Source: a virus
Lineage: Duplodnaviria; Caudoviricetes
Direction: 5' to 3' (one strand)
DNA length: 57,421 nt
Virus record (IMG/VR): IMGVR_UViG_3300031566_000036
Span: 1 to 57,421 of that record
Positions within the stretch are counted from its first letter, which is position 1; each line of letters begins with the position of its first letter. The notes below the pieces were generated by a model that had not been told where the DNA came from, searched no databases, and saw nothing but the letters and a program-made list of their open reading frames with translations. Positions 1 to 57,421 of this stretch are shown here, one piece after another. The position numbers were made by a program, and so were the translations under genes.

Positions 1-153
1 GAAGCCTTCGGGCATGGCTTCTTTGAATGGGTACACTTCGGGATTTTTGTCGCCTACAAGGTCGAAGACTACTCGCCCGTGCTTCTTCGCCTTTTCGGGT
101 GTAGGCTTAACGGTTGGTTTTGCCGGCTCAGCGGCGGGTTTTACTCTTGCCAT
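1..153 (-). CDS. Early hypothetical protein, truncated by the window edge (MARVKPAAEPAKPTVKPTPEKAKKHGRVVFDLVGDKNPEVYPFKEAMPEGF...)
   Basis: Not in the ORF track. ATG at 153, AAGGAG RBS upstream, frame open to the edge. Shares MPEGF with the 572-955 protein. Confidence 0.8.
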   Translation of the reverse strand, partial: MARVKPAAEPAKPTVKPTPEKAKKHGRVVFDLVGDKNPEVYPFKEAMPEGF

Positions 154-184
154 AAATTTTGCTCCTTATTCAAAAATTTCGTTG

Positions 185-247
185 TTGGCCGTCTCATCAG
201 CAACGGTCGCCAATCCGTTGGACGCGGACTCCGTTCCGCGTTTCGAT
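185..247 (-). ncRNA. Type II hammerhead ribozyme HH1
   Basis: Minus strand reads AUC GAAA CGCGGA-ACGGAG-UCCGCG UC/ CAACGG-AUUGGCGA-CCGUUG CUGAUGA GAC GGCCAA. Predicted cleavage 221/220. Stem II is only 2 bp; UUGGC/GCCAA pseudoknot. Confidence 0.88.
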
Positions 248-248
248 T

Positions 249-422
249 TTAAAAGATTTCAATCATTCGATTCAGTTCGATGAGCGCCCTTGCATAGCAC
301 TTGTCGCCCTCATCACCAAAGGTGTTTACAAAAATCATCAAGCATTCATCATGCTCTTCAGTGTCACTGCCTTCTTTTTGCAAAGCTACGCTCTGCTTGA
401 AGATGTCATCGTCCGTAAGCAT
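249..422 (-). CDS. Early hypothetical protein (57 aa, MLTDDDIFKQ...)
   Basis: Start moved to the ATG at 422, which follows an AGGAGA RBS. The longer ORF runs through HH2. Confidence 0.75.
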   Translation of the reverse strand: MLTDDDIFKQSVALQKEGSDTEEHDECLMIFVNTFGDEGDKCYARALIELNRMIEIF

Positions 423-445
423 TTTATTTCTCCTATAAAAATGTT

Positions 446-517
446 TGACTTGTCTCATCAGGCAGTGGAAGTCACTCACTACGACGCGGTACAGTCCGTT
501 GCACCGCGTTTCGACAA
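446..517 (-). ncRNA. Type II hammerhead ribozyme HH2
   Basis: UUGUC GAAA CGCGGUGCA-ACGGAC-UGUACCGCG UC/ GUAGUG-AGUGACUUC-CACUGC CUGAUGA GACAA GUCA. Predicted cleavage 483/482. Confidence 0.92.
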
Positions 518-571
518 TCATCCATGATTTAATATAGACCAACCAGCTTCTTGCTGGTGGTAGCCCAACAG

Positions 572-955
572 CTATTCAGCCGCGGCTGCAGCGATAAGAG
601 CCTCAACGTCAATCCCTTGAGCGATGAGCTGCGCTTTGAGTTCGTTCATCTTGCTGTTCAAGCGTACAATTTGTTTCTTCTTGCGACGGTCAGCAGCTGA
701 ACCCATCGTTCGGCACTCTTCGGCCTGTGCTCTGAAGCCAGCCATCTTGTACGCCATTTCCTCGGCGCGGTGGTCATAGTAGAGCGCCTCAGTTGTGAAG
801 TTTCTTTTCTTCAAAGGTTTGTAGTCTTTGAAGTTGAATCCTTCGGGCATGACGACGTTATACGCTTCTTTGGCAATCTTGAAGCCTTCGCGTTTCTTGT
901 TGACCTTTACTGTTTTGACTTCGACTGTGATTGCTTTTTTGTTTGACTTTGCCAT
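572..955 (-). CDS. Early basic hypothetical protein with C-terminal coiled coil
   Basis: 127-aa ORF, AGGAGA RBS, Lys/Arg rich. Confidence 0.85.
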   Translation of the reverse strand: MAKSNKKAITVEVKTVKVNKKREGFKIAKEAYNVVMPEGFNFKDYKPLKKRNFTTEALYYDHRAEEMAYKMAGFRAQAEECRTMGSAADRRKKKQIVRLNSKMNELKAQLIAQGIDVEALIAAAAAE

Positions 956-994
956 TGTACTATCTCCTATGTTTGAAGTTTTGAAACTTTTCTG

Positions 995-1051
995 AGTCTC
1001 ATCAGTGTCACCTTATAGTGACAGACGCGGAACGGATTCCGCGTTTCGACT
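995..1051 (-). ncRNA. Type II hammerhead ribozyme HH3
   Basis: AGUC GAAA CGCGGAA-UCCG-UUCCGCG UC/ UGUCAC-UAUAAG-GUGACA CUGAUGA GACU. Predicted cleavage 1024/1023. Confidence 0.93.
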
Positions 1052-1056
1052 TTAAT

Positions 1057-1302
1057 CTATTCTTGACAATACTTTGTACCGTCTTCGTCGATGCATCCAC
1101 AATTATCGCATGTGATTGGTTTGATTAAAGCGGTGCGAATCTTTTTCATCGCTTTACTCCAACTCTCTTCAGCTTTTTGCAATTGCAATTCGATGTCGCC
1201 AATCATTACTGCTTCTGTGTTAGGATTGTCAGTAACAAAATTCGTCTTGCGTAAAAGTTCGAAAAGATATTCAACCTGTTCTTTTGTAAGTTCTACGTTC
1301 AT
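1057..1302 (-). CDS. Early hypothetical protein with C-terminal Cys cluster (CDNCGC..YC)
   Basis: 81-aa ORF, AGGAGA RBS. Confidence 0.8.
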   Translation of the reverse strand: MNVELTKEQVEYLFELLRKTNFVTDNPNTEAVMIGDIELQLQKAEESWSKAMKKIRTALIKPITCDNCGCIDEDGTKYCQE

Positions 1303-1333
1303 TTTAATATCTCCTATAAAAATGTTTTGGCTT

Positions 1334-1397
1334 GTCTCATCAGCACGAGCTCTTACTCGTGGACGCCCGACATGAGGTAATCATCGGGCGTTTCGAC
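1334..1397 (-). ncRNA. Type II hammerhead ribozyme HH4
   Basis: GUC GAAA CGCCCGA-(UGAUUACCUCAUG)-UCGGGCG UC/ CACGAG-UAAGAG-CUCGUG CUGAUGA GAC. Predicted cleavage 1362/1361. Confidence 0.92.
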
Positions 1398-1438
1398 TTG
1401 CATGCCGTCCGTGACATTACTACAATCCTTGGAGATTA

Positions 1439-1765
1439 TTATGAATCCAACTTTTCGAGCTTTGCTTGAACGGCGGCGAGTTGAGCTTCCAACGTCTCGC
1501 GACGTTTCGTAATGCGCTCAGCTTTCTTTGCTTCGCGTTCGTCCTTAGTCGCTTCGAGGATGATTGCCTTCTCGACGTTATTCGCAATCGTTCCAATGCG
1601 AGCAGCAACCCGTACGATTTGTGGAGCAAACCGCACCATGATGTCGTCCGATACTCCAACGATGCAAATTGATTTTGCAATGTCTTTCAGGTTGGCGACT
1701 GTGCCGGGAGTTGTGTCAATGTTTGTGTTGGTTCGGACCGTGGTTTTCTTTGTTGACTTTGCCAT
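1439..1765 (-). CDS. Early hypothetical protein with C-terminal coiled coil
   Basis: 108-aa ORF, AGGAGA RBS. 5' UTR nearly identical to that of 572-955; both proteins start MAKS. Confidence 0.85.
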   Translation of the reverse strand: MAKSTKKTTVRTNTNIDTTPGTVANLKDIAKSICIVGVSDDIMVRFAPQIVRVAARIGTIANNVEKAIILEATKDEREAKKAERITKRRETLEAQLAAVQAKLEKLDS

Positions 1766-1804
1766 TTTACTATCTCCTATGTTTGGGGTTTTGAAACTTT
1801 TCTG

Positions 1805-1861
1805 AGTCTCATCAGCACTGCCTTATAACAGTGGACGCGACTTCCGTGTCGCGTTTCGACT
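1805..1861 (-). ncRNA. Type II hammerhead ribozyme HH5
   Basis: AGUC GAAA CGCGAC-ACGGAA-GUCGCG UC/ CACUG-UUAUAAGG-CAGUG CUGAUGA GACU. Predicted cleavage 1834/1833. Confidence 0.93.
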
Positions 1862-1862
1862 T

Positions 1863-2057
1863 TCATTTTGCAACTTGACCAATGCCACATTCATTTTTGA
1901 ATTTGAGCGCTTGGTGTTTTTTAGCGAAGCCAAACAACAATCGTCCGTCGTTGTCAGCATGGCCAAAAAATTCACCATGATGTTTTTTGCAAGCTTGATG
2001 AAATGTGTGAAGCAATACGTTTTCGTTTCTGCCTGCTTGAATAAATACCTTTGCCAT
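1863..2057 (-). CDS. Early hypothetical protein (64 aa, MAKVFIQAG...)
   Basis: Start moved to the ATG at 2057, behind an AGGAGA RBS. Confidence 0.8.
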   Translation of the reverse strand: MAKVFIQAGRNENVLLHTFHQACKKHHGEFFGHADNDGRLLFGFAKKHQALKFKNECGIGQVAK

Positions 2058-2137
2058 TTTAATATCTCCTATAAAAATAGTTAGGTTAAAAAACATGAGT
2101 CCGAGCAATGATATTCGATTGCTCGGTGTCGCGTCTT

Positions 2138-2386
2138 TTAATCTTCAAGAATTTCGATGTTTTCACAAAGGTCAAGATCTTGCCAAAACATTTGAATCAT
2201 TTGACAAAGTTCTTCAAACGTTCCAGTGTATTTGACTACGGGCCAACATCCACCCGGTCCAACTTCTTGGACAACTTCAACATCAACATCGTTGTCTTGA
2301 CAATATTGTTGTAGGTAACAATTTCTGTCGAGATTCATCGTGTCAAGTTCAACACAGCTAATTTTGTCGTTTCTTTTTGTTGCCAT
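2138..2386 (-). CDS. Early acidic hypothetical protein
   Basis: 82-aa ORF, AGGAGA RBS, first gene of the early operon. Confidence 0.82.
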   Translation of the reverse strand: MATKRNDKISCVELDTMNLDRNCYLQQYCQDNDVDVEVVQEVGPGGCWPVVKYTGTFEELCQMIQMFWQDLDLCENIEILED

Positions 2387-2409
2387 AATTCAATCTCCTA
2401 TAAAAATGT

Positions 2410-2478
2410 TTGGCTTGTCTCATCAGCACGGTTTGCCAATTTCCGTGGAACCGCGAGATGGCTCTCGCGGGTTTCGAC
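2410..2478 (-). ncRNA. Type II hammerhead ribozyme HH6 (variant cleavage site)
   Basis: GUC GAAA C CCGCGAGA-GCCA-UCUCGCGG UUC/ CACGG-AAAUUGGCAAA-CCGUG CUGAUGA GAC AAGCCAA. UUC triplet with a C-U mismatch in stem III. Predicted cleavage 2448/2447. Confidence 0.85.
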
Positions 2479-2538
2479 TTTAGGAGATTAGTGACTTATT
2501 CTTTTACTGCTTGCTCACAAGCAACAGCAGTGACAGTA

Positions 2539-2587
2539 GTCCAACTCAGAGTCCCAGGATATTCTATCCGTCCAACTTAGAGTCCCA
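2539..2587. repeat. Two 18-bp direct repeats GTCCAACTYAGAGTCCCA
   Basis: Copies at 2539-2556 and 2570-2587, one mismatch, separated by a small GGATA..TATCC hairpin. Confidence 0.85.
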
Positions 2588-2776
2588 TGTCCGCTTCGCA
2601 GCAGTCACTCAAAAAAATTTTTGATACCATCGAATTTTACCGTAGCGTCAGAATTTCTTGCGTGCTTCTCAGCCGGGTCGCATCTCGGCGTCCGCCCATT
2701 CGACATTTGCTACAGTCTCATGCCCTTGTTTTTGGCACCGTATTATTAACTTATCAATCAATCAATTTCAATTACA

Positions 2777-2804
2777 ATTATACCATATAGTATAAAAATG
2801 TAAA
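2777..2804 (-). promoter_or_regulatory. Sigma70-type promoter for the early operon
   Basis: TTTACA-16 bp-TATAAT with extended TG and an upstream A/T tract. Same design as the promoter at 16701-16729. Confidence 0.75.
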
Positions 2805-3034
2805 CTAAAAAATAAAATTTTTCTTAAAATTTATCATATTTTTTCTGCATCCGTAAAGTGTTATAAACAATGGCTTTATATCTCACGTTTAAGGCCTCTA
2901 CAAGCCTCGTGGAGGCACTTTACTATTCTCGTGTATAATCAATCGAGCAATTGAATAAAGTTTAATGGCGCTTGATTTAACCGGCATTTAACCATATATA
3001 ATAGAGTATCGACAATAACGGCGATGGGATTAAC

Positions 3035-4981
3035 TTAAATAAATTTTATTTCAGCTGCTTTATCTTTCGACGCTATTTTCCAATTTTTATCAGATGTGCC
3101 ACATGACGTTCGCATAGGCACACGAAATTTGAAAGTAACGTTTTCAATCTCATCTTTAATTTTCTTTAGGGTAGTGACATCTTTTGATAGCCCTATAGGA
3201 TTGTACTGAGCGGTCTCATCATGTACTGAAGCGAAAAAGTCAATTCCTAAATCGCGAATGAATTTATTATACCGTGGAGCGAGTGCAACGGTTCGTTCTT
3301 TCATAACGTCAGCGGCAGTTGACTGAACGATAGTATTAAAAGCACGATAGGACGCTTGCTCAGGTAAATGACGATGCCGACCGTAAGCATTAAAAACATA
3401 ACCTCGACTCAAAAGATTATTTGATGCGGCAGTTGTTGCAATTCTTAAACCCGGTAACGTGCTATGATACTCTTGATAAACATTCTCTCCACGCTTAAAA
3501 CAAAGCATCTCAAAAACTCGCAAGCGTTGGTCTTCTCGAACCTTGCCGGCTGCAACCAATTCTTCGACTTTATTCAAAAGACCACCTACAAGCTCCATGT
3601 TTAACGCGAGCATTGAAACTACTTTCTTCTTGCCACCACCGAATGCAATTGCAAAGTTTACGTTTTTCGCTGGGCCTCGTGGAATGCCACACATCTCTGC
3701 AACCCAATTATGAAAGTCAGTATCTGGGTTTTCATTATAAGCAACAATTGCGTTTTTATCTTTGATATAATGTACGATAATTCTGAATTCGATTTGTGAA
3801 AAGTCCCAACTAATAATTTCTTGACCTTCGGGCGGGTGTACGAGTTCTTTTGCTTCTTCAGATAACTGTTGAGAGTTTGGTCGACGACAAGACATTCTAC
3901 CAGTGCGCACAATTTGATTATAATCTGGGTGCATAACACCGTTAACTTCGTGCTCAAGGTACGTCGTAAGAAATAAACTGTTAAGCGTGTGCAATTTTCG
4001 GTATGCTTGGACTTTGTTCACTATTGTAGTCAATAATTCTGATTCTTGTACAAGTGGATGCGCAAGATACGAAATCAATGCGGCTTTATCGAATGATGGT
4101 TCAAGTTTTTCAGTACGACCTAAAATAGGTAAACCGTACTTATTACATAGTACTTCATAGCAGTCTGCATTCGTATGTGGTCGAATCGCATAACCTGTGA
4201 GTTTATGCAGCTCTTCTTCTAATTGTGACAACCGATAAAGCGTGACTAATTGTTTTTGCTGAAGTTCAAGTCGGTCAACGTGAAGGCCAATAACTTCCAT
4301 ATCAAACAAAACTGGAGTTAATAAAATCTCTGTTTCCCATACCGTTTCTGTTTGCTCATGCCGTCGTCTTAAGATATAGCGATGCAACTTCCTATTTGTC
4401 AAAACATCTTGACAGGCGTACTCTCCAATAATGTCTCCGGGTACGTCGCCGTAGTTCTTACTCTTGCACCCAGCAAGGTACGCCTTTAGTCTATCTTCAC
4501 TTTTTGAAGTATCTTCTTCAAGCCATTCACGCGACAGGGTATTTAACTCATAACCAAAGCGGTCTGAATTAATAATTTTTGAAAGTGTATTAGTATCGAC
4601 TAATCGACAATTAAAAATGATCCCGTCTTGCTTTGCAAAGTGTGCATCGAATTTAACATTGTGGTTCACCCACTCGTAGCAAGAGTTTATTTGTTCTTCT
4701 GCCCAGTCCAAAACAGGGTCAAGCGGAAGATTCCACTTTTCATGTGTACACCTTATCGGCACGTACCACGCTCCAGGTACATCATCTGCAGTAGCGGCAA
4801 TACCGCAAATCCTATGTCCATGATACGGTTTAAACGCTGGTTCATTTGAGTCAAAAGACGTCGTCTCCGTATCAAGGTACAGCGCTTTCGCGTTTTTAAG
4901 ATTCGGCAGTTCACTTAAGTTTTGAATTAATCGACCGCCATTAGGAAATTGTAACACGATTCGGTCTCCAAACATTTCCAT
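3035..4981 (-). CDS. polA: Family A DNA polymerase with 3'-5' exonuclease domain
   Basis: Exonuclease motifs DTET, HNVKFD, YACQD. Polymerase motifs TGRMS, DFSQIEFR (A), AKNVNFAIAFG (B), VHDE (C). Confidence 0.95.
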   Translation of the reverse strand: MEMFGDRIVLQFPNGGRLIQNLSELPNLKNAKALYLDTETTSFDSNEPAFKPYHGHRICGIAATADDVPGAWYVPIRCTHEKWNLPLDPVLDWAEEQINSCYEWVNHNVKFDAHFAKQDGIIFNCRLVDTNTLSKIINSDRFGYELNTLSREWLEEDTSKSEDRLKAYLAGCKSKNYGDVPGDIIGEYACQDVLTNRKLHRYILRRRHEQTETVWETEILLTPVLFDMEVIGLHVDRLELQQKQLVTLYRLSQLEEELHKLTGYAIRPHTNADCYEVLCNKYGLPILGRTEKLEPSFDKAALISYLAHPLVQESELLTTIVNKVQAYRKLHTLNSLFLTTYLEHEVNGVMHPDYNQIVRTGRMSCRRPNSQQLSEEAKELVHPPEGQEIISWDFSQIEFRIIVHYIKDKNAIVAYNENPDTDFHNWVAEMCGIPRGPAKNVNFAIAFGGGKKKVVSMLALNMELVGGLLNKVEELVAAGKVREDQRLRVFEMLCFKRGENVYQEYHSTLPGLRIATTAASNNLLSRGYVFNAYGRHRHLPEQASYRAFNTIVQSTAADVMKERTVALAPRYNKFIRDLGIDFFASVHDETAQYNPIGLSKDVTTLKKIKDEIENVTFKFRVPMRTSCGTSDKNWKIASKDKAAEIKFI

Positions 4982-5468
4982 TGCATGTGACTATTGCATG
5001 ACAACTATTACACAATAGCACTCCATTCTTTGGATCGTTATTATAATGGTTTCCGTCAAGATGGTGCGCTGAAAGCTTCCTACCATTATCTTCTTTCATT
5101 TTACCACATATTTGACAAACTTTATCTCGAACTCGAATAGTCTCACAAAACCTCTTTGATTCTACACAAAATCCGGTACTATAATTTGAATTATTTTTGC
5201 CAGTTCGATCATGTGTTTTATCAAATTTTCTTATTCTTCTTTTAGACACTTCTCGTTGTAAACACCCGCAACTTTTTGTATGCCCAATTCGTAGATAGTT
5301 TCCCTGTATAATCTTTTTTGTATCACAATCACATTGACATAAATAATAATCACAGCCTTTTAATTTAGATGTTTCTTTGTCATAATGCAAAACTAAAAGA
5401 CGCCCAAATTTCTTGCTAATCATTTTTAGTTGCTCTTGACCTGCTGTTCCTATAAATCCTCTTGGCAT
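4941..5468 (-). CDS. HNH homing endonuclease
   Basis: N-terminal FGRL..CQCDC..SCGC domain; CQIC..HHLDGN..N..LLCNSCH. Confidence 0.88.
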   Translation of the reverse strand: MPRGFIGTAGQEQLKMISKKFGRLLVLHYDKETSKLKGCDYYLCQCDCDTKKIIQGNYLRIGHTKSCGCLQREVSKRRIRKFDKTHDRTGKNNSNYSTGFCVESKRFCETIRVRDKVCQICGKMKEDNGRKLSAHHLDGNHYNNDPKNGVLLCNSCHAIVTCNGNVWRPNRVTIS

Positions 5469-5482
5469 AATAGTTCCTTAGT

Positions 5483-5950
5483 TTAGCGTAGTGACTTCCA
5501 ATGTTTTAATAGTACTAACTGCGTTTCTATTCTTAAATTTAACTCGTCGATAATATCAAGTTTGCATTCTTTTAATAAGTCTACACCATCTAAACTTCTG
5601 TACTCTTCAGACCAAATAACACCTACGATACTTGAGCAATTTAATATCGCCCTTGCACAAGCTTCACAAGGCGACTTTGTTGTATATAATAAACTCGGCT
5701 TTGCAAAGTCGTTGTTGAACTTTATAACAGCGTTAAGTTCAGCATGAATGCATCCGCAGTTACCTGGCACTCCACTGCAAGAATCATTTGGTAAATGTTT
5801 CGATGGCCCGTTATATCCAATCGAGTATATTGCGGAGCAATCCGTAGGAAAAATAATTGCACCTACTTGTAAACGCTTACATACCGACAATGACTCTAAT
5901 AACTTTCCCATTTGAATAAACGTTTTTAGTTTTTTCAAATACCGTTTCAT
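5483..5950 (-). CDS. dCMP deaminase
   Basis: VGA, GYNG, HAELNA and PCEAC zinc motifs. Confidence 0.9.
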   Translation of the reverse strand: MKRYLKKLKTFIQMGKLLESLSVCKRLQVGAIIFPTDCSAIYSIGYNGPSKHLPNDSCSGVPGNCGCIHAELNAVIKFNNDFAKPSLLYTTKSPCEACARAILNCSSIVGVIWSEEYRSLDGVDLLKECKLDIIDELNLRIETQLVLLKHWKSLR

Positions 5951-5952
5951 AG

Positions 5953-6552
5953 CTATTGTTCCTTAAATAGGCGATTCTTCCCAGAACCATCATCGGTTAT
6001 TTCCCAGCATATAAACTTTTCTTGTTTCCAACCTACTGGGACATTGTAATACGAAAATTCAAAAATCACATTTCTTAACTCAGTTCTTCGGCAGTGCCAT
6101 ACACAAAGGTCATGTTTATTTCCGCAGTTTATTTTTTGGCCTACCGCATAAACAATCGTTTCGTCAATCTTACCTTCGTTTGTCACTGTTCGTACAGTGC
6201 CGGGTCCGTTTGCAATTTCCATAACAGCCGTGCCTTGCTCTTGAATTAAAATGCAACCTCTGAACCCGCAATCCTTTGGGTTAATTTTATCAGCAACGAT
6301 TAATTGTAGGCCAGTGTCGAACCACTTGGACGCTTTTTTAAGTAGTATGAACTTGGGTATCGTTGGAAAGTGCGGCGCTATTAAGTTTGGTCCCAGTTCA
6401 TCACGATAAAATGTTCGAACGCTGAATGAATTTCGTTGACCCACAAAGTCACTGATTTTTAATTCCTTCATCGAGGTTATAAGCACACTATTCTCTGCGT
6501 TCAGACCAAACTTTCGCGGCAGTTGAACTCGCTGAAATTTATTTCTTCGCAT
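5953..6552 (-). CDS. Hypothetical protein in the nucleotide-modification cluster
   Basis: About 200-aa ORF coupled to its neighbours; no recognised motif. Confidence 0.65.
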   Translation of the reverse strand: MRRNKFQRVQLPRKFGLNAENSVLITSMKELKISDFVGQRNSFSVRTFYRDELGPNLIAPHFPTIPKFILLKKASKWFDTGLQLIVADKINPKDCGFRGCILIQEQGTAVMEIANGPGTVRTVTNEGKIDETIVYAVGQKINCGNKHDLCVWHCRRTELRNVIFEFSYYNVPVGWKQEKFICWEITDDGSGKNRLFKEQ

Positions 6553-7480
6553 TTTCAAATCCCTTTCGTAATACCGGTGAAAAGATTACGTTCTCATCAT
6601 GACCAAACTTTCGAGCACAACACGACACTAAATCGTATAGCATTCCTTCGCCCAATGAACGTTGTTCTGCGATTCCGTTAAGCCCGTTTCGATACCTGCC
6701 TTCAGCACACAACGCAGTTTGGATTTGTGAACGCCAAACTCCGATGTCTCGCGGCCAGTCATGTCGTAAGTCTATGTTAGCGCGATACTGCCGACCTATG
6801 GGAACAAGCAGTGATTCTTTGGCAGCTTGCCAATTCTTTTCGTACAGATGCATGCTACCAACTTGATGCGTGTAGGTTCCGTACTTAACATTTAATGCAT
6901 CGGCGATTAATCGCTGCAAACAAGTAAATGCGAATATATCGTACGGTGTACCGAGCCATGCATCATTGCTACGCATTGTAGCAATTAAATGTAATGCACC
7001 ATTCCGTATCAAAAATTGTAGGCTCATGGTACATGGCAAGTCTTTATGGTCAGCAAGATATGCGTGCTCTAAGTCACTACCTTGCCAAAATGAAATAAGC
7101 GCTTGCCGTGAATTCGGATTTTTATGCAAAACATCAATCAATAAACTAAGTTGATTGAACTGTTTTATTCGAGCGCCGTACGCGCCAAACGCAACGCCAT
7201 CTTCTGCGAAATTTACGTACTGCGGCGCATATGCAATTAACATTTCGATTTTACCCGTGCCCGATAAGTACCACAGTGTTTCAGCCGCGGCATACATTGG
7301 TGACAGTTTACGTCGTGGGTTTAATAAAAACGTTGACTCAATATTTAGTAACGTCGCACTATACCCAGTGACTTCTTTTATTTGCCCCACGCGACTTGGC
7401 ATTTCCCGTCCCGTCGCAATGATATTATGAACTACGTTTAACCATAATTCATCAATGTTACTGTACGCATTATTTCCCAT
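6539..7480 (-). CDS. Thymidylate synthase-family enzyme, dCMP hydroxymethylase-like
   Basis: SRQA, DLPCT, MRSNDAWLGTPYD, SMHLY. Asp at the position where dUMP-specific ThyA has Asn (PFN). Confidence 0.85.
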   Translation of the reverse strand: MGNNAYSNIDELWLNVVHNIIATGREMPSRVGQIKEVTGYSATLLNIESTFLLNPRRKLSPMYAAAETLWYLSGTGKIEMLIAYAPQYVNFAEDGVAFGAYGARIKQFNQLSLLIDVLHKNPNSRQALISFWQGSDLEHAYLADHKDLPCTMSLQFLIRNGALHLIATMRSNDAWLGTPYDIFAFTCLQRLIADALNVKYGTYTHQVGSMHLYEKNWQAAKESLLVPIGRQYRANIDLRHDWPRDIGVWRSQIQTALCAEGRYRNGLNGIAEQRSLGEGMLYDLVSCCARKFGHDENVIFSPVLRKGFENAKK

Positions 7481-8666
7481 CTTGTGACTCCTTAAACGGC
7501 GGTAAATAATTAGTTAGTTTGAATACTTTTTCAATAGGTTTATCAGTATGATTCTCACCGACCCATTGTCCAGTGTGATGATTGTATGTTGTACTAAAAT
7601 CATCATCACCCCACATATCATTTAAGTACAACTTTATTTGTTCGCCGAGCCAAGCACCAGTCGCGGGTACTACACCTTTTGCGATTTGAGCAATGGGCTG
7701 TGCTCCAACTGGTACAAAGTTTTTCGGCCAACCCATTAACGCAGCGGTCTCTAATGCGGTTATTGGTCGGTCTAAAGTAGGATGAATATTATTGCCAAAA
7801 CTTGAAGCTATTGTTGGGCAATGTCCGTTCCACTTTAAACGGCAAGGCGCATGCAAACTAAATGGTACCTCAGACAAACGATACACATATTTATCATAGT
7901 GATACGGGCTAACTCTTTTCATTTCTTCAAGGCGCTTGCGAGCAACATCATGATAGGACTCACCTTGCCGCAAAATTGGAATCATTACTTTTTCTTGAGC
8001 ATTAAACTCTGTATAAGTATCAGGTGTCCAAGGATTGTTATTGCCCCAAAGTTTGCCGCCCACAGTTTTTCGACCTAAAAGTGGTAATAACACATCGCCT
8101 ACCGTCGTCCGAAACTCTGGCAAGTTTGGTCGCATGACATTAAAGTTTTTGTTATTACGATACGCTACAAAGAAATATCTTCGGCGTTTCTGCGCATTGC
8201 CTTCAGCCGCAGTATTTACAAACAGATGGGCTATCCGATAACCTGCGGGAACAAATAAGTCATCCCGTAAAATGTCAAGTAATGGCCGACCAACGGTGTA
8301 AGCTTGCTGCACGCTTTCAAACGCAATTAAATCAAAGTCAGCATGTATTCCAAATCTGCATAAATCCCAAATGTCTCTTGTAGGTTTCGCGTTTGGTCCA
8401 CGCACAGTAGAATTAGAACCTGCACTATAACTTGAGAATGATGTGCATCGCGGATTGCCATAACAAAATGAACAGCCTTCCCATTCACTTTTATAGTCAT
8501 CCCAACCTCGCCACGTATCAGCGTTCATGAACTTCGTCTTATGCGCCTTGCACGTTTCTCCACCGAAGTTGTGAATCTCTAATTGACCTACGACCGGCAT
8601 CACAGTTTTCATGCCCATTGTAAACCCACCCGCAAAACAGTGAACTCCTACACCTTTATGTTTCAT
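7470..8666 (-). CDS. Divergent C5 DNA cytosine methyltransferase
   Basis: FAGGF (motif I), GNPRC (IV), FESV (VI), QKRRRYF (VIII), QIAKGV (X). Start probably MKHKG at 8666. Confidence 0.8.
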   Translation of the reverse strand: MKHKGVGVHCFAGGFTMGMKTVMPVVGQLEIHNFGGETCKAHKTKFMNADTWRGWDDYKSEWEGCSFCYGNPRCTSFSSYSAGSNSTVRGPNAKPTRDIWDLCRFGIHADFDLIAFESVQQAYTVGRPLLDILRDDLFVPAGYRIAHLFVNTAAEGNAQKRRRYFFVAYRNNKNFNVMRPNLPEFRTTVGDVLLPLLGRKTVGGKLWGNNNPWTPDTYTEFNAQEKVMIPILRQGESYHDVARKRLEEMKRVSPYHYDKYVYRLSEVPFSLHAPCRLKWNGHCPTIASSFGNNIHPTLDRPITALETAALMGWPKNFVPVGAQPIAQIAKGVVPATGAWLGEQIKLYLNDMWGDDDFSTTYNHHTGQWVGENHTDKPIEKVFKLTNYLPPFKESQDGK

Positions 8667-8844
8667 TTGTGGCCTCCGAACATATTCCGTCCAATTTACA
8701 TTTCGCGTCATCACGTCCATGTTTCGCACCATGTATAAAAGCCATAATAAAAGCTGGCTTAAAAACTTTCTCGCATAAAAAGTCAGCGTGCGCTTTAGCA
8801 TCTATTTGGTACTTTTCTTTTAACTCATCTGATAACTCTGCCAT
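8656..8844 (-). CDS. Small hypothetical protein
   Basis: 62-aa ORF with AGGAG RBS, translationally coupled. Confidence 0.65.
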   Translation of the reverse strand: MAELSDELKEKYQIDAKAHADFLCEKVFKPAFIMAFIHGAKHGRDDAKCKLDGICSEATNET

Positions 8845-9593
8845 TATTCGGTCTCCTTAAGCCATTCTGCAATTTTCTGCATTGATTTCGCGGGTAAAAA
8901 TAAAGTGTCCCATCGACCTTTAGTTCCTGCACATGCTGACCAACCACCAAAAGTAAACTCACGTACATCATCAGCCCGTATACTTTCGCAACCTGTCACG
9001 CCACCCTTGATAATCCAAACCCACCACTCGCCGGGATAAGTAGATGACTCTTTTTTATTAACAAGCACTTTCATTGTCACTTGCTTATCTGTCACACAAT
9101 TTGTACGGATAGCATCGACCTCCACTCCACGATGCAAATCAAGTACTCGCTTCAAATTCGGCGGGACGTAGTTTGGCCCCTTATCCCGTAGACGAATATC
9201 ATCTTTTTTACGTGGAGCTTTTGTTAAGTTCGAAGCACATACTTCGTCGACTGCTTGAGGCAACGGAAGGCCAAACGCAATCGCTGTTCCCTTAGTGACA
9301 AACTCTAAATCGGCTAAACCGTCGAGCGTTTCAAGCTCATCACAGTTCGCTAATCCAAGAATTGCCTCGCCAAGTTCTTCGACCATCAATTGTGTTCGAG
9401 CAAGTCGTGGGTCTGTGCACGTTTTCATCATTTCTTCCATTATCGTTGCAAGTTCCAACAGCGCGTTAGCGACATCCTTCTCAAGAAACTCACTCATGAT
9501 AACATGCTCTTTAAGTTCAGTCAAGTTTTCGTTAATCGAGAAGCCTTGCTTGCAGTGAAACAACTTCGTTTTTTCAAATTGTTTGTCGTTCAT
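8844..9593 (-). CDS. MazG-like (all-alpha) NTP pyrophosphohydrolase with extra C-terminal domain
   Basis: EELGE..DGLAD..V..SNLTK..KGPNY pattern. Confidence 0.8.
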   Translation of the reverse strand: MNDKQFEKTKLFHCKQGFSINENLTELKEHVIMSEFLEKDVANALLELATIMEEMMKTCTDPRLARTQLMVEELGEAILGLANCDELETLDGLADLEFVTKGTAIAFGLPLPQAVDEVCASNLTKAPRKKDDIRLRDKGPNYVPPNLKRVLDLHRGVEVDAIRTNCVTDKQVTMKVLVNKKESSTYPGEWWVWIIKGGVTGCESIRADDVREFTFGGWSACAGTKGRWDTLFLPAKSMQKIAEWLKETE

Positions 9594-9610
9594 TTTACTC
9601 TGTCCTTTCG

Positions 9611-12484
9611 TTAAAATTCCTCAGTCATATAGTCGGGCCGGTCGCCCATTTCCATTTCTTTTGAGTTCAACAATTCTTTTAAGAATTCAATAAATCGAGC
9701 AGTCTTTCGATAACCTCGACCGTCGCGCTGAAAAGCGTTCTTGCGTACGAACAGCGATATTAGTTGAGCGGTGTTTCCTTTGTCCCACCCGCACCAGTCA
9801 CTGACGTCACGAAACTCAATATCATTAGTATATAATAATTGCTTAACGAAGTCACGCGGGAACGGCGTTTGCATAATCCTCTTAGATAATAACTCAGGGG
9901 CAATCAAAACGTTACTTGCGTTGACCGCATCAGAAAAATCTTTGTAGCCAAAAATCCTGTTTGAATAAATTCTTTCAAGGAATTGCGAAATATATTTTAC
10001 GTGGCACTCTTTGACTTCAACAGTATGAAAGTCCTTATTTGAAAACGTTCGGCAGGCTAATGCAATCGCAAGTCGGCATAACTTAAACCGCATTGAGCCT
10101 CGGTCTATAATTGGAACAATCTCTGTAAAGATTGAACATAGCCGAGTTGCTTCAGACAAAATAATCTTAATCGCTTCAGGCGTAAAAGTCACTTGCTCCG
10201 CCGTTCGTGTCCACGCCCAAAGAATTAGACGGTGACTCAATTCTTCAGTACAAAAATGCTTTACCTTTGGGCGATACTGTTGTAAGTTATTTAGCACGTC
10301 AACTGAAATTTCTTCGGCCGATGTTAAAAGAACTGCGTCGAACCTACGAATGTCTTCAAGTCCACCAATCAATTCTTTAACTGCTTCGATTCCAAAATTA
10401 TAAGCGGACAGTGGTAAGTCACCTCGCGGATTGCTAACCATTATTAATCGGGTACGTGCGTGCGTTCTGCGTTTTTCAATCTTAGGTATTTCAGCAACAC
10501 CTGATGAACGCATGTCGGTAAGTTTTCCAATCACCTCAGTGCTCGTTCCCTTAATTTCTTCAAGTATCACTAAACGTTTATCGTGTGTTGGAATTACTCC
10601 CCACGTCACAAACCAACGATTGCCGGCACTCACCTGTTGGAGCCCACCTAAAAGCCCAGCAACTGTTGCATTTTTGCATTCGACGCGCTCACCTAAATTG
10701 TAGTGTTTCATTAAGCGAATTAAAGTTTCTGATTTACCTTGTGAACTGTCGCCTGCGATAAGCGTCTCGACCCATCCTTTAGTTAACTTGCCATCGAAGT
10801 TAAACAGTAGAGTGCTATGATACGTAAGGTCGATGATAAAATGTAAATCACTTCGCTCAAAGATATGTGTGACATTCGCTGATAGGTCTGCGTAAATTGA
10901 TTTTAGTTTTTCATCAATAGATTCGACTGTCCATTCTTTAGGCTGAAAAACATTCAAAGCTTTTAAGTCTGCGTCCGATGGTTGATAACTTGATAATGCG
11001 TCACACGTAGTTTCTGATTCGCTAATTAAAATTACTGACTGTTGGGTTTTCGGGTGTGGGTACATTCGACCGGTGAATTCATACCCTTCATTTGTCTCAA
11101 GCCCATGCCCGATGCATAAAGCGGGTTGTAGAATATCATCGACTGATCGTGAACTAATCTCAAGCTGCGGTGCAAGTCGAATATCTTCAACGTTAAAATA
11201 AGTCGTAGGCACAAATTCTACAACTTTGCATGTTGGTATTCTAAGACCGGCCATAATCGCGTCGCGTTGTGTAATTTTTGAAGTCGCGACCATTTCTAAA
11301 ATAGCGGGTGACTCTGGGTGTAGACTCATTTTGACAAAACCATTATCGTCAAGTGGTAATGCGAACACTGGACATACACTGCAGACCTTTTGGTCACGTG
11401 CACAAGATATTCGAATGTCTTTTGGTATTACATACGGTGCAGTGTCCATCGCTGCAACTGTCGCCTTTACTCGAATCCGTTTTCCGGTATGCTCTGCCCG
11501 TGACGCTTGATTCAAATGAAGGTCAAGTATTTCGCCCGTATTTTCAACGCTTAACTCAAACTTCGATTCCCATTCCGGCGTTGACCCAATGAGCTTTAAG
11601 AAGTCTTTATCAGTTTTCTTCTCGACTCCAAAATAATCATTCACGTCGCCCGTTGGATACTTATCAATGTCAAGTGGTAAGTCTATTTTATGAATACTAT
11701 TAACGTCTTTTTTAAGACGGGCGCATAACGAATCAGCCGACTTATTTCCTTCTTTATCAATGTCAAGACAAACGTATACATCTTTATCTTTGAAAGAAAG
11801 ATTAAATTTCGGGTCCCAGTTCCCCTCTCCCGCTGTTGCGGTAATCGCCCCAATGCCATGCTTATTTAATTTTGAGGCAGTGACAATCGCTTTTAATTCG
11901 CCACCACATATTATAATTGTTTTATATTTTAATTGCTCAAGCGGAAATAAACGAATGCTTCCGTGCCCACGTTTGTTTTTCATTTTCTCAGAACTTGGAG
12001 CGCCGGGCAAATAACGCCGAACGTTAACGATTAACCCATTACTATTTGTAATAGGAATAGAAATACGTCCGTCGTCAAGTCCTATTCGGTATTGTCGAAT
12101 AAGGTCGTCAGTGACACCGCGTTTATATAATTGCTTTAATAAAGGCTTTGCAGTCCATACAAGATTATGCCAACGCTCAACGGCACTACTATCTATGACT
12201 TTCACATTCTCAAATTCGTAGCGGGTCGATAAATCCTCAAACATTACGCGGCGTGTAGTGTTTAAGACCTTAGTTAAAAACGTAACTATGTCACCCGTAG
12301 CCTTACACCCGGCCGTGTGACAAATGAATAAGTTCTTTTTAACATTAATGCTACAACTTGGAGTTTTATCATCGTGAAAAGGACATAGTACTTTAACCTC
12401 GTCATCGGTCGCGAACTCGTATTTGCAACCGCACCGTTCCAATTCATTCAGTGCAGAGATTGATTGCAGTTGTCGGTCATCCAT
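9611..12484 (-). CDS. Primase-helicase: CHC2 zinc finger + TOPRIM + MCM-type AAA+ helicase
   Basis: CPFHDD..C..C; GGELK and DID (TOPRIM); GDSSQGKS, AGLLGG, LEEI, SNP, IRRFD (MCM-like). Confidence 0.85.
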   Translation of the reverse strand: MDDRQLQSISALNELERCGCKYEFATDDEVKVLCPFHDDKTPSCSINVKKNLFICHTAGCKATGDIVTFLTKVLNTTRRVMFEDLSTRYEFENVKVIDSSAVERWHNLVWTAKPLLKQLYKRGVTDDLIRQYRIGLDDGRISIPITNSNGLIVNVRRYLPGAPSSEKMKNKRGHGSIRLFPLEQLKYKTIIICGGELKAIVTASKLNKHGIGAITATAGEGNWDPKFNLSFKDKDVYVCLDIDKEGNKSADSLCARLKKDVNSIHKIDLPLDIDKYPTGDVNDYFGVEKKTDKDFLKLIGSTPEWESKFELSVENTGEILDLHLNQASRAEHTGKRIRVKATVAAMDTAPYVIPKDIRISCARDQKVCSVCPVFALPLDDNGFVKMSLHPESPAILEMVATSKITQRDAIMAGLRIPTCKVVEFVPTTYFNVEDIRLAPQLEISSRSVDDILQPALCIGHGLETNEGYEFTGRMYPHPKTQQSVILISESETTCDALSSYQPSDADLKALNVFQPKEWTVESIDEKLKSIYADLSANVTHIFERSDLHFIIDLTYHSTLLFNFDGKLTKGWVETLIAGDSSQGKSETLIRLMKHYNLGERVECKNATVAGLLGGLQQVSAGNRWFVTWGVIPTHDKRLVILEEIKGTSTEVIGKLTDMRSSGVAEIPKIEKRRTHARTRLIMVSNPRGDLPLSAYNFGIEAVKELIGGLEDIRRFDAVLLTSAEEISVDVLNNLQQYRPKVKHFCTEELSHRLILWAWTRTAEQVTFTPEAIKIILSEATRLCSIFTEIVPIIDRGSMRFKLCRLAIALACRTFSNKDFHTVEVKECHVKYISQFLERIYSNRIFGYKDFSDAVNASNVLIAPELLSKRIMQTPFPRDFVKQLLYTNDIEFRDVSDWCGWDKGNTAQLISLFVRKNAFQRDGRGYRKTARFIEFLKELLNSKEMEMGDRPDYMTEEF

Positions 12485-12519
12485 ACGTTCTTTCGGTACG
12501 TTCTATTTATAAAAGTTAC

Positions 12520-12551
12520 GGCGGGTGGAGAAGTAAATCCGTCCACCCGCC
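12520..12551 (-). terminator. Putative intrinsic terminator or attenuator hairpin
   Basis: 10-bp GC stem GGCGGGTGGA/TCCACCCGCC, followed on the minus strand by GTAACTTTT. Confidence 0.5.
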
Positions 12552-12572
12552 ATAGCGCGAGAGACTCGTTAG

Positions 12573-13406
12573 TTAAAACTCATTTGATGGTTTTGTCGCG
12601 GCTTCATCTTCTTCATCTACGATGTCATACTGTGCTTGAATCTTTTGCTCTTTGTGCAGTGCAACAAACTGCTCATGAAGTTCTTTGAGCTCGTCGAAAC
12701 CATCTTTTCCAACCCACGCTGAACCTTCACTTGGGTTCGTCATATCACATCCGTACCAATCACCTTTTGGATTGTGTCGGATACTAACGTTCGCTTCAAA
12801 TATGCATCCGTAAATCGGCGCTTTTCGCATACGAATAAGAGCGGCGAACTTTGTGCCTGAACGCCACTCCCCTCTTGAGAAGGAAAGTACCGCGGGCTCT
12901 GAACCCAACTCATGGTTGTGCAACAGCACTATAAAGTTTAAGTGCTCAACGTGTCGGATTGTATACTCCGGTTGAGTCGGGTGTTGCTCCGAGCGAAGCT
13001 TAGCGCTTCTTGACTTTGCAACGACTGGGTCATTCGGGTCGATGGTGCGATAAACGATTGACGGTTCCGTTCCTTTTAACTGAATTGGATTCCATGTAAT
13101 CCATTCAGGATAAAAGAAAAGCGGCACGATTTGAAAAATACCTTTCGCGCCCTCAATCGGTCGGCCTTTTTCGTTTCTCGGCATTTCAGCAATTAATGCA
13201 TTTGCTGGCGATAGTATTACGTCACCCGGTGAAAACGTTTGAAGCAGTTCATCGCTCGCCGATTTTTGAATTACTTTGATAAACGGTGGGATGACGAACT
13301 CTTTAAGCACTTCGAGCCCTGTCACTGTTTCTTCTATCATAAAATCTGGAACTGCTAAATTTGGTGTCACCTTAGTGATACCTTGACTGTGGTCTTTCTT
13401 TGCCAT
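12573..13406 (-). CDS. Putative ssDNA-binding or replication accessory protein
   Basis: Directly upstream of the primase, acidic tail ending in F. Function is inferred. Confidence 0.5.
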   Translation of the reverse strand: MAKKDHSQGITKVTPNLAVPDFMIEETVTGLEVLKEFVIPPFIKVIQKSASDELLQTFSPGDVILSPANALIAEMPRNEKGRPIEGAKGIFQIVPLFFYPEWITWNPIQLKGTEPSIVYRTIDPNDPVVAKSRSAKLRSEQHPTQPEYTIRHVEHLNFIVLLHNHELGSEPAVLSFSRGEWRSGTKFAALIRMRKAPIYGCIFEANVSIRHNPKGDWYGCDMTNPSEGSAWVGKDGFDELKELHEQFVALHKEQKIQAQYDIVDEEDEAATKPSNEF

Positions 13407-13439
13407 TTGATACTCCTTTATTTGTTCATTGTTTGTTGT

Positions 13440-14054
13440 TTATTCGTTTACTGCTACTTCAAAAGCCTCATCCTCCTTTCCTAATTCTTTATAGGCTTTT
13501 TCAAAGTTAACTAATAACTCGTCCAAGTCACGTTTAGAGCGTATTACTAAAGAATAAGTTGGGTACGTGTTTTCTGGGTCGATGCCCGGCGGTAATGGCT
13601 TACCTTCTTCAGCAAGCACTGAAACGATTTCACAAATCGCAGGCCAATGCGGTCTTACTGCTCTGTCAGTTAATGAGCTTAGCTCAATGCCAAAGTAATT
13701 CATTAACGCTTCAAATTCTTCAGGGTTTCTTTCACGATGTGGAAGTTTAACTGATAACTTCATCGAAGGTGAGCCGGTTGCTAATGAAGCGCGAATCGGC
13801 TTTCCTTCTGCTTGCGTTAAGTACACTACGCAAACCACTTGCTCGAGGATATACACAATGCCATCGGCCTCTTTACGTAGGTCATTTGCGAGCTTTGAAA
13901 TTTCACGTGAAACATGCACAAGATTAACAAGATCCTCCATACTGTACTTGCCACTCTTCGCTTCATCACGTATGTATGCTAATTGCTCATAGCCCGAAAG
14001 ATACGTCGCTTTCATTTTGCCGTACTCTTGTAATAGTTTTAATAGTACTTTCAT
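13440..14054 (-). CDS. Hypothetical protein (replication module)
   Basis: 204-aa ORF with RBS. Confidence 0.75.
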   Translation of the reverse strand: MKVLLKLLQEYGKMKATYLSGYEQLAYIRDEAKSGKYSMEDLVNLVHVSREISKLANDLRKEADGIVYILEQVVCVVYLTQAEGKPIRASLATGSPSMKLSVKLPHRERNPEEFEALMNYFGIELSSLTDRAVRPHWPAICEIVSVLAEEGKPLPPGIDPENTYPTYSLVIRSKRDLDELLVNFEKAYKELGKEDEAFEVAVNE

Positions 14055-14059
14055 TTGTC

Positions 14060-14266
14060 CTATCCTTTCCTTTTTGATTTTCCAAATCCCATAGAATTAA
14101 TTTCTGTATTTTCAATTACTTCGCATTCTTCAACGTATCTCGAAGCTGGGTCCCCATTATGATCCAAATATACAAAAGTATAGTTTTTGTTATCTTTGTG
14201 TATCTTAGTTAGTATTCCTTTTATTCCCGTAAAATGAACGATGCTATCACCGACCTTGTACTTCAT
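14060..14266 (-). CDS. Small hypothetical protein (SH3/KOW-like start MKYKVGD)
   Basis: 68-aa ORF flanked by 20-bp direct repeats. Confidence 0.7.
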   Translation of the reverse strand: MKYKVGDSIVHFTGIKGILTKIHKDNKNYTFVYLDHNGDPASRYVEECEVIENTEINSMGFGKSKRKG

Positions 14267-14271
14267 TTGTC

Positions 14272-14598
14272 CTATCCTTTCTTAAAAGTTTTTGAAATAT
14301 ACACGCCTTCGATACTGTTAAATAATAATACTGTAAACGTCTCATGACTTTGTGCGATTGCTATAATACTATTTATCATAATTAGCACCGCGCCCACGAT
14401 GCAAATGTAATCATCTTCTGGATTGTAGTCAAGCTCTTTAAGACGCCCTAACACTGTTCGGCCAAACTTCTTATGGTCCCATGCGCTACAACGTCTATCG
14501 TCTTTATCAAATAGATAAACTATTTGACCGAAGTCTTTAGCCTTTGATACGTCGATATTATTTCGAGGATGCTCAATTATAAAAACTTTTTTACTCAT
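14272..14598 (-). CDS. Hypothetical protein
   Basis: ORF overlapping the helicase stop; start probably MSKKVF. Confidence 0.7.
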   Translation of the reverse strand: MSKKVFIIEHPRNNIDVSKAKDFGQIVYLFDKDDRRCSAWDHKKFGRTVLGRLKELDYNPEDDYICIVGAVLIMINSIIAIAQSHETFTVLLFNSIEGVYISKTFKKG

Positions 14599-16642
14599 TT
14601 CCATTTCCTTCGCCAACGCTTGGGACGTAATTTAAGATTCGCGCCATTATAGACTTCACGTCTTGCAGTTGTAATGCTACAAGTTGTTTATTTACTACTC
14701 TCAACGCTATTTCTTCGTCGATAGTTTGCGGCACTATTAAATCAGTTACACGAACTGACACTCGCGTTCCTCTACGAACTGCTCGCTTTTGACTTTGTGA
14801 CCGATGAATCATGCTCCAGCCTTGCGAGTAATAGATTTCTTGTGTTGTGTTACAGCCGTGGTCTTTGTCTGTTCCCGCCCATTCCGGTATGTGTCCCCAT
14901 AAGTCTAAACCGAGGCCACCCGCGGCAGGGTTGCCAATGAAAACTTTTACTGACGGGTCTTGATTATAGCTGTCTTGTGCAATCTCGCGGTCTTTATCAC
15001 TTGTACCTCCGTAATAAGTGACATGCTTAATGCCTTCTTTAGTTAAGCGAGCTGAAAGCATTTTAATCACTGAGACCCAGTTAGTCCAAATGATTGTCTT
15101 TTCTTTTGGGCCTTTAGCTTTAAGGCCATTTACCACTGCGTCAATTTTTGGATTCGGTGAAATTTCTTCGCACTGCGAATCTGCGTTAAGCACTTCGCCT
15201 TCATCATTATATATCGCGTCCCACTTTAAATATCCCGCGGTTATTTGTGATAGTCGAAGGAGCTTTGTTAAAATATGATTCGCAGTTAGTTGTTTGTTTT
15301 TATCTTTATTCAATTCGTTTTCAATTTCAATCGCTAATTGTTTTTGAAGAGTCATATAGCAATCGCGTTGAAACTTCGTCATCTCAACTTCTTCAATGTC
15401 ATAAGTTTCTTTCGGTAACTCAGGCATCGCTTCAGCCGCACTAATCATAAAACAAAGTCGCGAGAAGCGTTCTTGTAAAATCGGAAGGTTCTGATAGTCA
15501 GTTAAAATGTCACGGCCATCTTGCTCTACAAACTTTCCGTAGTACCTCTTAAACGCTTTATAAGTCGTGAACCCACTTAGGCCTTCGCCAAGCCATTCGA
15601 GCTGTGTCCAAACATCAAATAAGTTATTTGCAATTGGCGTTCCCGTTAAACCTGTTCGGCACTTGCACAAGTCTCTAAGCTCTTTCATCTTAGCCCAACG
15701 TTTAGTTGAAAAGCTTTTAATCATATGCGCTTCGTCAAGTGTACACAAGTCCCACTTAATCATTCTAAGAGCGTCCCAAGAGCGCTGCACAGTTTCATAT
15801 GAACATATTACTACTGTGTACTCTGAATCGTCGTCTTGCTTAAACCCTTCAACGATTAATTTGATTCGCTCTAATTTACCACCTCTCAAAACCGTAAGTT
15901 TGCCGGGCTGTGTTGCAAAGTCAATGAATTTATTATGCCAATTCATTCGCATGTTTTTAGGAACTACAATTAATGCCCGGTACATTCGTTTCTCTTTTTT
16001 ATAAACTCGATGCGCTTCGTAGCAGATTCGCGAGATTATAATCGGAGTCTTGCCTGTGCCTTGTTCCATCCATTCATTTGCGCCTTCTTCAAAAATCTGT
16101 GTTGCAAGACAAGTCTTTTGAAAAGACATAAGTGGTCGAATTGGATGGTCGATGAAGTCCTTTGGCATTTCAGGAACTTCGCCTTTTAATTTGTAAGCGG
16201 CTTTAATGCGAGAGTTGAGCGTCTGCTTAAGAAAACGCGCTAATAGGAACGTATAAAGCATTTTAGCTTCTTTTGTGAATGATACTTGCTCAGCAGGCCA
16301 AAGTCCGTTTATAAGAATAGCTGTAAAGTCAGTGCCTGCAACTTGCCACTTTTCTCCAGGTTCATTTGAATTGTGTAAGCGCTTCCGTTCTGGGATTCGG
16401 CCCATGAACGCGCGACTTACTCGATAAGATGGCGAGCGCTTTAAAGTTGCAGTGTCGGGATTTTCGTAATGATATAACTTTTCTCGAAGTGCATACGTAT
16501 CAAAAATGAAATGTCGACCTTTGCCGTCAAGACTGATGTGCAGTCTATCATTCATCATAAATTTGATAGGCGCTAAAAGTCTTTTAGTGCTATCATTTAG
16601 TGGCTCAAGAAAGTTCTGAGTAATGATGTCCAACTGTTTCAT
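14591..16642 (-). CDS. SNF2-family DEAH helicase
   Basis: EQGTGKT, LIVVP, LDEAH, LTGTP, GGLGLDL, QSQKRAVRRG. Confidence 0.9.
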   Translation of the reverse strand: MKQLDIITQNFLEPLNDSTKRLLAPIKFMMNDRLHISLDGKGRHFIFDTYALREKLYHYENPDTATLKRSPSYRVSRAFMGRIPERKRLHNSNEPGEKWQVAGTDFTAILINGLWPAEQVSFTKEAKMLYTFLLARFLKQTLNSRIKAAYKLKGEVPEMPKDFIDHPIRPLMSFQKTCLATQIFEEGANEWMEQGTGKTPIIISRICYEAHRVYKKEKRMYRALIVVPKNMRMNWHNKFIDFATQPGKLTVLRGGKLERIKLIVEGFKQDDDSEYTVVICSYETVQRSWDALRMIKWDLCTLDEAHMIKSFSTKRWAKMKELRDLCKCRTGLTGTPIANNLFDVWTQLEWLGEGLSGFTTYKAFKRYYGKFVEQDGRDILTDYQNLPILQERFSRLCFMISAAEAMPELPKETYDIEEVEMTKFQRDCYMTLQKQLAIEIENELNKDKNKQLTANHILTKLLRLSQITAGYLKWDAIYNDEGEVLNADSQCEEISPNPKIDAVVNGLKAKGPKEKTIIWTNWVSVIKMLSARLTKEGIKHVTYYGGTSDKDREIAQDSYNQDPSVKVFIGNPAAGGLGLDLWGHIPEWAGTDKDHGCNTTQEIYYSQGWSMIHRSQSQKRAVRRGTRVSVRVTDLIVPQTIDEEIALRVVNKQLVALQLQDVKSIMARILNYVPSVGEGNGNE

Positions 16643-16700
16643 AATACTTCCTATTGTTCTATTTTCAATTCAACATACTATAATTTAATCCAATTTTGCC

Positions 16701-16729
16701 ATTATACAATATTGATAGTCACTTGTAAA
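16701..16729 (-). promoter_or_regulatory. Sigma70-type promoter for the replication operon
   Basis: TTTACA-17 bp-TATAAT with upstream TTATTTTTTTG tract. Confidence 0.8.
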
Positions 16730-16750
16730 CAAAAAAATAAAATATTTTGA

Positions 16751-16827
16751 AAAATAAATAATGAGCACACAACTCAGAGTTTGGCGAGCAAAATCACTAT
16801 TGGAAAGGACCTGAGTGCGCGCTCATT
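16751..16827 (-). terminator. Long-stem, large-loop terminator-like RNA with anti-RBS loop
   Basis: AAUGAGC-GCGC-A-CUCAG / CUGAG-UU-GUGU-GCUCAUU stem, 33-nt loop, U-rich tail AUUUAUUUUU. Confidence 0.7.
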
Positions 16828-17410
16828 TAAGCAAAGATTTATTCTTTCGAACTTCACGAGAAGCTTGAAAATGTACGATGATTGGACTTTCAACTTTCTC
16901 ATTCATTGTTTCGTTTATCATACAGTACTCAGGAGGGAGATGATAAAAGTCATCATGTAATATTTTCGCCAAAGACTTTTGGTCCCACACCCGCGGGTTC
17001 TTTTCACATTCTTTTGCCCACTCATCGACAATGCCACGAACTTTTTCATTATTTCTTAAGTAAACCGTTCCGCTTAATACCTCTGCTGGGCATTTCGAGT
17101 TTCTTTGGTACAGCTTACGCTCAAACAAATGAACTGCAACATCACCGTCAAGTGTATCAAATAAAATAGGGTAGGCGCGGAACTCTGCGTCGCAGTCTAC
17201 CCATACAATATCGGTCTCTGGGAAGGCCTTCAAACATGCTGCTAAGAAGGTTGGCTTATAGCATGTATTTTTATACCAGTCCTTTAAGTTAGGGACCCCA
17301 CTGACATGATGGAGGATGCTATGCCGCCTTAAAGACTTCACGAAGTGCTCAGCGTACCGTGCATAAAAAGTTCCGAGTGTATAGTAACTAACTACCATCC
17401 ATTTATTCAT
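16823..17410 (-). CDS. Nucleotide-diphospho-sugar transferase (GT-A fold)
   Basis: KPTFL, WVDCD (DxD), SGTVYL, WDQ, IVHFQASR. Confidence 0.75.
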   Translation of the reverse strand: MNKWMVVSYYTLGTFYARYAEHFVKSLRRHSILHHVSGVPNLKDWYKNTCYKPTFLAACLKAFPETDIVWVDCDAEFRAYPILFDTLDGDVAVHLFERKLYQRNSKCPAEVLSGTVYLRNNEKVRGIVDEWAKECEKNPRVWDQKSLAKILHDDFYHLPPEYCMINETMNEKVESPIIVHFQASREVRKNKSLLK

Positions 17411-17780
17411 TTCGACTCCATGCCCAATCATAAAAGAAATATAGAATTAACTTTGATTGAATGTATGTTAAAGTTATCCACGTCATTTGTTTAACGTCAC
17501 CTGTGACAAAATATGTAATCAGTCCAAGAATGACATTACCTAAAATAACTTCGTAAGTAATGGCTTTGATTGCATATTTGAGTTTAGGTGTCATTTTAGA
17601 TTTTGACCATGCTCGTTCATGTAAGTAAAACACTACAAGGAAAATTCCGTGATGTATCAGTGTAGTCAATGACATTTGTATCCAGTTTCTTGTAAATGCA
17701 TATGTTATTCCAGCTAACCAAAATACACCAATGACTCTCCACATTACGCTTTTTAATATTGACTTTTTATGACTGTCCAT
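17403..17780 (-). CDS. DUF2061-like membrane protein (two repeats)
   Basis: SILKSVMWR..YLHERAW, then AIKAITYE..FFYDWAW. Confidence 0.7.
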   Translation of the reverse strand: MDSHKKSILKSVMWRVIGVFWLAGITYAFTRNWIQMSLTTLIHHGIFLVVFYLHERAWSKSKMTPKLKYAIKAITYEVILGNVILGLITYFVTGDVKQMTWITLTYIQSKLILYFFYDWAWSRNE

Positions 17781-18180
17781 TTTTAATCTCCTTTTTAATG
17801 TGCGTTGAAGAATGTTCAGGAAAATACGGTATACAAATAATACGACCATTCAAATCATTCATCGCTTGCTCAACTTTAGACTCAGGAACATGACTATCAC
17901 TCTCCATTAATATATCTGGCTTTAATGCTAAAATATTTTTTAACGGTGAGTACTCTTTTTGTGCTACAACTAAATCAATGTGTTTAACGCTTCTTGCTAA
18001 TTCGACACGTTCTTCAAACGATATAATGGGTTTTGGCTTTTTCTCCATCGCAGCTTTATCTGTTAAAATACCAACAATCAAACGCCCATCAGGGCCGGCC
18101 ATTGCTTTAGCATTTTGTAGCATTTCTAAATGACCTTTGTGAACGATGTCTAAAACATAGTAAGAATAAACTATAATCAT
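17767..18180 (-). CDS. Cytidylyl/adenylyltransferase (HxGH family)
   Basis: DIVHKGH, LIVGILTD, FEER, HSSTHIK. Confidence 0.85.
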   Translation of the reverse strand: MIIVYSYYVLDIVHKGHLEMLQNAKAMAGPDGRLIVGILTDKAAMEKKPKPIISFEERVELARSVKHIDLVVAQKEYSPLKNILALKPDILMESDSHVPESKVEQAMNDLNGRIICIPYFPEHSSTHIKKEIKNGQS

Positions 18181-19193
18181 TTTACCCACTCAAAATTTAA
18201 CTTTAATTGCTCTACAATGTTTTCGTCAACTCCAGACTCAAACATAAACGTCAGTTCATGATTAAAATAGCTATAGTTTCTTTGAATAAACTTATCGTCT
18301 GGCTCGTGATAAGTTACGTACTTGAAAATAGGGTTTAAGTATTTACAAGCGATTGCTGTTGTTGATTTTTTAGAGTCAATATTTAATCTACAATCCTCAG
18401 TAAAGTAAAAATCATGAATAGGCCAGTCATTATGTACTGCGTAATAATAAAAATCTGTTGCACTGATAAAGTTTGACATGGGCAATACTCTCGCAGGCCT
18501 ATTGTCTTTTATCACTGCCCAAGTTACAAAGTTGTGTTCTTGCGGATAACCTCCAAGCTCAGGAAAACGCCAATGCCCATGGTCACTGAACACCCAAAAT
18601 AACGCGTCAGGCTCATTAAAATTCCAAAGGCCTAAAATCTCTAAGAAATACTTACTTGCTTTTCTTTGTCGAACTTTTAAGTCACTCTCATCCATACTTA
18701 ATTCACAAGCGTCGTGTGCGTGTACGTAATTCAATACGTACATTACATCTTCGTCGCTTGCTTGAATTTTTTCAATATATCTTTGTTGCGAATCAATATC
18801 ATAGTCTACATCGACTCGCGTATAAATGTTTTGATGCCTTAAATACCCAAAGCACCCGCAAAGAGTTGCAGGATTCATCACTTCAAGTTTACAGTTTAAT
18901 TTGAATGGCACTGTATCTTTAAGCCATGACCAATTTGGCAGCGCTTGCTGCGGGCGGTTTATCATTAGCCCGACTGCCTTTGTTACATCTTCGCATGCAT
19001 CCATCCAACTCGTATATCCAATGCCGTGTGATTTTAATTCAGATGAGTGTTTACCAGTGAGCATCTGAGTCATTGTCTCTATCGTAGCACAACCACCTAT
19101 TTGCCTTACCAAGTGACCGCTAACTTTATCCCGCATTTGAAAAACTTCAGAACAAAATGGTAAGCCATCAAATTTTATACAATATATTTTCAT
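18177..19193 (-). CDS. Alkaline phosphatase/sulfatase-superfamily protein
   Basis: N-terminal IKFDG, MLTG, HAHD, FSDHGH. Confidence 0.65.
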   Translation of the reverse strand: MKIYCIKFDGLPFCSEVFQMRDKVSGHLVRQIGGCATIETMTQMLTGKHSSELKSHGIGYTSWMDACEDVTKAVGLMINRPQQALPNWSWLKDTVPFKLNCKLEVMNPATLCGCFGYLRHQNIYTRVDVDYDIDSQQRYIEKIQASDEDVMYVLNYVHAHDACELSMDESDLKVRQRKASKYFLEILGLWNFNEPDALFWVFSDHGHWRFPELGGYPQEHNFVTWAVIKDNRPARVLPMSNFISATDFYYYAVHNDWPIHDFYFTEDCRLNIDSKKSTTAIACKYLNPIFKYVTYHEPDDKFIQRNYSYFNHELTFMFESGVDENIVEQLKLNFEWVK

Positions 19194-19843
19194 TCTTTAA
19201 TTGCAAGGCAATCTCCAGTTATAACATACATATTAGTTTTAAAGTCGCGCCAATGTAAAATTTCAACACTGCTTTCATCATATACTTTAAAACCGTGCGA
19301 GTTTAATAATTCCCATATCTGTTGAAAAGAAATTCCCGCATCGTAAAAGCAAGCACCATATTCAAACTGTACATAATCAATGCGACCTTCATTTAGCATG
19401 TCTTTTGCACCTTCAAGCACAAATAATTCGTTGCCTTCAACATCTATTTTAAGAAAGTTTATTTTAAGTATGCCACGCTCTTTACAATACTCGTCTATCG
19501 TTGTTACATCTATAACTATTTCGTTGGGCTTTAAACTATGTAGCATCTCTAATTCTGAGCTACGCCTAAACTCTGTAGATAGTCTTGGCTCAGACGGGTA
19601 ATAGTAAAAGCAAGTTTGACCAATCCTATTTGACAATGCTAATTTATTATGAATTGCGTTCGTTGTTTTTAATACTTCAAATGAAAAGGGCGACGGCTCA
19701 AACTGATGAATCACTACATCTTCATGGCATTGCAACACCTCGTTGGTCCACTCGCCTACACAAGCGCCGACATCAAACACAACATCATTTGATTTGATAT
19801 ACCGTTCAATGTTTAAAATTTCATTATTTGAAATCGTTGGCAT
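19190..19843 (-). CDS. FkbM-family methyltransferase
   Basis: VFDVGACVG, FEP, LKIDVEGNE, QFEYG. Confidence 0.9.
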   Translation of the reverse strand: MPTISNNEILNIERYIKSNDVVFDVGACVGEWTNEVLQCHEDVVIHQFEPSPFSFEVLKTTNAIHNKLALSNRIGQTCFYYYPSEPRLSTEFRRSSELEMLHSLKPNEIVIDVTTIDEYCKERGILKINFLKIDVEGNELFVLEGAKDMLNEGRIDYVQFEYGACFYDAGISFQQIWELLNSHGFKVYDESSVEILHWRDFKTNMYVITGDCLAIKE

Positions 19844-20394
19844 TATAGTACCTTTGCTAAAATTATATCTTTTGGAAAGTGTGAACTGTCGATGTTTGTT
19901 ATTTCATACGCGGGATTTATTTCTTTGAGCTTTGCGACTATCGTCTCTTCATGAAGATTGTGCCAAGTAGGCTTATCTCCAGTAAAGATGCGTCGGTCGT
20001 CAATAAGAATCGTATGAGTTTTAATCGGATGATTTTTAATCGCTTCCAACTCTTGTAGCACAGGTTGCGCTTCTGTTAAAATTTCTGGGTTGTCTGACTC
20101 TGGAATGTTCGCGTCATAATGCGCATCAAGCCAAAATAAAATAGGATCGTTTATATTTTTTAATAATTCGGCTAAAACCTCACCACTGTTTCCTTGAAGT
20201 ACTTTCACGTAAGCTACGCTTTTGAATCTTGCACGACATCGCCCGAGTCTGTTCGCGTAAAACTCAATACTGTAAATAGAGTTAAACCCAGCATCGACGG
20301 CCGCTTGAATTCCGTCGCCGATATACGAACCTGTTTCAATGAAAGTTTTTATACTTCCCTTATGTGCCTTAAATATTTCACTTGTCACTGGCAT
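19843..20394 (-). CDS. SAM-dependent methyltransferase-like protein
   Basis: FIETGSYIGDG, SIE, GNS, FWLDAH, ILIDD. Start MPVTS. Confidence 0.7.
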   Translation of the reverse strand: MPVTSEIFKAHKGSIKTFIETGSYIGDGIQAAVDAGFNSIYSIEFYANRLGRCRARFKSVAYVKVLQGNSGEVLAELLKNINDPILFWLDAHYDANIPESDNPEILTEAQPVLQELEAIKNHPIKTHTILIDDRRIFTGDKPTWHNLHEETIVAKLKEINPAYEITNIDSSHFPKDIILAKVL

Positions 20395-20404
20395 GTGTTT
20401 CCTT

Positions 20405-21091
20405 TCATAAATGAATGTAAGTGTGTAATTTTGAATGACGGAACATTGATAAAGCTCCATCGACATAAAGAACTGTTGAAGGTTTTCTTATTGCTGCGGC
20501 TAAAGTAATAGAGCCAGTAAGCACACCATAAAAGTGCTTGCACGAATATATAATATCACAAAGGTGACACAAATTATCCGCATGAATAGTTTTAACATCG
20601 AATGGCGCGCTTTTCCGAAAAAGTGACTTCATTTGGTGTGTTACTGCTACGCTGTTATTCTTAAAATACGTTCTGAGTGTTTTTTGATTCGGGATTCCTT
20701 TGCCACTAAAACTATTCCATTCTAAAATTATTGCATCTTTTAATTCGGGTATCAATTTTGGCTTGTAGTAAACCTCAGGTTCTTGAAAACGAATGCCTGT
20801 ATCGGGCACTCCATAAAAGTCAGACACTGCATCGAGAAGATTTTTACCTTCAGTTACTTCCCCGAATTGTGGGTATATAACATCATCATCAACAAACCCG
20901 TCAAAGAATGGATTTAATTCCCATACTAAATGTTTTGTTTCTGGGTTCAAAAACTTTGAAGAGTTAGTCACTACGACTTTGTCAAACACACCACTCTCTT
21001 TTGCAACACGAGGTAGGTGTGACATAAACAAATGGTCACCGAGTCCGCCGTATGGATTTTTAATAACTAATGTTTTAATTTTTTTACCCAA
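20405..21091 (-). CDS. Glycosyltransferase-like protein (GT9-like)
   Basis: GGLGD at the N-terminus; G..TG..LAAA..KPS at the C-terminus. Confidence 0.6.
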   Translation of the reverse strand: MGKKIKTLVIKNPYGGLGDHLFMSHLPRVAKESGVFDKVVVTNSSKFLNPETKHLVWELNPFFDGFVDDDVIYPQFGEVTEGKNLLDAVSDFYGVPDTGIRFQEPEVYYKPKLIPELKDAIILEWNSFSGKGIPNQKTLRTYFKNNSVAVTHQMKSLFRKSAPFDVKTIHADNLCHLCDIIYSCKHFYGVLTGSITLAAAIRKPSTVLYVDGALSMFRHSKLHTYIHL

Positions 21092-22053
21092 TAATTCAGT
21101 AAGTCACTCATAGTTGTTTCTAACGAGTATTGTTGTTGCCAATCAATTACACTTTTTAATCGAGTGAGGTCACCAATTTGAATCTCAATATCAATCGGTC
21201 GATAAAATGGTTTATGTATAACTTGCTCAATACCTTTCAATCCGGATGCTGCGATTAGCAAATCAGTAAAATGCTGCATCTCATGAACGCCTTCACCGCA
21301 AACATTATAAACTCCGCGGATTCTTTTTGACATAAGTAAGTAATATGCGTTTACGCAATCTCTAACGTCCATTACTACTCTTTTTGTTTTGAGATTTCCA
21401 ATTAACAGTTTATAATTAAATCCTTGCTGCCCGTTCATCATCTTTGCAATTTGAAACGCGTCACTGCTTATCGAAAAGTTATGCCCGCGCCTTGGACCCG
21501 TGTGACTAAAGGCCCGCGTGATAAAACCTGAGATGATTCCATTTCTTATTCGCTCTTGCACGTATAGGTCCATCGCAGCTTTACTAACGGCGTACGGATT
21601 TATGGGATGCAACGCCATGTCTTCTTTTAATAATCCAACTGTTTTACAGTCGTTGCCGTATACTTCAGATGTAGAGCAGAAATGGAAGTGACACGTAGTC
21701 TGTGTTTTCTCTATTGCATCAATTAAATTCGCTGTTCCCATCACGTTTGAATTAAAAGTGTCTATTGGATTTTTGAAACTTGTAGGTGGATGACTCTGTG
21801 CGGCTAAATGAAAAACGCCATCTAACTCAATTTCAGACAATGCTTGCCGTATTGATGCATAATTTGTCAAGTCACCATATACCCAATTGATTGTATTTAT
21901 TTCGTGGGCGCTAAGAATGTCTAACAAGTCCATTTCTCTGCCGTTGCTGCCACGAATCAGACCATAAACTTTATCGCCTTTACTTAATAGGAGTTTAGCT
22001 AAGTGCGGTCCTGCAAATCCAGTGGTGCCCGTAATTAAATAGTTCATTATCAC
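21067..22053 (-). CDS. GDP-mannose 4,6-dehydratase / NAD-dependent epimerase
   Basis: ITGTTGFAG, HLAAQS, STSEVYG, YAVSK, DVRD. Confidence 0.9.
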   Translation of the reverse strand: MIMNYLITGTTGFAGPHLAKLLLSKGDKVYGLIRGSNGREMDLLDILSAHEINTINWVYGDLTNYASIRQALSEIELDGVFHLAAQSHPPTSFKNPIDTFNSNVMGTANLIDAIEKTQTTCHFHFCSTSEVYGNDCKTVGLLKEDMALHPINPYAVSKAAMDLYVQERIRNGIISGFITRAFSHTGPRRGHNFSISSDAFQIAKMMNGQQGFNYKLLIGNLKTKRVVMDVRDCVNAYYLLMSKRIRGVYNVCGEGVHEMQHFTDLLIAASGLKGIEQVIHKPFYRPIDIEIQIGDLTRLKSVIDWQQQYSLETTMSDLLNYWVKKLKH

Positions 22054-22784
22054 TTTCCAAAAATAAAGTTATTGTTGCATGCTACAATCGATGATTCATT
22101 TCCTTCTACAAACTCAACGTCGTTCAACCCAACTTTGTTTCCGACTACTGGACTGTATACTTTGTTCTTATTAAAAAATCCCGCCCAAAAACTAAAAGTT
22201 GAATTTGCTCTAAACAAATGTTCAGCACTTATCATTTCAAAAAAGTCCGGCAAAAACATTAAGTCACCGTCTAAGTCTCGCCATTTCACTTGCGTTTCTT
22301 CCGTCTTTAAAAAAACATCATGTTCTCGAACACCAAACTTTTCAAAAGCTCTTTGATATGATAACATAGACACAATACAAAAAACATTCGCGTATAAAGT
22401 CTGGTAGTCACCGCGTCGCATGTGAGCAACAGCATATGACTTTAAATTAACAAAGTACTCAAGCCACTTATCTTGGAACGTAAACCATTCACGAAGTTTA
22501 GCCTCAGATAAAATATTTATGAATTCTTGTTTTTGAAAATAGCCGAACAAATCAATATTGACTTCGCCAAATAGAACTTTATCAACTGGTGTTCTTTTAA
22601 GACGCTTAGAGATAGGCCGATGCGAAACGTTCTTAAAAATCTTTTCGCCAATCCAGCTTGGAATTTCTAAAGTACAGTTATACTTTTCAGCGTACGCTCT
22701 TGCAAACGCGTACTGAAACATTTGATTGCCGAACCGACCAAATTTTCCTAACTGCGTAAATTGTATTATGTTATGCGCCGACAT
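22050..22784 (-). CDS. Alpha-1,2-fucosyltransferase-like protein (GT11)
   Basis: GRFGNQMFQYA, GYFQ, HMRRGDY, NSTFSFW. Confidence 0.85.
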   Translation of the reverse strand: MSAHNIIQFTQLGKFGRFGNQMFQYAFARAYAEKYNCTLEIPSWIGEKIFKNVSHRPISKRLKRTPVDKVLFGEVNIDLFGYFQKQEFINILSEAKLREWFTFQDKWLEYFVNLKSYAVAHMRRGDYQTLYANVFCIVSMLSYQRAFEKFGVREHDVFLKTEETQVKWRDLDGDLMFLPDFFEMISAEHLFRANSTFSFWAGFFNKNKVYSPVVGNKVGLNDVEFVEGNESSIVACNNNFIFGK

Positions 22785-23355
22785 CGATTAATGAACCCTC
22801 TGTACGGTTATGATTAAATGCGCTCTTTTTCATTAGGCAATAATTAAGTTGCCGGTATAGAAATAAATCCCACGGCGTCCCATCATATTCATACTGAACT
22901 AATTCCTCAACAACTCTTCGAGGGATTAAGTACGCTAACGCAGCGACAATCCATTCTGAACCTCTGTTCTTCGGTTTTATAAAGTCGGCATTAACTGCAT
23001 CAAAAATCTCTGGAATAAAACCTCGCCCATGAAATGAAACCATTTCAAATGTTTCAAGTAACTTGACTGAGTCACTAACAACTTTTAACCAATCCTCTCT
23101 ATTCGGAACCGCATCATCTTCAAAAACTAAAATCGCATCTTTTGTTGATTTCGCAATCGCATCTTGGTGTCCGCGTAAACATCGCCAAGCTCCGAGATGA
23201 TTTTGAACTAACCCACCAACTTTAGGTTTGAAGTGTGGATTTAATTCGTAGTCAGGTGTAACGCTAACGATAGCATCAAGACCGTCGAGGTATTGCGTGA
23301 TTAATGGCTTTCGTTTTGCAGATGTCACTACTACGATGTCGAAGTTATCAGGCAT
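22771..23355 (-). CDS. Glycosyltransferase (GT25-like)
   Basis: GAWRCLRGH, LVFEDDA, AYLI..D. Confidence 0.7.
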   Translation of the reverse strand: MPDNFDIVVVTSAKRKPLITQYLDGLDAIVSVTPDYELNPHFKPKVGGLVQNHLGAWRCLRGHQDAIAKSTKDAILVFEDDAVPNREDWLKVVSDSVKLLETFEMVSFHGRGFIPEIFDAVNADFIKPKNRGSEWIVAALAYLIPRRVVEELVQYEYDGTPWDLFLYRQLNYCLMKKSAFNHNRTEGSLIDVGA

Positions 23356-24181
23356 AGAGTTCCTTAACCATGTTGGAGATGTCACTGTTTATAATGTTTG
23401 CGAGTTCAATAATTTGTGAAGGCTGTGCATCGTACGGTTGCCCTGTAAAACTTGGGGCAATCGAATTGCTATACACAAGCGCATCGATGTTGCACTCAGA
23501 GGGCCTTACATTTTCGTACTCACTCTCTTTTACTAATACTGCTGGGTAGCCCACAATTGTTAATGGCGCGGTTAACTGCGGGCAGTCCATTGAGTACTTA
23601 TAAAATCCGCACGCTCCGAAAAAGTCTCGGAGTAACGCTTGGTCGCAACCCCAGTCCCAGTTCTTACACTTATCAATGTGCTTCGCACCCCACTCTAAAT
23701 AACATTGAAACGTTGGCGCTGCGCCTATGATTTTTGGCTTTACTTTTTGGCACTTAAACTCGCATAGCCCAGCCATGTATGGGACGGTATGTAAATGATA
23801 CGCTCGAATGCTATGTATAAAAGTTTCATCATGAAAGCCAAACCATTCTGTAGCTCTTCTCTCTCTTAAGCTTGTTATTGAATCCAAGTCCCGGCATAGC
23901 AAAAGTCCAACGTCGTCTTCCCATATTGGTTTTACGCGATAGCAGGTTAACTTCGTTCCTACAATCGGCTCATCGATTATCTCTATCTCGACTAACTCAG
24001 GAAACTTTTCTGCGAGTGACACTATGAATGGGTAAAATCTCGATGCCTTTCCACTCTCGTGTAAGTATAGCCGAGTGACGAACCCTTGATATATCGCAGA
24101 GTTCGCAATGATTGCATACGTTAAATCAATCCACCGCTTATCTTCGTCACCCCATAGTACATATGATATTACATTTTTCAT
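23348..24181 (-). CDS. Glycan-related hypothetical protein (possible glycosyltransferase)
   Basis: VISYVLWG, RDLDS..RE, DQALL; lies within the sugar cluster. Confidence 0.55.
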   Translation of the reverse strand: MKNVISYVLWGDEDKRWIDLTYAIIANSAIYQGFVTRLYLHESGKASRFYPFIVSLAEKFPELVEIEIIDEPIVGTKLTCYRVKPIWEDDVGLLLCRDLDSITSLRERRATEWFGFHDETFIHSIRAYHLHTVPYMAGLCEFKCQKVKPKIIGAAPTFQCYLEWGAKHIDKCKNWDWGCDQALLRDFFGACGFYKYSMDCPQLTAPLTIVGYPAVLVKESEYENVRPSECNIDALVYSNSIAPSFTGQPYDAQPSQIIELANIINSDISNMVKELYA

Positions 24182-24843
24182 TTTGGAAATCCTGCCGCCT
24201 TTCGTCGTTGATAAGTTACTTTATCCGGTGAGCCCATGCTTGAGTTTCGTCGATACAAATCGTCCTTGTTTTTTCCATCACCTTTCCATTCATGCTTAAT
24301 GACCACGAATGAATCGTAGTGACAACGCTTTAACGCATAAACTACATCAGTGAATTCATTATCACAAAAGAAACTTTTATAGTCAGGATGATATACATAA
24401 CCAAACCTTTCGTACATCTTCCTTCCCATTATCGACAAAGTGATAGTTCGGTCTTCTCCAAGAAACCCATCGTTGAAATGCAATGCGCCATCGGTATCGG
24501 GGTAATGCATCCTCATCATTTGAGCGATTGTGTGGTCGAAGTTTTTAGCCGCTGGAATCATGTCATCAGAAACTAATACTAAAATATCCCAGTCTTTAAC
24601 AAGTTCCATATCTGCGTTGCAAGCTGCAATCTTATTTGCATTTCTTCCAAAGTTATAAACTAAGTTTGGCATTTTATCCATGAACGTCCTCATCGTCGGA
24701 TTGTTCATAAGATCATCGTCTATATCACACGTTACCAAAAACTCAAAGTCGCAATGCTTGCTCATCATACCATAATAAGTGAGAAGAGTATTCTTGAACC
24801 AATTCGGTCGAGCTCTTGTTGGATACTTGAAAAGAATTTTCAT
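24178..24843 (-). CDS. Glycosyltransferase (GT2-like)
   Basis: PTRAR, DIDD, KIAACN, SDDM, FCDNE. Confidence 0.75.
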   Translation of the reverse strand: MKILFKYPTRARPNWFKNTLLTYYGMMSKHCDFEFLVTCDIDDDLMNNPTMRTFMDKMPNLVYNFGRNANKIAACNADMELVKDWDILVLVSDDMIPAAKNFDHTIAQMMRMHYPDTDGALHFNDGFLGEDRTITLSIMGRKMYERFGYVYHPDYKSFFCDNEFTDVVYALKRCHYDSFVVIKHEWKGDGKNKDDLYRRNSSMGSPDKVTYQRRKAAGFPK

Positions 24844-24847
24844 TTTC

Positions 24848-25408
24848 TTAGCTTGCATAATAGTAATAAAGCGTCCCAGATATTTTCTCTTCTGTTTTTA
24901 ATAATGAAAACACTTGCGTGGAAAAATCATAATCCTCGCCCATGTTTTTACGGGCAAACCCGACTTGCAATGCGATGCTTCGCTTTATTGAGTTTAAATG
25001 ATTCGGACACCGATAATAAATTCCGTTGTTTGAAAACCAATGGTCATACTCAATTGAATGCTTAAAAATATCTGTCTGCATTTTCTTAGCATTCTTTGGG
25101 CCCATCATGTGTTCAATCTCACCTTGTAGACTACAACAGTCGGGTTTTGTTTTTATCGCGGCTAAAATTTTACTGATGTAATCGTCACTCACTAAATCAT
25201 CGTCATCAACAAATGCTACGTAGTCACCCGTTGCTCGTGACAATAATTTATTTCTTTTTTCTCCGATGGTCATTTCGCGATTGTCGATTTCAGTAATGAT
25301 TTCGACTTCATCAGACATTTGAACTTTCAAATGTACTAATAACCTGTGCAAAAGTTTTGCACGTTCGGTTATAGAACAAATTAAAATTGACAATCGTTTA
25401 TGCATCAT
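24848..25408 (-). CDS. Glycosyltransferase family 2
   Basis: LSILICS, GEKRN, YVAFVDDDD, GED. Confidence 0.88.
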   Translation of the reverse strand: MMHKRLSILICSITERAKLLHRLLVHLKVQMSDEVEIITEIDNREMTIGEKRNKLLSRATGDYVAFVDDDDLVSDDYISKILAAIKTKPDCCSLQGEIEHMMGPKNAKKMQTDIFKHSIEYDHWFSNNGIYYRCPNHLNSIKRSIALQVGFARKNMGEDYDFSTQVFSLLKTEEKISGTLYYYYAS

Positions 25409-25508
25409 CCATGTCCTTTCCAAGAGGTTTTGATGAGAATGTATATAATTATATGGTTGGTTATCTTTAAGTCATCTACGGGTCTTCCAGGGCGCTTAAA
25501 CCTCGTGT

Positions 25509-26126
25509 TTATAGTGGTTCATATGGGATGGTTGAATTTAACCGGCTTATCTTCGACCGACTAATCACTTTAATACTTGTTTGGTCTTTCAAAATGTTTA
25601 ATGCAAGTACAAAATTCTTATAGAACTTTTCAAACGCGTTAGCAGAAATTTGTTTAGTCGTCCCGTAATATTGATGATAGTATTTTCCACCCATATCAAA
25701 GCCCAATAAATGAATTTCATCGTATCCTAATAACACGGCTAATTGCAGCGCACAAAACCCACTGTTGTATCCCGTTCTAAAATCACTAAATGAAAAACCA
25801 ATTCCTTCAACGCCCGCATTACGAATCACCATGTTCATACAAAACAAGTTATATACGAACCCATCTTTATGCACAAACTTCCCATCGCGAAATTTCATTG
25901 AGCAATGTTCGGGATTCGTAACTAAAACCCATGTAGTATTAACGTCTTTGAAACGGCCCTCTTGCACTCTACGAAATATTGAAGAATCTGCAGTAATACA
26001 ATATGTTGGATTTGGCACGTCGAGCGCTGAAACATTTACAGCGATTGTGTCCTCGTTTTTTAATTTACTAAAGTCATAACCACTTAAACTTTTTCCACCA
26101 CCTACAATATATACTTTCCTGACCAT
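25509..26126 (-). CDS. DUF115/MptE-like (GT-A-related) protein, paralog 1
   Basis: IVGGGKSL, IAVN, NSG..ALQLA..LG..IHLLGFD. Confidence 0.7.
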   Translation of the reverse strand: MVRKVYIVGGGKSLSGYDFSKLKNEDTIAVNVSALDVPNPTYCITADSSIFRRVQEGRFKDVNTTWVLVTNPEHCSMKFRDGKFVHKDGFVYNLFCMNMVIRNAGVEGIGFSFSDFRTGYNSGFCALQLAVLLGYDEIHLLGFDMGGKYYHQYYGTTKQISANAFEKFYKNFVLALNILKDQTSIKVISRSKISRLNSTIPYEPL

Positions 26127-26136
26127 CGAATTCTCC

Positions 26137-26367
26137 AACTTTATACAGTGAAACTTTGATGCAATTTTCTAATCGGTCGGGAACTACCGAAATCTCTATT
26201 TATTTATATTGATATAACCATATATAAATACAGTAATTAAAAATGCTTTGTTATTATTATTATTATTATATATTATATAGTTATCAAACAATATCGAAAG
26301 ATAAATAACAAAACTGGAATTCTCTGTTCAATTTGAAAATTGCACAACTGTTTCACTGTATAAAGTT
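26137..26367. repeat. 33-bp inverted repeats flanking an AT-rich core (candidate replication origin)
   Basis: AACTTTATACAGTGAAAC-N5-TGCAATTTTC at 26137-26169 and its inverse at 26335-26367. The core contains a (TTA)n run. Confidence 0.8.
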
Positions 26368-26388
26368 CATAAAACGTTTATCGAAAAT

Positions 26389-28884
26389 TTATACTCGAGC
26401 GACTGTAATATCATAACTTTGCCAACTATCATAGCCGTCCCGAACACTATACAGCACAAATCTCAATTGTGTATTTAACTCACCGGCCGATGGTAAACCA
26501 CAATCACTCAATTCATCTGCCTCAGAATAAGTATATGTCACACCCGACAAGGCAGTCTCCGTTCTTACTAAATCATTATTCTCATCGTAAATTTTTAACG
26601 TATATGTTGTCCCCGCTTCTGGGCCAATACTTACAGCACTATGTTCTGTAATCTCAGATAGTTGCTGAAGCCTGTCGCGATGAGTCCACGTAAGCGTAGG
26701 TTGCCCCGAAAAAGATACGGGATAACTACTGCTATTGACTTTAAGATTGCCCGGCGGGTATGGCCGAATCATTCGACTTGCAAACACTGATGCGTTGCGG
26801 ACAGTCGCGTCGCCGATAGCTAATTCACCAAGTCCTGTTCGTGGAAGAATCTTTACGCCGGGTTGGTCCGCGACTGTGAACTCTCGACCAGCGATATATG
26901 ATACAGTGCCAATAAACCAAACTCTTGTAGATGCGGCATGAGCCGCGGGCACGGTATCAAGGCATCCTCTTGCAATGCTTACTTGATTGCTTGCGGCCGT
27001 GACTGTTAGAACTTTCACAATCTCATCTTCAATAATTGCCCAGTCTCCCGCAGCAACGTCGGCCAGTCCTTGTTCATCTGTCATTGTGATTGTTGCATTC
27101 GCGGCGTTCAGTAAAAGCTCTGCATCTAAAGTTCCGTTTGGAGTAAAATGTCCGCGACCGTCGCTGTTCAAATCTCCGGTTAAAGAATCTCTTAAATACA
27201 AATGATAATCATAAGCGTCTCCAGACGGTCGCTTTGCCGCCACAACTAAAAATCCACTGTCATCGTCTAATGCTTGCGCCTCTGAAAGTCCCGCGTCTAA
27301 AAGCACATCCCAAAATGTTGCTTCCATTAACATTCTGTCAGGACAAACAGCGGGCTCGTTTCGTGGGTCAGTCCAACCAGAATCAGCCGGTGTTGTATAA
27401 ATCGCCGTGCCTACTGAAAACACATCTTGAACACAATCGATTGTTAATTGGCCATCTTGAAGCGTGCCGAGATTAATTTTTAGAACACGCATAATCATTT
27501 CAGTTATACCTAATATCGCCCAAGTTACTTTGAAAGTATCTCCCGGGCGTAAAGCGCTCATTGTTCTTTTACATTTCAAACGCATCATTACCGCAAAAGA
27601 ACCCACTTGTTGGCGCTCTCTTGCGACTAATTTAGACGCTAATGTGTCATTAACAACACCTAAGTATTCAACCTCATACTCAACCCATTTTCCATTTTGC
27701 ATGTCCATTAGTGCAATGTCGTGGTTTGGAATTGATATAGGCTTATTGTGTAGCATATTCCAATATGTTAATTGAATCGCATTAATTGTTTCGTGAAATG
27801 TGCCTTGGCCATACCCCGTCATATCAACAATATCACTATCATCATAAACAGTTAAGTCACCCGCGGTATAATCATCACGGATTAATTTTATTATTACCTC
27901 ACCTGTTGTAGGCTCTTCGTATATTTTAGCATCAATGTGTCGTAAAACATCTTGTATAAATTGTCGTAATGTTTGTGTTTGACTTTCCCATTTCATACAA
28001 AGACCAAAGCCTTCAGTATAAATAGTGTCAGCGGCCGCTTCCCAAGTAGCTGCGGGTAATAGTGCCGTAGATATTTTAAGACCCCAATCTTGATTCGTTA
28101 AGCACTCTCGTATGATATGAATTACGTTTAGTGAATTACTTATGTCCGCTTTTGCTATATACCATTGAGCGGAACCATCAGTTAATAAGTCTGTTCTTTT
28201 AACTAAAAACTTCCAAGGCTTAAGGTACGGCGACGTGCCTAATCTCACTTGCTGTAAAGTCGCTGAAGTTAATCCCCTATACGCAGAAACATCTGCGCCT
28301 AATTGAGTAACAAGATAAGCATTCTGAGTCTGGTCAGATTCGCCATAATTAAAAGTGACCGTTCCTACAACTCCTCCCTCTTTATCTTCGCCGCCAAATA
28401 AATTGGGCTCATCAATAACTGCGGAAGCCGCGATGTCTGCGTTCAAAACTGTATGGTCAGATGAGTCAGGCCAAACTACGGAGTCACCAACTTTCATTTG
28501 CTTAACGCCATCATAAACGCCTTGACACAATATTAAATTCATGCCAGCTGCATAATGATAACCAATAGTATAATAAACTCTCTTGTTGTTAAACCATTTG
28601 TTGACGGTGTAGTGCCGAACGATTGCTGACGTAGAAATGTCACCCCACCAATCAATCAAAGGATTCTCTATCCAATTTGTTCCAAAGCCAATAGTGTATT
28701 TTGTGCCCTCTCTTTGAGTTGGCATAGAGAAGTCATCGGGTTTAACACTCGGTGGTTTTGGGTCTTTTTGAGTCATTTGACTTATCGCAAATGAAATGGC
28801 CGCAGTCGCTGCCATTAACGCTACATAAGTCCAAAAAATAGCATCGTCAATTCCAAATATAGCTAAGATGTTTTCATTTATCAT
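26389..28884 (-). CDS. Tail tip / central tail protein
   Basis: 831 aa; LFGGEDKEGG..G, AYRG, HIIRECLT..WG, RG..DT.PA.H. Last gene of the tail module. Confidence 0.8.
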   Translation of the reverse strand: MINENILAIFGIDDAIFWTYVALMAATAAISFAISQMTQKDPKPPSVKPDDFSMPTQREGTKYTIGFGTNWIENPLIDWWGDISTSAIVRHYTVNKWFNNKRVYYTIGYHYAAGMNLILCQGVYDGVKQMKVGDSVVWPDSSDHTVLNADIAASAVIDEPNLFGGEDKEGGVVGTVTFNYGESDQTQNAYLVTQLGADVSAYRGLTSATLQQVRLGTSPYLKPWKFLVKRTDLLTDGSAQWYIAKADISNSLNVIHIIRECLTNQDWGLKISTALLPAATWEAAADTIYTEGFGLCMKWESQTQTLRQFIQDVLRHIDAKIYEEPTTGEVIIKLIRDDYTAGDLTVYDDSDIVDMTGYGQGTFHETINAIQLTYWNMLHNKPISIPNHDIALMDMQNGKWVEYEVEYLGVVNDTLASKLVARERQQVGSFAVMMRLKCKRTMSALRPGDTFKVTWAILGITEMIMRVLKINLGTLQDGQLTIDCVQDVFSVGTAIYTTPADSGWTDPRNEPAVCPDRMLMEATFWDVLLDAGLSEAQALDDDSGFLVVAAKRPSGDAYDYHLYLRDSLTGDLNSDGRGHFTPNGTLDAELLLNAANATITMTDEQGLADVAAGDWAIIEDEIVKVLTVTAASNQVSIARGCLDTVPAAHAASTRVWFIGTVSYIAGREFTVADQPGVKILPRTGLGELAIGDATVRNASVFASRMIRPYPPGNLKVNSSSYPVSFSGQPTLTWTHRDRLQQLSEITEHSAVSIGPEAGTTYTLKIYDENNDLVRTETALSGVTYTYSEADELSDCGLPSAGELNTQLRFVLYSVRDGYDSWQSYDITVARV

Positions 28885-29681
28885 AATTCAATATTCTTTT
28901 CAAATGGACTATCGACTGCTAAAAATTCATTTCCCCCAAAGTTTAGTTTATTATCAAATCTTGCTTTACAAGTTGCCGGTGTATGGTCACAACCTGCGTA
29001 AGCTATAAACGCGTCACCCGCTGCGGCGGAAACAAAAGCTCTATCAACAGTCACGGTATTTGTTGCGTGTGCAATAATTAAGCGAGTAGCTGTTCCTATT
29101 TTTAATTTTCCACCAAGAAAATAGCCATCTGATTCAGTTGCGAATTGACTACTTGTAATAACGGTGGACGCCACGATAGACACCGTGCCAGTCACTTTAT
29201 AACTTTCTTGATTGATTAAGCACCCAGTCTTATATAGTGCGTGATTGCACAAGCGACTACATCGCCTACGGTGTCCTAATCTAAATCTGCTTGTTAAAAC
29301 GTTATCAAACCTACAGGTGGGAACGCCGTCTTTATCAAATGAAATGAAAGACATGTAGCCGCTCCAAATCTTAGCATAGTTCGCGACATGCTGTCTATAA
29401 ATATTTAATGATACTAATGAATCAATTGGACCCGATATAAAATCGTTCGTGAAGTCGTAGCCTCTACTAAGTTCCAAGCTCACTACATTATCATCTTCAA
29501 CCTCACCACCTATTATAATCTCGGACCGTTTAATCATCCCAGCCGTGTACGTATTTCCAATGTAAGTAATATCATCAGCAGAGGTATTTAATCGCCAATG
29601 CTCGCCGTCACTATTATAAATATCAAATTGCTCTATGGGAATTCCATCAGCGGCACTAATCTCGTAGTCTTGATAAGCCAT
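28881..29681 (-). CDS. DUF2163/BR0599-family tail protein
   Basis: C..C.HALY..GC and C-terminal AGCDHT..C..RF.N.LNFGG. Confidence 0.85.
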   Translation of the reverse strand: MAYQDYEISAADGIPIEQFDIYNSDGEHWRLNTSADDITYIGNTYTAGMIKRSEIIIGGEVEDDNVVSLELSRGYDFTNDFISGPIDSLVSLNIYRQHVANYAKIWSGYMSFISFDKDGVPTCRFDNVLTSRFRLGHRRRCSRLCNHALYKTGCLINQESYKVTGTVSIVASTVITSSQFATESDGYFLGGKLKIGTATRLIIAHATNTVTVDRAFVSAAAGDAFIAYAGCDHTPATCKARFDNKLNFGGNEFLAVDSPFEKNIEL

Positions 29682-31363
29682 TATGCTATTACCCTCGTGA
29701 AGTTAGTCCTACAAATGAGAGTCCCAGGTTCCACCCATTCCATTTCAACGTTGTCCTCTGTTAGTCGACATTTGTCTAACATAGAAATAACACAGTCGCC
29801 GACTTCTAATTCTACGCCTAAAGCGCTACTAAATCCGATTATTTCTTCATCACCCGATGTTGTGATTCCCGTAATTTCTCTAAAGTATTGAGTACCATCT
29901 GAAAGTGTAAAAGCAATATGCGTTCTTAAGGTATTGAGCGTCATATTCCGCGCCCAACCAACGTTAGCGACTGTCACCTCAGTTTCAGCGGCGCCTAACG
30001 TTTGCGTTTGTTGGAAGTCATTCTTATCGCTTACTATCCAAACTGGATTCCTTCGGCCATATAAGTAATGTAAAAACTCTCTGAACGCCCACACCTTTGC
30101 TTTAGTATCCGACCTAAATATATGCCTTTGAGTATATTTATTAAAGTCACTATCTGAAAACATCGTAAATGAATCAATGCCGTACTCAATGAAATGACTT
30201 TCACTATCAACTGAATTCTCCAAACCATCTTCAACTAAAGTAGCTGGGAGTACCGGTAGCCCTTCGTACTCAGTTGGAGCAGAATAAGTAGTGATTAATT
30301 TATTATCTTTAATAATAAAAACACCTTTGAAATGTCCGAACGTGTCGGTGTCTATGTCCCATGGAGCAGGTCCAATCATATACCCGATTCGTAATGGCAT
30401 AATCCATTTTAAACCCGTCCAACTATTCAAGACTGGTGTTTCTAATGTGAGACTGGCATCGGCGACAGTTGCGATTTTAATCGACTCATAAGAGTCAAAA
30501 CTCTGCCAAATAATTGCATAACTATCGTCTCTAAAATCCGCATTAGTTGTATCAAGATTTATTACAGTATCATCTACATCAATGTCCGCAGTATGCTCTT
30601 CTACTTCGCCCCATATAGGAACGCCCCAAGTTCTTTTCATCCATTGAAATAACAACGCGTCTAATCGAGCCTGCTCTTGCTCGGTTTTTAATAAGCTATT
30701 AAATTGAAAACGTTGGCGAGGCGTGGGCCGAATCGTCATTCGCTGCTCTGAACCGTCTTTCGATGTGATTATATCAGTTAAGCACTCAAGCCCTTCTAAT
30801 AACGGCAGTGACGGTTCAAAAGGAAAAACCGCAACCCGTGTTCCCGTCATTGTTAAAACAAGAGTCTCACTCGTTAATGTAAAAGTAATTGTCGCAGAGA
30901 ATTCCGTTGCACCGATTTCTGAAACTTCAACCGTGAAAACTTTACTGCCAAGTGGAGCGATACTAAAAGGCGTTACTTCTGGGTCAAGTGTATATTCAGT
31001 GGCATTAGTTTTTACAATAGCCGAGCATGAAATAATATCAAACCAAGCATTCCATAAAGTAAACTCTTCTTCAACGGTGGCTACGATAGAGCCGAAAGCG
31101 ATGGGCGTTGTTATCATGTGCGTGCGATAATAATAATCATCCAAAAAGGAATCAACTTTAGTTCCAGTCCAAACAGTTTCGTTTTCACTTTGCTCAACGA
31201 ATGCATAATCACTTTCGGCTATTGGGTCAAACGTAGCAATTTCTGTAGGTGGAAACGCAGGCGGACCTTTTTCTGCCGCTTGTATCGTGCTTGATACACT
31301 TGCGTTCCAAGCCGCTTCTATGCTACTTGGGGCTTCAACTAATGTCCCAGTATAATTTGCCAT
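29681..31363 (-). CDS. Distal tail / virion structural protein
   Basis: E.L..LTD....DG.EQR..R..PR motif; synteny. Confidence 0.7.
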   Translation of the reverse strand: MANYTGTLVEAPSSIEAAWNASVSSTIQAAEKGPPAFPPTEIATFDPIAESDYAFVEQSENETVWTGTKVDSFLDDYYYRTHMITTPIAFGSIVATVEEEFTLWNAWFDIISCSAIVKTNATEYTLDPEVTPFSIAPLGSKVFTVEVSEIGATEFSATITFTLTSETLVLTMTGTRVAVFPFEPSLPLLEGLECLTDIITSKDGSEQRMTIRPTPRQRFQFNSLLKTEQEQARLDALLFQWMKRTWGVPIWGEVEEHTADIDVDDTVINLDTTNADFRDDSYAIIWQSFDSYESIKIATVADASLTLETPVLNSWTGLKWIMPLRIGYMIGPAPWDIDTDTFGHFKGVFIIKDNKLITTYSAPTEYEGLPVLPATLVEDGLENSVDSESHFIEYGIDSFTMFSDSDFNKYTQRHIFRSDTKAKVWAFREFLHYLYGRRNPVWIVSDKNDFQQTQTLGAAETEVTVANVGWARNMTLNTLRTHIAFTLSDGTQYFREITGITTSGDEEIIGFSSALGVELEVGDCVISMLDKCRLTEDNVEMEWVEPGTLICRTNFTRVIA

Positions 31364-32364
31364 TACACTTCTTTCAAAAAAGCAAATCCGCAGTACAGAT
31401 TCAATGAGTCACCTTCAAGACTATCTGCGTGAAATATTTTCCACGTGTCACTACCATATACAACCTCTTGTCCGGCTGAATAATTAGTGCAGTTTAAGAA
31501 TCTTACACCTGCGGGCCAACCCAATAAAGAATAGTTATCATCGCTTCTTTTGCCAAACACATAAATGGGACACGCCGCTGCTAAACTGTTATAAAAATTA
31601 GGTGACTTTGACCAGAACATAGAAGCCATGCCACTTTTTGAATAATCGCTATTGCCTGTTTGTCCCGCAACACAAGGGAATGCGATTTCGCCCGCATCGT
31701 TGTTCGCCATTCTCCAATCTGCCACGCTATCCATATCAACGTAAACGGCTCCATGAGGATAACCGCTTGGATTAACTGTAAAGTAACTCGGTTGATACCA
31801 ATTACTTGGGCCATTATTCCAATCGCCATAAGGTGTCCTACTTGAAAATGAAGCGGAGTAAAACTGACCGCCAGTATATAAGCCTTGTTTTTCTAAACAG
31901 CCAAAGCTCATAAATTGGAATTTGCCAGAAGTGACTTCAACACAAATATTTACAGTGTTCTCAACTGCAAAAAAGTAATAAGCAGGAATAGCAGATATTG
32001 ACATTTGGGTCATGCAGTTGCCACAAGCGAGATTGCTATAATTAAGATTCAAAGGATACACTGTTTGCTTATCCCAGTCTTCTGCCACATTGTAGCCGGT
32101 CGAACCATTTATTATTATGCCCGTAACTTTTCCATCAGCAGAGTCTTGATTATCTTGTGTTAATAGCGAACCACTTTCATCGACAGCAGAACGAAAATTA
32201 AAATACATCTCTGTAGATGAACTTGCTGATTTTTGAACGTGCAGTCGGTAGCCCGTGCCATTAGCCGTATAAAGATTTACAGTCCATCCTTCAGCCAAAA
32301 GAAAAACTCTCAGCTTGTCTAATAAATCCGTAGGGCCGGTCGCTGTTCCTGTTTGATAACCCAT
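31363..32364 (-). CDS. Virion structural (tail) protein
   Basis: MGYQTGTA..DLL..L start; paralogous to the next gene. Confidence 0.7.
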   Translation of the reverse strand: MGYQTGTATGPTDLLDKLRVFLLAEGWTVNLYTANGTGYRLHVQKSASSSTEMYFNFRSAVDESGSLLTQDNQDSADGKVTGIIINGSTGYNVAEDWDKQTVYPLNLNYSNLACGNCMTQMSISAIPAYYFFAVENTVNICVEVTSGKFQFMSFGCLEKQGLYTGGQFYSASFSSRTPYGDWNNGPSNWYQPSYFTVNPSGYPHGAVYVDMDSVADWRMANNDAGEIAFPCVAGQTGNSDYSKSGMASMFWSKSPNFYNSLAAACPIYVFGKRSDDNYSLLGWPAGVRFLNCTNYSAGQEVVYGSDTWKIFHADSLEGDSLNLYCGFAFLKEV

Positions 32365-32368
32365 TACT

Positions 32369-33406
32369 TTACTCCTTTTTTATAGCCCAAAAATCACCTC
32401 TGGAGGCATTCGCAACTATTGGAAATACGATATAAGTTTCACCGTTTATTGTTAAAGTATCCTCGGCCGCAAGACCACCATATCCCGGTACGGCATAGCA
32501 GCCTTGCAACTCTCCAAATATATGATTATTCGGATTATTCATTGTCATAATTAAAGGAAACACGGGATATGAGCCGTCAATGTTTTCTCTTAAACTGTTA
32601 GTGAATATATTATCCGGACCATAAGAAGTATTCTCTGAAGATATATATGGCCAGACATTATTATCATTATATAAAGTTGATCCTTCCCTTCCTTTCATTC
32701 TTATCCAAGAAGTTCCTTGCATCACTTTTAATGTAGAATAATAACCTGTAATATCAAATGTTCCCTGTACTATCACACCCTCTGCATTAGCGTATGGATT
32801 TGGGAATGCTCGATGATCTGTCGCAACTGAACTATATCTATGATTCGCCACCGTGCTTATAGGGCATGCACTTCCACCAACAACCATCGGATACGGGAAT
32901 TGGGTCGGCAGTCCATAGGGCAAAGCAAAGCCTTGATATAAGCATTCATACACGCTGGAGATTTTAGCAACAACAACATATCTTCTGCCATTGCCTAAGA
33001 ACCAATACGGGATAGGATTTTCCCACATTAACATTCTTGGCAAACGACCTTGTGTCACGCCCGGCTGTAGAGAAATATCAACACCAGACGAATAGCCGGT
33101 CATCGCGGCCATACGCCAATTATAATAATCATCGCCGACATCTGAGTAGGTGTCAATCCAAGTATAAATTTCATCAACACCAGAGGTGCCAGGACCATGT
33201 GCAAACATTTCAGCTTCGCTGACGGCAGTATAACTATCAATCGTCCAAGCTTGTGAACTTCCACCGGAAGCAACGTCATCGTCAATTGCTACAAGCTCAT
33301 CCATATCAGGATGGTCACCAATTACTCTCGCGGGGTCACTGATAAAGTCTTTTAACCGTTCTAACAAATCGAGATAACCATCAGCTGTTCCAATTTCGTA
33401 AGCCAT
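32369..33406 (-). CDS. Virion structural (tail) protein
   Basis: MAYEIGTA..DLL start; PYGLPTQFPYP; GELQG; follows the tape measure gene. Confidence 0.7.
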   Translation of the reverse strand: MAYEIGTADGYLDLLERLKDFISDPARVIGDHPDMDELVAIDDDVASGGSSQAWTIDSYTAVSEAEMFAHGPGTSGVDEIYTWIDTYSDVGDDYYNWRMAAMTGYSSGVDISLQPGVTQGRLPRMLMWENPIPYWFLGNGRRYVVVAKISSVYECLYQGFALPYGLPTQFPYPMVVGGSACPISTVANHRYSSVATDHRAFPNPYANAEGVIVQGTFDITGYYSTLKVMQGTSWIRMKGREGSTLYNDNNVWPYISSENTSYGPDNIFTNSLRENIDGSYPVFPLIMTMNNPNNHIFGELQGCYAVPGYGGLAAEDTLTINGETYIVFPIVANASRGDFWAIKKE

Positions 33407-36231
33407 TATATGATTCCTTTTCTTCGTAGGAAATTCGTATATATTTTTTCGCCTGCGTCACTTGACATTGCTGCAAGAGCCTCATCTTGTGTCAATACAT
33501 TTACAACTTTTAACTTATTCACAACGGGAGCACTGGACTGTTGCTGCGCTTTAACACCTAATTTTCCATCAGCGCCACGTGACAGTGGCATCACTGCCTC
33601 GGGGCCAGCTTCACCCATTAAAGCCATTGGCGAAAGTGTAGGCCCATCGGTGACAAAACCATTCGCCATGGGAACTACTTTGCCAAGATTAAACATAGCA
33701 CCCATTGCATATTTACCAGTATTCAAAAAGTTTTGGCCTGTCGCTTCAGTTCCCGGCGTCCCTGCACTACCGGCAGCCGCAGGATTAAGCGCGCCAATCG
33801 CGGCCATTAACATTTTAGCTAACATCATCTTAATAATCATTTTATTAAGTTCGCCTAAAACACCCGCGACAAAACTTTTGAAGTTCGCAGTTCCGGTTGT
33901 TGCTAAGTCATTTAACGTGTTCGTTAAACCATCCAATGCTCCAACGGCTACATCTCCAAGATTTGCCCATAAGTTTGTAGCGTCACTTAACCATTGTTCT
34001 ATTTTTACGTTAAACGCTGAGACTCCGCGTTGACCCTCTTGAATTTCCTTTAATTTCTCAGCGTATAAATCCATCATAGCATTAAGTTGACGTTGACCTT
34101 CAACTGTTTTTAATATCTCAATACCAATCATTCTTTCAACAACTACTTGATACTCAGCCATCTTTACGGCGCGTTCACGCTCTTCTGGAATTTTGCCAAG
34201 TAAAGTTAATTCAAAATCTAATTCTTTGTTTAGTTGCTCAATGTTACGAGACGCTTCTAATGCTACGACTTCTTGTAACGCGTCCTTGTACTCTTTTAGT
34301 TTTTTGTTTACCCACTCTTGATTGTCAGGACTCTCGGCTAACGCTGCGTTTTGAAATGTGATTATATCCGTAGCGCGTTCGCGTAGTTCATTTCCTGCAA
34401 GCAGTAAAGTTTTTTCTTCTTTTAATGCAGCCATCATGTCTTTCATAATCTGGCTGCCAGCCTCGCCTTCAGCCTTTTGAACTGCTGAAGTAATAACTTG
34501 TTGGTCAACAACGCTTTGGTTGTAGTCATCAATTAATGCGAGACGTGCTTTTTCTTGTGTTAGTAAAATTATGTTATTTTCTATTTCTTGTTCTTTTGCT
34601 CTTTGCATTCGACCAACTGATGAACCCGTATCTTGACCATCCTTGATTATTTCTGGTATTCCGGCATACTCTGACATCTCGAACATTGGTTTTGCTTGTT
34701 TTGGTAACAGTTTATCTGCATTAGTTCGGATAATGCCCATCACTTCTCGGATACTTGCATACCCAGAGAGCACCTCTTTTATTCCTTGTACATAATCATC
34801 CCAATATCCGTCCCAACCTTCTCTAAAAGTTTTTGATTCTCCTGTAAGTACTTTCATCTCAGCTGCAATCGCACCTATATATCCCGCTATAGCAACGAAA
34901 GTAAGAGAAGCAGGTAACACCATAGAGCCCCAGAACAATTTTGCTGCCGCCGTTGCGCCTATCATTATACTCTTAATGCCTAAAATTGCAAACCCTAATT
35001 TTGAAAGGACAATTAATACTGGACCAATCGCAGCAGTGACACCGACGAGTCTAATTATGTACAGTTTTGTAGTATCACTTAGTTCCATCCACCATGTTGA
35101 TGCAGCTTTAAGATGCTCGCCCATTTTCAAAACGACTGGAGCTAACGTTGCACCAATGTCTTTTGCAACACCTTTTATATGATGCCAAGCAATTATCATT
35201 TGAGCTGTAAACGACTTTAAGTTCGCGGTCGCTAGCGCTTGCGTTCGACCACCTGCATTATTTAATCGCTCACCCCAGTTTCGAATCTCATCCGACATTC
35301 CAAGCAATGGAAGAATAACTTGTTGAGACCGCGCTGCGAATCCCAACATATCTAACGTTGCACTTTTTGTTTTAGCCGACATGCCTCCAAGAAGTACAGT
35401 CATGTCACCAATAACATCAGCAAGTGGTCTGAGATTTCCAGTTTCAACGTCGTATAATTCAAGACCGTATTTTTTCCATTCTGCGGCATTTTCACGAGCA
35501 CCCATCATCATAAAACGTAACATACGACCAAATGCAGAACCAGCCTCTGAACCTTTAATATTTTGCTTAGCATACGCGGCTAAAATTGCAGTACCTTCTT
35601 CGAGTTGAATACCCCAAGTTTTCATCGCTGCAGCTGCTTCATTTGTTAAAGCTTCAGCAAATTGAGAAATAGTTGCTTGTGATAATTCGTTAGCAGCAGT
35701 AAGTACATCTGTTACTCGTGTTAAGTTCTTTAAGTTTACTTCAGCATCTTTTGAAGTTAAAGCAAGTGCAGCCTGTGAACCAACAGCCATTTCTGTCGCT
35801 TGACTTAAATCAAAACTACCTGCTGTTGCGAAACGTTCAACAGCCGAAAGAGCCGTCATTGATTGTGTTGCGTTAAGTCCAGCTGAACCTAAGTAAAAGT
35901 AGGCTTTTGCTAAATCGGTCGAAGACTGTGTTGACTTTTTCGATAGCGCTCCGGCAGTCTGTTCCATCTTCTTTCGCATCTCATCAGACACGTCGCCGTA
36001 TAATGCGAGCGACTTTGTCATTGCATCATCGAAACTCGCGAACGCTTTAACTGAAGCAGCAGCTAATCCCACTAAGGGGAGAGTAACTCGCATAGTCATC
36101 GTTCGGCCAGCACGCCCCATTGCTTCAGACGTGGCACGCAACTTTTTCTCTGCCGTGTTTAGCATTGAAACAAACTGCGTACCATCCAAACGAAGATGCG
36201 CGATTAAATTACCGAGGTCCATTGTTGCCAT
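33406..36231 (-). CDS. Tail tape measure protein (TP901-like core)
   Basis: 941 aa, Ala-rich helical; IKGSEAG; C-terminal MGEAGPEAVMPL. Confidence 0.92.
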   Translation of the reverse strand: MATMDLGNLIAHLRLDGTQFVSMLNTAEKKLRATSEAMGRAGRTMTMRVTLPLVGLAAASVKAFASFDDAMTKSLALYGDVSDEMRKKMEQTAGALSKKSTQSSTDLAKAYFYLGSAGLNATQSMTALSAVERFATAGSFDLSQATEMAVGSQAALALTSKDAEVNLKNLTRVTDVLTAANELSQATISQFAEALTNEAAAAMKTWGIQLEEGTAILAAYAKQNIKGSEAGSAFGRMLRFMMMGARENAAEWKKYGLELYDVETGNLRPLADVIGDMTVLLGGMSAKTKSATLDMLGFAARSQQVILPLLGMSDEIRNWGERLNNAGGRTQALATANLKSFTAQMIIAWHHIKGVAKDIGATLAPVVLKMGEHLKAASTWWMELSDTTKLYIIRLVGVTAAIGPVLIVLSKLGFAILGIKSIMIGATAAAKLFWGSMVLPASLTFVAIAGYIGAIAAEMKVLTGESKTFREGWDGYWDDYVQGIKEVLSGYASIREVMGIIRTNADKLLPKQAKPMFEMSEYAGIPEIIKDGQDTGSSVGRMQRAKEQEIENNIILLTQEKARLALIDDYNQSVVDQQVITSAVQKAEGEAGSQIMKDMMAALKEEKTLLLAGNELRERATDIITFQNAALAESPDNQEWVNKKLKEYKDALQEVVALEASRNIEQLNKELDFELTLLGKIPEERERAVKMAEYQVVVERMIGIEILKTVEGQRQLNAMMDLYAEKLKEIQEGQRGVSAFNVKIEQWLSDATNLWANLGDVAVGALDGLTNTLNDLATTGTANFKSFVAGVLGELNKMIIKMMLAKMLMAAIGALNPAAAGSAGTPGTEATGQNFLNTGKYAMGAMFNLGKVVPMANGFVTDGPTLSPMALMGEAGPEAVMPLSRGADGKLGVKAQQQSSAPVVNKLKVVNVLTQDEALAAMSSDAGEKIYTNFLRRKGII

Positions 36232-36234
36232 TAG

Positions 36235-36573
36235 TTACTTTCGTTTAATGCCTAAGAATCCTAACCATCTACTTTTTGAAGCTTCTGTTTTCTGCTCTAA
36301 CTTTTGCTTAACAAGAGTTTTTTCATCTACGAACTTAATTACGAAGTCACTCACCTTTGTCTTTCGTATTTCTGACTGCTTAATCCATGAGCGTCGAACT
36401 TCAGCCGTAAGCTGTGCAATGTACATGTAAAGTGCGCTAAATCTATTCGGCTCTTCATTTAAGTATACAATCCAGTCAGTAAATTCTAATGAGCTCGTAG
36501 TCCGTTTTACATATTGAATAGGTGAATGAAGATGAGAGGCTAAACGGAACCAGCTTAACCTCTCACCCGTCAT
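36235..36573 (-). CDS. Tail assembly chaperone, frameshift extension (gpT equivalent)
   Basis: Lies in the -1 frame relative to the upstream chaperone, just before the tape measure gene. Confidence 0.75.
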   Translation of the reverse strand: MTGERLSWFRLASHLHSPIQYVKRTTSSLEFTDWIVYLNEEPNRFSALYMYIAQLTAEVRRSWIKQSEIRKTKVSDFVIKFVDEKTLVKQKLEQKTEASKSRWLGFLGIKRK

Positions 36574-36914
36574 TCGTTTTTTGCTTCTTCCTTCGACTTC
36601 TCAGACAAACCGTTAATGTCTTGAGCTGCATCAAATAAAGCACTTAGGACTACTGCTGGAAACTTTGATACCTCTGCTTCGGGAACCTGCTTACCTTCTG
36701 AATCAAGCAAGCACATACTGACGAGCTTCGACTGCACACCCGTGAACTTTTTGGTCTTTCCTTCGCCCATTCTTTCGTTGACAAAGTCAAACCACTCGTC
36801 GCGTCGTTGACCGTCGAAACCCGACAGTACATAATTTTTTGGTATGCCATCTTTGTCTGTTAAAGTCACAGGGTTAAACGGTAATACTAACGAAAAATCT
36901 AATGCCTTACTCAT
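36570..36914 (-). CDS. Tail assembly chaperone (gpG equivalent)
   Basis: Between tail tube and tape measure genes; ends EAKNE over A AAA AAC. Confidence 0.8.
   Translation of the reverse strand: MSKALDFSLVLPFNPVTLTDKDGIPKNYVLSGFDGQRRDEWFDFVNERMGEGKTKKFTGVQSKLVSMCLLDSEGKQVPEAEVSKFPAVVLSALFDAAQDINGLSEKSKEEAKNE
36576..36582 (-). other. -1 programmed ribosomal frameshift site A AAA AAC
   Basis: GCA AAA AAC GAA TGA; a -1 slip reads on into R-M-T-G-E-R of the next ORF. Confidence 0.8.
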
Positions 36915-36945
36915 CTTACTAAATCCTTTCCAATATTAAAGTGGG

Positions 36946-37389
36946 TTATGCTGCCGCAGTGTAATCAGGTGCCGTCTCTACACCGGCGTCAGTCTGATTG
37001 CTCGGGACAATTGTTACTGTCGCTGTAGGTTGCTCGCCTTCAACGATGTTGCCCGGTATGAACTTATCAAGCCATCCGTAAAAGGCTACAGTCGATGTGT
37101 CCGGGAACGTGATAGTAATAAGCTGGTTATCTTTAATCATGTCTACAATATCATCGTAGAACTTCGCGTCGTAGCTTACGACTAAGGTCATCGGCGTCAT
37201 TGTGATAAGTTTCTTTGGTGCCTTTGTTCTGTACAAAGTGTTTCTCATCGTCGTTGTGTCAGTTTCGCCGCCAGCGTCCATCCCAGGAGGAGTTATTTCT
37301 TTCTCCCAAAACGTTATGCCGGGGCCTGTTCCACTTCCTTGGTCTCCGAACGCGATAGTCGTTGCGAAGCCGTCATCAATTCTACTCAT
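36946..37389 (-). CDS. Major tail (tube) protein
   Basis: ITPPG.D.G..DTT, ITITFPD..F.G; synteny. Confidence 0.8.
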   Translation of the reverse strand: MSRIDDGFATTIAFGDQGSGTGPGITFWEKEITPPGMDAGGETDTTTMRNTLYRTKAPKKLITMTPMTLVVSYDAKFYDDIVDMIKDNQLITITFPDTSTVAFYGWLDKFIPGNIVEGEQPTATVTIVPSNQTDAGVETAPDYTAAA

Positions 37390-37408
37390 TTGTAATTCCT
37401 TTCAAAAA

Positions 37409-37861
37409 TTATACTTCTTCTAATGTCACGTTAAAGTTCAACTCGAACTTATATCTTCTTTTGGTTCCCGACTCAGTGCCGAGATTTAGAACGCCACTGA
37501 ATTTTGTTGCTGCCCAAAAATAGTATGAGTTTGTACCCACTATTACTGCGACTTTTTGGACATCGCTTAAATCGGTTAAAACACTTTTTAGTTTCAAATA
37601 ACCTGTCTCATAGTCTAATGCTCTTAATTGTATAATGATTCCGTAATGCTTAAAATTTTCGCCGGACGACATGTCCCGGCTATTTATAACATCTTGAGAA
37701 TCGTTTACACATGCAGCGTTATCTTCAACGTTATTTCCATCAGGTAATGACATTTCATATAAAGGCCAGTCGCCACTACTGCTTGGCAGGGTAAATAGTT
37801 CCTGAGCGACTAAATACGTTTTCAAAATCAAACAAGATGTATCAGATAAATTAGCCATCAA
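37409..37861 (-). CDS. Tail terminator / tail completion protein
   Basis: 150 aa before the tail tube gene; Q.R..DY..GY and LG....RR..F..NF. Confidence 0.7.
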   Translation of the reverse strand: MMANLSDTSCLILKTYLVAQELFTLPSSSGDWPLYEMSLPDGNNVEDNAACVNDSQDVINSRDMSSGENFKHYGIIIQLRALDYETGYLKLKSVLTDLSDVQKVAVIVGTNSYYFWAATKFSGVLNLGTESGTKRRYKFELNFNVTLEEV

Positions 37862-40800
37862 TTCGTACGAGTCAAATGCTTCAAAATACTATCAAAATTT
37901 AATGTAAATAAATAACGCCGTTTCGTTGTCCCTACCTCTTGTCCTAAAGAAATAATACCGGACATATTCGAAAAGCAAACAATTCTGTAAGTCTCTAAAT
38001 CATCAAGTATTATTATTTCATTTTTTACAGTTTCTAATAAAGCCAGAATTGCTTTTATCTTCGCTTTACCTGTCTCATAATTGGATGCTCTGATTTTTAT
38101 CTGTAAACCATAATGCGTAGTTGGATATGATATTCTAATTCTTGTTTCAAGTCTCGGAGTCGTATCATATATGGCGCACGCGTTATTTATAACATCTGGC
38201 AAAGATGATGTGTATATAGGCCAACCGCTTTCTAAACTTGGCAAAGAAACAATAGCCTCAGCAATTAAATACGCGCCTATAATGTAACAAGGTGAAAATG
38301 CTAACACATCATCAATATCATAAGTTGCTGATACGACTGTAACCGCAGAGCTGTCTGTTAAGTCTAATTCATCGTACACAGATATGTCGAGCTGTGTGCC
38401 ATTTACTATTTCAGTATAATCAGTAACTTCAATACTATCTACGACAAGAATTTCATAAACGGGAATTAAAACATTAGTTTCATCACTAACTCCAACATTG
38501 TCAACTACTAATATTTCCAGTATAGAAATGTGTGCAGATATTCCATCAGATAAAACAATGTCATCAGCAACGTCCACCTCCAAAACGCCAATAACACTTG
38601 CTACAATATCTACTTCATCAGCAATACCAATATCGTCATAAACAGAAACTTCAAGTGTAGAAATACTAATCGCTGAAATATCGGTAATACCTATATTGTC
38701 AGTGACTAACACTTCAAAGGTTGAAATTTGTATCGTTATCGCATCGGCAACAACCACATTATCATATACAGATATTTCATAGACAGCGATTTGAACGTCT
38801 ACTTCATCACTAACTCCAACATCATCAGAAACAGACAGGTCGTAGAAATTTAATGAGCCAGCGACAGTTTCTGTTACTTGAACATTATCAAATACATAAA
38901 CATTCAAAGTACCAATATCTTGACGGATTGCTGTGACACCATCTGTAAGACCTACTATATCACTGATTACAATCTCAAGTAACGGATAGAACGTATCAAC
39001 TGATTCAGTTATTCCTATGTCATCAGCAACGGCAACCACAAGAACCGGCTCAAGCACTTCAATAACATCCGTAAGGCTAATTGTGTCACTAACAGATACT
39101 TCAAGAATCGAAATCTCTATGGCCGTTTCGTCACTTACTCCTACAGCATCACTTACCAGCACTTCCAAGATAGGAATAGATGCCGTTATATCATCAGAAA
39201 CGCCAATGGAATCAGACGCTAAAATCTCAAGAACTGGAATTGAGGCTTCCGTTACATCACTCAGACCGACAGTGTCTGACACATAAACATCAAGGATATT
39301 CGCTGCATCTTCGATAAATAAATGATCTATGACAAAACTATGTGTTGGGTTTCCTGGAGAGACATGATTAAACCTAACCCTTAGTTTACCGTCTGATATG
39401 TAGTCAATGTCATTTATCAGATTAAAGCTATAAGATTCTTCAACCGCACTTGATGGAAAATCATTTGCACTGGCAGTTACATTCACCCAGTCCAATATGT
39501 TGTAATTGTATTGCTGTAACTTAACAATGTGGGATGGATTTCCTATATAGTGACCAACCATGTTAAGCTGCATATTAGGGTCAGGAACAGAATAGTCACC
39601 ACCAAATTCAAACTCAAAATCAAATCCGGGCGTGCCTGTCACTTCGTCTATAATCAGTTCATTGTCATCTTCTGAATAAACGTCTATTAAACTACCAGAA
39701 CCTATCGTGTCTAATGGGACAGTAACCGTTATGGAAGTGGGCAAGAACCAAGGAACTACAACCTGACCAGTTACATTCTCTGTTACTACAATTGCATCGC
39801 TGACATATACTTCATAAACTGCAATCTGTACATCAGTTTCGTCACTTACTCCAACATTATCAGCAACTGTCAATTCGTAAAGATTCAACCGACTTGTAAC
39901 ATCTTCTGCTACTTGAATATCGTCATACACATAAACATTCAAAGTAGCAGCGTCTTGACGGATTGCTGTGATGCCATCCGTAAGTCCTATGGCCTCACTA
40001 ACAGCAATTTCCAGTAATGGATAATATGTCTCAACTGACTCGGTTATGCCTATAGCATCGAATACAGCAACTTCCAAGACTGGGATGAGGACTTCAGTTT
40101 CATCAGTAACAGCAATCGAATCACTAACTGATACCTCAAGAATAGAAATCTCAACAACAACACTATCGCTCAATCCAATATCATCAGTAACCGAAACCTC
40201 GTACAGAGATAAAGCTAATTCAACATCATCCGATACCCCGATGCCATCACTTACTGCCACTTCCAGTAATGGCATCTCGTTGACTACAATATCTTGAACT
40301 GCTACATCATCAAAAATGCTGACATTATATAATGGCAACTCGTGGTCACTTAGGTCTGTAACACTAATCAAATCGCTGACATATATCTCGTACAAATCCA
40401 GTTCCGAAACAGCCTCATCGGACAGACCTACATCATCATAAACATAAACTTCTAATGCTCCTGATATGGCAACGACAACTTCATCGGACACGCCAACTAA
40501 ATCTGAAACACTTACTTCAAGAATTGGAATCGAGGCGGAAACATCATCGGCAACGCCGATATTGTCGCTGACGTTTACTGATAATACACCGGCGCCAGGA
40601 ATTTCGACAGCAACATCTTCGGCAAGACCGATGGCATCATTGACGTTAATTTCATGGATTAAATTCAGTGACAATTTATATATTGATATTGGACTGGTGT
40701 AAGTAGAAACAAATAAAAATCCAGAATGAAAGGAAACTTCATTTGGAGAAGTTCCATTAAAAGCGTATGTCGTAAATTCATCTGTTGCAGGGTCTATGCG

Positions 40801-42420
40801 CACAAGATAGCCTGGTGTGCCTGCATATAAGGCCCAAATCCATGTGCCATCGTAAAATGTGCCATAGCATGACGTTGACCGTCCAGTATCAATATTTGTA
40901 ATGTCTGAAAGGTCAGATTTGGAAATTTTCAAAACATTATGTGTTCCTCCTTCGAGTCCAACCCACACATGATTAGCCGTAAAGGCCAAATCATCCGTAG
41001 GGCCGCCTGTAAAAGCTTGGTTTATCTCAGACAAATCAGAAGGGGCTATTTTTAGTATAGAAGACCCCGCAATTGTAGTTGTACCATACAGGTTTGTTCC
41101 ATCAAACCCTAAAGCATGACCAGAAGCTTTTGACAGAGATGTATTAGCATCAGCCACAGCCCACGTTGACATATCATATTTGACAATAGAAGCTTCACCA
41201 AAACACAAAACGTACAAATATGATTCGTCTGTTGCGATAGAACCGTTGTCACAATCATAACCTGTATCTTGTATTACATCAGAAGCACTCAGGTCGGAAG
41301 GATTGACCTCAGATACGGCAATTCTGCCACTTTCCAAATGAAGTGCATATAATTTCTCTTTTGTGGAGCTATAAATCAAATCATATACACCACCATGATT
41401 GCCATCGTCGGGAAATGTTTTTACAGTGTAATCGGATAAATCAGAGGCGTTTATTTTAAGTAACTTACCGGGGTTTACTACAAGACCAACATACACATAG
41501 CCGTTCAGATAGACCATCGAATAAGGTGTATCTTCGCCGGAAGCGTAAGTGTGACTGTCATATTCAAAAAGACTACATGCTTCGGAAACATCATCGGCAA
41601 CGCCGATATTGTCGCTGACGTTTACTGATAAAGCACCGGCAGAGACGATTTCTATGGAGACAGCATCCGTCAAACCGATAAGTGAAAATACCAGAACCAT
41701 CAGAATTGGAATCTGGACGCTGGGTGTATCTGCTACGCCTATATCATCAAAGACATTGACTTCAAGCGGTGGCGGAGCTACCTCGTTCCACGCACCCATT
41801 ACCCAGTTAAAGTCATCGGAAGTACCGCCGCTGACGTAGGTATGCGTTACCGTTGCTGGGCCGCTCACCGGTAATGAGTACGCCGCACCGGTCTGCATGC
41901 TACCTTCGTCAATACTTGGCGTAGTAAGAAGGGTTATTCCTGTTGTAATTGAAGCAAATTGGTCCTTTTCACCGTGAGTCATGCAGGAGACACAGACTGA
42001 ATCTGCCGGTACTGAAGCTATCGAACATGCAACATTAGCACCACTGCTATCAGAAGCTCCACCAGAATTGAAGAAGGAGGCATTTGCACCTGAATTAGTA
42101 AAGTCAACACAGCAATATCTTAAATTTTGAGAAGTAGCAGCATTGGGAATAACTACCGTCTTCTCAACAGAAGCAACCGGCGAGAGATAATACCATATCT
42201 CTGTGCCGCCCTCCGCAGATAATTGCGTAGAGCCACACTGCGTCATGGCCTGCCCATCGTAGGTAGGCGTTCCGGAAGTTACTTTGGCGGCAGCATTGGT
42301 CGCATTACATATAGTAAGAACGACCAGCTTGCTATTAGCTCCCGCTGTAAACGGAAAACTAATAGAAGCATCAGAACTTAATGCAGTAACTTTACCAGCA
42401 CTGTTATAGGTGAATGCCAT
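37858..42420 (-). CDS. 1520-aa acidic repeat fibre protein with propeller-like insert and C-terminal tail-terminator-like domain
   Basis: Dozens of roughly 22-aa V.V.D.IG..D repeats. The C-terminal ~140 aa align by eye to 37409-37861. Confidence 0.75.
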   Translation of the reverse strand: MAFTYNSAGKVTALSSDASISFPFTAGANSKLVVLTICNATNAAAKVTSGTPTYDGQAMTQCGSTQLSAEGGTEIWYYLSPVASVEKTVVIPNAATSQNLRYCCVDFTNSGANASFFNSGGASDSSGANVACSIASVPADSVCVSCMTHGEKDQFASITTGITLLTTPSIDEGSMQTGAAYSLPVSGPATVTHTYVSGGTSDDFNWVMGAWNEVAPPPLEVNVFDDIGVADTPSVQIPILMVLVFSLIGLTDAVSIEIVSAGALSVNVSDNIGVADDVSEACSLFEYDSHTYASGEDTPYSMVYLNGYVYVGLVVNPGKLLKINASDLSDYTVKTFPDDGNHGGVYDLIYSSTKEKLYALHLESGRIAVSEVNPSDLSASDVIQDTGYDCDNGSIATDESYLYVLCFGEASIVKYDMSTWAVADANTSLSKASGHALGFDGTNLYGTTTIAGSSILKIAPSDLSEINQAFTGGPTDDLAFTANHVWVGLEGGTHNVLKISKSDLSDITNIDTGRSTSCYGTFYDGTWIWALYAGTPGYLVRIDPATDEFTTYAFNGTSPNEVSFHSGFLFVSTYTSPISIYKLSLNLIHEINVNDAIGLAEDVAVEIPGAGVLSVNVSDNIGVADDVSASIPILEVSVSDLVGVSDEVVVAISGALEVYVYDDVGLSDEAVSELDLYEIYVSDLISVTDLSDHELPLYNVSIFDDVAVQDIVVNEMPLLEVAVSDGIGVSDDVELALSLYEVSVTDDIGLSDSVVVEISILEVSVSDSIAVTDETEVLIPVLEVAVFDAIGITESVETYYPLLEIAVSEAIGLTDGITAIRQDAATLNVYVYDDIQVAEDVTSRLNLYELTVADNVGVSDETDVQIAVYEVYVSDAIVVTENVTGQVVVPWFLPTSITVTVPLDTIGSGSLIDVYSEDDNELIIDEVTGTPGFDFEFEFGGDYSVPDPNMQLNMVGHYIGNPSHIVKLQQYNYNILDWVNVTASANDFPSSAVEESYSFNLINDIDYISDGKLRVRFNHVSPGNPTHSFVIDHLFIEDAANILDVYVSDTVGLSDVTEASIPVLEILASDSIGVSDDITASIPILEVLVSDAVGVSDETAIEISILEVSVSDTISLTDVIEVLEPVLVVAVADDIGITESVDTFYPLLEIVISDIVGLTDGVTAIRQDIGTLNVYVFDNVQVTETVAGSLNFYDLSVSDDVGVSDEVDVQIAVYEISVYDNVVVADAITIQISTFEVLVTDNIGITDISAISISTLEVSVYDDIGIADEVDIVASVIGVLEVDVADDIVLSDGISAHISILEILVVDNVGVSDETNVLIPVYEILVVDSIEVTDYTEIVNGTQLDISVYDELDLTDSSAVTVVSATYDIDDVLAFSPCYIIGAYLIAEAIVSLPSLESGWPIYTSSLPDVINNACAIYDTTPRLETRIRISYPTTHYGLQIKIRASNYETGKAKIKAILALLETVKNEIIILDDLETYRIVCFSNMSGIISLGQEVGTTKRRYLFTLNFDSILKHLTRTN
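40536..41631. repeat. 49-bp exact direct repeat pair
   Basis: CGGAAACATCATCGGCAACGCCGATATTGTCGCTGACGTTTACTGATAA at 40536-40584 and 41583-41631. Confidence 0.9.
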
Positions 42421-42438
42421 TTACCTGTTCTTCCAACT

Positions 42439-42639
42439 TCACGGATATTGTCGTCCCGTACTCAAATCAATTTCTTCGATTGTCATAGTTGGTTGCAAAT
42501 GCGGCAAATAATAATCAGCACTTGATGCATTACAACTTTTAACTAAATGTTCAATGAGAACAAATTCGCTTTCCGTGAGTGTAAGTTCAAAAGTAGTAGT
42601 GGTCTCATTGCCAATGACTTCAATTTTATACTTTTTCAT
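42439..42639 (-). CDS. Small hypothetical protein
   Basis: ATGA overlap with the upstream gene; start MKKYKIE. Confidence 0.6.
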   Translation of the reverse strand: MKKYKIEVIGNETTTTFELTLTESEFVLIEHLVKSCNASSADYYLPHLQPTMTIEEIDLSTGRQYP

Positions 42640-43409
42640 GGAAATTGTTTCCCCGTACTCAATTCGATATGCTTGCAAAATATGTTCGTATCACAGAGAA
42701 ACGGATACTTCTTCCTGCCAATCTTAGGCCAACCAGAACGCTTCAAGACATCCTCTTTGATAACACGGTTGCACCAGTTCAAATCAGACGTACCACTACC
42801 TGAAGCGAAAGAGTTTGTATCTCGGTCGTAATAACATTTTGAAGGTGTCTCAAAGACTTTCCTCGTCTTCCTGCCACCAACGGTTTCGTACTCCTCGCTC
42901 TCATTCCACATCAACTTGATAATCGAATTGTGAATCAAAAGAAATCCCGTTGGCACGCCATCGGCCCAGACCTTATCACCTACTTTGAAATCCTCGTAAG
43001 CACCTCTACCTAAGCCTCTGTAAAGAATCGGCTCAGTATAGTTGCTTTTGAGATAATACAGACCACTCACAACCGGAACATCACCTTTCTTCATATACTG
43101 ATTCAATTGCAGGAAGGCATCTGGAGGAGCAATTACATCATCTTCCCACAAGAGCATCCATTCATAACCTTGATTGACTACATCCTCACAACCGAAGTTC
43201 TGAGCATCAGCAACAAGAAAGTGCAAAGGAACAGTGCAACCTATACCCAATGAACGACCACCTGCCGACCAGTTGCACGGTGTAGGCTGACCATATCTGG
43301 ACATAGCCCATTCAATGCGGATAAGGCCCAACGTGGCAGTGACAATCAGTAATCTATTTCTTGGATTTCCGTCGACTCCGCTTTTTATTATCTTTGTTTT
43401 TTCCAACAT
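42636..43409 (-). CDS. Glycosyltransferase-like protein (GT2 fold) within the head-tail module
   Basis: WMLLWEDDV, VVSGLY, GFLLIH, SDL.WC, CKH. Confidence 0.7.
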   Translation of the reverse strand: MLEKTKIIKSGVDGNPRNRLLIVTATLGLIRIEWAMSRYGQPTPCNWSAGGRSLGIGCTVPLHFLVADAQNFGCEDVVNQGYEWMLLWEDDVIAPPDAFLQLNQYMKKGDVPVVSGLYYLKSNYTEPILYRGLGRGAYEDFKVGDKVWADGVPTGFLLIHNSIIKLMWNESEEYETVGGRKTRKVFETPSKCYYDRDTNSFASGSGTSDLNWCNRVIKEDVLKRSGWPKIGRKKYPFLCDTNIFCKHIELSTGKQFP

Positions 43410-43496
43410 CGTCACCTGACTTGACAGGTGCGGTTTTGACGGTTTCGGTAATTTCGACAGCGACTGCATCAGTTATCTTAGCTCCATCACTTGACA

Positions 43497-44075
43497 TTAT
43501 TTATTTCCTTTCTTCGGTGACATTTCAACCGAATCATCTTTTCTCTGCTCAGGAAGTTTGGCCGGAATAACGGGCTTTCCTTTTTTGTCCTTGCGAGGCT
43601 CCAGTATCATCTCAATACAACCGTTCAAAGAGAACACGCTCCTGACTATCTTCCACGGCAGAGGCTTCTTGTAACTGCAACTATGCCACAGTTGAAAGTC
43701 AGGATCAAAGAACTGGAACGTTGCCTCATTGGGACACATATAGTGTGCAGGATGAGCGGCTTCTAAATAACTACCAGCATAAGGACAACTTAAAAGCAAC
43801 TGTCCATCATGCCTGCAAATTCGCCACAGTTCATCCATCACTGCAAACCTATACTTCGGCTCTATGTGTTCCCAGATATGCGACATCAAAACCTGAAAGC
43901 AACTGTTATCAGGCACAGGCCACGGGAATTGTTGGATGTCGTGAACTATATCAACGCCGGGTTGCTTGTACTGGTCTAATCCAACAAATCCCTTCTGCTT
44001 AAATTGCCCACAGCCTATATCAAGTTTGATACCACTGGCCTTCTGGAATAAAGCCCTGTTTATTCTCTTTGCCAT
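43497..44075 (-). CDS. Class I SAM-dependent methyltransferase
   Basis: LDIGCG, VGLD, SHIWEH, ELWRI...G. Confidence 0.85.
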   Translation of the reverse strand: MAKRINRALFQKASGIKLDIGCGQFKQKGFVGLDQYKQPGVDIVHDIQQFPWPVPDNSCFQVLMSHIWEHIEPKYRFAVMDELWRICRHDGQLLLSCPYAGSYLEAAHPAHYMCPNEATFQFFDPDFQLWHSCSYKKPLPWKIVRSVFSLNGCIEMILEPRKDKKGKPVIPAKLPEQRKDDSVEMSPKKGNK

Positions 44076-44104
44076 CAGCCAAAATGTCCTTTCCATTGTC
44101 TATC

Positions 44105-44566
44105 TTAGCTCGTCGAATAACGCCATTCGTAAGTACAGTTCACGGACTGTGTAGTGGCCAATGCCGAAGAAGCAAAAGTCTTGCCTGCCAGTAACGAACC
44201 AGTCGAGGCAGCAAATACTCCAATATTAGCAAGGGTCACTGCGCCTTCCGAACCGTCAAAGCTCTGCGACATCCGGGCAGTCAGACTGTCAATAACTGAA
44301 CTCTGTCCAAAAGTCGAATAGTAATCAGTGCCATGACTGGAATCGAGAGCTACGGCATCAGACGCCGGATTTGTGCCGCTGCCTAACAAAAGTCCAGCAG
44401 CTTGAACCGAAGCGGCACCGATAGGAGCGGCAACAATGCAACTGTTCAAACCGTAGTTAGTAATCTGGTTTTCAAACCAACCAGAATCACCAACCACCTT
44501 TTTCGACTTCTTGTCTACGATTTGCAAACGAGCAAATCCTTTAATACCAATTTTTCTTTTTTTCAT
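44105..44566 (-). CDS. Putative virion structural protein (fibre-associated)
   Basis: N.IT..G, GSGT.P, IGVF....G.LLA pattern; small-residue rich. Confidence 0.55.
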   Translation of the reverse strand: MKKRKIGIKGFARLQIVDKKSKKVVGDSGWFENQITNYGLNSCIVAAPIGAASVQAAGLLLGSGTNPASDAVALDSSHGTDYYSTFGQSSVIDSLTARMSQSFDGSEGAVTLANIGVFAASTGSLLAGKTFASSALATTQSVNCTYEWRYSTS

Positions 44567-44585
44567 TTTCTTGTTCCTTAAAAAT

Positions 44586-45032
44586 TTATTTTATTTCCGC
44601 TGCAATAATTGCTAACATTTCAGTTCGTTTAGTTCTTGCCGGTGTTTCTAAAAACTTAGCTTGCTGTTCTTCGCCACGATTAAATAGTCCGCCGGCTGCG
44701 GTTCTTGCTTTTTTACTCGCATTCGCAATTTCATCTGCATGTTTAACATTAAACTCTTTACCGTGTGCTTTATCTAAATCTTCATGTACGTAAGCTGCAT
44801 ACTCAGCGGTATACCCAACAGTGACGTCTGTTTGAAGTCCAGAGCCTTGACTTCGAGTAAACGCTGAATTTGCTAAATTACCCAATTGTCTTGGTACAAT
44901 TTTTTGACTTTCACGTTGCAAAAATAAGCCACCTTTTTTAAGTCCACGACCAGCGTCATTTTTTATATCAGTGGTCGCACCTTTTAATTTACTAAGCACT
45001 TGAGGAAGGCCTTTTAATTCAAACATTTTCAT
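44586..45032 (-). CDS. Neck protein (HK97 gp10-like)
   Basis: SQKIVP..G.L..S, VGYTAEYAAYVHE, AKFLE. Confidence 0.8.
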   Translation of the reverse strand: MKMFELKGLPQVLSKLKGATTDIKNDAGRGLKKGGLFLQRESQKIVPRQLGNLANSAFTRSQGSGLQTDVTVGYTAEYAAYVHEDLDKAHGKEFNVKHADEIANASKKARTAAGGLFNRGEEQQAKFLETPARTKRTEMLAIIAAEIK

Positions 45033-45394
45033 AAGTAGGCCGTCCTCAAAAACTCAGTTGCTTTAAGATTTGGTAACTTATCAAATTTTCTTATTTCCCA
45101 TGCACCCGCGTTATTCTTCGGAACAGTTAAATCACTAACATTGGCTAATTCACTTAAAAATAAAACCCCGCCCGGAGAAACATCACTCTCTACATAAACT
45201 ATCGACCGTGACATTTCAGTTGTACCTCTGGGTCCAATAAACTCTTCAGCGACATCCTCCCAACGGCACTTGAGTTGCACAGGTACATCATACTGTGGTT
45301 GACCGTAATCATCAAAGTCAAACCCACCGCTGGCTTCAGAACCCGGAGGCCAATACGTGCATTTCTGTTTTAACATTCGAGTGATAATTGACAT
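45029..45394 (-). CDS. Head closure / head-tail joining protein
   Basis: DDYGQP, CRWE; synteny. Confidence 0.7.
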   Translation of the reverse strand: MSIITRMLKQKCTYWPPGSEASGGFDFDDYGQPQYDVPVQLKCRWEDVAEEFIGPRGTTEMSRSIVYVESDVSPGGVLFLSELANVSDLTVPKNNAGAWEIRKFDKLPNLKATEFLRTAYL

Positions 45395-45727
45395 TTATTT
45401 ACTGCCGTTCTTAATTAACTCACTGAGATTTTCGATACCTTTATTAACTGTACGAAATCTTTCATTTGTTAAATCTGTTAAGCCATTAAACTTTTGCTCA
45501 ATTGTTCTTTGTACTTGCATACAATTATCTTTATACTGTGCTACTTTTTTATGCTCTGCGAATTCTGTTTTAGTTACAGGCCCGTTTCCGTTTGAAGCGA
45601 TTTTTTTATTCTTTATAAATCCAAAAACTTCTCTGATAACTAATAAAGCGAAAATACCGCCAACGCCAATTTGCGTTATAGATTCATTTACATTATTTAA
45701 TTGCTCTGCCGTTGCTAAAAAAATCAT
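45395..45727 (-). CDS. Single-TM membrane protein with coiled coil (holin/antiholin-like)
   Basis: IGVGGIFALLVIREVFGFI hydrophobic segment. Confidence 0.55.
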   Translation of the reverse strand: MIFLATAEQLNNVNESITQIGVGGIFALLVIREVFGFIKNKKIASNGNGPVTKTEFAEHKKVAQYKDNCMQVQRTIEQKFNGLTDLTNERFRTVNKGIENLSELIKNGSK

Positions 45728-45737
45728 AGGTGCCCTT

Positions 45738-46136
45738 TCAAGCGGGATTATAATCGTTGTCGCCGAGCCAAGATACCTGAACCGTTTGACCCGTGCCTTT
45801 TTTCATTTGTGCGTTTAACGCGGCCAGTCCGCCCTTAGTATCTAACCTCATTGCCATCTGACCGTAATGCGAAGTATCAAATCCTAAACCAATCATTGAT
45901 TGTTTTCTTTCAGATACTGTACCGGCCCTTTCCTCTGAAGCACGCATGTCCCTGATAGTATAAACGTGAGCCGACAACCACCGCTCGATTAACTCTAAGC
46001 GAGTTGCGTCATAATCATCAGCGCTACAACACTCGGTAACTAACGCATTCGCAACTTCAATAAATGAAGTCAAGCTAATGTCATCATCAACGTCAATGAT
46101 TAATGCAACGGCGGCGGATGTCGTTCTCACGGCCAT
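45738..46136 (-). CDS. Head-tail adaptor protein
   Basis: WLSAH, G.VS, T.YGQ motifs; start MAVRTT. Confidence 0.75.
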   Translation of the reverse strand: MAVRTTSAAVALIIDVDDDISLTSFIEVANALVTECCSADDYDATRLELIERWLSAHVYTIRDMRASEERAGTVSERKQSMIGLGFDTSHYGQMAMRLDTKGGLAALNAQMKKGTGQTVQVSWLGDNDYNPA

Positions 46137-46138
46137 AA

Positions 46139-46267
46139 TTATTTCCTTTTGAATAAACGCCAAACTTTTGCTATTGGAACGAATATAACAGCGATTATCA
46201 CTTTACCAATAGCATCTACAGCTTTTTCACCGGTACTTAGCTTCGGATTTTGCTGTACACTGCCCAT
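46139..46267 (-). CDS. 42-aa membrane peptide (MGSVQQNPKLSTGEKAVDAIGKVIIAVIFVPIAKVWRLFKRK)
   Basis: Below the ORF-track cutoff. Fills the gap exactly; one hydrophobic helix and a basic tail. Confidence 0.55.
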   Translation of the reverse strand: MGSVQQNPKLSTGEKAVDAIGKVIIAVIFVPIAKVWRLFKRK

Positions 46268-46269
46268 GA

Positions 46270-46824
46270 TTAAAACGGTATTCTGAATCCCATGTAGCCT
46301 TTGAGTTGATTATCCGGCACACCAGCAAGGTCACCGAAGTTCTTATCATAGGACGCTTCAAACACGAGCTCCGACTTATCCTCCGGTGTGAGTTTAAGTG
46401 TAACACCTACAATAGCACCGTATGTACCAGCATCTTCGTCAATTAAGTTAATCGAAAATTGTCCACCAATGTATGGTCTAATTTGGACATCTTCTGATAT
46501 TACGTTGAGAAACAATTCTGGTAAAAAAGGCACGGAACTATTTGGGTCAATTAAATCTGGCATGTGCTGCACCGCACCAAGTACAACCACTTGTGGAAAG
46601 TCTTGCGTTTCTCGTGGCCTCCAAATACTCCCGGCAAATAGTTCTAATCCGCCATTGTCAGACAGACTCATGTCATAACCAATCCTGCCTGTCAATGAAT
46701 TATCGCCATTGACACTGGATATTTGCTCTGTCAAACCCCAGATAGTCAGTCCGGCAGCCTGCGTCACCGTTGGCATGACTATCAGGCAACATAGCGCGAT
46801 TGCGATTAAGGTTCTTTTAATCAT
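46270..46824 (-). CDS. Secreted, outer-membrane beta-barrel-like protein
   Basis: Signal peptide MIKRTLIAIALCCLIVMPTVTQA, alternating beta strands, C-terminal GYMGFRIPF. Confidence 0.6.
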   Translation of the reverse strand: MIKRTLIAIALCCLIVMPTVTQAAGLTIWGLTEQISSVNGDNSLTGRIGYDMSLSDNGGLELFAGSIWRPRETQDFPQVVVLGAVQHMPDLIDPNSSVPFLPELFLNVISEDVQIRPYIGGQFSINLIDEDAGTYGAIVGVTLKLTPEDKSELVFEASYDKNFGDLAGVPDNQLKGYMGFRIPF

Positions 46825-46852
46825 TTTCTTGTTCCTTTCCATAAAGTTTAAT

Positions 46853-47098
46853 TTACTTCGGGCCGTATTTGTCAACACCTTTTCGAAGGTCGAGCCCTGT
46901 TACAACTTTAAGAACTTTGAACCAACCAGTAATTTTTGCAACGGCAGCGTCGTCTTTCTTTGTCTTAGTGAATTTAACAATGACCCTTGCAACGATTAGC
47001 AAGGCACCAATGACTGCAGCTATTTCTGTAACGCCAATTTGAATCTGCACATCCGGCGCTTCAATAGACTGGGCGAGAATGAATAAGCTAAGCAACAT
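46853..47098 (-). CDS. Holin-like membrane protein
   Basis: TM segment followed by TKTKKDD; GAAAGGA RBS. Confidence 0.55.
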   Translation of the reverse strand: MLLSLFILAQSIEAPDVQIQIGVTEIAAVIGALLIVARVIVKFTKTKKDDAAVAKITGWFKVLKVVTGLDLRKGVDKYGPK

Positions 47099-47729
47099 GA
47101 GTTTTCCTTTCATCCCAAAATGTGTCACATGCAACTTTTGGAAATAAGTCTAAATCGCTATTATCAGTGACATTGATTATTTCACAGTTAAAGACTCCAC
47201 TTTTTAATGCAATACTTAAATGCATGAATCCTTCAAGAAAGTCAGCATACACATTTTTGTTAGACCGTTTATTCAGTTGACTATGCCAATTAGCTTTTCC
47301 GTCTTTTGAAAGATGCATGTCAAACCCAAGAAGAAAAACACGACGAGCTCCGAGAATCAATGCTAAATTAACAGCTGAAGCGCCGGTGTTTTTATTCCAC
47401 GCAAGTTTACTTCTACTCAAGCCAGTTGACTTTCGTTGTAGTGTCCAAAGCCAAGGAACTTTTGTATGATAAAGTCTTCTGGCATTAGTAAATACTACGC
47501 CGCCGTTATTAGCGTACTGTGCTAATTTTGACTCATGCTCATTGAACCAAGCGACATCGCCGAACACACAAAGCTTGCAAATTGTCGGTCTTAACATATA
47601 CGCGTCATTACAACCGATGGTGCGTTCACCTAAAAGAAGATTCCAATCAAAGTTTCTTAAAGAGTCACCGCCACCGATTATAAAAACGTCTTGGTCCTGC
47701 CAATCATTTGTTGGTCGCCATATCGGCAT
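47088..47729 (-). CDS. DUF115/MptE-like protein, paralog 2
   Basis: VFIIGGGDSL, TIGCN, NTG..A.NLA..LGA..LLGFDM. Confidence 0.7.
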   Translation of the reverse strand: MPIWRPTNDWQDQDVFIIGGGDSLRNFDWNLLLGERTIGCNDAYMLRPTICKLCVFGDVAWFNEHESKLAQYANNGGVVFTNARRLYHTKVPWLWTLQRKSTGLSRSKLAWNKNTGASAVNLALILGARRVFLLGFDMHLSKDGKANWHSQLNKRSNKNVYADFLEGFMHLSIALKSGVFNCEIINVTDNSDLDLFPKVACDTFWDERKTHVA

Positions 47730-47738
47730 ACATTTACC

Positions 47739-48182
47739 TTAAGATGCGAGGTTAATCCAAGCTTGCACAGCGTTCATCCGCAATTTTTCATCGAGCTTCG
47801 AATCATCGTTGATACGAATGGTGCACCAACCACCGCCCTTAGTAAAAACTTTTAGGTTCTTACCTTTGGGTATTTTGTATTGGCTGGTGATGTCATCACC
47901 GAGTGACTCTTCTGAATCTTTTTTAAGTCCATCAACTGTCGGTAATTCCGGGGTCTCCGAATCAAGTGCAGTTCTCATAACCGCACTTGACATCGGAATT
48001 CCCGGAGCAAGATCTGGTGCAGGTGAATCATCGCTGGTCATTAACCGCTCGAACTTTTTTGGGAAACACTTTACTAAGTCTGTATCTGACTCAAGTGTAT
48101 CGCCCGCTTTATAAACGGTTGGAACACCTTCAGCGTTCGGTTGTGTATGATTACCTGCACCTTTTTTAATTCTGAAAAACAT
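47739..48182 (-). CDS. Hypothetical protein directly after the capsid gene
   Basis: 147-aa ORF with GGAAAGGA RBS. Confidence 0.75.
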   Translation of the reverse strand: MFFRIKKGAGNHTQPNAEGVPTVYKAGDTLESDTDLVKCFPKKFERLMTSDDSPAPDLAPGIPMSSAVMRTALDSETPELPTVDGLKKDSEESLGDDITSQYKIPKGKNLKVFTKGGGWCTIRINDDSKLDEKLRMNAVQAWINLAS

Positions 48183-48222
48183 TTGTTAAGTCCTTTCCAA
48201 AAACTTTTCGCCAAACTATTTA

Positions 48223-49290
48223 CTATGCAACGTTGCCGTGCACGATGCCGGTGTTTCCGTTAAAGTCACCTCGGATCTGCGGAACGATGATGCACATGAT
48301 TTTGAAGTTCTTTTGCATGCCGCCTTTGGTATCCCACTGTAGTGTTGTAATGTCCATGCCAACGACTACACGAACGATGTCACTGGTCATCTGAACCATC
48401 ACGACCTGATAGCCTGTCAAGAAGTCAAGGGTTTGAATGTCAGTGATACCACTCAAAGCTTTGACCCGTTCACGGAGAGTCTTATCTGATGCTGCTTTGA
48501 AGTCACCATCGAGATAAATGTCCCAACCGGGAGCGACGTACAACATCCATGGGCCGTAATGATACGCCGCGACACTGGATGCTCGCATTGTCATGACTTC
48601 ATTCAAGAATGTTGCAGCGGTCCAACCAGCTCCAGTAGGATTGGTAAGTACCTGAGTCAGTCGACCAGTGAAGTTTGTAAGACCTACAACTTGTCCCGCA
48701 CCAAATGCAAGACCGGTCGTAACGCCGAGCGTGATTTTCTCAACTGACTCACCGACTTTTCGAGCGCCGAGTTCAGCCGATGAAGTGTCGAGAGGCGAAC
48801 CACCATTTCGTGAAGTCAGAAGTTGACGCGCACTAAACATGAAGTCTTTGTGCGTGATGGGTAACGGCAAAACACCCAGCTCATATTCGGGCCTGTCATC
48901 AGGGCTCTCCCTCAGACCGTCCATACTTACAACGGCATCATTGACGTCGCCTTGCGTCTCAGTCTCAAGGACTGTTTTGCCCATGCCTTGCGGAATGGTG
49001 AATGTAAGTCCCATGCCACGAATGTCGGCGACCAATTTCAGGCGTTCTTTTGCGGCTTTAACAATCGCGTCATCGAGATACTTCCACTCATCTTTGCGAA
49101 GAGTCGCATGCGTGTTATGAACGGGCGTAACTTCCACGCGCCCCAACGCACTGACTCGCGTAACGTACGTTCCGCCGTCGTTCCCGATGAACGGCCGAAG
49201 AACGTTCACGTCGCCATTAGCTTGAAGCAGTCTGTCGACCGGGTCTCCGCTAAGGGCGCCGAGCTGTTGATATTTCTGAAGCAAATTCAT
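48223..49290 (-). CDS. Major capsid protein (HK97 fold, Linocin/encapsulin-like group)
   Basis: 355 aa; L..DEW..LD, PLPITHKDF....R.L..SR..G.PLD, YGPW.LY; synteny. Confidence 0.85.
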   Translation of the reverse strand: MNLLQKYQQLGALSGDPVDRLLQANGDVNVLRPFIGNDGGTYVTRVSALGRVEVTPVHNTHATLRKDEWKYLDDAIVKAAKERLKLVADIRGMGLTFTIPQGMGKTVLETETQGDVNDAVVSMDGLRESPDDRPEYELGVLPLPITHKDFMFSARQLLTSRNGGSPLDTSSAELGARKVGESVEKITLGVTTGLAFGAGQVVGLTNFTGRLTQVLTNPTGAGWTAATFLNEVMTMRASSVAAYHYGPWMLYVAPGWDIYLDGDFKAASDKTLRERVKALSGITDIQTLDFLTGYQVVMVQMTSDIVRVVVGMDITTLQWDTKGGMQKNFKIMCIIVPQIRGDFNGNTGIVHGNVA

Positions 49291-49337
49291 TTATGTTTCC
49301 TTTCAAAAAACTTATTTTGTTGTCGCAGTTATAGGGG

Positions 49338-49802
49338 TTAGTTACCGCCTGTGATTCTGATGCGTGCAAGACGCTCAGTTGATGCTTCGCTACCTGTTAG
49401 GTCGAGTGCTTCCATCATGACACCGATAACAAAGATGTCAACAGCCTCACTATCGAGTGTGTCGAGGCCGATGAGTGTTCCGTCACCGCCACTTACAACT
49501 CGGTCACCGATAGCGAGGTCTACGCCATCTTGAAATCTTGCTCGAACTTCTGAGCCGAGGCCAGGAAGTATTACTGAGCAGAGTTCGTCGACTGTATAAA
49601 CTTTGTCAACGGTATTGCCTTGCAGCGCGTCTTCTTCCGCGAACATCGCTTCAGCACGGCCACCCTCTGTAGCGTGCATTGTGACATCACCGTCCGCATC
49701 CAGTTTAACGAGCATGCCGGGATAAATCCCAGCTTCTCCGGCATTATACTCTTCGTGAGTATACGGCCCTTTGGAGTGAATCCTATTATTTGTCGTAGTC
49801 AT
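49338..49802 (-). CDS. Capsid decoration/cement protein
   Basis: IYPGMLV, IGD.VVS.GDG; lies between protease and MCP genes. Confidence 0.7.
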   Translation of the reverse strand: MTTTNNRIHSKGPYTHEEYNAGEAGIYPGMLVKLDADGDVTMHATEGGRAEAMFAEEDALQGNTVDKVYTVDELCSVILPGLGSEVRARFQDGVDLAIGDRVVSGGDGTLIGLDTLDSEAVDIFVIGVMMEALDLTGSEASTERLARIRITGGN

Positions 49803-49867
49803 TTGTAGCTTCCTTTATAGAATAATGTATCTTGTAGTTCGATTACTTAACTGTTTTGAGTGACCTA

Positions 49868-51295
49868 CTATTTCTTATCGGGACCGATGACCGATTGCAT
49901 GAGCATCGGCGTTTCTGCATTTTGCGTGTTACCAGTGCTAAGAACCGAAAAGTCGTTCACAGATTCATCAGCTAAAGGCTCCATCAAATTGGCAATCATT
50001 GCCAACTCAGTGTTATCTTTCAGCTCAAGCTGTTCTTTCGTAAACTGATTCCGCTCGTTTGCAGTGATATGTGTGATGTACGCGGCCTTCTGTGCGTTGT
50101 ACGTTGCAAGGCCACTTTTCAGAACGTTCCGAACCGGAGCGGGAATGCTTTCGTCGTTGACATATTCATCAACAGTTTTCGGTGGCTTCTGATTGTTCGC
50201 AGTCAGCTTGTCAGCCGCGGCCTTTTCATCGGCGGCCTTCTTTTCATTCGCGGCCAACTCTTCAGCAGCTTTCTTTGCGGCATTCTCGACTGCCGTCTTT
50301 GCGGCTAATGCTTCGGACGATACCATTTTCTCTAATGAAGCGTCGTCAAGCTTCATCAAAGTATCACGGTCAGTCTCAACCCAACTGTTGAGGTTGCTCG
50401 TGATAATGTCACTTACCATCTTTTCTTTGTTCATCTGAGCTTCCTTTCGATTTGCAACATCATTTTCATTACCAACGAACGTTCCGTCGGGTGTACGATA
50501 TTCTGTCACTTGAACTACTTCATCAAATAAGCCGGTGACAGTCACAGCATTGTCTTTTACAGTATAATCTCCTTTAAAAAGTTTTGCATTTTTTGTAAAG
50601 ACAAAGAAGTCTGAGTAAACGTCTCTCACCCAAACGTCTAAATCTTTATTCTTTTCTTGCAACCAACTATTGAGCATTGAGCGAATGTTGTCAAATGACA
50701 TTTCATTATTAATGATTTTAATCTGTCCAGGCACTGCGTTCAACCGTAAAAATCCCGCGCCGTCTTCAATCGAGCAAGCACCTTTCAAGTCAGGCAATAA
50801 TGCCAAATGGTCTGGCCTAAAGTTTCGTGCAACGCGGTCATACTTTTCGCCGTTCCATTCACCAGACTCTGCAACGTTGTCCGTGAATAAGCCAGTTGAT
50901 AATTCCATCACTTGATTCTTTTCAATGGCCTGAGCAATACGCTCGTCGATTTTATTTGCTCGTGATTCGTCTAACCACGCTTCGGCTTTTAATTTGCCGT
51001 CTTCGAATCGTGTGTTCATTATTAGACCAACACCGCGCCTTGATAGAATATCTGAGTTGCATGCGCTCAAGGCTGAACCGTCCGGGGCGGATGGGTGATA
51101 AACTACGACTGGCTTATGATTCCATACTTGAGGTGTTTTGCTAAGTTCCTCGCTCGGATAAAACAGCGGGCCCGAAGTTCCTGCGTGTACGCCTTCTGTG
51201 AGCATCACCATCGGAGCAACAAGGTATTGCTTGTCACCGATTGTATCGTATCGTGTGTTTCCAACGAAATTAGCAGTTATTCTTTGAAAGGACAT
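49868..51295 (-). CDS. Prohead protease (DUF2213-like) with scaffold region
   Basis: KPVVVYHP, ELSTG, DHLALL...GACS..DG.G; Ala/Lys/Glu-rich C-terminal helix. Confidence 0.8.
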   Translation of the reverse strand: MSFQRITANFVGNTRYDTIGDKQYLVAPMVMLTEGVHAGTSGPLFYPSEELSKTPQVWNHKPVVVYHPSAPDGSALSACNSDILSRRGVGLIMNTRFEDGKLKAEAWLDESRANKIDERIAQAIEKNQVMELSTGLFTDNVAESGEWNGEKYDRVARNFRPDHLALLPDLKGACSIEDGAGFLRLNAVPGQIKIINNEMSFDNIRSMLNSWLQEKNKDLDVWVRDVYSDFFVFTKNAKLFKGDYTVKDNAVTVTGLFDEVVQVTEYRTPDGTFVGNENDVANRKEAQMNKEKMVSDIITSNLNSWVETDRDTLMKLDDASLEKMVSSEALAAKTAVENAAKKAAEELAANEKKAADEKAAADKLTANNQKPPKTVDEYVNDESIPAPVRNVLKSGLATYNAQKAAYITHITANERNQFTKEQLELKDNTELAMIANLMEPLADESVNDFSVLSTGNTQNAETPMLMQSVIGPDKK

Positions 51296-51305
51296 TTATT
51301 ACTCC

Positions 51306-52724
51306 TTAAATTACTTCGCGCGACCAAACTTTTGCGTTGATGAATTTTTGCCCGAGAGCTCTTGCTGCTTCAACTCGATGATGACCATCTAAAATCATAT
51401 ATCGCCCATTTCGATAAATGACTTCGATTTCCTTATACTTTTCAGGGTTAAGCGCAAGATACTTTCGTAAAGGAACTACACTTACATCGCCTTGGATACT
51501 ATGATACAGTTTATCAATTGAAATTTGTTGTCCTTTGTATAACTTTGCTCCAGACTTGCTTAAGTCTATCCCGCCGGGAAATGATGACAGAATCAAATCC
51601 TTATCGTCAAACTTAGATAAGCTTTTAAGAGCGTCCTCTTTTGAACTAAATATCGGATTTGGGGCGCCTTTACCTTGAGCCCATGCGGGTAATCGGGGGT
51701 CGTCTAATGGGCGAGCAACTTCTTTACTTTTATCAGCCCATGTAGTACCACTTGTAGGTTTAGTCTTTAATGCTGGTTTTGGGGTTCCTGGTACGGCCTG
51801 TGGCGCCTTTTTTGTCGGAACGCGGGTAATTATATCGGGTTTAGTTGTCGGCGCCCCAATAGGCCCTGAGGCCCTTTTACCAGGGACTGTTTTCGGTTGC
51901 ATGTCTGAGGGTATCCACGCGCATCGACAATTGGGATGTAAAGGAATCTGACCGCGGGCTTCGTCAATAGTATATGTTTCACCTTCCATTGAACTACACT
52001 GCTCACAAACTCTATCATCACCCGCTGTACTCCACTCGACCATTGCCGATACTTCTTCAACGTTCAATCGTTGGAATGAGTCGAGTTGTCCTTCCGCGTG
52101 TGCATGTATAATTTCAGTACGCGCGATAACGTTTGCCCGCGTGCGAGTTAACTTTTTAATGTTATCAGTTAACGACCGAGCAATTTTCGCTGGTCCTTCG
52201 CCTTTGATTAACCCATCAGATAAAATGCGCCCCATCTGTTGCGACATTGCAGCAGTGACCCCTTTGAGCTCTTCGAAGGACCGCGTCATTAGCAATTGAA
52301 CTTTGCTCATCATCTCAGGTGAATTAAAAGCGTCTCGCAAAAATTCTTGTTGTGAGCCACTGTAAAAATCAAATCTTTTATTCACATCAATGTATGCGCG
52401 CTCAACACCTTTTTTATATCCCGACTCTATATACGGTGATGTCCATGGCTCACCTGTTCCGCTAACCGTTAAAATCTTTGAGTCGACTTCTTTTTGTAGC
52501 CATTTCTTATACGCGTCAATTTTACCTGAGTCTGTTGCAAAACGCCATGCTTGGTCAGCTTGAAGAATCATCATCGGATTGACTTTTAGACCGAACGCGT
52601 CCTCTGTCACTACAAGCTTTTTAACTGCCTGAGCAAGTGAGTTGAATCTTCGTTGCATTTCAGAAACGAAACGCCTACGAATCATCACTGTTCGGGTCGG
52701 GTCTATTGTCTTCGTCAGAATCAT
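51306..52724 (-). CDS. Head morphogenesis protein (MuF/SPP1 gp7) with C-terminal ParB/Srx-like domain
   Basis: RA..IARTE, W....D.RVC..C, P.HPNCRC; Pro/Lys/Thr linker; ILDGHHR..AA. Confidence 0.85.
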   Translation of the reverse strand: MILTKTIDPTRTVMIRRRFVSEMQRRFNSLAQAVKKLVVTEDAFGLKVNPMMILQADQAWRFATDSGKIDAYKKWLQKEVDSKILTVSGTGEPWTSPYIESGYKKGVERAYIDVNKRFDFYSGSQQEFLRDAFNSPEMMSKVQLLMTRSFEELKGVTAAMSQQMGRILSDGLIKGEGPAKIARSLTDNIKKLTRTRANVIARTEIIHAHAEGQLDSFQRLNVEEVSAMVEWSTAGDDRVCEQCSSMEGETYTIDEARGQIPLHPNCRCAWIPSDMQPKTVPGKRASGPIGAPTTKPDIITRVPTKKAPQAVPGTPKPALKTKPTSGTTWADKSKEVARPLDDPRLPAWAQGKGAPNPIFSSKEDALKSLSKFDDKDLILSSFPGGIDLSKSGAKLYKGQQISIDKLYHSIQGDVSVVPLRKYLALNPEKYKEIEVIYRNGRYMILDGHHRVEAARALGQKFINAKVWSREVI

Positions 52725-54105
52725 TTAGTTCGTCTTCGTCTATTGTGTCATCTTGAAACTCTTCTGCTTCTAAGATAAACTGCTCAGCTTCTTCATCAGT
52801 ATATCCCATGACCGTGGTTAGGAATTGATGCGGTGGGATTAGCGTATTTCCACTTGAAGCGACATACTTTGCAATCGCGTCTGTTTTATCCTTCATTATC
52901 GTAGCCTCGTCCTTCGGGTCGAGCTCAGCTAAATCGGGCCATGCGACAGTGTACTCTTTTGGCTCAGATAAAATTCCTGCTGCGATTAAGCGGTCGATGA
53001 ACGGGTGAACTATTTCAACAGTGCAGTAATTCTCTTGCCGTTTTTTAATGCGACGATTCCAAGTCGTAGTATCGGCCGATGATGCAAGTTTCGCCTCTTC
53101 ACTGCCGACTAATAATCTATACGGAATTCCAAGTGTTATTCCAATTGCTTTCAAGAGCACATCAAAGTGCTCTTTTGGACTGGCTACTTGTACAGCGAGT
53201 GACTTCGCAGACACTCCGACAAGAGCCATGTACCGTTGTAGTTTATTTGAGTAATTGTCGAACTCTTCTCGAATTTCTTTTTTCTCTGTGGATGTTAAAC
53301 CAGCAGTTCGTTCGGGATTGACTTCGAATGCTAAACCCGGATACGCACCTCGCCAAAACATTTCTGCACTACCACCTAATAGTTTTTTAATATCTAATAG
53401 GTAATTATACACCTGCTGCATACGAGGCGTGCCAAATGTTTCGCTTGACAATTTACCATCAACGACGTGAATGATTCGAGTCCAATGCACGAGAATCTCT
53501 GTGCCTTCTAATTCACCGTTTAAGTTCTCTGACCTAAGGCTGTATAATAGTGGGCGACCAAATCGTGGTGATTGTGGATTCTCGTCTTTCGTGTTGATTT
53601 GAATCATCATCTCAGAGAACGGTTTTAAGTACAGCAACTTTCGTGTAGCTTTTCGCCCGGACCTTTCAGCTTTCTTGCTGCTTAAATCAACACTATTGAC
53701 ACCATCGACGGGCTCATATAATTTCTTGCCATCGTTGACGCCTATGAGCAATGCGCCGTACTGCCCGATACCCGAAAGAATGTCGAGGCGTGATAAGTAA
53801 TTGAAGATATGGAATTCTTTTTCTAAAGCTTTCCATTCTTTTTCAAACGCTGTTTCATTATCCGTTTCATCCTCAATTATTTCAGGCACAACGTTCCAAC
53901 ATTCCTCTGGCATTAAATTGTTTACGCGAGATGCAATGCCGTGTCGATTCCATGCGACGTTATAGTCACCTTGTGAAATGGTTAAAGGATAACCGCACTC
54001 ATCGTCGATGCTACGAGTCGTGTCTTGTATTAAATTTAACAGTTCACGCCGTAGAGTATTAGCGTTTTGTATGTAATCGGCTTTGTTCATATTCTCGTAT
54101 TCCAA
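52675..54105 (-). CDS. Portal protein (DUF1073-like)
   Basis: SPRFGRP, VHWTRIIH, GIP.R.L.G; follows the terminase. Confidence 0.85.
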   Translation of the reverse strand: MEYENMNKADYIQNANTLRRELLNLIQDTTRSIDDECGYPLTISQGDYNVAWNRHGIASRVNNLMPEECWNVVPEIIEDETDNETAFEKEWKALEKEFHIFNYLSRLDILSGIGQYGALLIGVNDGKKLYEPVDGVNSVDLSSKKAERSGRKATRKLLYLKPFSEMMIQINTKDENPQSPRFGRPLLYSLRSENLNGELEGTEILVHWTRIIHVVDGKLSSETFGTPRMQQVYNYLLDIKKLLGGSAEMFWRGAYPGLAFEVNPERTAGLTSTEKKEIREEFDNYSNKLQRYMALVGVSAKSLAVQVASPKEHFDVLLKAIGITLGIPYRLLVGSEEAKLASSADTTTWNRRIKKRQENYCTVEIVHPFIDRLIAAGILSEPKEYTVAWPDLAELDPKDEATIMKDKTDAIAKYVASSGNTLIPPHQFLTTVMGYTDEEAEQFILEAEEFQDDTIDEDELNDSDEDNRPDPNSDDS

Positions 54106-54728
54106 AATTCATCGAAATTTATTTTTGGAAAAACATCTAAGTTGCTATCATTAGTGACATTTATAACTGAACGGTCAGGATATAATTGTCTTAGTTCAGG
54201 AGCAGCTTTTTCAAACCCACGTATCATTCGGTTATACACTTCTTGATTCGGCGTATCAATTACATAGTCATGCCAATTCGGTCGACCCTCCGCATCGAGG
54301 TGCATGTCGAACCCTAAGAGGTAAACAGTCTGTGCACCCATTATTAATGCAAGATTAATCGCGGTTGAACCAGTGTTCATATTCCAGCCTAACTTATCAG
54401 TAGCAAAGCCTGAAGCTTTACGCTCGAGTACTGTCACCCAATTAACTTTGCACTTCGTTAATAGTCGGTCAGTCGATACTACAGGATTCGGAAAAGCTTT
54501 AAGCTCATTATAAAAGTCTTTTCTCGGCGTTCGTTGATGCGTCAAAATAAACTGCCTATCACCGAAGATACAAATATCACATACATCATGACCTAATCTA
54601 AACGCGTTATTACATCCGATAGTACGTTCATTTATTAACCGACCAAAATCGAACTCACGCAGTGACGCTCCACCACCAATTATAAAAACGTCTTCACCTT
54701 TCCAAATTTCTGTGGGTTGCCAATTCAT
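54087..54728 (-). CDS. DUF115/MptE-like protein, paralog 3
   Basis: Clearly similar over its full length to 47088-47729. Confidence 0.7.
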   Translation of the reverse strand: MNWQPTEIWKGEDVFIIGGGASLREFDFGRLINERTIGCNNAFRLGHDVCDICIFGDRQFILTHQRTPRKDFYNELKAFPNPVVSTDRLLTKCKVNWVTVLERKASGFATDKLGWNMNTGSTAINLALIMGAQTVYLLGFDMHLDAEGRPNWHDYVIDTPNQEVYNRMIRGFEKAAPELRQLYPDRSVINVTNDSNLDVFPKINFDEFWNTRI

Positions 54729-54736
54729 TTACATCG

Positions 54737-55252
54737 CTATCCTACTGACAACATAAACCTTTTTGCTTTCCCGGTATTTTCAAAGCCATGACATTCACAG
54801 CAAAGACTTATCTCATTTTCAAAAGTATTGTTATAATGATTACTATCAATATGATGAACGTCGAGTTTTCGACCATTTTCTTTTTGAGTTTTACCGCATC
54901 GTTGACATCGGTATTCATCACGTTGACGAATCAACTCGCGATGACTCTCTTCTGCTTGTGAGTTAAACCCATGAATATACTGACTGTTATTTTCGCCTGT
55001 TCGGTCTAATGTTTTATTTCGCTCTATAGTCTTTTCTCGTTTCCAACACCCACAACTTACGACCGCTCCACCCCGTAAATGTAAGCCTCTTATAACTTTT
55101 TCAATTCCGCAATCACAATGACACAAGTAGTAGTCTCGTTTATTTTGTTTTGATTTGTTCACGTCGTACTTAACTATAACGTATCGACCAAATCGTTGAC
55201 CAATTATTAATTGCGGTACACTCCACTGTCGTTTATACGCGCCTTTTGGCAT
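54737..55252 (-). CDS. HNH homing endonuclease
   Basis: Paralog of 4941-5468 (MP.G, FGR, DYYLC.CDC, SCGC, NGRKL..HH.D.N.YNN). Confidence 0.88.
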   Translation of the reverse strand: MPKGAYKRQWSVPQLIIGQRFGRYVIVKYDVNKSKQNKRDYYLCHCDCGIEKVIRGLHLRGGAVVSCGCWKREKTIERNKTLDRTGENNSQYIHGFNSQAEESHRELIRQRDEYRCQRCGKTQKENGRKLDVHHIDSNHYNNTFENEISLCCECHGFENTGKAKRFMLSVG

Positions 55253-57093
55253 TATAGTTTCCCCACTTTCATAACGCCTTCAGCTAACTTATTAAATGCG
55301 CCAGACGTTGCATCGATTTGATCTTTATACTTCGAAGCTGGGAAGTATCGCATTTCGTCAAGATATGTTTTATTCCAATCCGCTTCGACCATCCACATAT
55401 TACCACAGTTCACTTGGTCGGCGCAAGGGCCTGCTCGAACAATTTTATTTCCTGAAGCTGAACCAACAGGATCTTTTTGAATTCGATAGCCTGCGAGGTT
55501 TCGTATAGTGTAAGTCGCTTGGTCTTTGCCGCCGCTCCCGGGCTCTTGCTCAATCCAAATCCAAACAGGCTTACCATCGAACCGTGCAGTATTTTTTATG
55601 ATTGATTCACGCTCATCCATTGCCCATTGACCGCGGATGACGTCGAGTATCCAAAAGCGCCCTTCTAAATCGAGTCCCATTTTGACGCCTGCGGTATAAC
55701 AACCCGCGCCTTGTGTTCCTGCTTTGTCCCAATATCTAATTACTTGTTTCCATTTGTTTACCGGTACACCAATGGAAATTCTGTCAGGTTTGAACATAGC
55801 ACCGCCACGAGGCACGGGCGTTTGATTAAATTGACCCGCGTATCCAAATTCGCCAAGTGTTTTAAAGTTACTTTTCAGAGTTGCTCGTGATAGCCTGCGA
55901 GGGTCCAATAATCCGTCGATGTATCTTTCTCTAACCTCTGCTGGCTTAACTAAGTCACTGTCCTCAGCGGGCAAGCAAATATGTTTCACCGTTTCGTAAG
56001 TATCGAGCATGTGCTGCGTACAGTCGTTCTGATGCAAGCGCTGCATAATTAAAATTGTAGGTGTGATGTCTTTATCAACTTTACGCGTAAACAGTGTTTC
56101 GCTCATTACACGATTCGCTTTATTTAACTCGACTTCACTAACCGCTTTTTCAGGGTTCAGTGGGTCGTCGACTCCGATAAAGTGAGCGTGCATACCCGTG
56201 ACTGTGCCTTGTGTTCCGAAAGAATACCGACTACCACCTTTTGTATTTACAAAGTGTGACTTCGCGTGTTGGTCTTTTCTTAACACAACCTCAGGGAATA
56301 GTCGTTGATACTTATTACATATAACAATGTCTTTATTCTTTCGGGCTAAGTCCATCGCTAACACATCAACGTAACTTCCGCCAAGAAACCTTGATGAAGG
56401 CATTCGGGTCCATGTCCACGCTGGAAACATTATACTGGCCGCAGTAGATTTAGTTGTTCCCGGTGGAATGTTAATTATGAGGTCATACTCTTTAGGCTTA
56501 CCTGCGAATACCCGCTCAGCGACATATTGCAATTCATCCGAGATATATGAAATGTGCCAGTTCCAAACGGGTCGCTCTGCAATAATCTCGCCCCAAAATT
56601 CTTTCATGAATTCAAAAAATGATTCACGGCATATTGATGCAAGCAATTCATCTTCGTCAAATTGAACGTTGCTGCCCGCTCGTAGCGCTTCGAGTAATTC
56701 TTTTCGCTGAATGAGGGTGAGTCCAAGAGCGTCAAGCGGAGTCACCTCTGTATACTCAAGGACCCGCACCTCATCAGCTTTAATACTGGCAGCGTCATAG
56801 TCCACGTTGTCAAGCACGCACCTATCGTAGTTAGCGCCTTGTAGTTCGCCGGACATTGCGAACGTTATGTTTTCAAACTTCATTCTTGGATAGATTGCGA
56901 ACTTATTAAGGAGCGCTTGTCTCGCTGTTTCAGGGAATTGACTTAACCAAAGTCCGCGTTGTGATTCTACAAGCCACATGAGCAAAACGTCCCGCGACTG
57001 ATTTGCTTCATCATGCGGCACCTTCAAAAACGGCGAGGCGTCGAACACTGTTCGCAAATGGTCAGGACAAGATATGTCTAATGTTATACTCAT
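55252..57093 (-). CDS. terL: Terminase large subunit
   Basis: NIPPGTTKS (Walker A), TG.HAHFIGVDDP (Walker B), MQRLH, YWDKA, EQEPGSGGK, DQIDA. Confidence 0.92.
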   Translation of the reverse strand: MSITLDISCPDHLRTVFDASPFLKVPHDEANQSRDVLLMWLVESQRGLWLSQFPETARQALLNKFAIYPRMKFENITFAMSGELQGANYDRCVLDNVDYDAASIKADEVRVLEYTEVTPLDALGLTLIQRKELLEALRAGSNVQFDEDELLASICRESFFEFMKEFWGEIIAERPVWNWHISYISDELQYVAERVFAGKPKEYDLIINIPPGTTKSTAASIMFPAWTWTRMPSSRFLGGSYVDVLAMDLARKNKDIVICNKYQRLFPEVVLRKDQHAKSHFVNTKGGSRYSFGTQGTVTGMHAHFIGVDDPLNPEKAVSEVELNKANRVMSETLFTRKVDKDITPTILIMQRLHQNDCTQHMLDTYETVKHICLPAEDSDLVKPAEVRERYIDGLLDPRRLSRATLKSNFKTLGEFGYAGQFNQTPVPRGGAMFKPDRISIGVPVNKWKQVIRYWDKAGTQGAGCYTAGVKMGLDLEGRFWILDVIRGQWAMDERESIIKNTARFDGKPVWIWIEQEPGSGGKDQATYTIRNLAGYRIQKDPVGSASGNKIVRAGPCADQVNCGNMWMVEADWNKTYLDEMRYFPASKYKDQIDATSGAFNKLAEGVMKVGKL

Positions 57094-57421
57094 AAGCTTT
57101 GGCTCTGCCCGCGTCCGTCACCAATCTGAACTCTTATAGTAGGCTCAACACTATTCAGCGGCAAACGAACTCGCTCGTCTATTGCACGGGCGATTGCTTC
57201 GGCGAGGTCTAAATGCTCCGCTCCACAAACGTCGTTAATCGCGAGAATGATTTGCATCACTATTAAATTAACAACTTTTAAACTTACTTTGTCACCAGCC
57301 TCTTTTTCTAATCTCGATGCTGCAAGGACTAAGTCCTTTACCTCACCCATCGCCGTGCCTAAAGTTTGAATCATTAACGACTTTAAGTCAGGCGTTAACT
57401 TGGCTGCTTGCTTTTCGTCAA
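57090..57421 (-). CDS. C-terminal part of a probable terminase small subunit (5' end outside the window)
   Basis: Helical ORF overlapping the terL start; frame open to the window edge. Assigned by position. Confidence 0.5.
   Translation of the reverse strand, partial: DEKQAAKLTPDLKSLMIQTLGTAMGEVKDLVLAASRLEKEAGDKVSLKVVNLIVMQIILAINDVCGAEHLDLAEAIARAIDERVRLPLNSVEPTIRVQIGDGRGQSQSL

Follow-up and report, generated by a model that had tools for sequence, protein, structure and literature searches.

A predicted array of six type II hammerhead ribozymes between the small genes of a soil phage

The role of hammerhead ribozymes in bacteria and phages was described as 'largely elusive' in a 2019 review (PMC6765202), and a viral contig in which six hammerhead-like elements lie between small genes raises the question of whether a phage may use such elements to cut one long RNA into gene-length mRNAs. 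The window analysed here is the whole stretch of 57,421 nucleotides. It is of phage identity, with terminase, portal, tape measure, and DNA polymerase genes, and all of its real-looking ORFs of at least 110 aa are encoded on the minus strand. The original prediction placed the elements in an early operon; this label is not established: the array sits at the contig end, with the replication module upstream of it, and the genome runs in one direction.

When read on the minus strand, the six elements (HH1 to HH6) have the layout (G/A)UC-GAAAC-hairpin-UC-hairpin-CUGAUGA-GAC. The features of the region, in the order of the predicted transcript, are as follows (R1 denotes a covariance model described below).

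2777–2804, minus strand: putative sigma-70-like promoter (TTTACA, 16-nt spacer, TG-extended TATAAT), a consensus match only
2479–2770, minus strand: putative untranslated leader, ~290 nt, with a 17-nt motif repeated twice
2417–2478, minus strand: HH1, pseudoknot class; predicted cleavage after C2448, 5'-OH at 2447; R1 38.9 bits, E 4e-10
2138–2386, minus strand: g1, 82 aa
2101–2126, minus strand: g1/g2 junction, hairpin of 9 bp with a U run behind it, terminator-like, non-canonical
1863–2057, minus strand: g2, 64 aa
1806–1860, minus strand: HH2, compact class; predicted cleavage after C1834, 5'-OH at 1833; R1 37.1 bits
1439–1765, minus strand: g3, 108 aa; leader and MAKS N-terminus common to g5
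1334–1397, minus strand: HH3; predicted cleavage after C1362, 5'-OH at 1361; R1 46.6 bits
1057–1302, minus strand: g4, 81 aa
996–1050, minus strand: HH4, compact class; predicted cleavage after C1024, 5'-OH at 1023; R1 39.2 bits
572–955, minus strand: g5, 127 aa; g7 paralogue
452–515, minus strand: HH5, pseudoknot class; predicted cleavage after C483, 5'-OH at 482; R1 39.6 bits
249–422, minus strand: g6, 57 aa
191–247, minus strand: HH6, pseudoknot class; predicted cleavage after C221, 5'-OH at 220; R1 36.3 bits
1–153, minus strand: g7, cut off by the edge of the record after 51 N-terminal aa; g5 paralogue

All six intergenic elements that had been predicted to share one layout are present, and their predicted 5'-OH positions proved right when the arithmetic was rechecked. 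The description 'almost one per gene' is also apt: hammerheads occupy six of the seven junctions, the g1/g2 junction (2137–2058) being the exception.

Several lines of evidence argue against a chance resemblance. The sequence CTGATGAGAC is present in six exact copies in the whole window, each of which lies on the minus strand between 191 and 2426; three further sites carry one mismatch, giving a total of nine sites with one mismatch or fewer versus 2.93 expected in the window. A stricter scripted scan for the hammerhead pattern yielded six matches in the window and none in its reversed sequence, and reversed-sequence controls spanning 1.2 Mb contained no hammerhead-pattern matches. CUGAUGA and GAA are found in every copy, core positions C3–A9 and G12–A14 are invariant, and the A15.1–U16.1 pair, the cleavage-site C17, and the G10.1–C11.1 pair are likewise present in all six. 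The first pair of stem I (N1.1–N2.1) is standard throughout. In stem II, which is open, the C-G and U-A pairs are found in all copies, and the third pair is G-C in five and A·C in HH6. The stems had been predicted to pair in every copy, which holds for 83 of the 85 pair cells and fails at the second pair of stem III in HH1 (C·U) and at the A·C of HH6; double changes occur at 9 of the 15 pairs in this alignment, which was fitted to the model. None of 500 shuffles matched this level of pairing and covariation, and slid controls were 14–48% paired. Seven contigs of strain relatives contain 19 further copies, in which, in an alignment also fitted to the model, 99.6% of the cells are paired and 10 of the 15 pairs show double changes.

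For the covariance model R1, a set of 17 hammerheads from other viral contigs was used, none of them from the window. With filters off, R1 matched exactly these six elements in the 57,421 bases, with scores of 36.3–46.6 bits and E values of 3e-9 to 1e-12, the core match being partly by construction because a pattern derived from the window had served to select the training set; the next-best match in the window scored 10.9 bits (E 0.49). The training class of R1 is the curated Rfam family. In a search with the Rfam model RF02276 (Hammerhead_II), proposed with the original prediction, HH3, the best scorer, was reported at 35.0 bits (E 1.2e-4), but none of the six copies reached the gathering threshold of 37 bits, and HH1, HH2, HH4, HH5, and HH6 were not listed as Hammerhead_II even at E values up to 10. 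The same threshold was passed by 3 of the 19 strain-relative copies (38.3, 37.8, and 37.6 bits) and by 16 copies in other arrays. In contig L049, which carries nine hammerheads in one array, none was reported by the Rfam model at its gathering score. Annotation at the Rfam threshold finds none of the six copies here and none of the nine in L049, and counts of ribozyme-punctuated operons in viral metagenomes are therefore probably too low. The assignment to the type II permutation is supported by the core, the helices, and the R1 matches. Judged from its sequence, the window carries six genuine-looking type II hammerhead ribozymes on the minus strand, and the observation is confirmed.

What had not been recognized is that two structural classes appear to coexist within this single array. 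In HH1 and HH6, loop I (UUGGC) is predicted to form a 5-nt pseudoknot with the 3' tail (GCCAA), and in HH5 the corresponding pairing is between UGACUU and AAGUCA (6 nt), a compensatory change relative to HH1, such that the predicted pseudoknot covaries. No such complementarity is found in HH2, HH3, or HH4. In a wider sample, loop I/tail complementarity of at least 5 nt was detected in 58 of 150 copies, compared with 3 of 150 when the tails were swapped. The compact class, which lacks the pseudoknot, accounts for 53 of the 150 copies sampled from other viral contigs, including all five copies captured from L049, and shows a loop motif (U in 45, A in 34, and G in 36 of 47); position −2 is A in 47 of 50. 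HH2, a member of this class, has a 4-bp stem II and an 18-nt stem I hairpin; its minimum-energy fold contains both hairpins plus a competing CUGA/UCAG hairpin, which is possible in HH4 as well and would sequester the core. HH3 combines a compact-class stem I with a pseudoknot-class tail and lacks the fourth stem II pair. Its stem I occurs with a UCAG tail in contig L130 and in variants from the DNA run, and HH3 is probably a recombinant (chimera). In HH6, stem II looks weakened: its outer pair is A·C in a 3-bp stem, and four orthologues (in L127, L131, L132, and L133), which carry GTC, have G-C. Stem II of type II hammerheads often consists of only two pairs (PMC3088659).

The surroundings of the ribozymes bear on how the array may act. 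The promoter at 2804–2777 is the top promoter-like site in positions 1–5200, with 11 of 12 matches and a TG ahead of the second hexamer, and the scan of this region found no other strong promoter inside the array. The single strong promoter, the lack of others within the array, and the single gene orientation suggest co-transcription as one RNA, which would start near 2770. The leader at 2479–2770 has no ORF with a Shine-Dalgarno site and no Rfam match, and its fold is no better than that of shuffled sequences (z = −1.17). HH1 follows this leader, HH2 lies directly after g2, and HH3 to HH6 lie 1–56 nt past the preceding stop codon (6 nt past that of g4 for HH4). Each ribozyme is followed by a Shine-Dalgarno sequence (GGAG) and, at a distance of 29–40 nt, a start codon; ribozyme and leader sequences together make up about one-quarter of the array region. 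Because of this stop/ribozyme/Shine-Dalgarno/start layout and the one strong upstream promoter, the processing model is well founded as a prediction, and the proposal that a single promoter-driven transcript would be cut into gene-length units fits the anatomy. The g1/g2 junction, the only one without a hammerhead, gave no R1 match with filters off. At this junction, where the present phage has a plain hairpin, the close relative L129 has a hammerhead; its g1 counterpart is 116 aa long and is rich in Cys in its C-terminal part. In the present phage, many transcripts could stop after g1, at the hairpin and U run (2126–2101).

In the processing model, the promoter would drive one long RNA, and stems III and I of each ribozyme would form local hairpins upon emergence. 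Stem II (3–4 bp) would then close, assisted by the loop I/tail pseudoknot in HH1, HH5, and HH6, and the RNA would cut itself after C17. Cleavage at HH1 would free the leader as a non-coding 5' fragment, and the other products would be roughly gene-length mRNAs, with g1 and g2 remaining joined; the sizes predicted for the units (614, 472, 338, 541, and 262 nt) and their leaders (59–68 nt) are arithmetically right. The stem III hairpin would form the 3' end of a product and carry a 2',3'-cyclic phosphate; at the 5' end, the 5'-OH would adjoin the stem I hairpin, and the leader with a strong Shine-Dalgarno sequence would come next. The genes would thereby be uncoupled, each mRNA receiving hairpin-capped ends and an identical translation start context. 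We infer that cleavage may occur in vivo and may influence stability or translation. The sole RNA run provided two contigs (25–209 and 666–816), and contigs cannot show RNA ends. Stabilization by the 5'-OH ends would depend on the host; RNase J1 in Bacillota degrades the 5'-OH product of glmS. The best explanation, and in our view a probable one, is that all six elements work as type II hammerhead ribozymes that lie between small genes and cut one long RNA.

This explanation must be weighed against others. If the elements were instead non-ribozyme intergenic repeats (REP-like sequences, terminators, or protein-binding hairpins) with a chance likeness to hammerheads, the lack of an Rfam match at the gathering score and the terminator-like appearance of the stem III hairpins on the opposite strand would be accounted for. 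However, the core is invariant while the stems covary, the reversed sequence contains no matches, the R1 E values are very low, and members of the lineage pass the Rfam gathering threshold; this highly improbable reading is close to refuted. Equally improbable are circular or spliced RNAs generated by successive cleavage and ligation instead of linear mRNAs: hammerheads catalyse the reverse reaction, and this possibility was raised by Perreault et al. (PMC3088659), but these authors report having sought such products and detected none, and every unit here has an ordinary Shine-Dalgarno site and ORF. It is possible, although we consider it rather unlikely, that all of the ribozymes are real and only some are efficient, with HH1, HH5, and perhaps HH6 being fast and HH2, HH4, HH3, and HH6 (given its A·C pair) being slow or conditional. 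The outcome would be a graded mixture of mono- and polycistronic mRNAs, not clean single-gene units. This is suggested by the three copies without a predicted pseudoknot, the missing stem II pair of HH3, the mismatch in HH6, the competing hairpin of HH2 and HH4, and mutational data in which the loss of the pseudoknot reduced the rate >100-fold at 0.5 mM Mg2+ (PMC3088659). However, the abundance and conservation of the compact class elsewhere, as in the L049 array, argue for a working design rather than decay.

The junctions may also have a role in the DNA itself, as portable joints for recombination by which single-gene cassettes are swapped, lost, or duplicated, a reading that we regard as unlikely. 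In the seven strain-relative contigs, an identical stem III is combined with three unrelated stem I hairpins, and vice versa, and L129 has an extra cassette together with its hammerhead at the g1/g2 junction. The chimeric HH3, the similarity in leader and N-terminus between HH2+g3 and HH4+g5, and the paralogy of g5 and g7 (lengthened by about 175–190 nt in L127 and L133, g7 shows 70% identity to g5) are consistent with such exchanges, as are contigs of the DNA run that link 220 to 1024, the cleavage sites of HH6 and HH4. However, joins of the latter type have short sides (20–30 nt) and are possibly assembly artefacts at repeats, breakpoints also occur within genes (e.g. 2153 in g1 and 1744 and 1570 in g3), and any repeat of 60–100 nt would recombine, which does not imply selection for a joint role. 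What appears to be new is that the array junctions are places where ribozyme halves and gene cassettes have recombined in strain relatives. All junctions share one core and one pair of stem II strands (GUC...GAC), and stems I and III each form a hairpin of their own, so that any crossover inside a ribozyme would still rebuild a working one. We tentatively raise the idea of a ribozyme-bounded gene-cassette system, in which an intra-ribozyme crossover would join the halves of two junctions and keep both ribozyme and leader. If so, single small genes could enter, leave, or change places within a lineage, each with its processing site and translation start, much like an integron without an integrase, and the type II permutation would be favoured, as its stem II strands sit at the outer edges of the junction.

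With regard to the role of hammerheads, the 2.8-kb unit offers a compact natural test bed that comprises one promoter, six ribozymes in two classes, the HH3 chimera, the HH6 mismatch with intact orthologues, and a g1/g2 junction with a ribozyme in a close relative versus a plain hairpin here. A comparison of mRNA ends, of half-lives, and of protein output among these natural variants could reveal what a phage gains from self-cleavage.

The predicted processing resembles that of the T7 early mRNA, a polycistronic transcript from which RNase III, cutting at hairpins between the genes, releases gene-length mRNAs whose ends are structured. This is a functional analogy only: RNase III is a host protein that acts on double-stranded RNA and generates 5'-phosphate and 3'-OH ends, whereas here the RNA is predicted to cut itself, leaving a 5'-OH and a 2',3'-cyclic phosphate. 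RiboJ, an engineered single insulator derived from a satellite-RNA ribozyme, sheds the upstream context and leaves a 5' hairpin ahead of the ribosome-binding site; it shares with the present elements a self-cleaving ribozyme upstream of that site, whereas the array is natural. The elements have the same core and the same permutation as RF02276 (loops close stems I and III, and stem II is open with just 2–4 bp), with the predicted loop I/3' tail pseudoknot in HH1, HH5, and HH6 and the Rfam-consensus tail AGCCAAA, but all six score below gathering, and HH2 and HH4 are of the compact form without the pseudoknot. In Desulfovibrio vulgaris, three type II hammerheads cleave in vivo, as shown by the 5'-OH and 2',3'-cyclic-phosphate ends in cyPhyRNA-seq (PMC8782182); these are also near phage-like genes, two of them ~250 nt apart, but are described as single sites or a pair and not as a junction-by-junction array (PMC8782182). 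The closest precedent is that of Perreault et al. 2011 (PMC3088659), who described multiple hammerheads flanking single prophage genes and proposed single-gene mRNAs; three tandem arrangements at prophage genes cleave in vitro, and the Agrobacterium tumefaciens triple also cleaves in Escherichia coli. Given this precedent, and other IMG/VR contigs with nine, eight, seven, and six hammerheads, the suggestion that a gene-by-gene array had not been described was overstated. The clusters of Clostridium scindens, Azorhizobium caulinodans, and A. tumefaciens likewise comprise several hammerheads on one strand around genes of phage origin (PMC3088659). Here, in contrast, six lie within 2.3 kb, on the contig of a free phage and not in an annotated prophage, with two structural classes in one array and a uniform leader, whereas the text of that paper mentions a triple arrangement. 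The soil-phage array is a large, clean example of the layout first described in 2011.

Six minus-strand elements in the first 2.5 kb of the window share the layout (G/A)UC-GAAAC-hairpin-UC-hairpin-CUGAUGA-GAC, which was read from the sequence at the following positions:

2478-2417, minus strand, hammerhead element HH1
1860-1806, minus strand, hammerhead element HH2
1397-1334, minus strand, hammerhead element HH3
1050-996, minus strand, hammerhead element HH4
515-452, minus strand, hammerhead element HH5
247-191, minus strand, hammerhead element HH6

This layout corresponds to the type II hammerhead permutation, in which the 5' strand of stem II is followed by G12 A13 A14, by a loop-closed stem III beginning with A15.1-U16.1, and by C17, the cleavage site; a loop-closed stem I, C3-A9 (CUGAUGA) and, last, the 3' strand of stem II lie 3' of C17. 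The string CTGATGAGAC occurs exactly six times in the 57,421 bases, always on the minus strand (191-2426). A script requiring the core and stems II, III and I found six elements in the window and none in the reversed window, and 163 versus none in 1.2 Mb of other loci. We also derived a covariance model, R1, from hammerheads found in other viral contigs, 17 copies of equal length to which the window contributed none. With filters off, R1 matched exactly the six elements at 36.3-46.6 bits (E 3e-9 to 1.4e-12), scores in which the core contribution, but not that of the helices, arises by construction because the 17 training copies were picked by a pattern from the window core; the next-best match in the window reached 10.9 bits (E 0.49). 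In the alignment of the six elements, fitted to the model, 83 of the 85 pair cells are standard and 9 of the 15 pairs are changed on both sides, a combination equalled by none of 500 shuffles, and slid partners were 14-48% paired. The original prediction of six type II hammerheads is thus borne out, and the arithmetic behind its cleavage positions, unit sizes and leader lengths checks out against the sequence. Its statement that the stems pair in every copy holds except at two places: a C.U at the second stem III pair of HH1, and the outer stem II pair of HH6, which carries A in place of G. The A in HH6 is derived, because its four orthologues have G. Several independent controls therefore agree in indicating that the six elements are more than chance, and it is highly probable that they work as type II hammerheads.

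The Rfam search proposed along with the original prediction gave no match in the whole window at the gathering score, and in E-value mode only HH3 was reported as Hammerhead_II (RF02276; 35.0 bits against a threshold of 37, E 1.2e-4), with no such report for HH1, HH2, HH4, HH5 or HH6. The 3' tail AGCCAAA, found after HH1 and HH3, is also present in the Rfam consensus, and HH3 is the only copy near the threshold because its tail matches that consensus. HH4 also aligned weakly with Hammerhead_3 (20.6 bits), but that alignment was rejected, as it is in the wrong register and contains many non-pairs. The gathering threshold of RF02276 was passed by 16 copies of other arrays, including three R1 training sequences from one contig (L046), and the class used to train R1 is this curated family. 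According to Perreault et al. (2011, PMC3088659), stem II often consists of just two pairs in type II hammerheads, and in most members loop I forms a pseudoknot with the residues immediately 3' of stem II. A 3-bp stem II is therefore normal for the family.

A structural sample of 150 hammerheads from 120 other viral stretches (L005-L124, among the matches listed) showed a sharp dichotomy, split by the length of the stem I hairpin. At least 5 nt of complementarity between loop I and the tail was present in 58 of the 94 copies with the longer hairpin, and in just 3 of 150 when tails were swapped between copies. Where the stem I hairpin is 18 nt or shorter (56 copies), a fourth stem II pair was found in 53 and a pseudoknot of at least 5 nt in none. 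A compact subclass with a 4-bp stem II, a 17-18 nt stem I hairpin and no pseudoknot makes up 53 of the 150 sampled copies. Loop I of the compact class reads U-A-A-N-G (U in 45/47, A in 34/47, G in 36/47), and an A lies two positions 5' of stem II in 47/50; this conservation points to a different tertiary contact in that class.

Both classes occur in the window. HH1, HH5 and HH6 belong to the pseudoknot class, with a predicted pairing of loop I and tail that is UUGGC/GCCAA in HH1 and HH6 and UGACUU/AAGUCA, a compensatory change, in HH5. HH2 and HH4 belong to the compact class. HH3 (1397-1334), with its stem I of the compact class and its tail of the pseudoknot class, lacks the fourth stem II pair as well as the pseudoknot. 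Its stem I bears the compact-class UCAG tail in the strain relative L130 (L130 6-65), and a UCAG tail also adjoins HH3 in DNA-run variants; HH3 therefore looks recombinant, and it may be slow. Minimum-energy folds recovered stem III in all six elements and stem I in HH2 to HH5, and in the nested minimum-energy fold of HH1 and HH6 the pseudoknot helix forms in place of stem I. In HH2 and HH4 the minimum-energy structures contain a hairpin (1801-1815 and 991-1005, minus strand) between the CUGA of the core and the UCAG of the tail, which would hide the core and compete with the active fold.

The record is linear and 87% complete by CheckV, and its sequence is present in soil metagenome runs. All plausible genes lie on the minus strand, so that the whole genome is read one way: terminase, portal, MuF-like protein, tape measure and tail proteins are followed by a replication block of SNF2 helicase, primase-helicase, C5 methylase, dCMP deaminase, HNH endonuclease and DNA polymerase. 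The HNH endonuclease ORF (4941-5468, minus) has 41 nt in common with the beginning of the DNA polymerase ORF (3035-4981, minus). After the DNA polymerase gene, the best sigma-70-like promoter of the region (TTTACA, 16 nt, TG-extended TATAAT) lies at 2804-2777, matching the promoter predicted at about 2780, and a search for promoter-like sites found none comparable inside the array. Downstream of it come a leader of ~290 nt and the seven small genes of the array (g1-g7), to which Pfam and PHROGs assigned no function or family. HH2 directly follows g2, HH3 to HH6 start 1-56 nt 3' of the preceding stop codon, and in each copy 29-40 nt separate the ribozyme end from a start codon that has GGAG as its Shine-Dalgarno site. 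The sole junction without a hammerhead is that of g1 and g2 (2137-2058, minus), which has a 9-bp hairpin and a U run instead. What the sequence shows is a block of small accessory genes, located at a contig end and served by a host-type promoter of its own; the 'early operon' proposed originally is therefore a guess.

The leader (2772-2479) folds no better than shuffles. A 17-nt motif, GGGACUCU-R-AGUUGGAC, occurs twice in it, 14 nt apart (2530-2590, minus), with no Rfam match and no significant fold; the motif-bearing leader is the untranslated part that HH1 is predicted to cut off. In IMG/VR the motif was found in one unrelated contig (L136) that has neither an R1 match nor blastn similarity, a match that looks like chance. 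No tRNA genes were found in the window, and the portal relatives in genome contigs, from a Chloroflexi MAG and a Halanaerobiaceae MAG (32-37% identity), are uninformative for the host. Metatranscriptome contigs were confined to two, both from one study (run X9), at 25-209 and 666-816, the former ending 11 nt before the HH6 cleavage site; assembled contigs from a single study are evidence of neither transcription nor an RNA end.

The array is not unique to this phage. A pattern scan of IMG/VR returned at least 120 stretches, and among the matches listed R1 detected 165 copies across the first 100 loci and another 28 across the 22 that followed. The larger arrays were as follows.

Hammerhead arrays in other loci (R1/script, among the matches listed)
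L049, 2152-5075, 9 hammerheads
L048, 8159-11317, 8 hammerheads
L011, 6231-9595, 7 hammerheads
L050, 3830-6396, 6 hammerheads
L023, 4 hammerheads
L046, 4 hammerheads
L114, 4 hammerheads by model and 1 more by script scan

The first four are viral contigs unrelated to the window. The layout of the other arrays is the same as that of the window: the ribozyme typically begins within a few nucleotides of the preceding stop codon (between a 1-nt overlap and a 5-nt gap, though some gaps are longer), and the distance from its end to the next start codon, which has a Shine-Dalgarno site, is typically 12-36 nt. Rfam gathering reported 4/8 copies in L048 and 0/9 in L049, where at least 5/9 hammerheads are of the compact subclass. 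The original prediction had called for a search for such arrays in related phage contigs, and these were found in strain relatives, as well as in the unrelated viral contigs, but not in the DNA polymerase relatives. The latter are two contigs (L125 and L126, 43-44% identity) in which neither R1 nor Rfam found a hammerhead, so the array is not shared at this level of identity. A blastn search of positions 1-6000 against GenBank phages gave only one irrelevant 96-nt match, and the g5 protein retrieved no relatives in viral contigs.

The strain relatives were detected by the leader pattern, which was not found in viral contigs and occurs in seven short metagenome contigs (L127-L133) with 19 hammerheads. 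Of their pair cells 99.6% are paired, double changes affect 10/15 pairs, and 3/19 copies pass RF02276 gathering (38.3, 37.8 and 37.6 bits). Beyond the window edge, L127 and L133 extend g7 by ~175-190 nt without reaching the gene end, and a contig of DNA run X1 reaches 550 nt; a 30-mer from the window end was not found in metagenome contigs. Between the promoter and a point within g1, L129 and the window are 99.6% identical; past that point they differ. In L129 the g1 gene is longer and the g1/g2 junction (L129 721-928) carries a hammerhead, so the window's phage lost or replaced one. That hammerhead (L129 840-898; 37.6 bits in Rfam) has the core CUGAGGA (G at position 7), an extra U before stem II offset by a linker one nucleotide shorter before the pseudoknot, and a 6-bp pseudoknot. 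L129 also carries an additional gene of 117 aa, and five of its junctions in a row have a ribozyme.

A similarity matrix of ribozyme halves proved too coarse, since the GC-rich ends that the stems have in common raise their identity, and exact-string comparisons were used instead. Among the strain relatives, a single stem III hairpin stands unchanged beside three unrelated stem I hairpins, a second stem III hairpin likewise stands beside three, and the stem I of HH6 is combined with four different stem III hairpins. In a variant of HH2 from DNA run X7, stem III has four substitutions and two indels with pairing kept. Genes g5 (572-955) and g7 (1-153), both on the minus strand, are paralogues with a common MPEGF region, and HH2 with g3 (1439-1765) and HH4 with g5 have a near-identical leader and a common MAKS N-terminus; from these relationships, ribozyme, leader and gene start have been duplicated as a unit. 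Breakpoints also fall within genes. Contigs of soil DNA runs join 220/1024 (the cleavage sites of HH6 and HH4), 1028/2049, 1054/2050 and others, with short sides of 20-30 nt; these joints could be either misassemblies caused by repeats or genuine deletions of cassettes. We read the strain variation as the outcome of recombination and conversion among the repeated junctions; a ribozyme-bounded cassette system, the bolder reading, is possible.

RNA from the promoter would fold and cut itself at each ribozyme during transcription. The upstream product would have the stem III hairpin and a 2',3'-cyclic phosphate at its 3' end, and the downstream product would begin with a 5'-OH directly on stem I, supplemented by the pseudoknot in HH1, HH5 and HH6. 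Since the products would be joined by just 3-4 stem II pairs, they should separate at once, yielding mRNAs that are capped by hairpins at their ends and have a standard leader. Cleavage, co-transcription and effects on stability or translation are what we infer from the sequence. Stabilisation of the mRNAs by such ends would depend on the host. Ends with a 5'-OH evade the 5'-monophosphate-dependent RNase E, but in Bacillota the 5'-OH RNA that glmS produces is broken down by RNase J1.

The core of this idea, for which the original prediction knew of no described gene-by-gene array, is already in print. Perreault et al. (2011, PMC3088659) describe multiple hammerheads in prophages that often flank single genes or short gene blocks, three tandem arrangements that cleave during in vitro transcription, and the A. 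tumefaciens triple, which is active in E. coli as well. In D. vulgaris, type II hammerheads that lie near phage-like genes cleave in vivo (PMC8782182), and a 2019 review (PMC6765202) again puts forward the processing of polycistronic RNA and describes the biology as unsettled. Full-text literature searches turned up no account of long gene-by-gene hammerhead arrays other than Perreault et al. (2011), and figures or supplements may describe a larger one. What is new is the scale, the mix of two classes, the natural variants and the cassette exchange; the principle itself is not. The processing model is the best explanation of the array, and it is in line with this published precedent.

Follow-up and report, generated by a model that had tools for sequence, protein, structure and literature searches.

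A phage leader hammerhead ribozyme enclosed by a helix that may mask the ribosome-binding site of the first cistron

Type II hammerhead ribozymes are clustered between the genes of phages and prophages, where a part in the processing of long transcripts has been suggested for them (Perreault et al. 2011, PMC3088659; Rfam RF02276). A 2019 review calls for more work to define what purpose most hammerheads of bacteria and phages serve (PMC6765202). The window analyzed here, a 57,421-nt stretch of DNA from a virus of the Caudoviricetes (IMG/VR record IMGVR_UViG_3300031566_000036), carries on its minus strand a phage operon with six type II hammerheads, the first of which, HH6, is placed between the Shine-Dalgarno (SD) sequence of gene 1 and an upstream strand complementary to it. 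The locus raises the question of whether this ribozyme may control access to the ribosome-binding site (RBS) of the gene that follows. The features of the region are listed in Table 1.

On the minus strand, positions 2490-2481 read UAAUCUCCUA and are followed directly by AA and then by HH6 (2478-2417). A 16-nt tail 3' of the ribozyme leads to UAGGAGAUUG (2400-2391) and to the AUG codon at 2386-2384. The two strands are fully complementary over 10 bp, with nine Watson-Crick pairs and one terminal U-G pair, and enclose HH6 in an arrangement that has the anti-SD strand 5' and the SD 3' of the scissile bond (2448/2447), as in a gated switch. The first-pass annotation had described these pairs as an extension of stem II. 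The pairing itself is borne out, both by the sequence and by the predicted fold, but it does not extend stem II contiguously, as the two helices are separated by AA 5' of the ribozyme and by 16 nt 3' of it, the latter containing the GCCAA partner of the pseudoknot. Stem II has 3 bp in all copies of the window. Five of the six copies have GUC and a C-G pair; HH6 alone has a UUC triplet and, next to the core, a C15.2·U16.2 mismatch.

Table 1. Features at the start of the hammerhead-bearing operon (positions in the window)
Feature	Position	Strand	Remarks
Promoter, sigma-70-type TTTACA-16-TATAAT with TG	2777..2804	(-)	11/12 matches, extended -10; predicted start near 2770
Structured untranslated leader RNA, ~290 nt; would be cut off by HH6	2479..2770	(-)	
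Leader, conserved 5' domain	2747-2640	(-)	Conservation, covariation
Leader repeats, two GGGACUCUnAGUUGGAC (GGGAC/UUGGAC)	2586-2570, 2555-2539	(-)	
Leader hairpin	2530-2507	(-)	Changes on both sides at 5/5 pairs
Anti-SD strand UAAUCUCCUA	2481..2490	(-)	Sole minus-strand ATCTCCTA within the 57-kb window; same place in L144, L151, L038, L152, L146, L147
HH6, type II hammerhead	2417..2478	(-)	Core invariant in 9/9 homologues; stems I and III-distal covary
HH6 stem II, GUC/GAC	2478-2476 with 2419-2417	(-)	Sequence read
HH6 GAAA	2475-2472	(-)	Sequence read
HH6 stem III	2472-2449	(-)	Sequence read
HH6 mismatch, C15.2 (2471) facing U16.2 (2450)		(-)	Pair non-standard in 9/9 of the alignment
HH6 predicted cleavage site, after C17 (2448) of UUC triplet	2447..2448	(-)	Placed by hammerhead consensus
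HH6 stem I hairpin	2447-2427	(-)	Sequence read
HH6 CUGAUGA	2426-2420	(-)	Sequence read
HH6 pseudoknot, loop I UUGGC (2439-2435) and 3' tail GCCAA (2414-2410)	2410..2439	(-)	Double-sided changes at 3/5 pairs among homologues
Gene 1 SD strand UAGGAGAUUG, GGAG core 2398-2395	2391..2400	(-)	Unpaired probability 0.02 in precursor, 0.64 in 3' product
Gene 1, 82-aa protein of unknown function; cistron with masked RBS	2138..2386	(-)	PHROG 5922
Terminator-like hairpin and U-run, between genes 1 and 2	2101..2126	(-)	
Five further type II hammerheads	1860-1806, 1397-1334, 1050-996, 515-452, 247-191	(-)	None masks its own SD

The assignment of HH6 to the type II class is supported by the CUGAUGA and GAAA segments, the GAC/GUC stem II with the G10.1-C11.1 pair and the A2472-U2449 pair (A15.1-U16.1), by loop-closed stems I and III with an open stem II, by a triplet of the NUH type (UUC, with C as H) and by the covarying UUGGC/GCCAA pseudoknot, an element that also covaries among the copies of the window (e.g., UGACUU/AAGUCA at HH2). 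The paired 15.2-16.2 position of the class is replaced by C·U in all nine leader sequences. Because the core of HH6 is intact, the mismatch is a deviation from type II rather than a disqualifying trait; among 194 other candidate hammerheads scanned, only five have a mismatch at this position, and three of these are probably false hammerheads. A slipped register of stem III that restores a GU-type site requires a bulged C and breaks stem I, and was rejected by inspection. A search of the window against Rfam at the gathering threshold gave no match, and the RF02276 (hammerhead II) model does not match HH6 even at E<=10. This is weak evidence against the assignment, since the only match of the model, at 1398-1325, is itself below threshold (35 bits, threshold 37), and the four other canonical copies are missed too. 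A single metatranscriptome run contained 5% of the sampled words and yielded two contigs (150-209 and 666-816), neither covering HH6.

The RNA folding predictions agree with this arrangement. With RNAfold, both the minimum-energy structure and the centroid contain the 10-bp helix, in 121-nt and 406-nt contexts alike, and the 121-nt fold has a z value of -3.5. In the predictions, the SD of gene 1 is almost entirely occluded in the precursor and largely accessible in the 3' cleavage product (Table 1). By contrast, the SDs next to the five internal hammerheads display accessibilities of 0.35-0.88 before cleavage (150 or 300 nt of upstream context) and 0.54-0.85 after it, with no change like that at HH6; with only 60 nt upstream, the value for the copy at 1397 goes down to 0.19. 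The net predicted binding of the two HH6 products after cleavage is -6.1 kcal/mol, compared with -11.5 kcal/mol for the isolated 10-mer duplex. Of 190 hammerheads, only 8 are predicted to go from an SD accessibility of less than 0.1 in the precursor to one of more than 0.4 after cleavage; seven of the 8 belong to the ten with an anti-SD, and four of these seven stand first in arrays of at least three.

The complementarity was further compared with what is expected by chance within the window. When the 103 nt upstream were shuffled 20,000 times, 0.6% of the shuffles had a helix of at least 10 bp over GGAG, and 4% had one of at least 8 bp, with G-U pairs allowed. The sequence TAGGAGAT occurs six times in the 57 kb (1.19 +/- 1.11 expected): five occurrences are the SDs of operon genes, and the remaining one, in reverse complement, makes up the anti-SD. 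The 8-mer complementary to the extended SD of the operon is found once in the 57 kb, 2 nt from HH6. A plus-strand gene using this reverse complement as its RBS was considered and rejected; its only in-frame start is GTG 2491, 4 nt from GGAG, with a reading frame of ~29 aa, and the same reading in relatives gives GGAG-to-start spacings of 2-4 nt.

Conservation upstream of HH6 takes in the promoter and the beginning of the leader (L038, L146, L148, L151, L152 and L049). The leader contains 27 predicted pairs, six with compensatory changes (three sequences), and on this strand it matches no Rfam family or riboswitch at E<=10. The gene 1 protein matches PHROG 5922, a family of unknown function (E = 3e-5), has no Pfam match above cut-off and is 28% identical to its counterpart in L038. 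The junction of genes 1 and 2 is the only one in the array that lacks a hammerhead; the five downstream copies each lie between a stop codon and the next RBS. A blastn search of positions 1-3100 against deposited phages gave no match, a search of viral contigs with the gene 1 protein found no relative, and a polymerase search revealed only two relatives, of 43-44% identity. A scan of genome contigs with stem III of HH6 returned one unrelated match, in a metagenome-assembled genome of the Ilumatobacteraceae (L153).

Homologues of the leader hammerhead were found in eight further sequences: L144, which is near-identical, and L038, L146, L147, L148, L149, L151 and L152; counts out of nine include the window. 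In the phages of these homologues the C-terminus of the polymerase is 63% identical and gene 1 is 28% identical. The UUC triplet and the C·U mismatch are present in all eight, the hammerhead core is invariant, and double-sided changes occur in stem I, the distal part of stem III and the pseudoknot. An anti-SD is found at the same position in six of the eight, with duplex energies of -9.9 to -13.3 kcal/mol. L148 retains the same leader hammerhead and mismatch without an anti-SD (-3.0 kcal/mol), and in L149 an AAUCAUA strand matches a part of the tail outside the SD (UAUGAUU, 7 bp by eye, a pairing that RNAduplex does not rank first). Because these two keep hammerhead and mismatch without masking, SD masking is dispensable in the family. 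The claim of the first-pass annotation that the RBS is blocked in the precursor and released on cleavage is supported in part, by the predicted accessibilities for HH6; against a strict reading are L148 and L149, the uncoupling of anti-SD and mismatch in other lineages and the first-of-array enrichment, which is not significant in the independent replicate sample alone.

The leader copies differ consistently from the internal ones. In five relatives with arrays, all 14 internal hammerheads lack both the anti-SD and the mismatch. Duplex energies of -9.9 kcal/mol or lower were obtained for 5/7 leader hammerheads of the relatives versus 0/14 internal ones (range -1.5 to -7.6), and UUC with C·U for 7/7 versus 0/14. 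The earlier observation that HH6 is the sole copy of its kind in the window is confirmed, and the triplet and mismatch are specific to leader copies (9/9 leader versus 0/14 internal copies). Double-sided changes within the family are found at 0/10 pairs of the anti-SD helix, and both of its strands may be conserved for separate reasons. On the evidence as a whole, the anti-SD helix looks selected rather than accidental.

Comparable helices are found in other lineages. L092, L094, L048, L049, L033, L053/L055 and L118 display helices of 7-11 bp onto their own SDs (8-11 bp except in L049, 7-9 bp depending on the measure). At least 11 cases in at least four lineages pair with the SD itself; these are not independent, as the window, L038 and L049 belong to a single broader family and L092 appears to be related to L094. 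The anti-SD always adjoins a hammerhead, 1-5 nt away, and in the other lineages it is uncoupled from the mismatch. For 24 hammerheads with a proximal CUCC and a GGAG SD, the cognate flanks extend the helix by 2.46 bp, compared with 1.64 +/- 0.23 for permuted partners, and the observed value was reached in 0/2000 permutations; each of the three flanking positions shows three to five standard pair types. The ten hammerheads with an anti-SD lie 4-556 nt after the previous ORF (median ~120), versus a median of 3 nt for the 185 others.

Rank within the array was evaluated in two samples, neither selected on upstream sequence. When pooled, a duplex of -10 kcal/mol or lower was found for 6/34 first-of-array hammerheads versus 0/128 internal ones (p = 6e-5); the replicate sample alone gave a non-significant trend on the energy measure (1/18 versus 0/63, p = 0.22). 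On the contiguous-helix measure, the replicate sample (191 new hammerheads) gave 1/19 first versus 3/67 internal, and 0/8 for gaps of at least 150 nt versus 10/168. Tests over all hammerheads revealed no excess, either of longest helices of at least 8 bp between the 70 nt upstream and the SD window (8.2% observed, 10.1% in the null) or of SD-core helices compared with permuted partners (3.0% versus 4.2%). Because the SDs in this sample are nearly identical, permutation cannot break the association, and the tests were therefore moved to position, flank covariation and array rank.

HH6 is best explained as a specialised "leader" copy of the type II hammerhead of the phage. We regard it as about an even chance that it provides cleavage-dependent unmasking of the RBS of the first cistron and release of the conserved structured leader RNA. 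Transcription from the promoter (2804-2777) would then yield, in order, the ~290-nt structured leader, HH6 and gene 1, and the last 10 nt of the leader would pair with the SD region of gene 1 once this is transcribed. The pairing would close the open stem II and hide the RBS, and ribosomes would be kept from loading beside the ribozyme before it has folded and cut. After a cut behind C2448, the products would be joined only by the 3-bp stem II and the 10-bp helix; the intramolecular helix would become a weak bimolecular duplex and, we infer, fall apart. The upstream product would be the leader RNA, with the anti-SD, the stem III hairpin and a 2',3'-cyclic phosphate at its end. The downstream product would be an mRNA with a 5'-OH, the stem I hairpin at its start and an unobstructed RBS; the first cistron would be translated only from this processed RNA.

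How fast HH6 cuts may depend on the conserved C·U mismatch next to its core. A mismatch at 15.2/16.2 may slow hammerhead cleavage; a search of the literature on this kinetic effect found nothing usable. A "timer", as the first-pass annotation had it, would need slowed cleavage, because cutting at ~1 per minute would delay translation only briefly. We consider improbable the further proposal that leader, HH6 and anti-SD make up a natural conditional ribozyme switch, whose leader domain (2747-2640 with the GGGAC/UUGGAC repeats) would respond to a ligand, to a protein or to the state of the host and tune a mismatch-weakened HH6, in which case cleavage would turn on the first cistron and release a stable leader RNA with a free anti-SD able to damp the five downstream cistrons that share UAGGAGAU. 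If true, HH6 would be a natural counterpart of aptazymes as well as the source of a ribozyme-made regulatory RNA.

The dispensability of SD masking in two homologues keeps alive a rival that we consider fairly unlikely, namely that the helix is only a folding clamp, which closes the open stem II and insulates the ribozyme from the long structured untranslated leader. Internal copies, preceded by translated RNA, would need no clamp, the SD would merely be the most stable pairing segment of a short tail, and translation control would be a side effect. The 3-bp stem II of all copies, the tie of the anti-SD to the leader context rather than to any gene and the 7-bp closing helix that L149 appears to keep with a non-SD part of its tail fit this explanation, as does the sensitivity of type II activity to stem II and pseudoknot geometry described in the text of PMC3088659; the same text, however, reports that even one added stem II pair lowered activity. 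L148 lacks any clamp, five of the six hammerheads of the window and all 128 internal ones manage without it, and the helices of the other lineages use the SD itself, including those of the G+C-rich phages L092, L094 and L048, whose linkers could supply a partner.

It is quite improbable that the 10-bp A/U-rich helix acts independently of cleavage as an attenuator or thermometer, lowering or temperature-tuning initiation on gene 1 with the ribozyme merely in its loop. Helix energies of -11.5 to -13.3 kcal/mol, as obtained here, fall within the range of SD-masking elements, and the C·U mismatch could mean poor cleavage. However, compensatory changes maintain the core, the three stems and the pseudoknot and so speak for a working ribozyme, the anti-SD always stands next to a hammerhead, and the predicted binding is weak once the cut has made the helix bimolecular. 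We judge very improbable a function exerted mainly in trans, in which HH6 would release the leader and its 3' anti-SD would damp the UAGGAGAU sites or other targets. The leader is conserved, structured and covarying, its 8-mer is exactly complementary to five SDs, the only other TAGGAGAT sites in the 57 kb, and relatives repeat the pattern of one anti-SD with several matching SDs; on the other hand, the cognate site is the best one (10 bp versus 8 bp), 8 bp without a chaperone is weak, and a shared SD makes the match in trans automatic, hence no independent evidence. Functionless chance complementarity would be in line with the 8-bp helices of the shuffles and with the lack of excess in the global tests, but is scarcely credible given the rarity of 10-bp helices in the same shuffles, the single 8-mer, the covariation of anti-SD flanks across lineages and the retention of the anti-SD in six of eight homologues at a fixed position of an otherwise variable leader.

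Cleavage-dependent unmasking has parallels in known systems. The hammerheads of PMC3088659 have the same core, open stem II, loop-closed stems I and III and loop I-to-3'-tail pseudoknot as those described here, and their arrays likewise flank small phage genes. The main text of that paper has no occurrence of "Shine" or "ribosome binding", and it describes no distal helix closing stem II onto a downstream SD, no restriction to a leader copy and no conserved 15.2/16.2 mismatch. The likeness to engineered SD-sequestering switches noted by the first-pass annotation is apt: in the constructs presented in PMC5052635, the helix that contains the SD is part of the ribozyme or closes it, and cleavage sets the SD free. 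Active ribozymes of this kind give 5- to 100-fold higher expression than inactive ones (Felletti et al. 2016, PMC5052635), implying that the SD-sequestering logic works in bacteria. The hammerhead design is that of Wieland and Hartig 2008, cited in PMC5052635, where twister versions are shown. These switches are man-made and usually aptamer-fused; built on type I/III hammerheads or twisters, they place the SD in stem I or III or in P1/P3. HH6, by contrast, is natural and of type II and has the SD beyond stem II; no Rfam riboswitch matches the conserved structured leader domain upstream of it.

In the leaders of lambda N and T7 early mRNAs, RBS unmasking depends on RNase III: as proposed for HH6, the RBS is covered by a helix of the leader, and translation is switched on when endonucleolytic processing takes the upstream strand away. 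HH6, however, would itself be the nuclease, requiring no host enzyme and leaving 5'-OH and 2',3'-cyclic phosphate ends. RiboJ-type insulators of synthetic operons remove a variable 5' leader by self-cleavage and leave a standard hairpin before the RBS; they are designed for an exposed RBS, whereas that of HH6 would be hidden until cleavage.

An SD-masking hammerhead arrangement, kept here in related phages as well, was previously known only from artificial constructs. The analysis distinguishes a "leader" hammerhead as a specialised paralogue, marked by its anti-SD and by a conserved mismatch next to the core, and joined to it a conserved structured leader RNA that merits study in its own right. 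If cleavage-dependent unmasking is true, it would give phage hammerheads one easily tested role, processing-dependent translation independent of host nucleases, and nature would have arrived by itself at the principle behind the 2008 design of synthetic biologists.

The strand just 5' of HH6, the first of six type II hammerheads in a minus-strand phage operon, is complementary to the Shine-Dalgarno (SD) region of the next cistron, gene 1. As the first-pass annotation had proposed, UAAUCUCCUA (2490-2481) can form 10 bp with UAGGAGAUUG (2400-2391), nine of them Watson-Crick and one U-G. The helix was also said to extend stem II, which holds only in part: its pairs lie beyond the 3 bp of stem II (GUC/GAC), but the two are not contiguous, with AA intervening on the 5' side and a 16-nt spacer holding the pseudoknot strand on the 3' side. 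This anti-SD helix is kept by RNAfold in 121-nt and 406-nt contexts, and shuffles of the 103 nt upstream gave a helix of at least 10 bp over GGAG in 0.6% of trials. The window contains six copies of the motif TAGGAGAT versus 1.19 expected: five are SDs of operon genes, and the remaining one, in reverse complement, forms the anti-SD. The extended SD UAGGAGAU serves five operon genes (962-2400, minus strand), and elsewhere in the 57 kb only its reverse complement is found, at 2481-2488.

The 57,421 bases of the window make up a complete IMG/VR virus record (linear class, completeness estimate 87%), and the features surrounding HH6 are listed in the table.

Features of the hammerhead operon and its leader
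Feature	Position	Strand	Remarks
Family A DNA polymerase gene	3035-4981	minus	precedes promoter
Promoter, strong sigma-70-type	2804-2777	minus	TTTACA-16-TATAAT with TG; matches 11/12
Untranslated leader, ~290 nt	directly after promoter	minus	ahead of HH6
Two GGGACUCUnAGUUGGAC repeats in leader	2570-2586, 2539-2555	minus	
Leader hairpin, covarying stem	2507-2530	minus	five stem pairs all changed on both sides across homologues
HH6, type II hammerhead	2478-2417	minus	
Gene 1, 82 aa	2386-2138	minus	after HH6
Terminator-like hairpin and U-run	2126-2101	minus	between genes 1 and 2
Five further type II hammerheads	1860-1806, 1397-1334, 1050-996, 515-452, 247-191	minus	each ahead of one small gene

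The junction between genes 1 and 2 is the sole array junction without a hammerhead; in L038, a locus from another viral contig, a hammerhead is present at the junction corresponding to the terminator-like hairpin. Rfam gave no match in the window at the gathering threshold, and at E<=10 the sole scoring hammerhead was the copy at 1398-1325 (hammerhead II, 35 bits versus a cut-off of 37). The remaining copies were identified by a perfect core, a pair of hairpins and a pseudoknot that joins loop I to the 3' tail and covaries among the window copies (UUGGC/GCCAA in HH6, UGACUU/AAGUCA at 515-452). The architecture is that of the type II hammerheads of Perreault et al. 2011 (PMC3088659). In agreement with the earlier annotation, HH6 alone among the six copies has a UUC cleavage triplet and a C15.2·U16.2 mismatch beside the core.

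Folding predicts an unpaired probability of 0.02 for the gene 1 SD whether 60, 150 or 300 nt of RNA are included upstream, and one of 0.64 for the 3' product of HH6, which starts at 2447. For the SDs of the other five window hammerheads the pre-cleavage values are 0.35-0.88 (150- and 300-nt contexts) and the post-cleavage values 0.54-0.85. The cleaved products of HH6 are joined solely by stem II and the anti-SD helix, with a predicted net binding of -6.1 kcal/mol (-11.5 kcal/mol is predicted for the isolated 10-mer duplex), so that the duplex should separate at cellular concentrations. A second SD complement, AAUCUCC (1431-1437, minus strand), follows directly on the two stop codons that end gene 3 and lies 33 nt 5' of the hammerhead at 1397; 7 bp are possible with the SD of that copy, whose predicted accessibility varies with the upstream RNA included (0.19 with 60 nt, 0.62 with 150 nt).

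A metagenome scan with a pattern combining the 5' half of HH6 stem III with the hammerhead 3' core yielded 12 loci, and the same pattern in viral contigs yielded L038. Eight HH6 homologues were obtained (L144, which is near-identical, L038, L146, L147, L148, L149, L151 and L152), and those with enough upstream sequence are preceded by the same promoter and leader start. Divergence among these phages is considerable: the window and L038 share 28% identity in gene 1 and 63% at the polymerase C-terminus. Across the nine-row alignment of window and homologues the hammerhead core is invariant, while double-sided changes are found at 5/5 pairs of stem I, two pairs of distal stem III, 3/5 pseudoknot pairs and 5/5 pairs of the upstream leader hairpin; the changes in the stems and pseudoknot argue that the ribozyme fold is under selection. 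The window and six of the eight homologues carry the anti-SD (duplex energies -9.9 to -13.3 kcal/mol), and its helix has no double-sided change in the nine rows. Judged from the alignment, the HH6 family therefore speaks for conservation of the anti-SD, not for covariation. All nine rows carry the C·U mismatch, including L148, where the anti-SD is absent; in L149 the anti-SD is replaced by AAUCAUA, which matches UAUGAUU, a non-SD part of its own tail. Among relatives with arrays, UUC and C·U mark 7/7 leader copies, those heading an array, versus 0/14 internal copies, and the proximal duplex is at or below -9.9 kcal/mol in 5/7 versus 0/14. The leader copy is the odd one out in every relative with an array.

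Other phage lineages were covered by two IMG/VR scans, one for a hammerhead followed by TAGGAG, with upstream sequence not a criterion (set A, 63 loci), and one for CUCC 2-10 nt 5' of a hammerhead, hence selected on that feature (set B, 75 loci). A purpose-written scanner identified 204 distinct hammerheads in the two sets. The CUCC counts of set A are 14 for the 14 positions adjoining the ribozyme and 12 for the 53 positions beyond them. L048, L092, L094, L033, L049, L053/L055, L118 and L038 have helices of 7-11 bp with the cognate SD (8-11 bp except in L049, where the length is 7-9 bp depending on the measure), and the SD flanks differ among these loci (GAU, GAA, GAC, GUG, GAG). In the 24 hammerheads that combine a proximal CUCC with a GGAG SD, the cognate extension past the core is 2.46 bp versus 1.64 +/- 0.23 for permuted partners, a value matched by 0/2000 permutations; at least four extra pairs form in 33% of cognate versus 12% of permuted combinations (p = 0.0015), and the three positions flanking CUCC on its 5' side each show 3-5 standard pair types. 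At the sequence level, this flank extension and variety of pair types across lineages constitute covariation evidence for the anti-SD helix. The G+C-rich phage contig L092 carries 12 type II hammerheads in an array (minus strand, oriented positions 4096-9484), the first of them after 271 nt without an ORF and with a 9-bp anti-SD, UCCUCCUUC/GAAGGAGGA.

In the ten clearest anti-SD cases the gap from the previous ORF is 4-556 nt, versus a median of 3 nt for 185 other hammerheads, and six of the ten are first in their array (window 1/6, L092 1/12, L038 1/7, L049 1/5, L048 1/3, L094 1/2). In sets A and B combined, a helix of at least 7 bp over the SD is found in 5/22 first versus 0/95 internal members (p = 1.6e-4), and at 5/16 gaps of at least 150 nt versus 4/166 shorter ones (p = 2.8e-4). 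Because set B had been chosen for CUCC, a set C was sampled, with at least 109 new loci and at least 191 new hammerheads. Among the matches listed for set C, the contiguous-helix measure did not replicate either result (first 1/19 versus internal 3/67; long gap 0/8 versus 10/168). Scored instead by duplex energy (at or below -10 kcal/mol, over the SD), set A gives first 5/16 versus internal 0/65, the set C matches listed 1/18 versus 0/63 (p = 0.22), and the two pooled, again with the set C matches listed, 6/34 versus 0/128 (p = 6e-5). The pooled unbiased data do bear out the first-of-array enrichment, yet a few lineages account for it, and the device is rare, being present in a few per cent of the type II hammerheads of phages. 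The median predicted SD accessibility of 190 hammerheads is 0.48 before cleavage and 0.57 after. Only eight of them change from below 0.1 to above 0.4; seven of these belong to the ten clearest anti-SD cases, and four of the seven head arrays of three or more.

In L033, L118, L018/L058 and L213 the anti-SD lies right at the upstream ORF end, where the helix would be opened by terminating ribosomes, as in ordinary translational coupling. L033, in which AUUCUCCUA (3840-3865, plus strand) overlaps the last codons and stop of the upstream ORF, would be a translational-coupling version of the same design.

The leader has the marks of a conserved structured RNA in its own right. Its 5' domain (2640-2747, minus strand), conserved in L146 and L152, is predicted to form a hairpin and a long-range stem around inner helices, with compensatory changes at 6 of 27 predicted pairs among three sequences only. 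Rfam (E<=10) has no family for the leader, and the 5' domain may be a new structured RNA. The leader repeats look like repeated protein-binding or GGA-type sites; the leaders of L147, L149, L038, L148 and L151 contain several GGGAC/UUGGAC and GUGACAU motifs. In relatives the loop of the leader hairpin has the sequence GCUGAUGAUGGUCG, which resembles a hammerhead junction; seven relatives have a 14-nt loop, GCUGAYKAUGGYCG, that contains CUGAUGA and GUCG, and the window loop differs. The loop of these relatives looks like the remains of a former hammerhead-hammerhead junction. Hammerhead-like remnants in the leaders of L152 (~7590-7660, GUCGAAAC ... CUGAUUG) and L148 (from 2084, plus strand) suggest a possible origin of leaders from decayed hammerhead-gene cassettes.

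The evidence best supports a self-processing leader that would keep the RBS of the first cistron hidden until the hammerhead cuts. The main rival to such RBS unmasking is a pure folding clamp, for which L149 and L148 count in favour; against it, the SD is consistently chosen as the partner across lineages of differing G+C content. A 15.2/16.2 mismatch would be expected to lower the hammerhead cleavage rate, and the leader-specific, conserved C·U mismatch fits a tuned or slower ribozyme. In other lineages the anti-SD is found beside a normal C-G pair, and in L148 and L149 the mismatch is present although the SD is not masked. Each feature can therefore occur without the other, and the annotation's idea of a timer is still conjecture.

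PMC3088659 already describes type II hammerheads with their pseudoknot and their clusters between phage genes; its text makes no mention of Shine-Dalgarno or ribosome binding. A 2019 review states that the purpose of bacterial hammerheads needs more work (PMC6765202), and engineered SD-sequestering ribozymes are well documented (PMC5052635). No report of a natural hammerhead sequestering an SD was found in openly readable full texts.

With a self-processing leader, translation would be restricted to processed mRNA bearing a 5'-OH and the stem I hairpin at its end, as for the other operon cistrons. Ribosome loading 17 nt from the ribozyme would be barred before the ribozyme folds, securing release of the conserved leader, which HH6 would free as a discrete RNA. 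Internal copies lie ~3 nt after the stop codon, and the sole cost of one failing to cut would be a longer mRNA. These two benefits, processed-only translation and secured leader release, would fit the leader-specific distribution.

Follow-up and report, generated by a model that had tools for sequence, protein, structure and literature searches.

The c4 antisense RNA of phages P1 and P7 pairs with its target through two short separate stretches, one of which covers a ribosome binding site (RBS), and these stretches differ between related phages and so change specificity. It is processed from the transcript of its adjacent target and, by controlling an antirepressor, acts in immunity. The element described here, a terminator-like hairpin with a large loop, resembles c4 in being a candidate phage RNA directed at the phage's own mRNA by two-part pairing that includes an RBS, with specificity that appears to differ between relatives. 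In contrast to c4, its putative targets are in the virion module, 20 and 31 kb away, rather than adjacent in one operon, and its pairing sequence is in the loop of a terminator-like hairpin that has no match in Rfam, a collection that includes a c4 model. The comparison shows an element that would work like c4 and would not be a member of the c4 family.

Certain bacterial small RNAs, such as CpxQ, SroC and DapZ, are derived from 3′ UTRs or embedded in terminators, and they are host RNAs that act on host mRNAs; their seed is usually single-stranded and 5′ of the terminator. Here too the putative regulator is the 3′ end of a coding transcript, shares its terminator and may overlap the end of the coding sequence, but the seed is inside a terminator loop of 23–48 nt and the proposed targets are those of a phage. 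Staphylococcus RNAIII, the Rsa RNAs and the anti-Shine-Dalgarno (anti-SD) motif of the icaR 3′ UTR are host RNAs in which a C/U-rich word, with a short UCCC-type seed, blocks initiation at the SD. A C/U-rich anti-SD word in a hairpin loop or 3′ UTR is common to them and to the present element, whose candidate seed is longer, through flanks peculiar to each lineage and a second block, and has genes of a phage structural module as its targets. Intrinsic (Rho-independent) terminators usually have loops of 3–8 nt. The stable stem that closes a unit just before the next promoter is as in such a terminator, with a U content 3′ of it that varies among copies; the loop of 23–48 nt with its conserved word is not. 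The c4 RNA is dealt with, with the reference Citron and Schuster 1990, in a review (PMC12197685) in whose excerpted text the targets of phage-encoded RNAs are chiefly in lysogeny, the host and toxins. Descriptions of phage RNAs that have a known target in the same phage are few, and a text search of the literature found no phage RNA aimed at the genes that follow capsid or tube genes.

The window, meaning the whole stretch of DNA analysed, is a 57.4 kb IMG/VR virus record whose long ORFs are all on the minus strand. Its major capsid protein (MCP) is so named from PHROG 771 and from the capsid annotations of distant phage matches; the best match, to Brevundimonas phages, is at 39% identity and so there is no cultured relative, and no DNA similarity to the window was found in cultured phages. 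As minus-strand RNA, the region 16827..16760 is predicted to form a stem of ~17 pairs that encloses a loop of 33 nt (Table 1), and the sequence of the loop is exactly as an earlier sequence-only reading had given it. The predicted folding energy is −25.8 kcal/mol, which 1 of 200 shuffles matched (z −3.98), and that of the plus-strand RNA is −21.0 (z −2.41). The loop has a CCUUUCC core, predicted to be unpaired with a probability of 0.88, that is the complement of the usual SD word of the phage. A consensus-based scan for intrinsic terminators called none at the hairpin site, Rfam gave no match at the window element with E up to 10, and there was no RNA run among the carriers in the sequencing runs searched for the sequence. 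The window has a single CCTTTCC on the sense strand, that of the loop, and 11 on the opposite one; the corresponding counts are 1 and 4 in both G001 and G002, and other relatives are without such bias.

Table 1. Coordinates in the window of the hairpin, its candidate targets and the genes around them
Feature	Position	Strand	Remarks
5′ arm of hairpin	16811..16827	−	overlap with TAA stop of glycosyltransferase-like gene, 16825..16823
Loop, 33 nt	16778..16810	−	candidate seed: CCUUUCC core with flanks, 16810..16798; second pairing block, 16787..16778
3′ arm of hairpin	16760..16777	−	two G-U pairs, formed solely in minus-strand RNA
U-rich tail 3′ of stem	16730..16759	−	8 U in the first 10 nt; likely transcript 3′ end
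Glycosyltransferase-like (GT) gene	16823..17431	−	PF03407, E 1.8e-5; 202 aa
Sigma-70-like promoter of downstream helicase gene	16701..16729	−	TTTACA-17-TATAAT, 11/12
Candidate target 1: spacer from capsid stop to next start, 40 nt	48183..48222	−	block 1, 48190-48200, is the SD; block 2, 48208-48217
Post-capsid gene, 147 aa	47739..48182	−	two small beta domains and a disordered linker
Major capsid protein (MCP) gene	48223..49290	−	own SD UGAAAGG
Candidate target 2: RBS of tail assembly chaperone	36924..36935	−	12 nt complementary to loop
Tail assembly chaperone gene	36570..36914	−	PHROG 344, E 1.6e-7
Putative tail tube gene	36946..37389	−	own SD UGAAAGG, in 10/10 genomes
Candidate extra target, 11 nt	25413..25423	−	RBS of glycosyltransferase 24848..25423; not conserved
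Candidate extra target, 10 nt	44086..44095	−	RBS of 43497..44096; not conserved

The five stretches that had been quoted as complementary to the loop are all present where they had been placed: 11 and 10 nt in the two blocks of the post-capsid spacer, 12 nt at the chaperone RBS, and 11 and 10 nt at the two extra candidates. The gap from the MCP stop (48223-48225) to the next ATG (48182-48180) is also 40 nt as claimed. Because the SD consensus of the phage is GAAAGGA, which occurs 16 times on the sense strand, mostly 7–9 nt before start codons, RBS matches to the SD block alone are expected and so trivial; GGAAAGGA is found seven times on the sense strand and once on the other, in this loop. 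By our own arithmetic, a 33-nt query in 57 kb is expected to give ~1.3 exact 10-mers per strand, and on the antisense side there are two matches of at least 10 nt to the loop. When the loop was scanned over 5722 sense windows the post-MCP spacer ranked first at −33.1 (mean −13.9, sd 3.8). Shuffled loops, the control that the sequence-only reading had suggested, reached that energy in 0 of 1000 cases, and with the SD block kept and the remainder of the loop shuffled 10 of 1000 reached it. Two collinear blocks within one 40-nt spacer are beyond chance. Separately, a 9-nt complement copy of the loop 3′ block is present at 46158-46166, 21 nt upstream of the likely start of 45738..46136, and the same 9-mer is also at 6732-6740, making three copies where ~0.2 are expected.

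Relatives of the helicase gene, the GT-like gene and the capsid gene are present in IMG/VR. There are 18 distinct copies of the element including that of the window, all in uncultivated phages, and each (18/18) is at the 3′ end of a gene of the same GT-like family. A hairpin downstream of that gene was present at 9 of 29 loci in a first scan and at 19 of 80 in a second, and in all 12 element-bearing records scanned there is essentially one CCTTTCC hairpin per genome, beside the GT gene and on the sense strand. The stems of the copies are without common sequence, yet each self-pairs. MAFFT was unable to align such stems, and so pairs were counted by our own scripts rather than with a covariance model: 14 copies have 175 Watson-Crick and 17 G-U pairs, at 8–17 pairs per copy, as befits the G+C-rich stem of at least ~5 pairs of a terminator, and a 5′ arm makes a mean of 11.1 contiguous pairs with its own 3′ arm and 5.9 with arms of other phages. 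The loops, of 23–48 nt, have (G/A)(U/C)CCUUUCC near their 5′ side, with the core predicted to be unpaired at a probability of 0.47–0.94 in 14 copies; a conserved and accessible seed, as expected of a small RNA, is thus apparent, the core being kept in 18 copies. Sequence comparison shows an element that is conserved and has a covarying stem. The stop codon of the GT gene in 11 genomes is before the element in four, in the 5′ arm in three, in the loop in two and in the 3′ arm in two, and from this varying position the conserved core is not a coding constraint. With the stop inside the element in 7 of the 11, ribosomes must open part of the hairpin.

The distribution of the element has limits. 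It is absent from five more distant genomes scanned and from G039, in which the GT gene is 52% identical; there is no element within the flank read at the more distant GT loci L039, L040, L042-L046, L049 and L051, nor within that read at L201, L211, L215 and L227. A scan of MAG contigs with the GT alignment gave four distant matches, and L196, the one examined, is without the element. Rfam yielded no match to the element in 17 related loci with E up to 1.

Several glycosyl- and sialyl-transferase-like genes and a cytidylyltransferase gene are in a block that runs from ~26.1 kb down to the hairpin, which accordingly closes a glycosyltransferase cluster, and from the promoter just beyond it (Table 1) the upstream unit is seen to end with the hairpin. 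L002, L013 and L015 have promoters that resemble this one. The gene downstream of the element is not always a helicase gene in relatives. This cluster (window 16800-26140) is between the tail genes and the hairpin, and a paralogous sialyltransferase-like gene is two genes past the capsid gene (window 47088-47729), which suggests virion or cell-surface glycosylation. Two further features of the surroundings were encountered. The genes that start near 14054 and 14266 (window 14054-14290) have a near-identical leader, AAAGGATAGGACAAATGAA, that includes the SD and the start codon. Just upstream of the GT-like gene on a contig of G002 (L204:435-649) there is a perfect inverted repeat of ~63 bp around a (TA)n tract, at −137.9 kcal/mol (z −20) and with sub-threshold Rfam matches to plant miRNA precursor models, that may represent a foldback element or else have arisen in assembly as an artefact.

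For pairing with the post-capsid spacer, whole contigs were used of the 10 genomes of relatives in which the element and the capsid gene are both present. In 11 of 11 genomes, these 10 and the held-out G035, the post-capsid spacer has complementarity to the loop of its own genome, and kinship among them (G012 with G029, and G000 with G010 and G035) means fewer than 11 independent events. Two or more blocks in the spacer have potential for pairing, except that G012 and G029 have instead one run of 14 bp; the SD block is 8–14 bp and the second 6–11 bp. The sequence of the second block differs among G000, G001, G004, G005, G010, G016, G021 and G024. Matched loop and spacer pairs have a mean predicted energy of −26.5 kcal/mol and mismatched pairs −21.5 (1 of 20000 permutations reaching the matched mean); masking of the SD block leaves −13.0 for matched and −8.7 for mismatched pairs (0 of 20000). 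The spacer of G035 (77 kb) has 12-nt and 10-nt perfect complements of its own loop, with a second-block word that is the same as that of G010. Covariation of the loop with its targets in related phages had been put forward as a check on the original proposal, and for this spacer the 11 genomes and the permutation tests show co-evolution.

Genome-wide rankings are less sharp. Duplex energy places the post-capsid TIR at rank 1, 1, 7, 2, 1, 4, 31, 7, 9 and 1 among the 43–90 TIRs of the respective genomes, by a program, duplexfold, that ignores accessibility and permits long internal loops, and with the loop of G016 clipped by the stem finder. In the reverse direction, by a noisy scan that used a 7-mer prefilter, the element is the top match for the spacer in 2 of 10 genomes and within the top four in 6 of 10. 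A closed loop is limited to about one helical turn unless its partner is threaded through it, and so the long duplexes of duplexfold overstate the real pairing; two short helices with unpaired linkers, the pattern seen, would be compatible with this winding limit. Pairing of loop and spacer is, on these sequence comparisons, well supported. The product of the gene that follows the spacer has no Pfam or PHROG match and no PDB fold match at E ≤ 0.001. In its family a Pro/Glu-rich linker joins the beta domains, and some relatives have a very long Asp/Glu tail.

The second conserved candidate target is at the start of the tail chaperone gene. The chaperone RBS has a contiguous complement of the loop of at least 9 nt in 8 of the 10 genomes and in 3 of 3 held-out ones, that is in 11 of 13, and in G035 it also repeats the second block. 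The flank of the SD covaries with the loop (CCAAUA with UAUUGG, CCAAAGU with ACUUUGG and CCAAAAU with AUUUUGG); the complement has a mean length of 10.4 nt in matched and 9.04 nt in mismatched combinations (9 of 20000 permutations), an excess that is absent at the tube TIR. This RBS, named as a target from the window only, is thus conserved as one and co-evolves with the loop. Complementarity kept by compensatory change, as looked for in a small RNA with genuine targets, is seen for both targets including in held-out genomes. Synteny and a model of low confidence (pLDDT 59.7) that matches the lambda tube protein gpV (E 2.2e-4) are the grounds for a putative assignment of the gene upstream of the chaperone gene as the tube gene; a sequence search and tblastn gave no match for its protein, and a search of PDB sequences gave just a chance match.

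What distinguishes these two genes from those immediately before them is one base. When SDs were classified in the 18 ortholog groups that six or more of the 10 genomes share, GGAAAGG is kept as the SD by only two, the post-capsid gene (10/10 by position, and 6/6 where BLAST maps the gene) and the chaperone gene (9/10), and UGAAAGG is likewise kept by only two, the capsid gene (9/10) and the tube gene (10/10). GGAAAGG is the exact complement of the loop core, and UGAAAGG breaks the helix at one position. The poorer match of the capsid and tube RBSs, which had been remarked on in the window, so turns out to be a conserved single-base difference. Three relatives that are without the element (G039, G017 and G023) are also without GGAAAGG at the chaperone (0 of 3).

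The interpretation as originally proposed is kept only in part. Pairing and co-evolution with the post-capsid and chaperone sites stand, and the other two sites are not conserved: the word at 25413-25423 is in 0 of 4 orthologs, and the sole ortholog found for the gene at 44086-44095, that of G001, is without it. In a neighbouring family, 25509..26138, with which the glycosyltransferase cluster begins, GGAAAGG is present in 4 of 9 genomes, and so the element may feed back on its own operon.

It is reasonably probable that the hairpin is a terminator-embedded, 3′-end-derived antisense RNA that represses the post-capsid and chaperone genes. The transcript whose last gene is the GT-like one would be closed at its 3′ end by the hairpin, in the form of a terminator-like stem and U tail, and either as an mRNA 3′ end or as a processed fragment the hairpin would display a large single-stranded loop, free to act in trans as an antisense RNA on the late mRNAs of the same phage. 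The 5′ part of the loop (GUCCUUUCC plus flanking bases) would pair with the GGAAAGG-type SD of the post-capsid and chaperone genes, and its 3′ part with another portion of the post-capsid spacer. With the SD covered, 30S subunits would be kept off and these two genes would be translated less. The genes before them, for capsid and tube as the two most abundant virion proteins, are on the same mRNAs and would escape since U in place of G at one SD position breaks the helix. Accumulation of the RNA, repression by the pairing and a purpose in stoichiometry are what we infer.

The same pairing could serve a different end, with the loop guiding the processing or protection of late mRNA rather than chiefly repressing translation, and this we regard as unlikely though deserving of attention. 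A duplex just past the capsid or tube stop could be cut by a double-strand-specific RNase or could block 3′ exonucleases, and so uncouple and stabilise the capsid and tube cistrons. It is in keeping with this that the second block starts 5–9 nt past the capsid stop in five genomes (G000, G001, G005, G016 and G024), with a duplex that would span the whole intercistronic spacer. Relatives without the element are also relevant. Of 79 capsid loci (L061-L140), 28 have GGAAAGG before the next gene, in a style of spacer that is AT-rich, and many of the other 51 have a GC-rich terminator-like hairpin directly after the capsid gene, which suggests that some structure is needed there, seemingly one that is provided in cis by such hairpins and in trans by the element in the present clade. 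Against a role in processing, the chaperone target is essentially just the SD region, and the conserved difference of G and U is within the SD, both of which point to ribosome access.

Complementarity is symmetrical and silent on which partner regulates, and it could be the late mRNAs that act, by pairing with the loop and altering the decay of the glycosyltransferase-cluster transcript or the extent of read-through into the helicase operon. The position of the hairpin, at an operon boundary and just upstream of a strong promoter, would suit such a reversal of roles. A single site would then suffice, however, whereas two late-gene sites, each centred on an SD, are kept for one loop, and the pairing is with the loop and not the stem so that termination is not obviously changed. 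This makes regulation in that direction rather improbable, and repression of the late genes by the loop is preferred.

Less likely still is that the hairpin is an ordinary terminator or stabilising structure, with an anti-SD-like word that is incidental to its loop and RBS matches that are functionless. Any CCUUUCC word would match many RBSs in a phage with GAAAGGA as its SD consensus, two of the four targets first named are not conserved, and the energy ranks are noisy. However, the core of the loop persists through 18 copies in which the stems are wholly different, covariation of the second block with the spacer is apparent even when the SD is masked (with the prediction holding in held-out genomes), and loops of the size seen here are not those of typical terminators, in line with the scan that called none.

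That the element is read as RNA from the sense strand is supported by two features of the compared copies. Oppositions in the stems of 14 copies are G-U in 17 cases and A-C in 4 (p 0.007), a count that is biased by the G-U-tolerant finder with which the ends of the element were set, and among the 10 nt past the stem a mean of 5.4 are U on the sense side, compared with 2.8 on the other (Wilcoxon p 0.0007, n=18), with several copies having just 2–4. Whole-element folding energy favours the sense strand in 5 of 14 copies and leaves the matter undecided, so it is from the U tails and the count of G-U pairs that the strand is assigned. The alternative named at the start, that the element is a plus-strand RBS of some unseen gene, is rejected along with a plus-strand small gene: a start codon is 3–13 nt after the antisense SD in just 6 of 11 copies, and the resulting frames are of 8–89 aa and unrelated among copies. 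It is accordingly very improbable that the element is something other than sense-strand RNA (inverted DNA repeats that serve recombination or inversion, an origin-like cruciform beside the replication genes, or a plus-strand RBS, decoy or small gene), for although the plus strand of the loop resembles the post-capsid leader with its SD, a GTG is 6 nt past GGAAAGG in the window, and an AT-rich stretch and the helicase gene adjoin the site, 16 of 16 genomes with a capsid and a GT gene have the two co-oriented with no inverted isomer, the loop and spacer copies differ by insertions between the blocks as crossover sites do not, the G-U excess and the sense-side U tails argue for RNA of that strand, the antisense start codon is missing in 5 of 11 copies, and the gene downstream is not always the helicase gene.

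The usual explanations for unequal amounts of neighbouring virion proteins made from one late transcript are RBS strength, terminators, frameshifting and mRNA processing. If it is true that a trans-pairing RNA picks out the genes after the capsid and tube genes, it would add a new layer to the control of virion protein amounts. A broader proposal, for the present tentative, is that in a family of uncultivated tailed phages a dedicated RNA in the terminator loop that closes a glycosyltransferase cluster sets the ratio of virion proteins made from a polycistronic late mRNA: it would silence the low-copy genes that follow the capsid and tube genes, tell them from their high-copy neighbours by one SD base, and be retuned in each lineage by a private second block. 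From an experimental perspective, this is a case from uncultured phages for which nature has already provided compensatory-mutation evidence, and its parts are few: a single short hairpin, a pair of targets that are short as well, and one base that tells genes apart. If the proposal is true, this would be the first phage small RNA regulon aimed at the stoichiometry of virion assembly, and it may couple the genes for virion glycosylation to the assembly of heads and tails.
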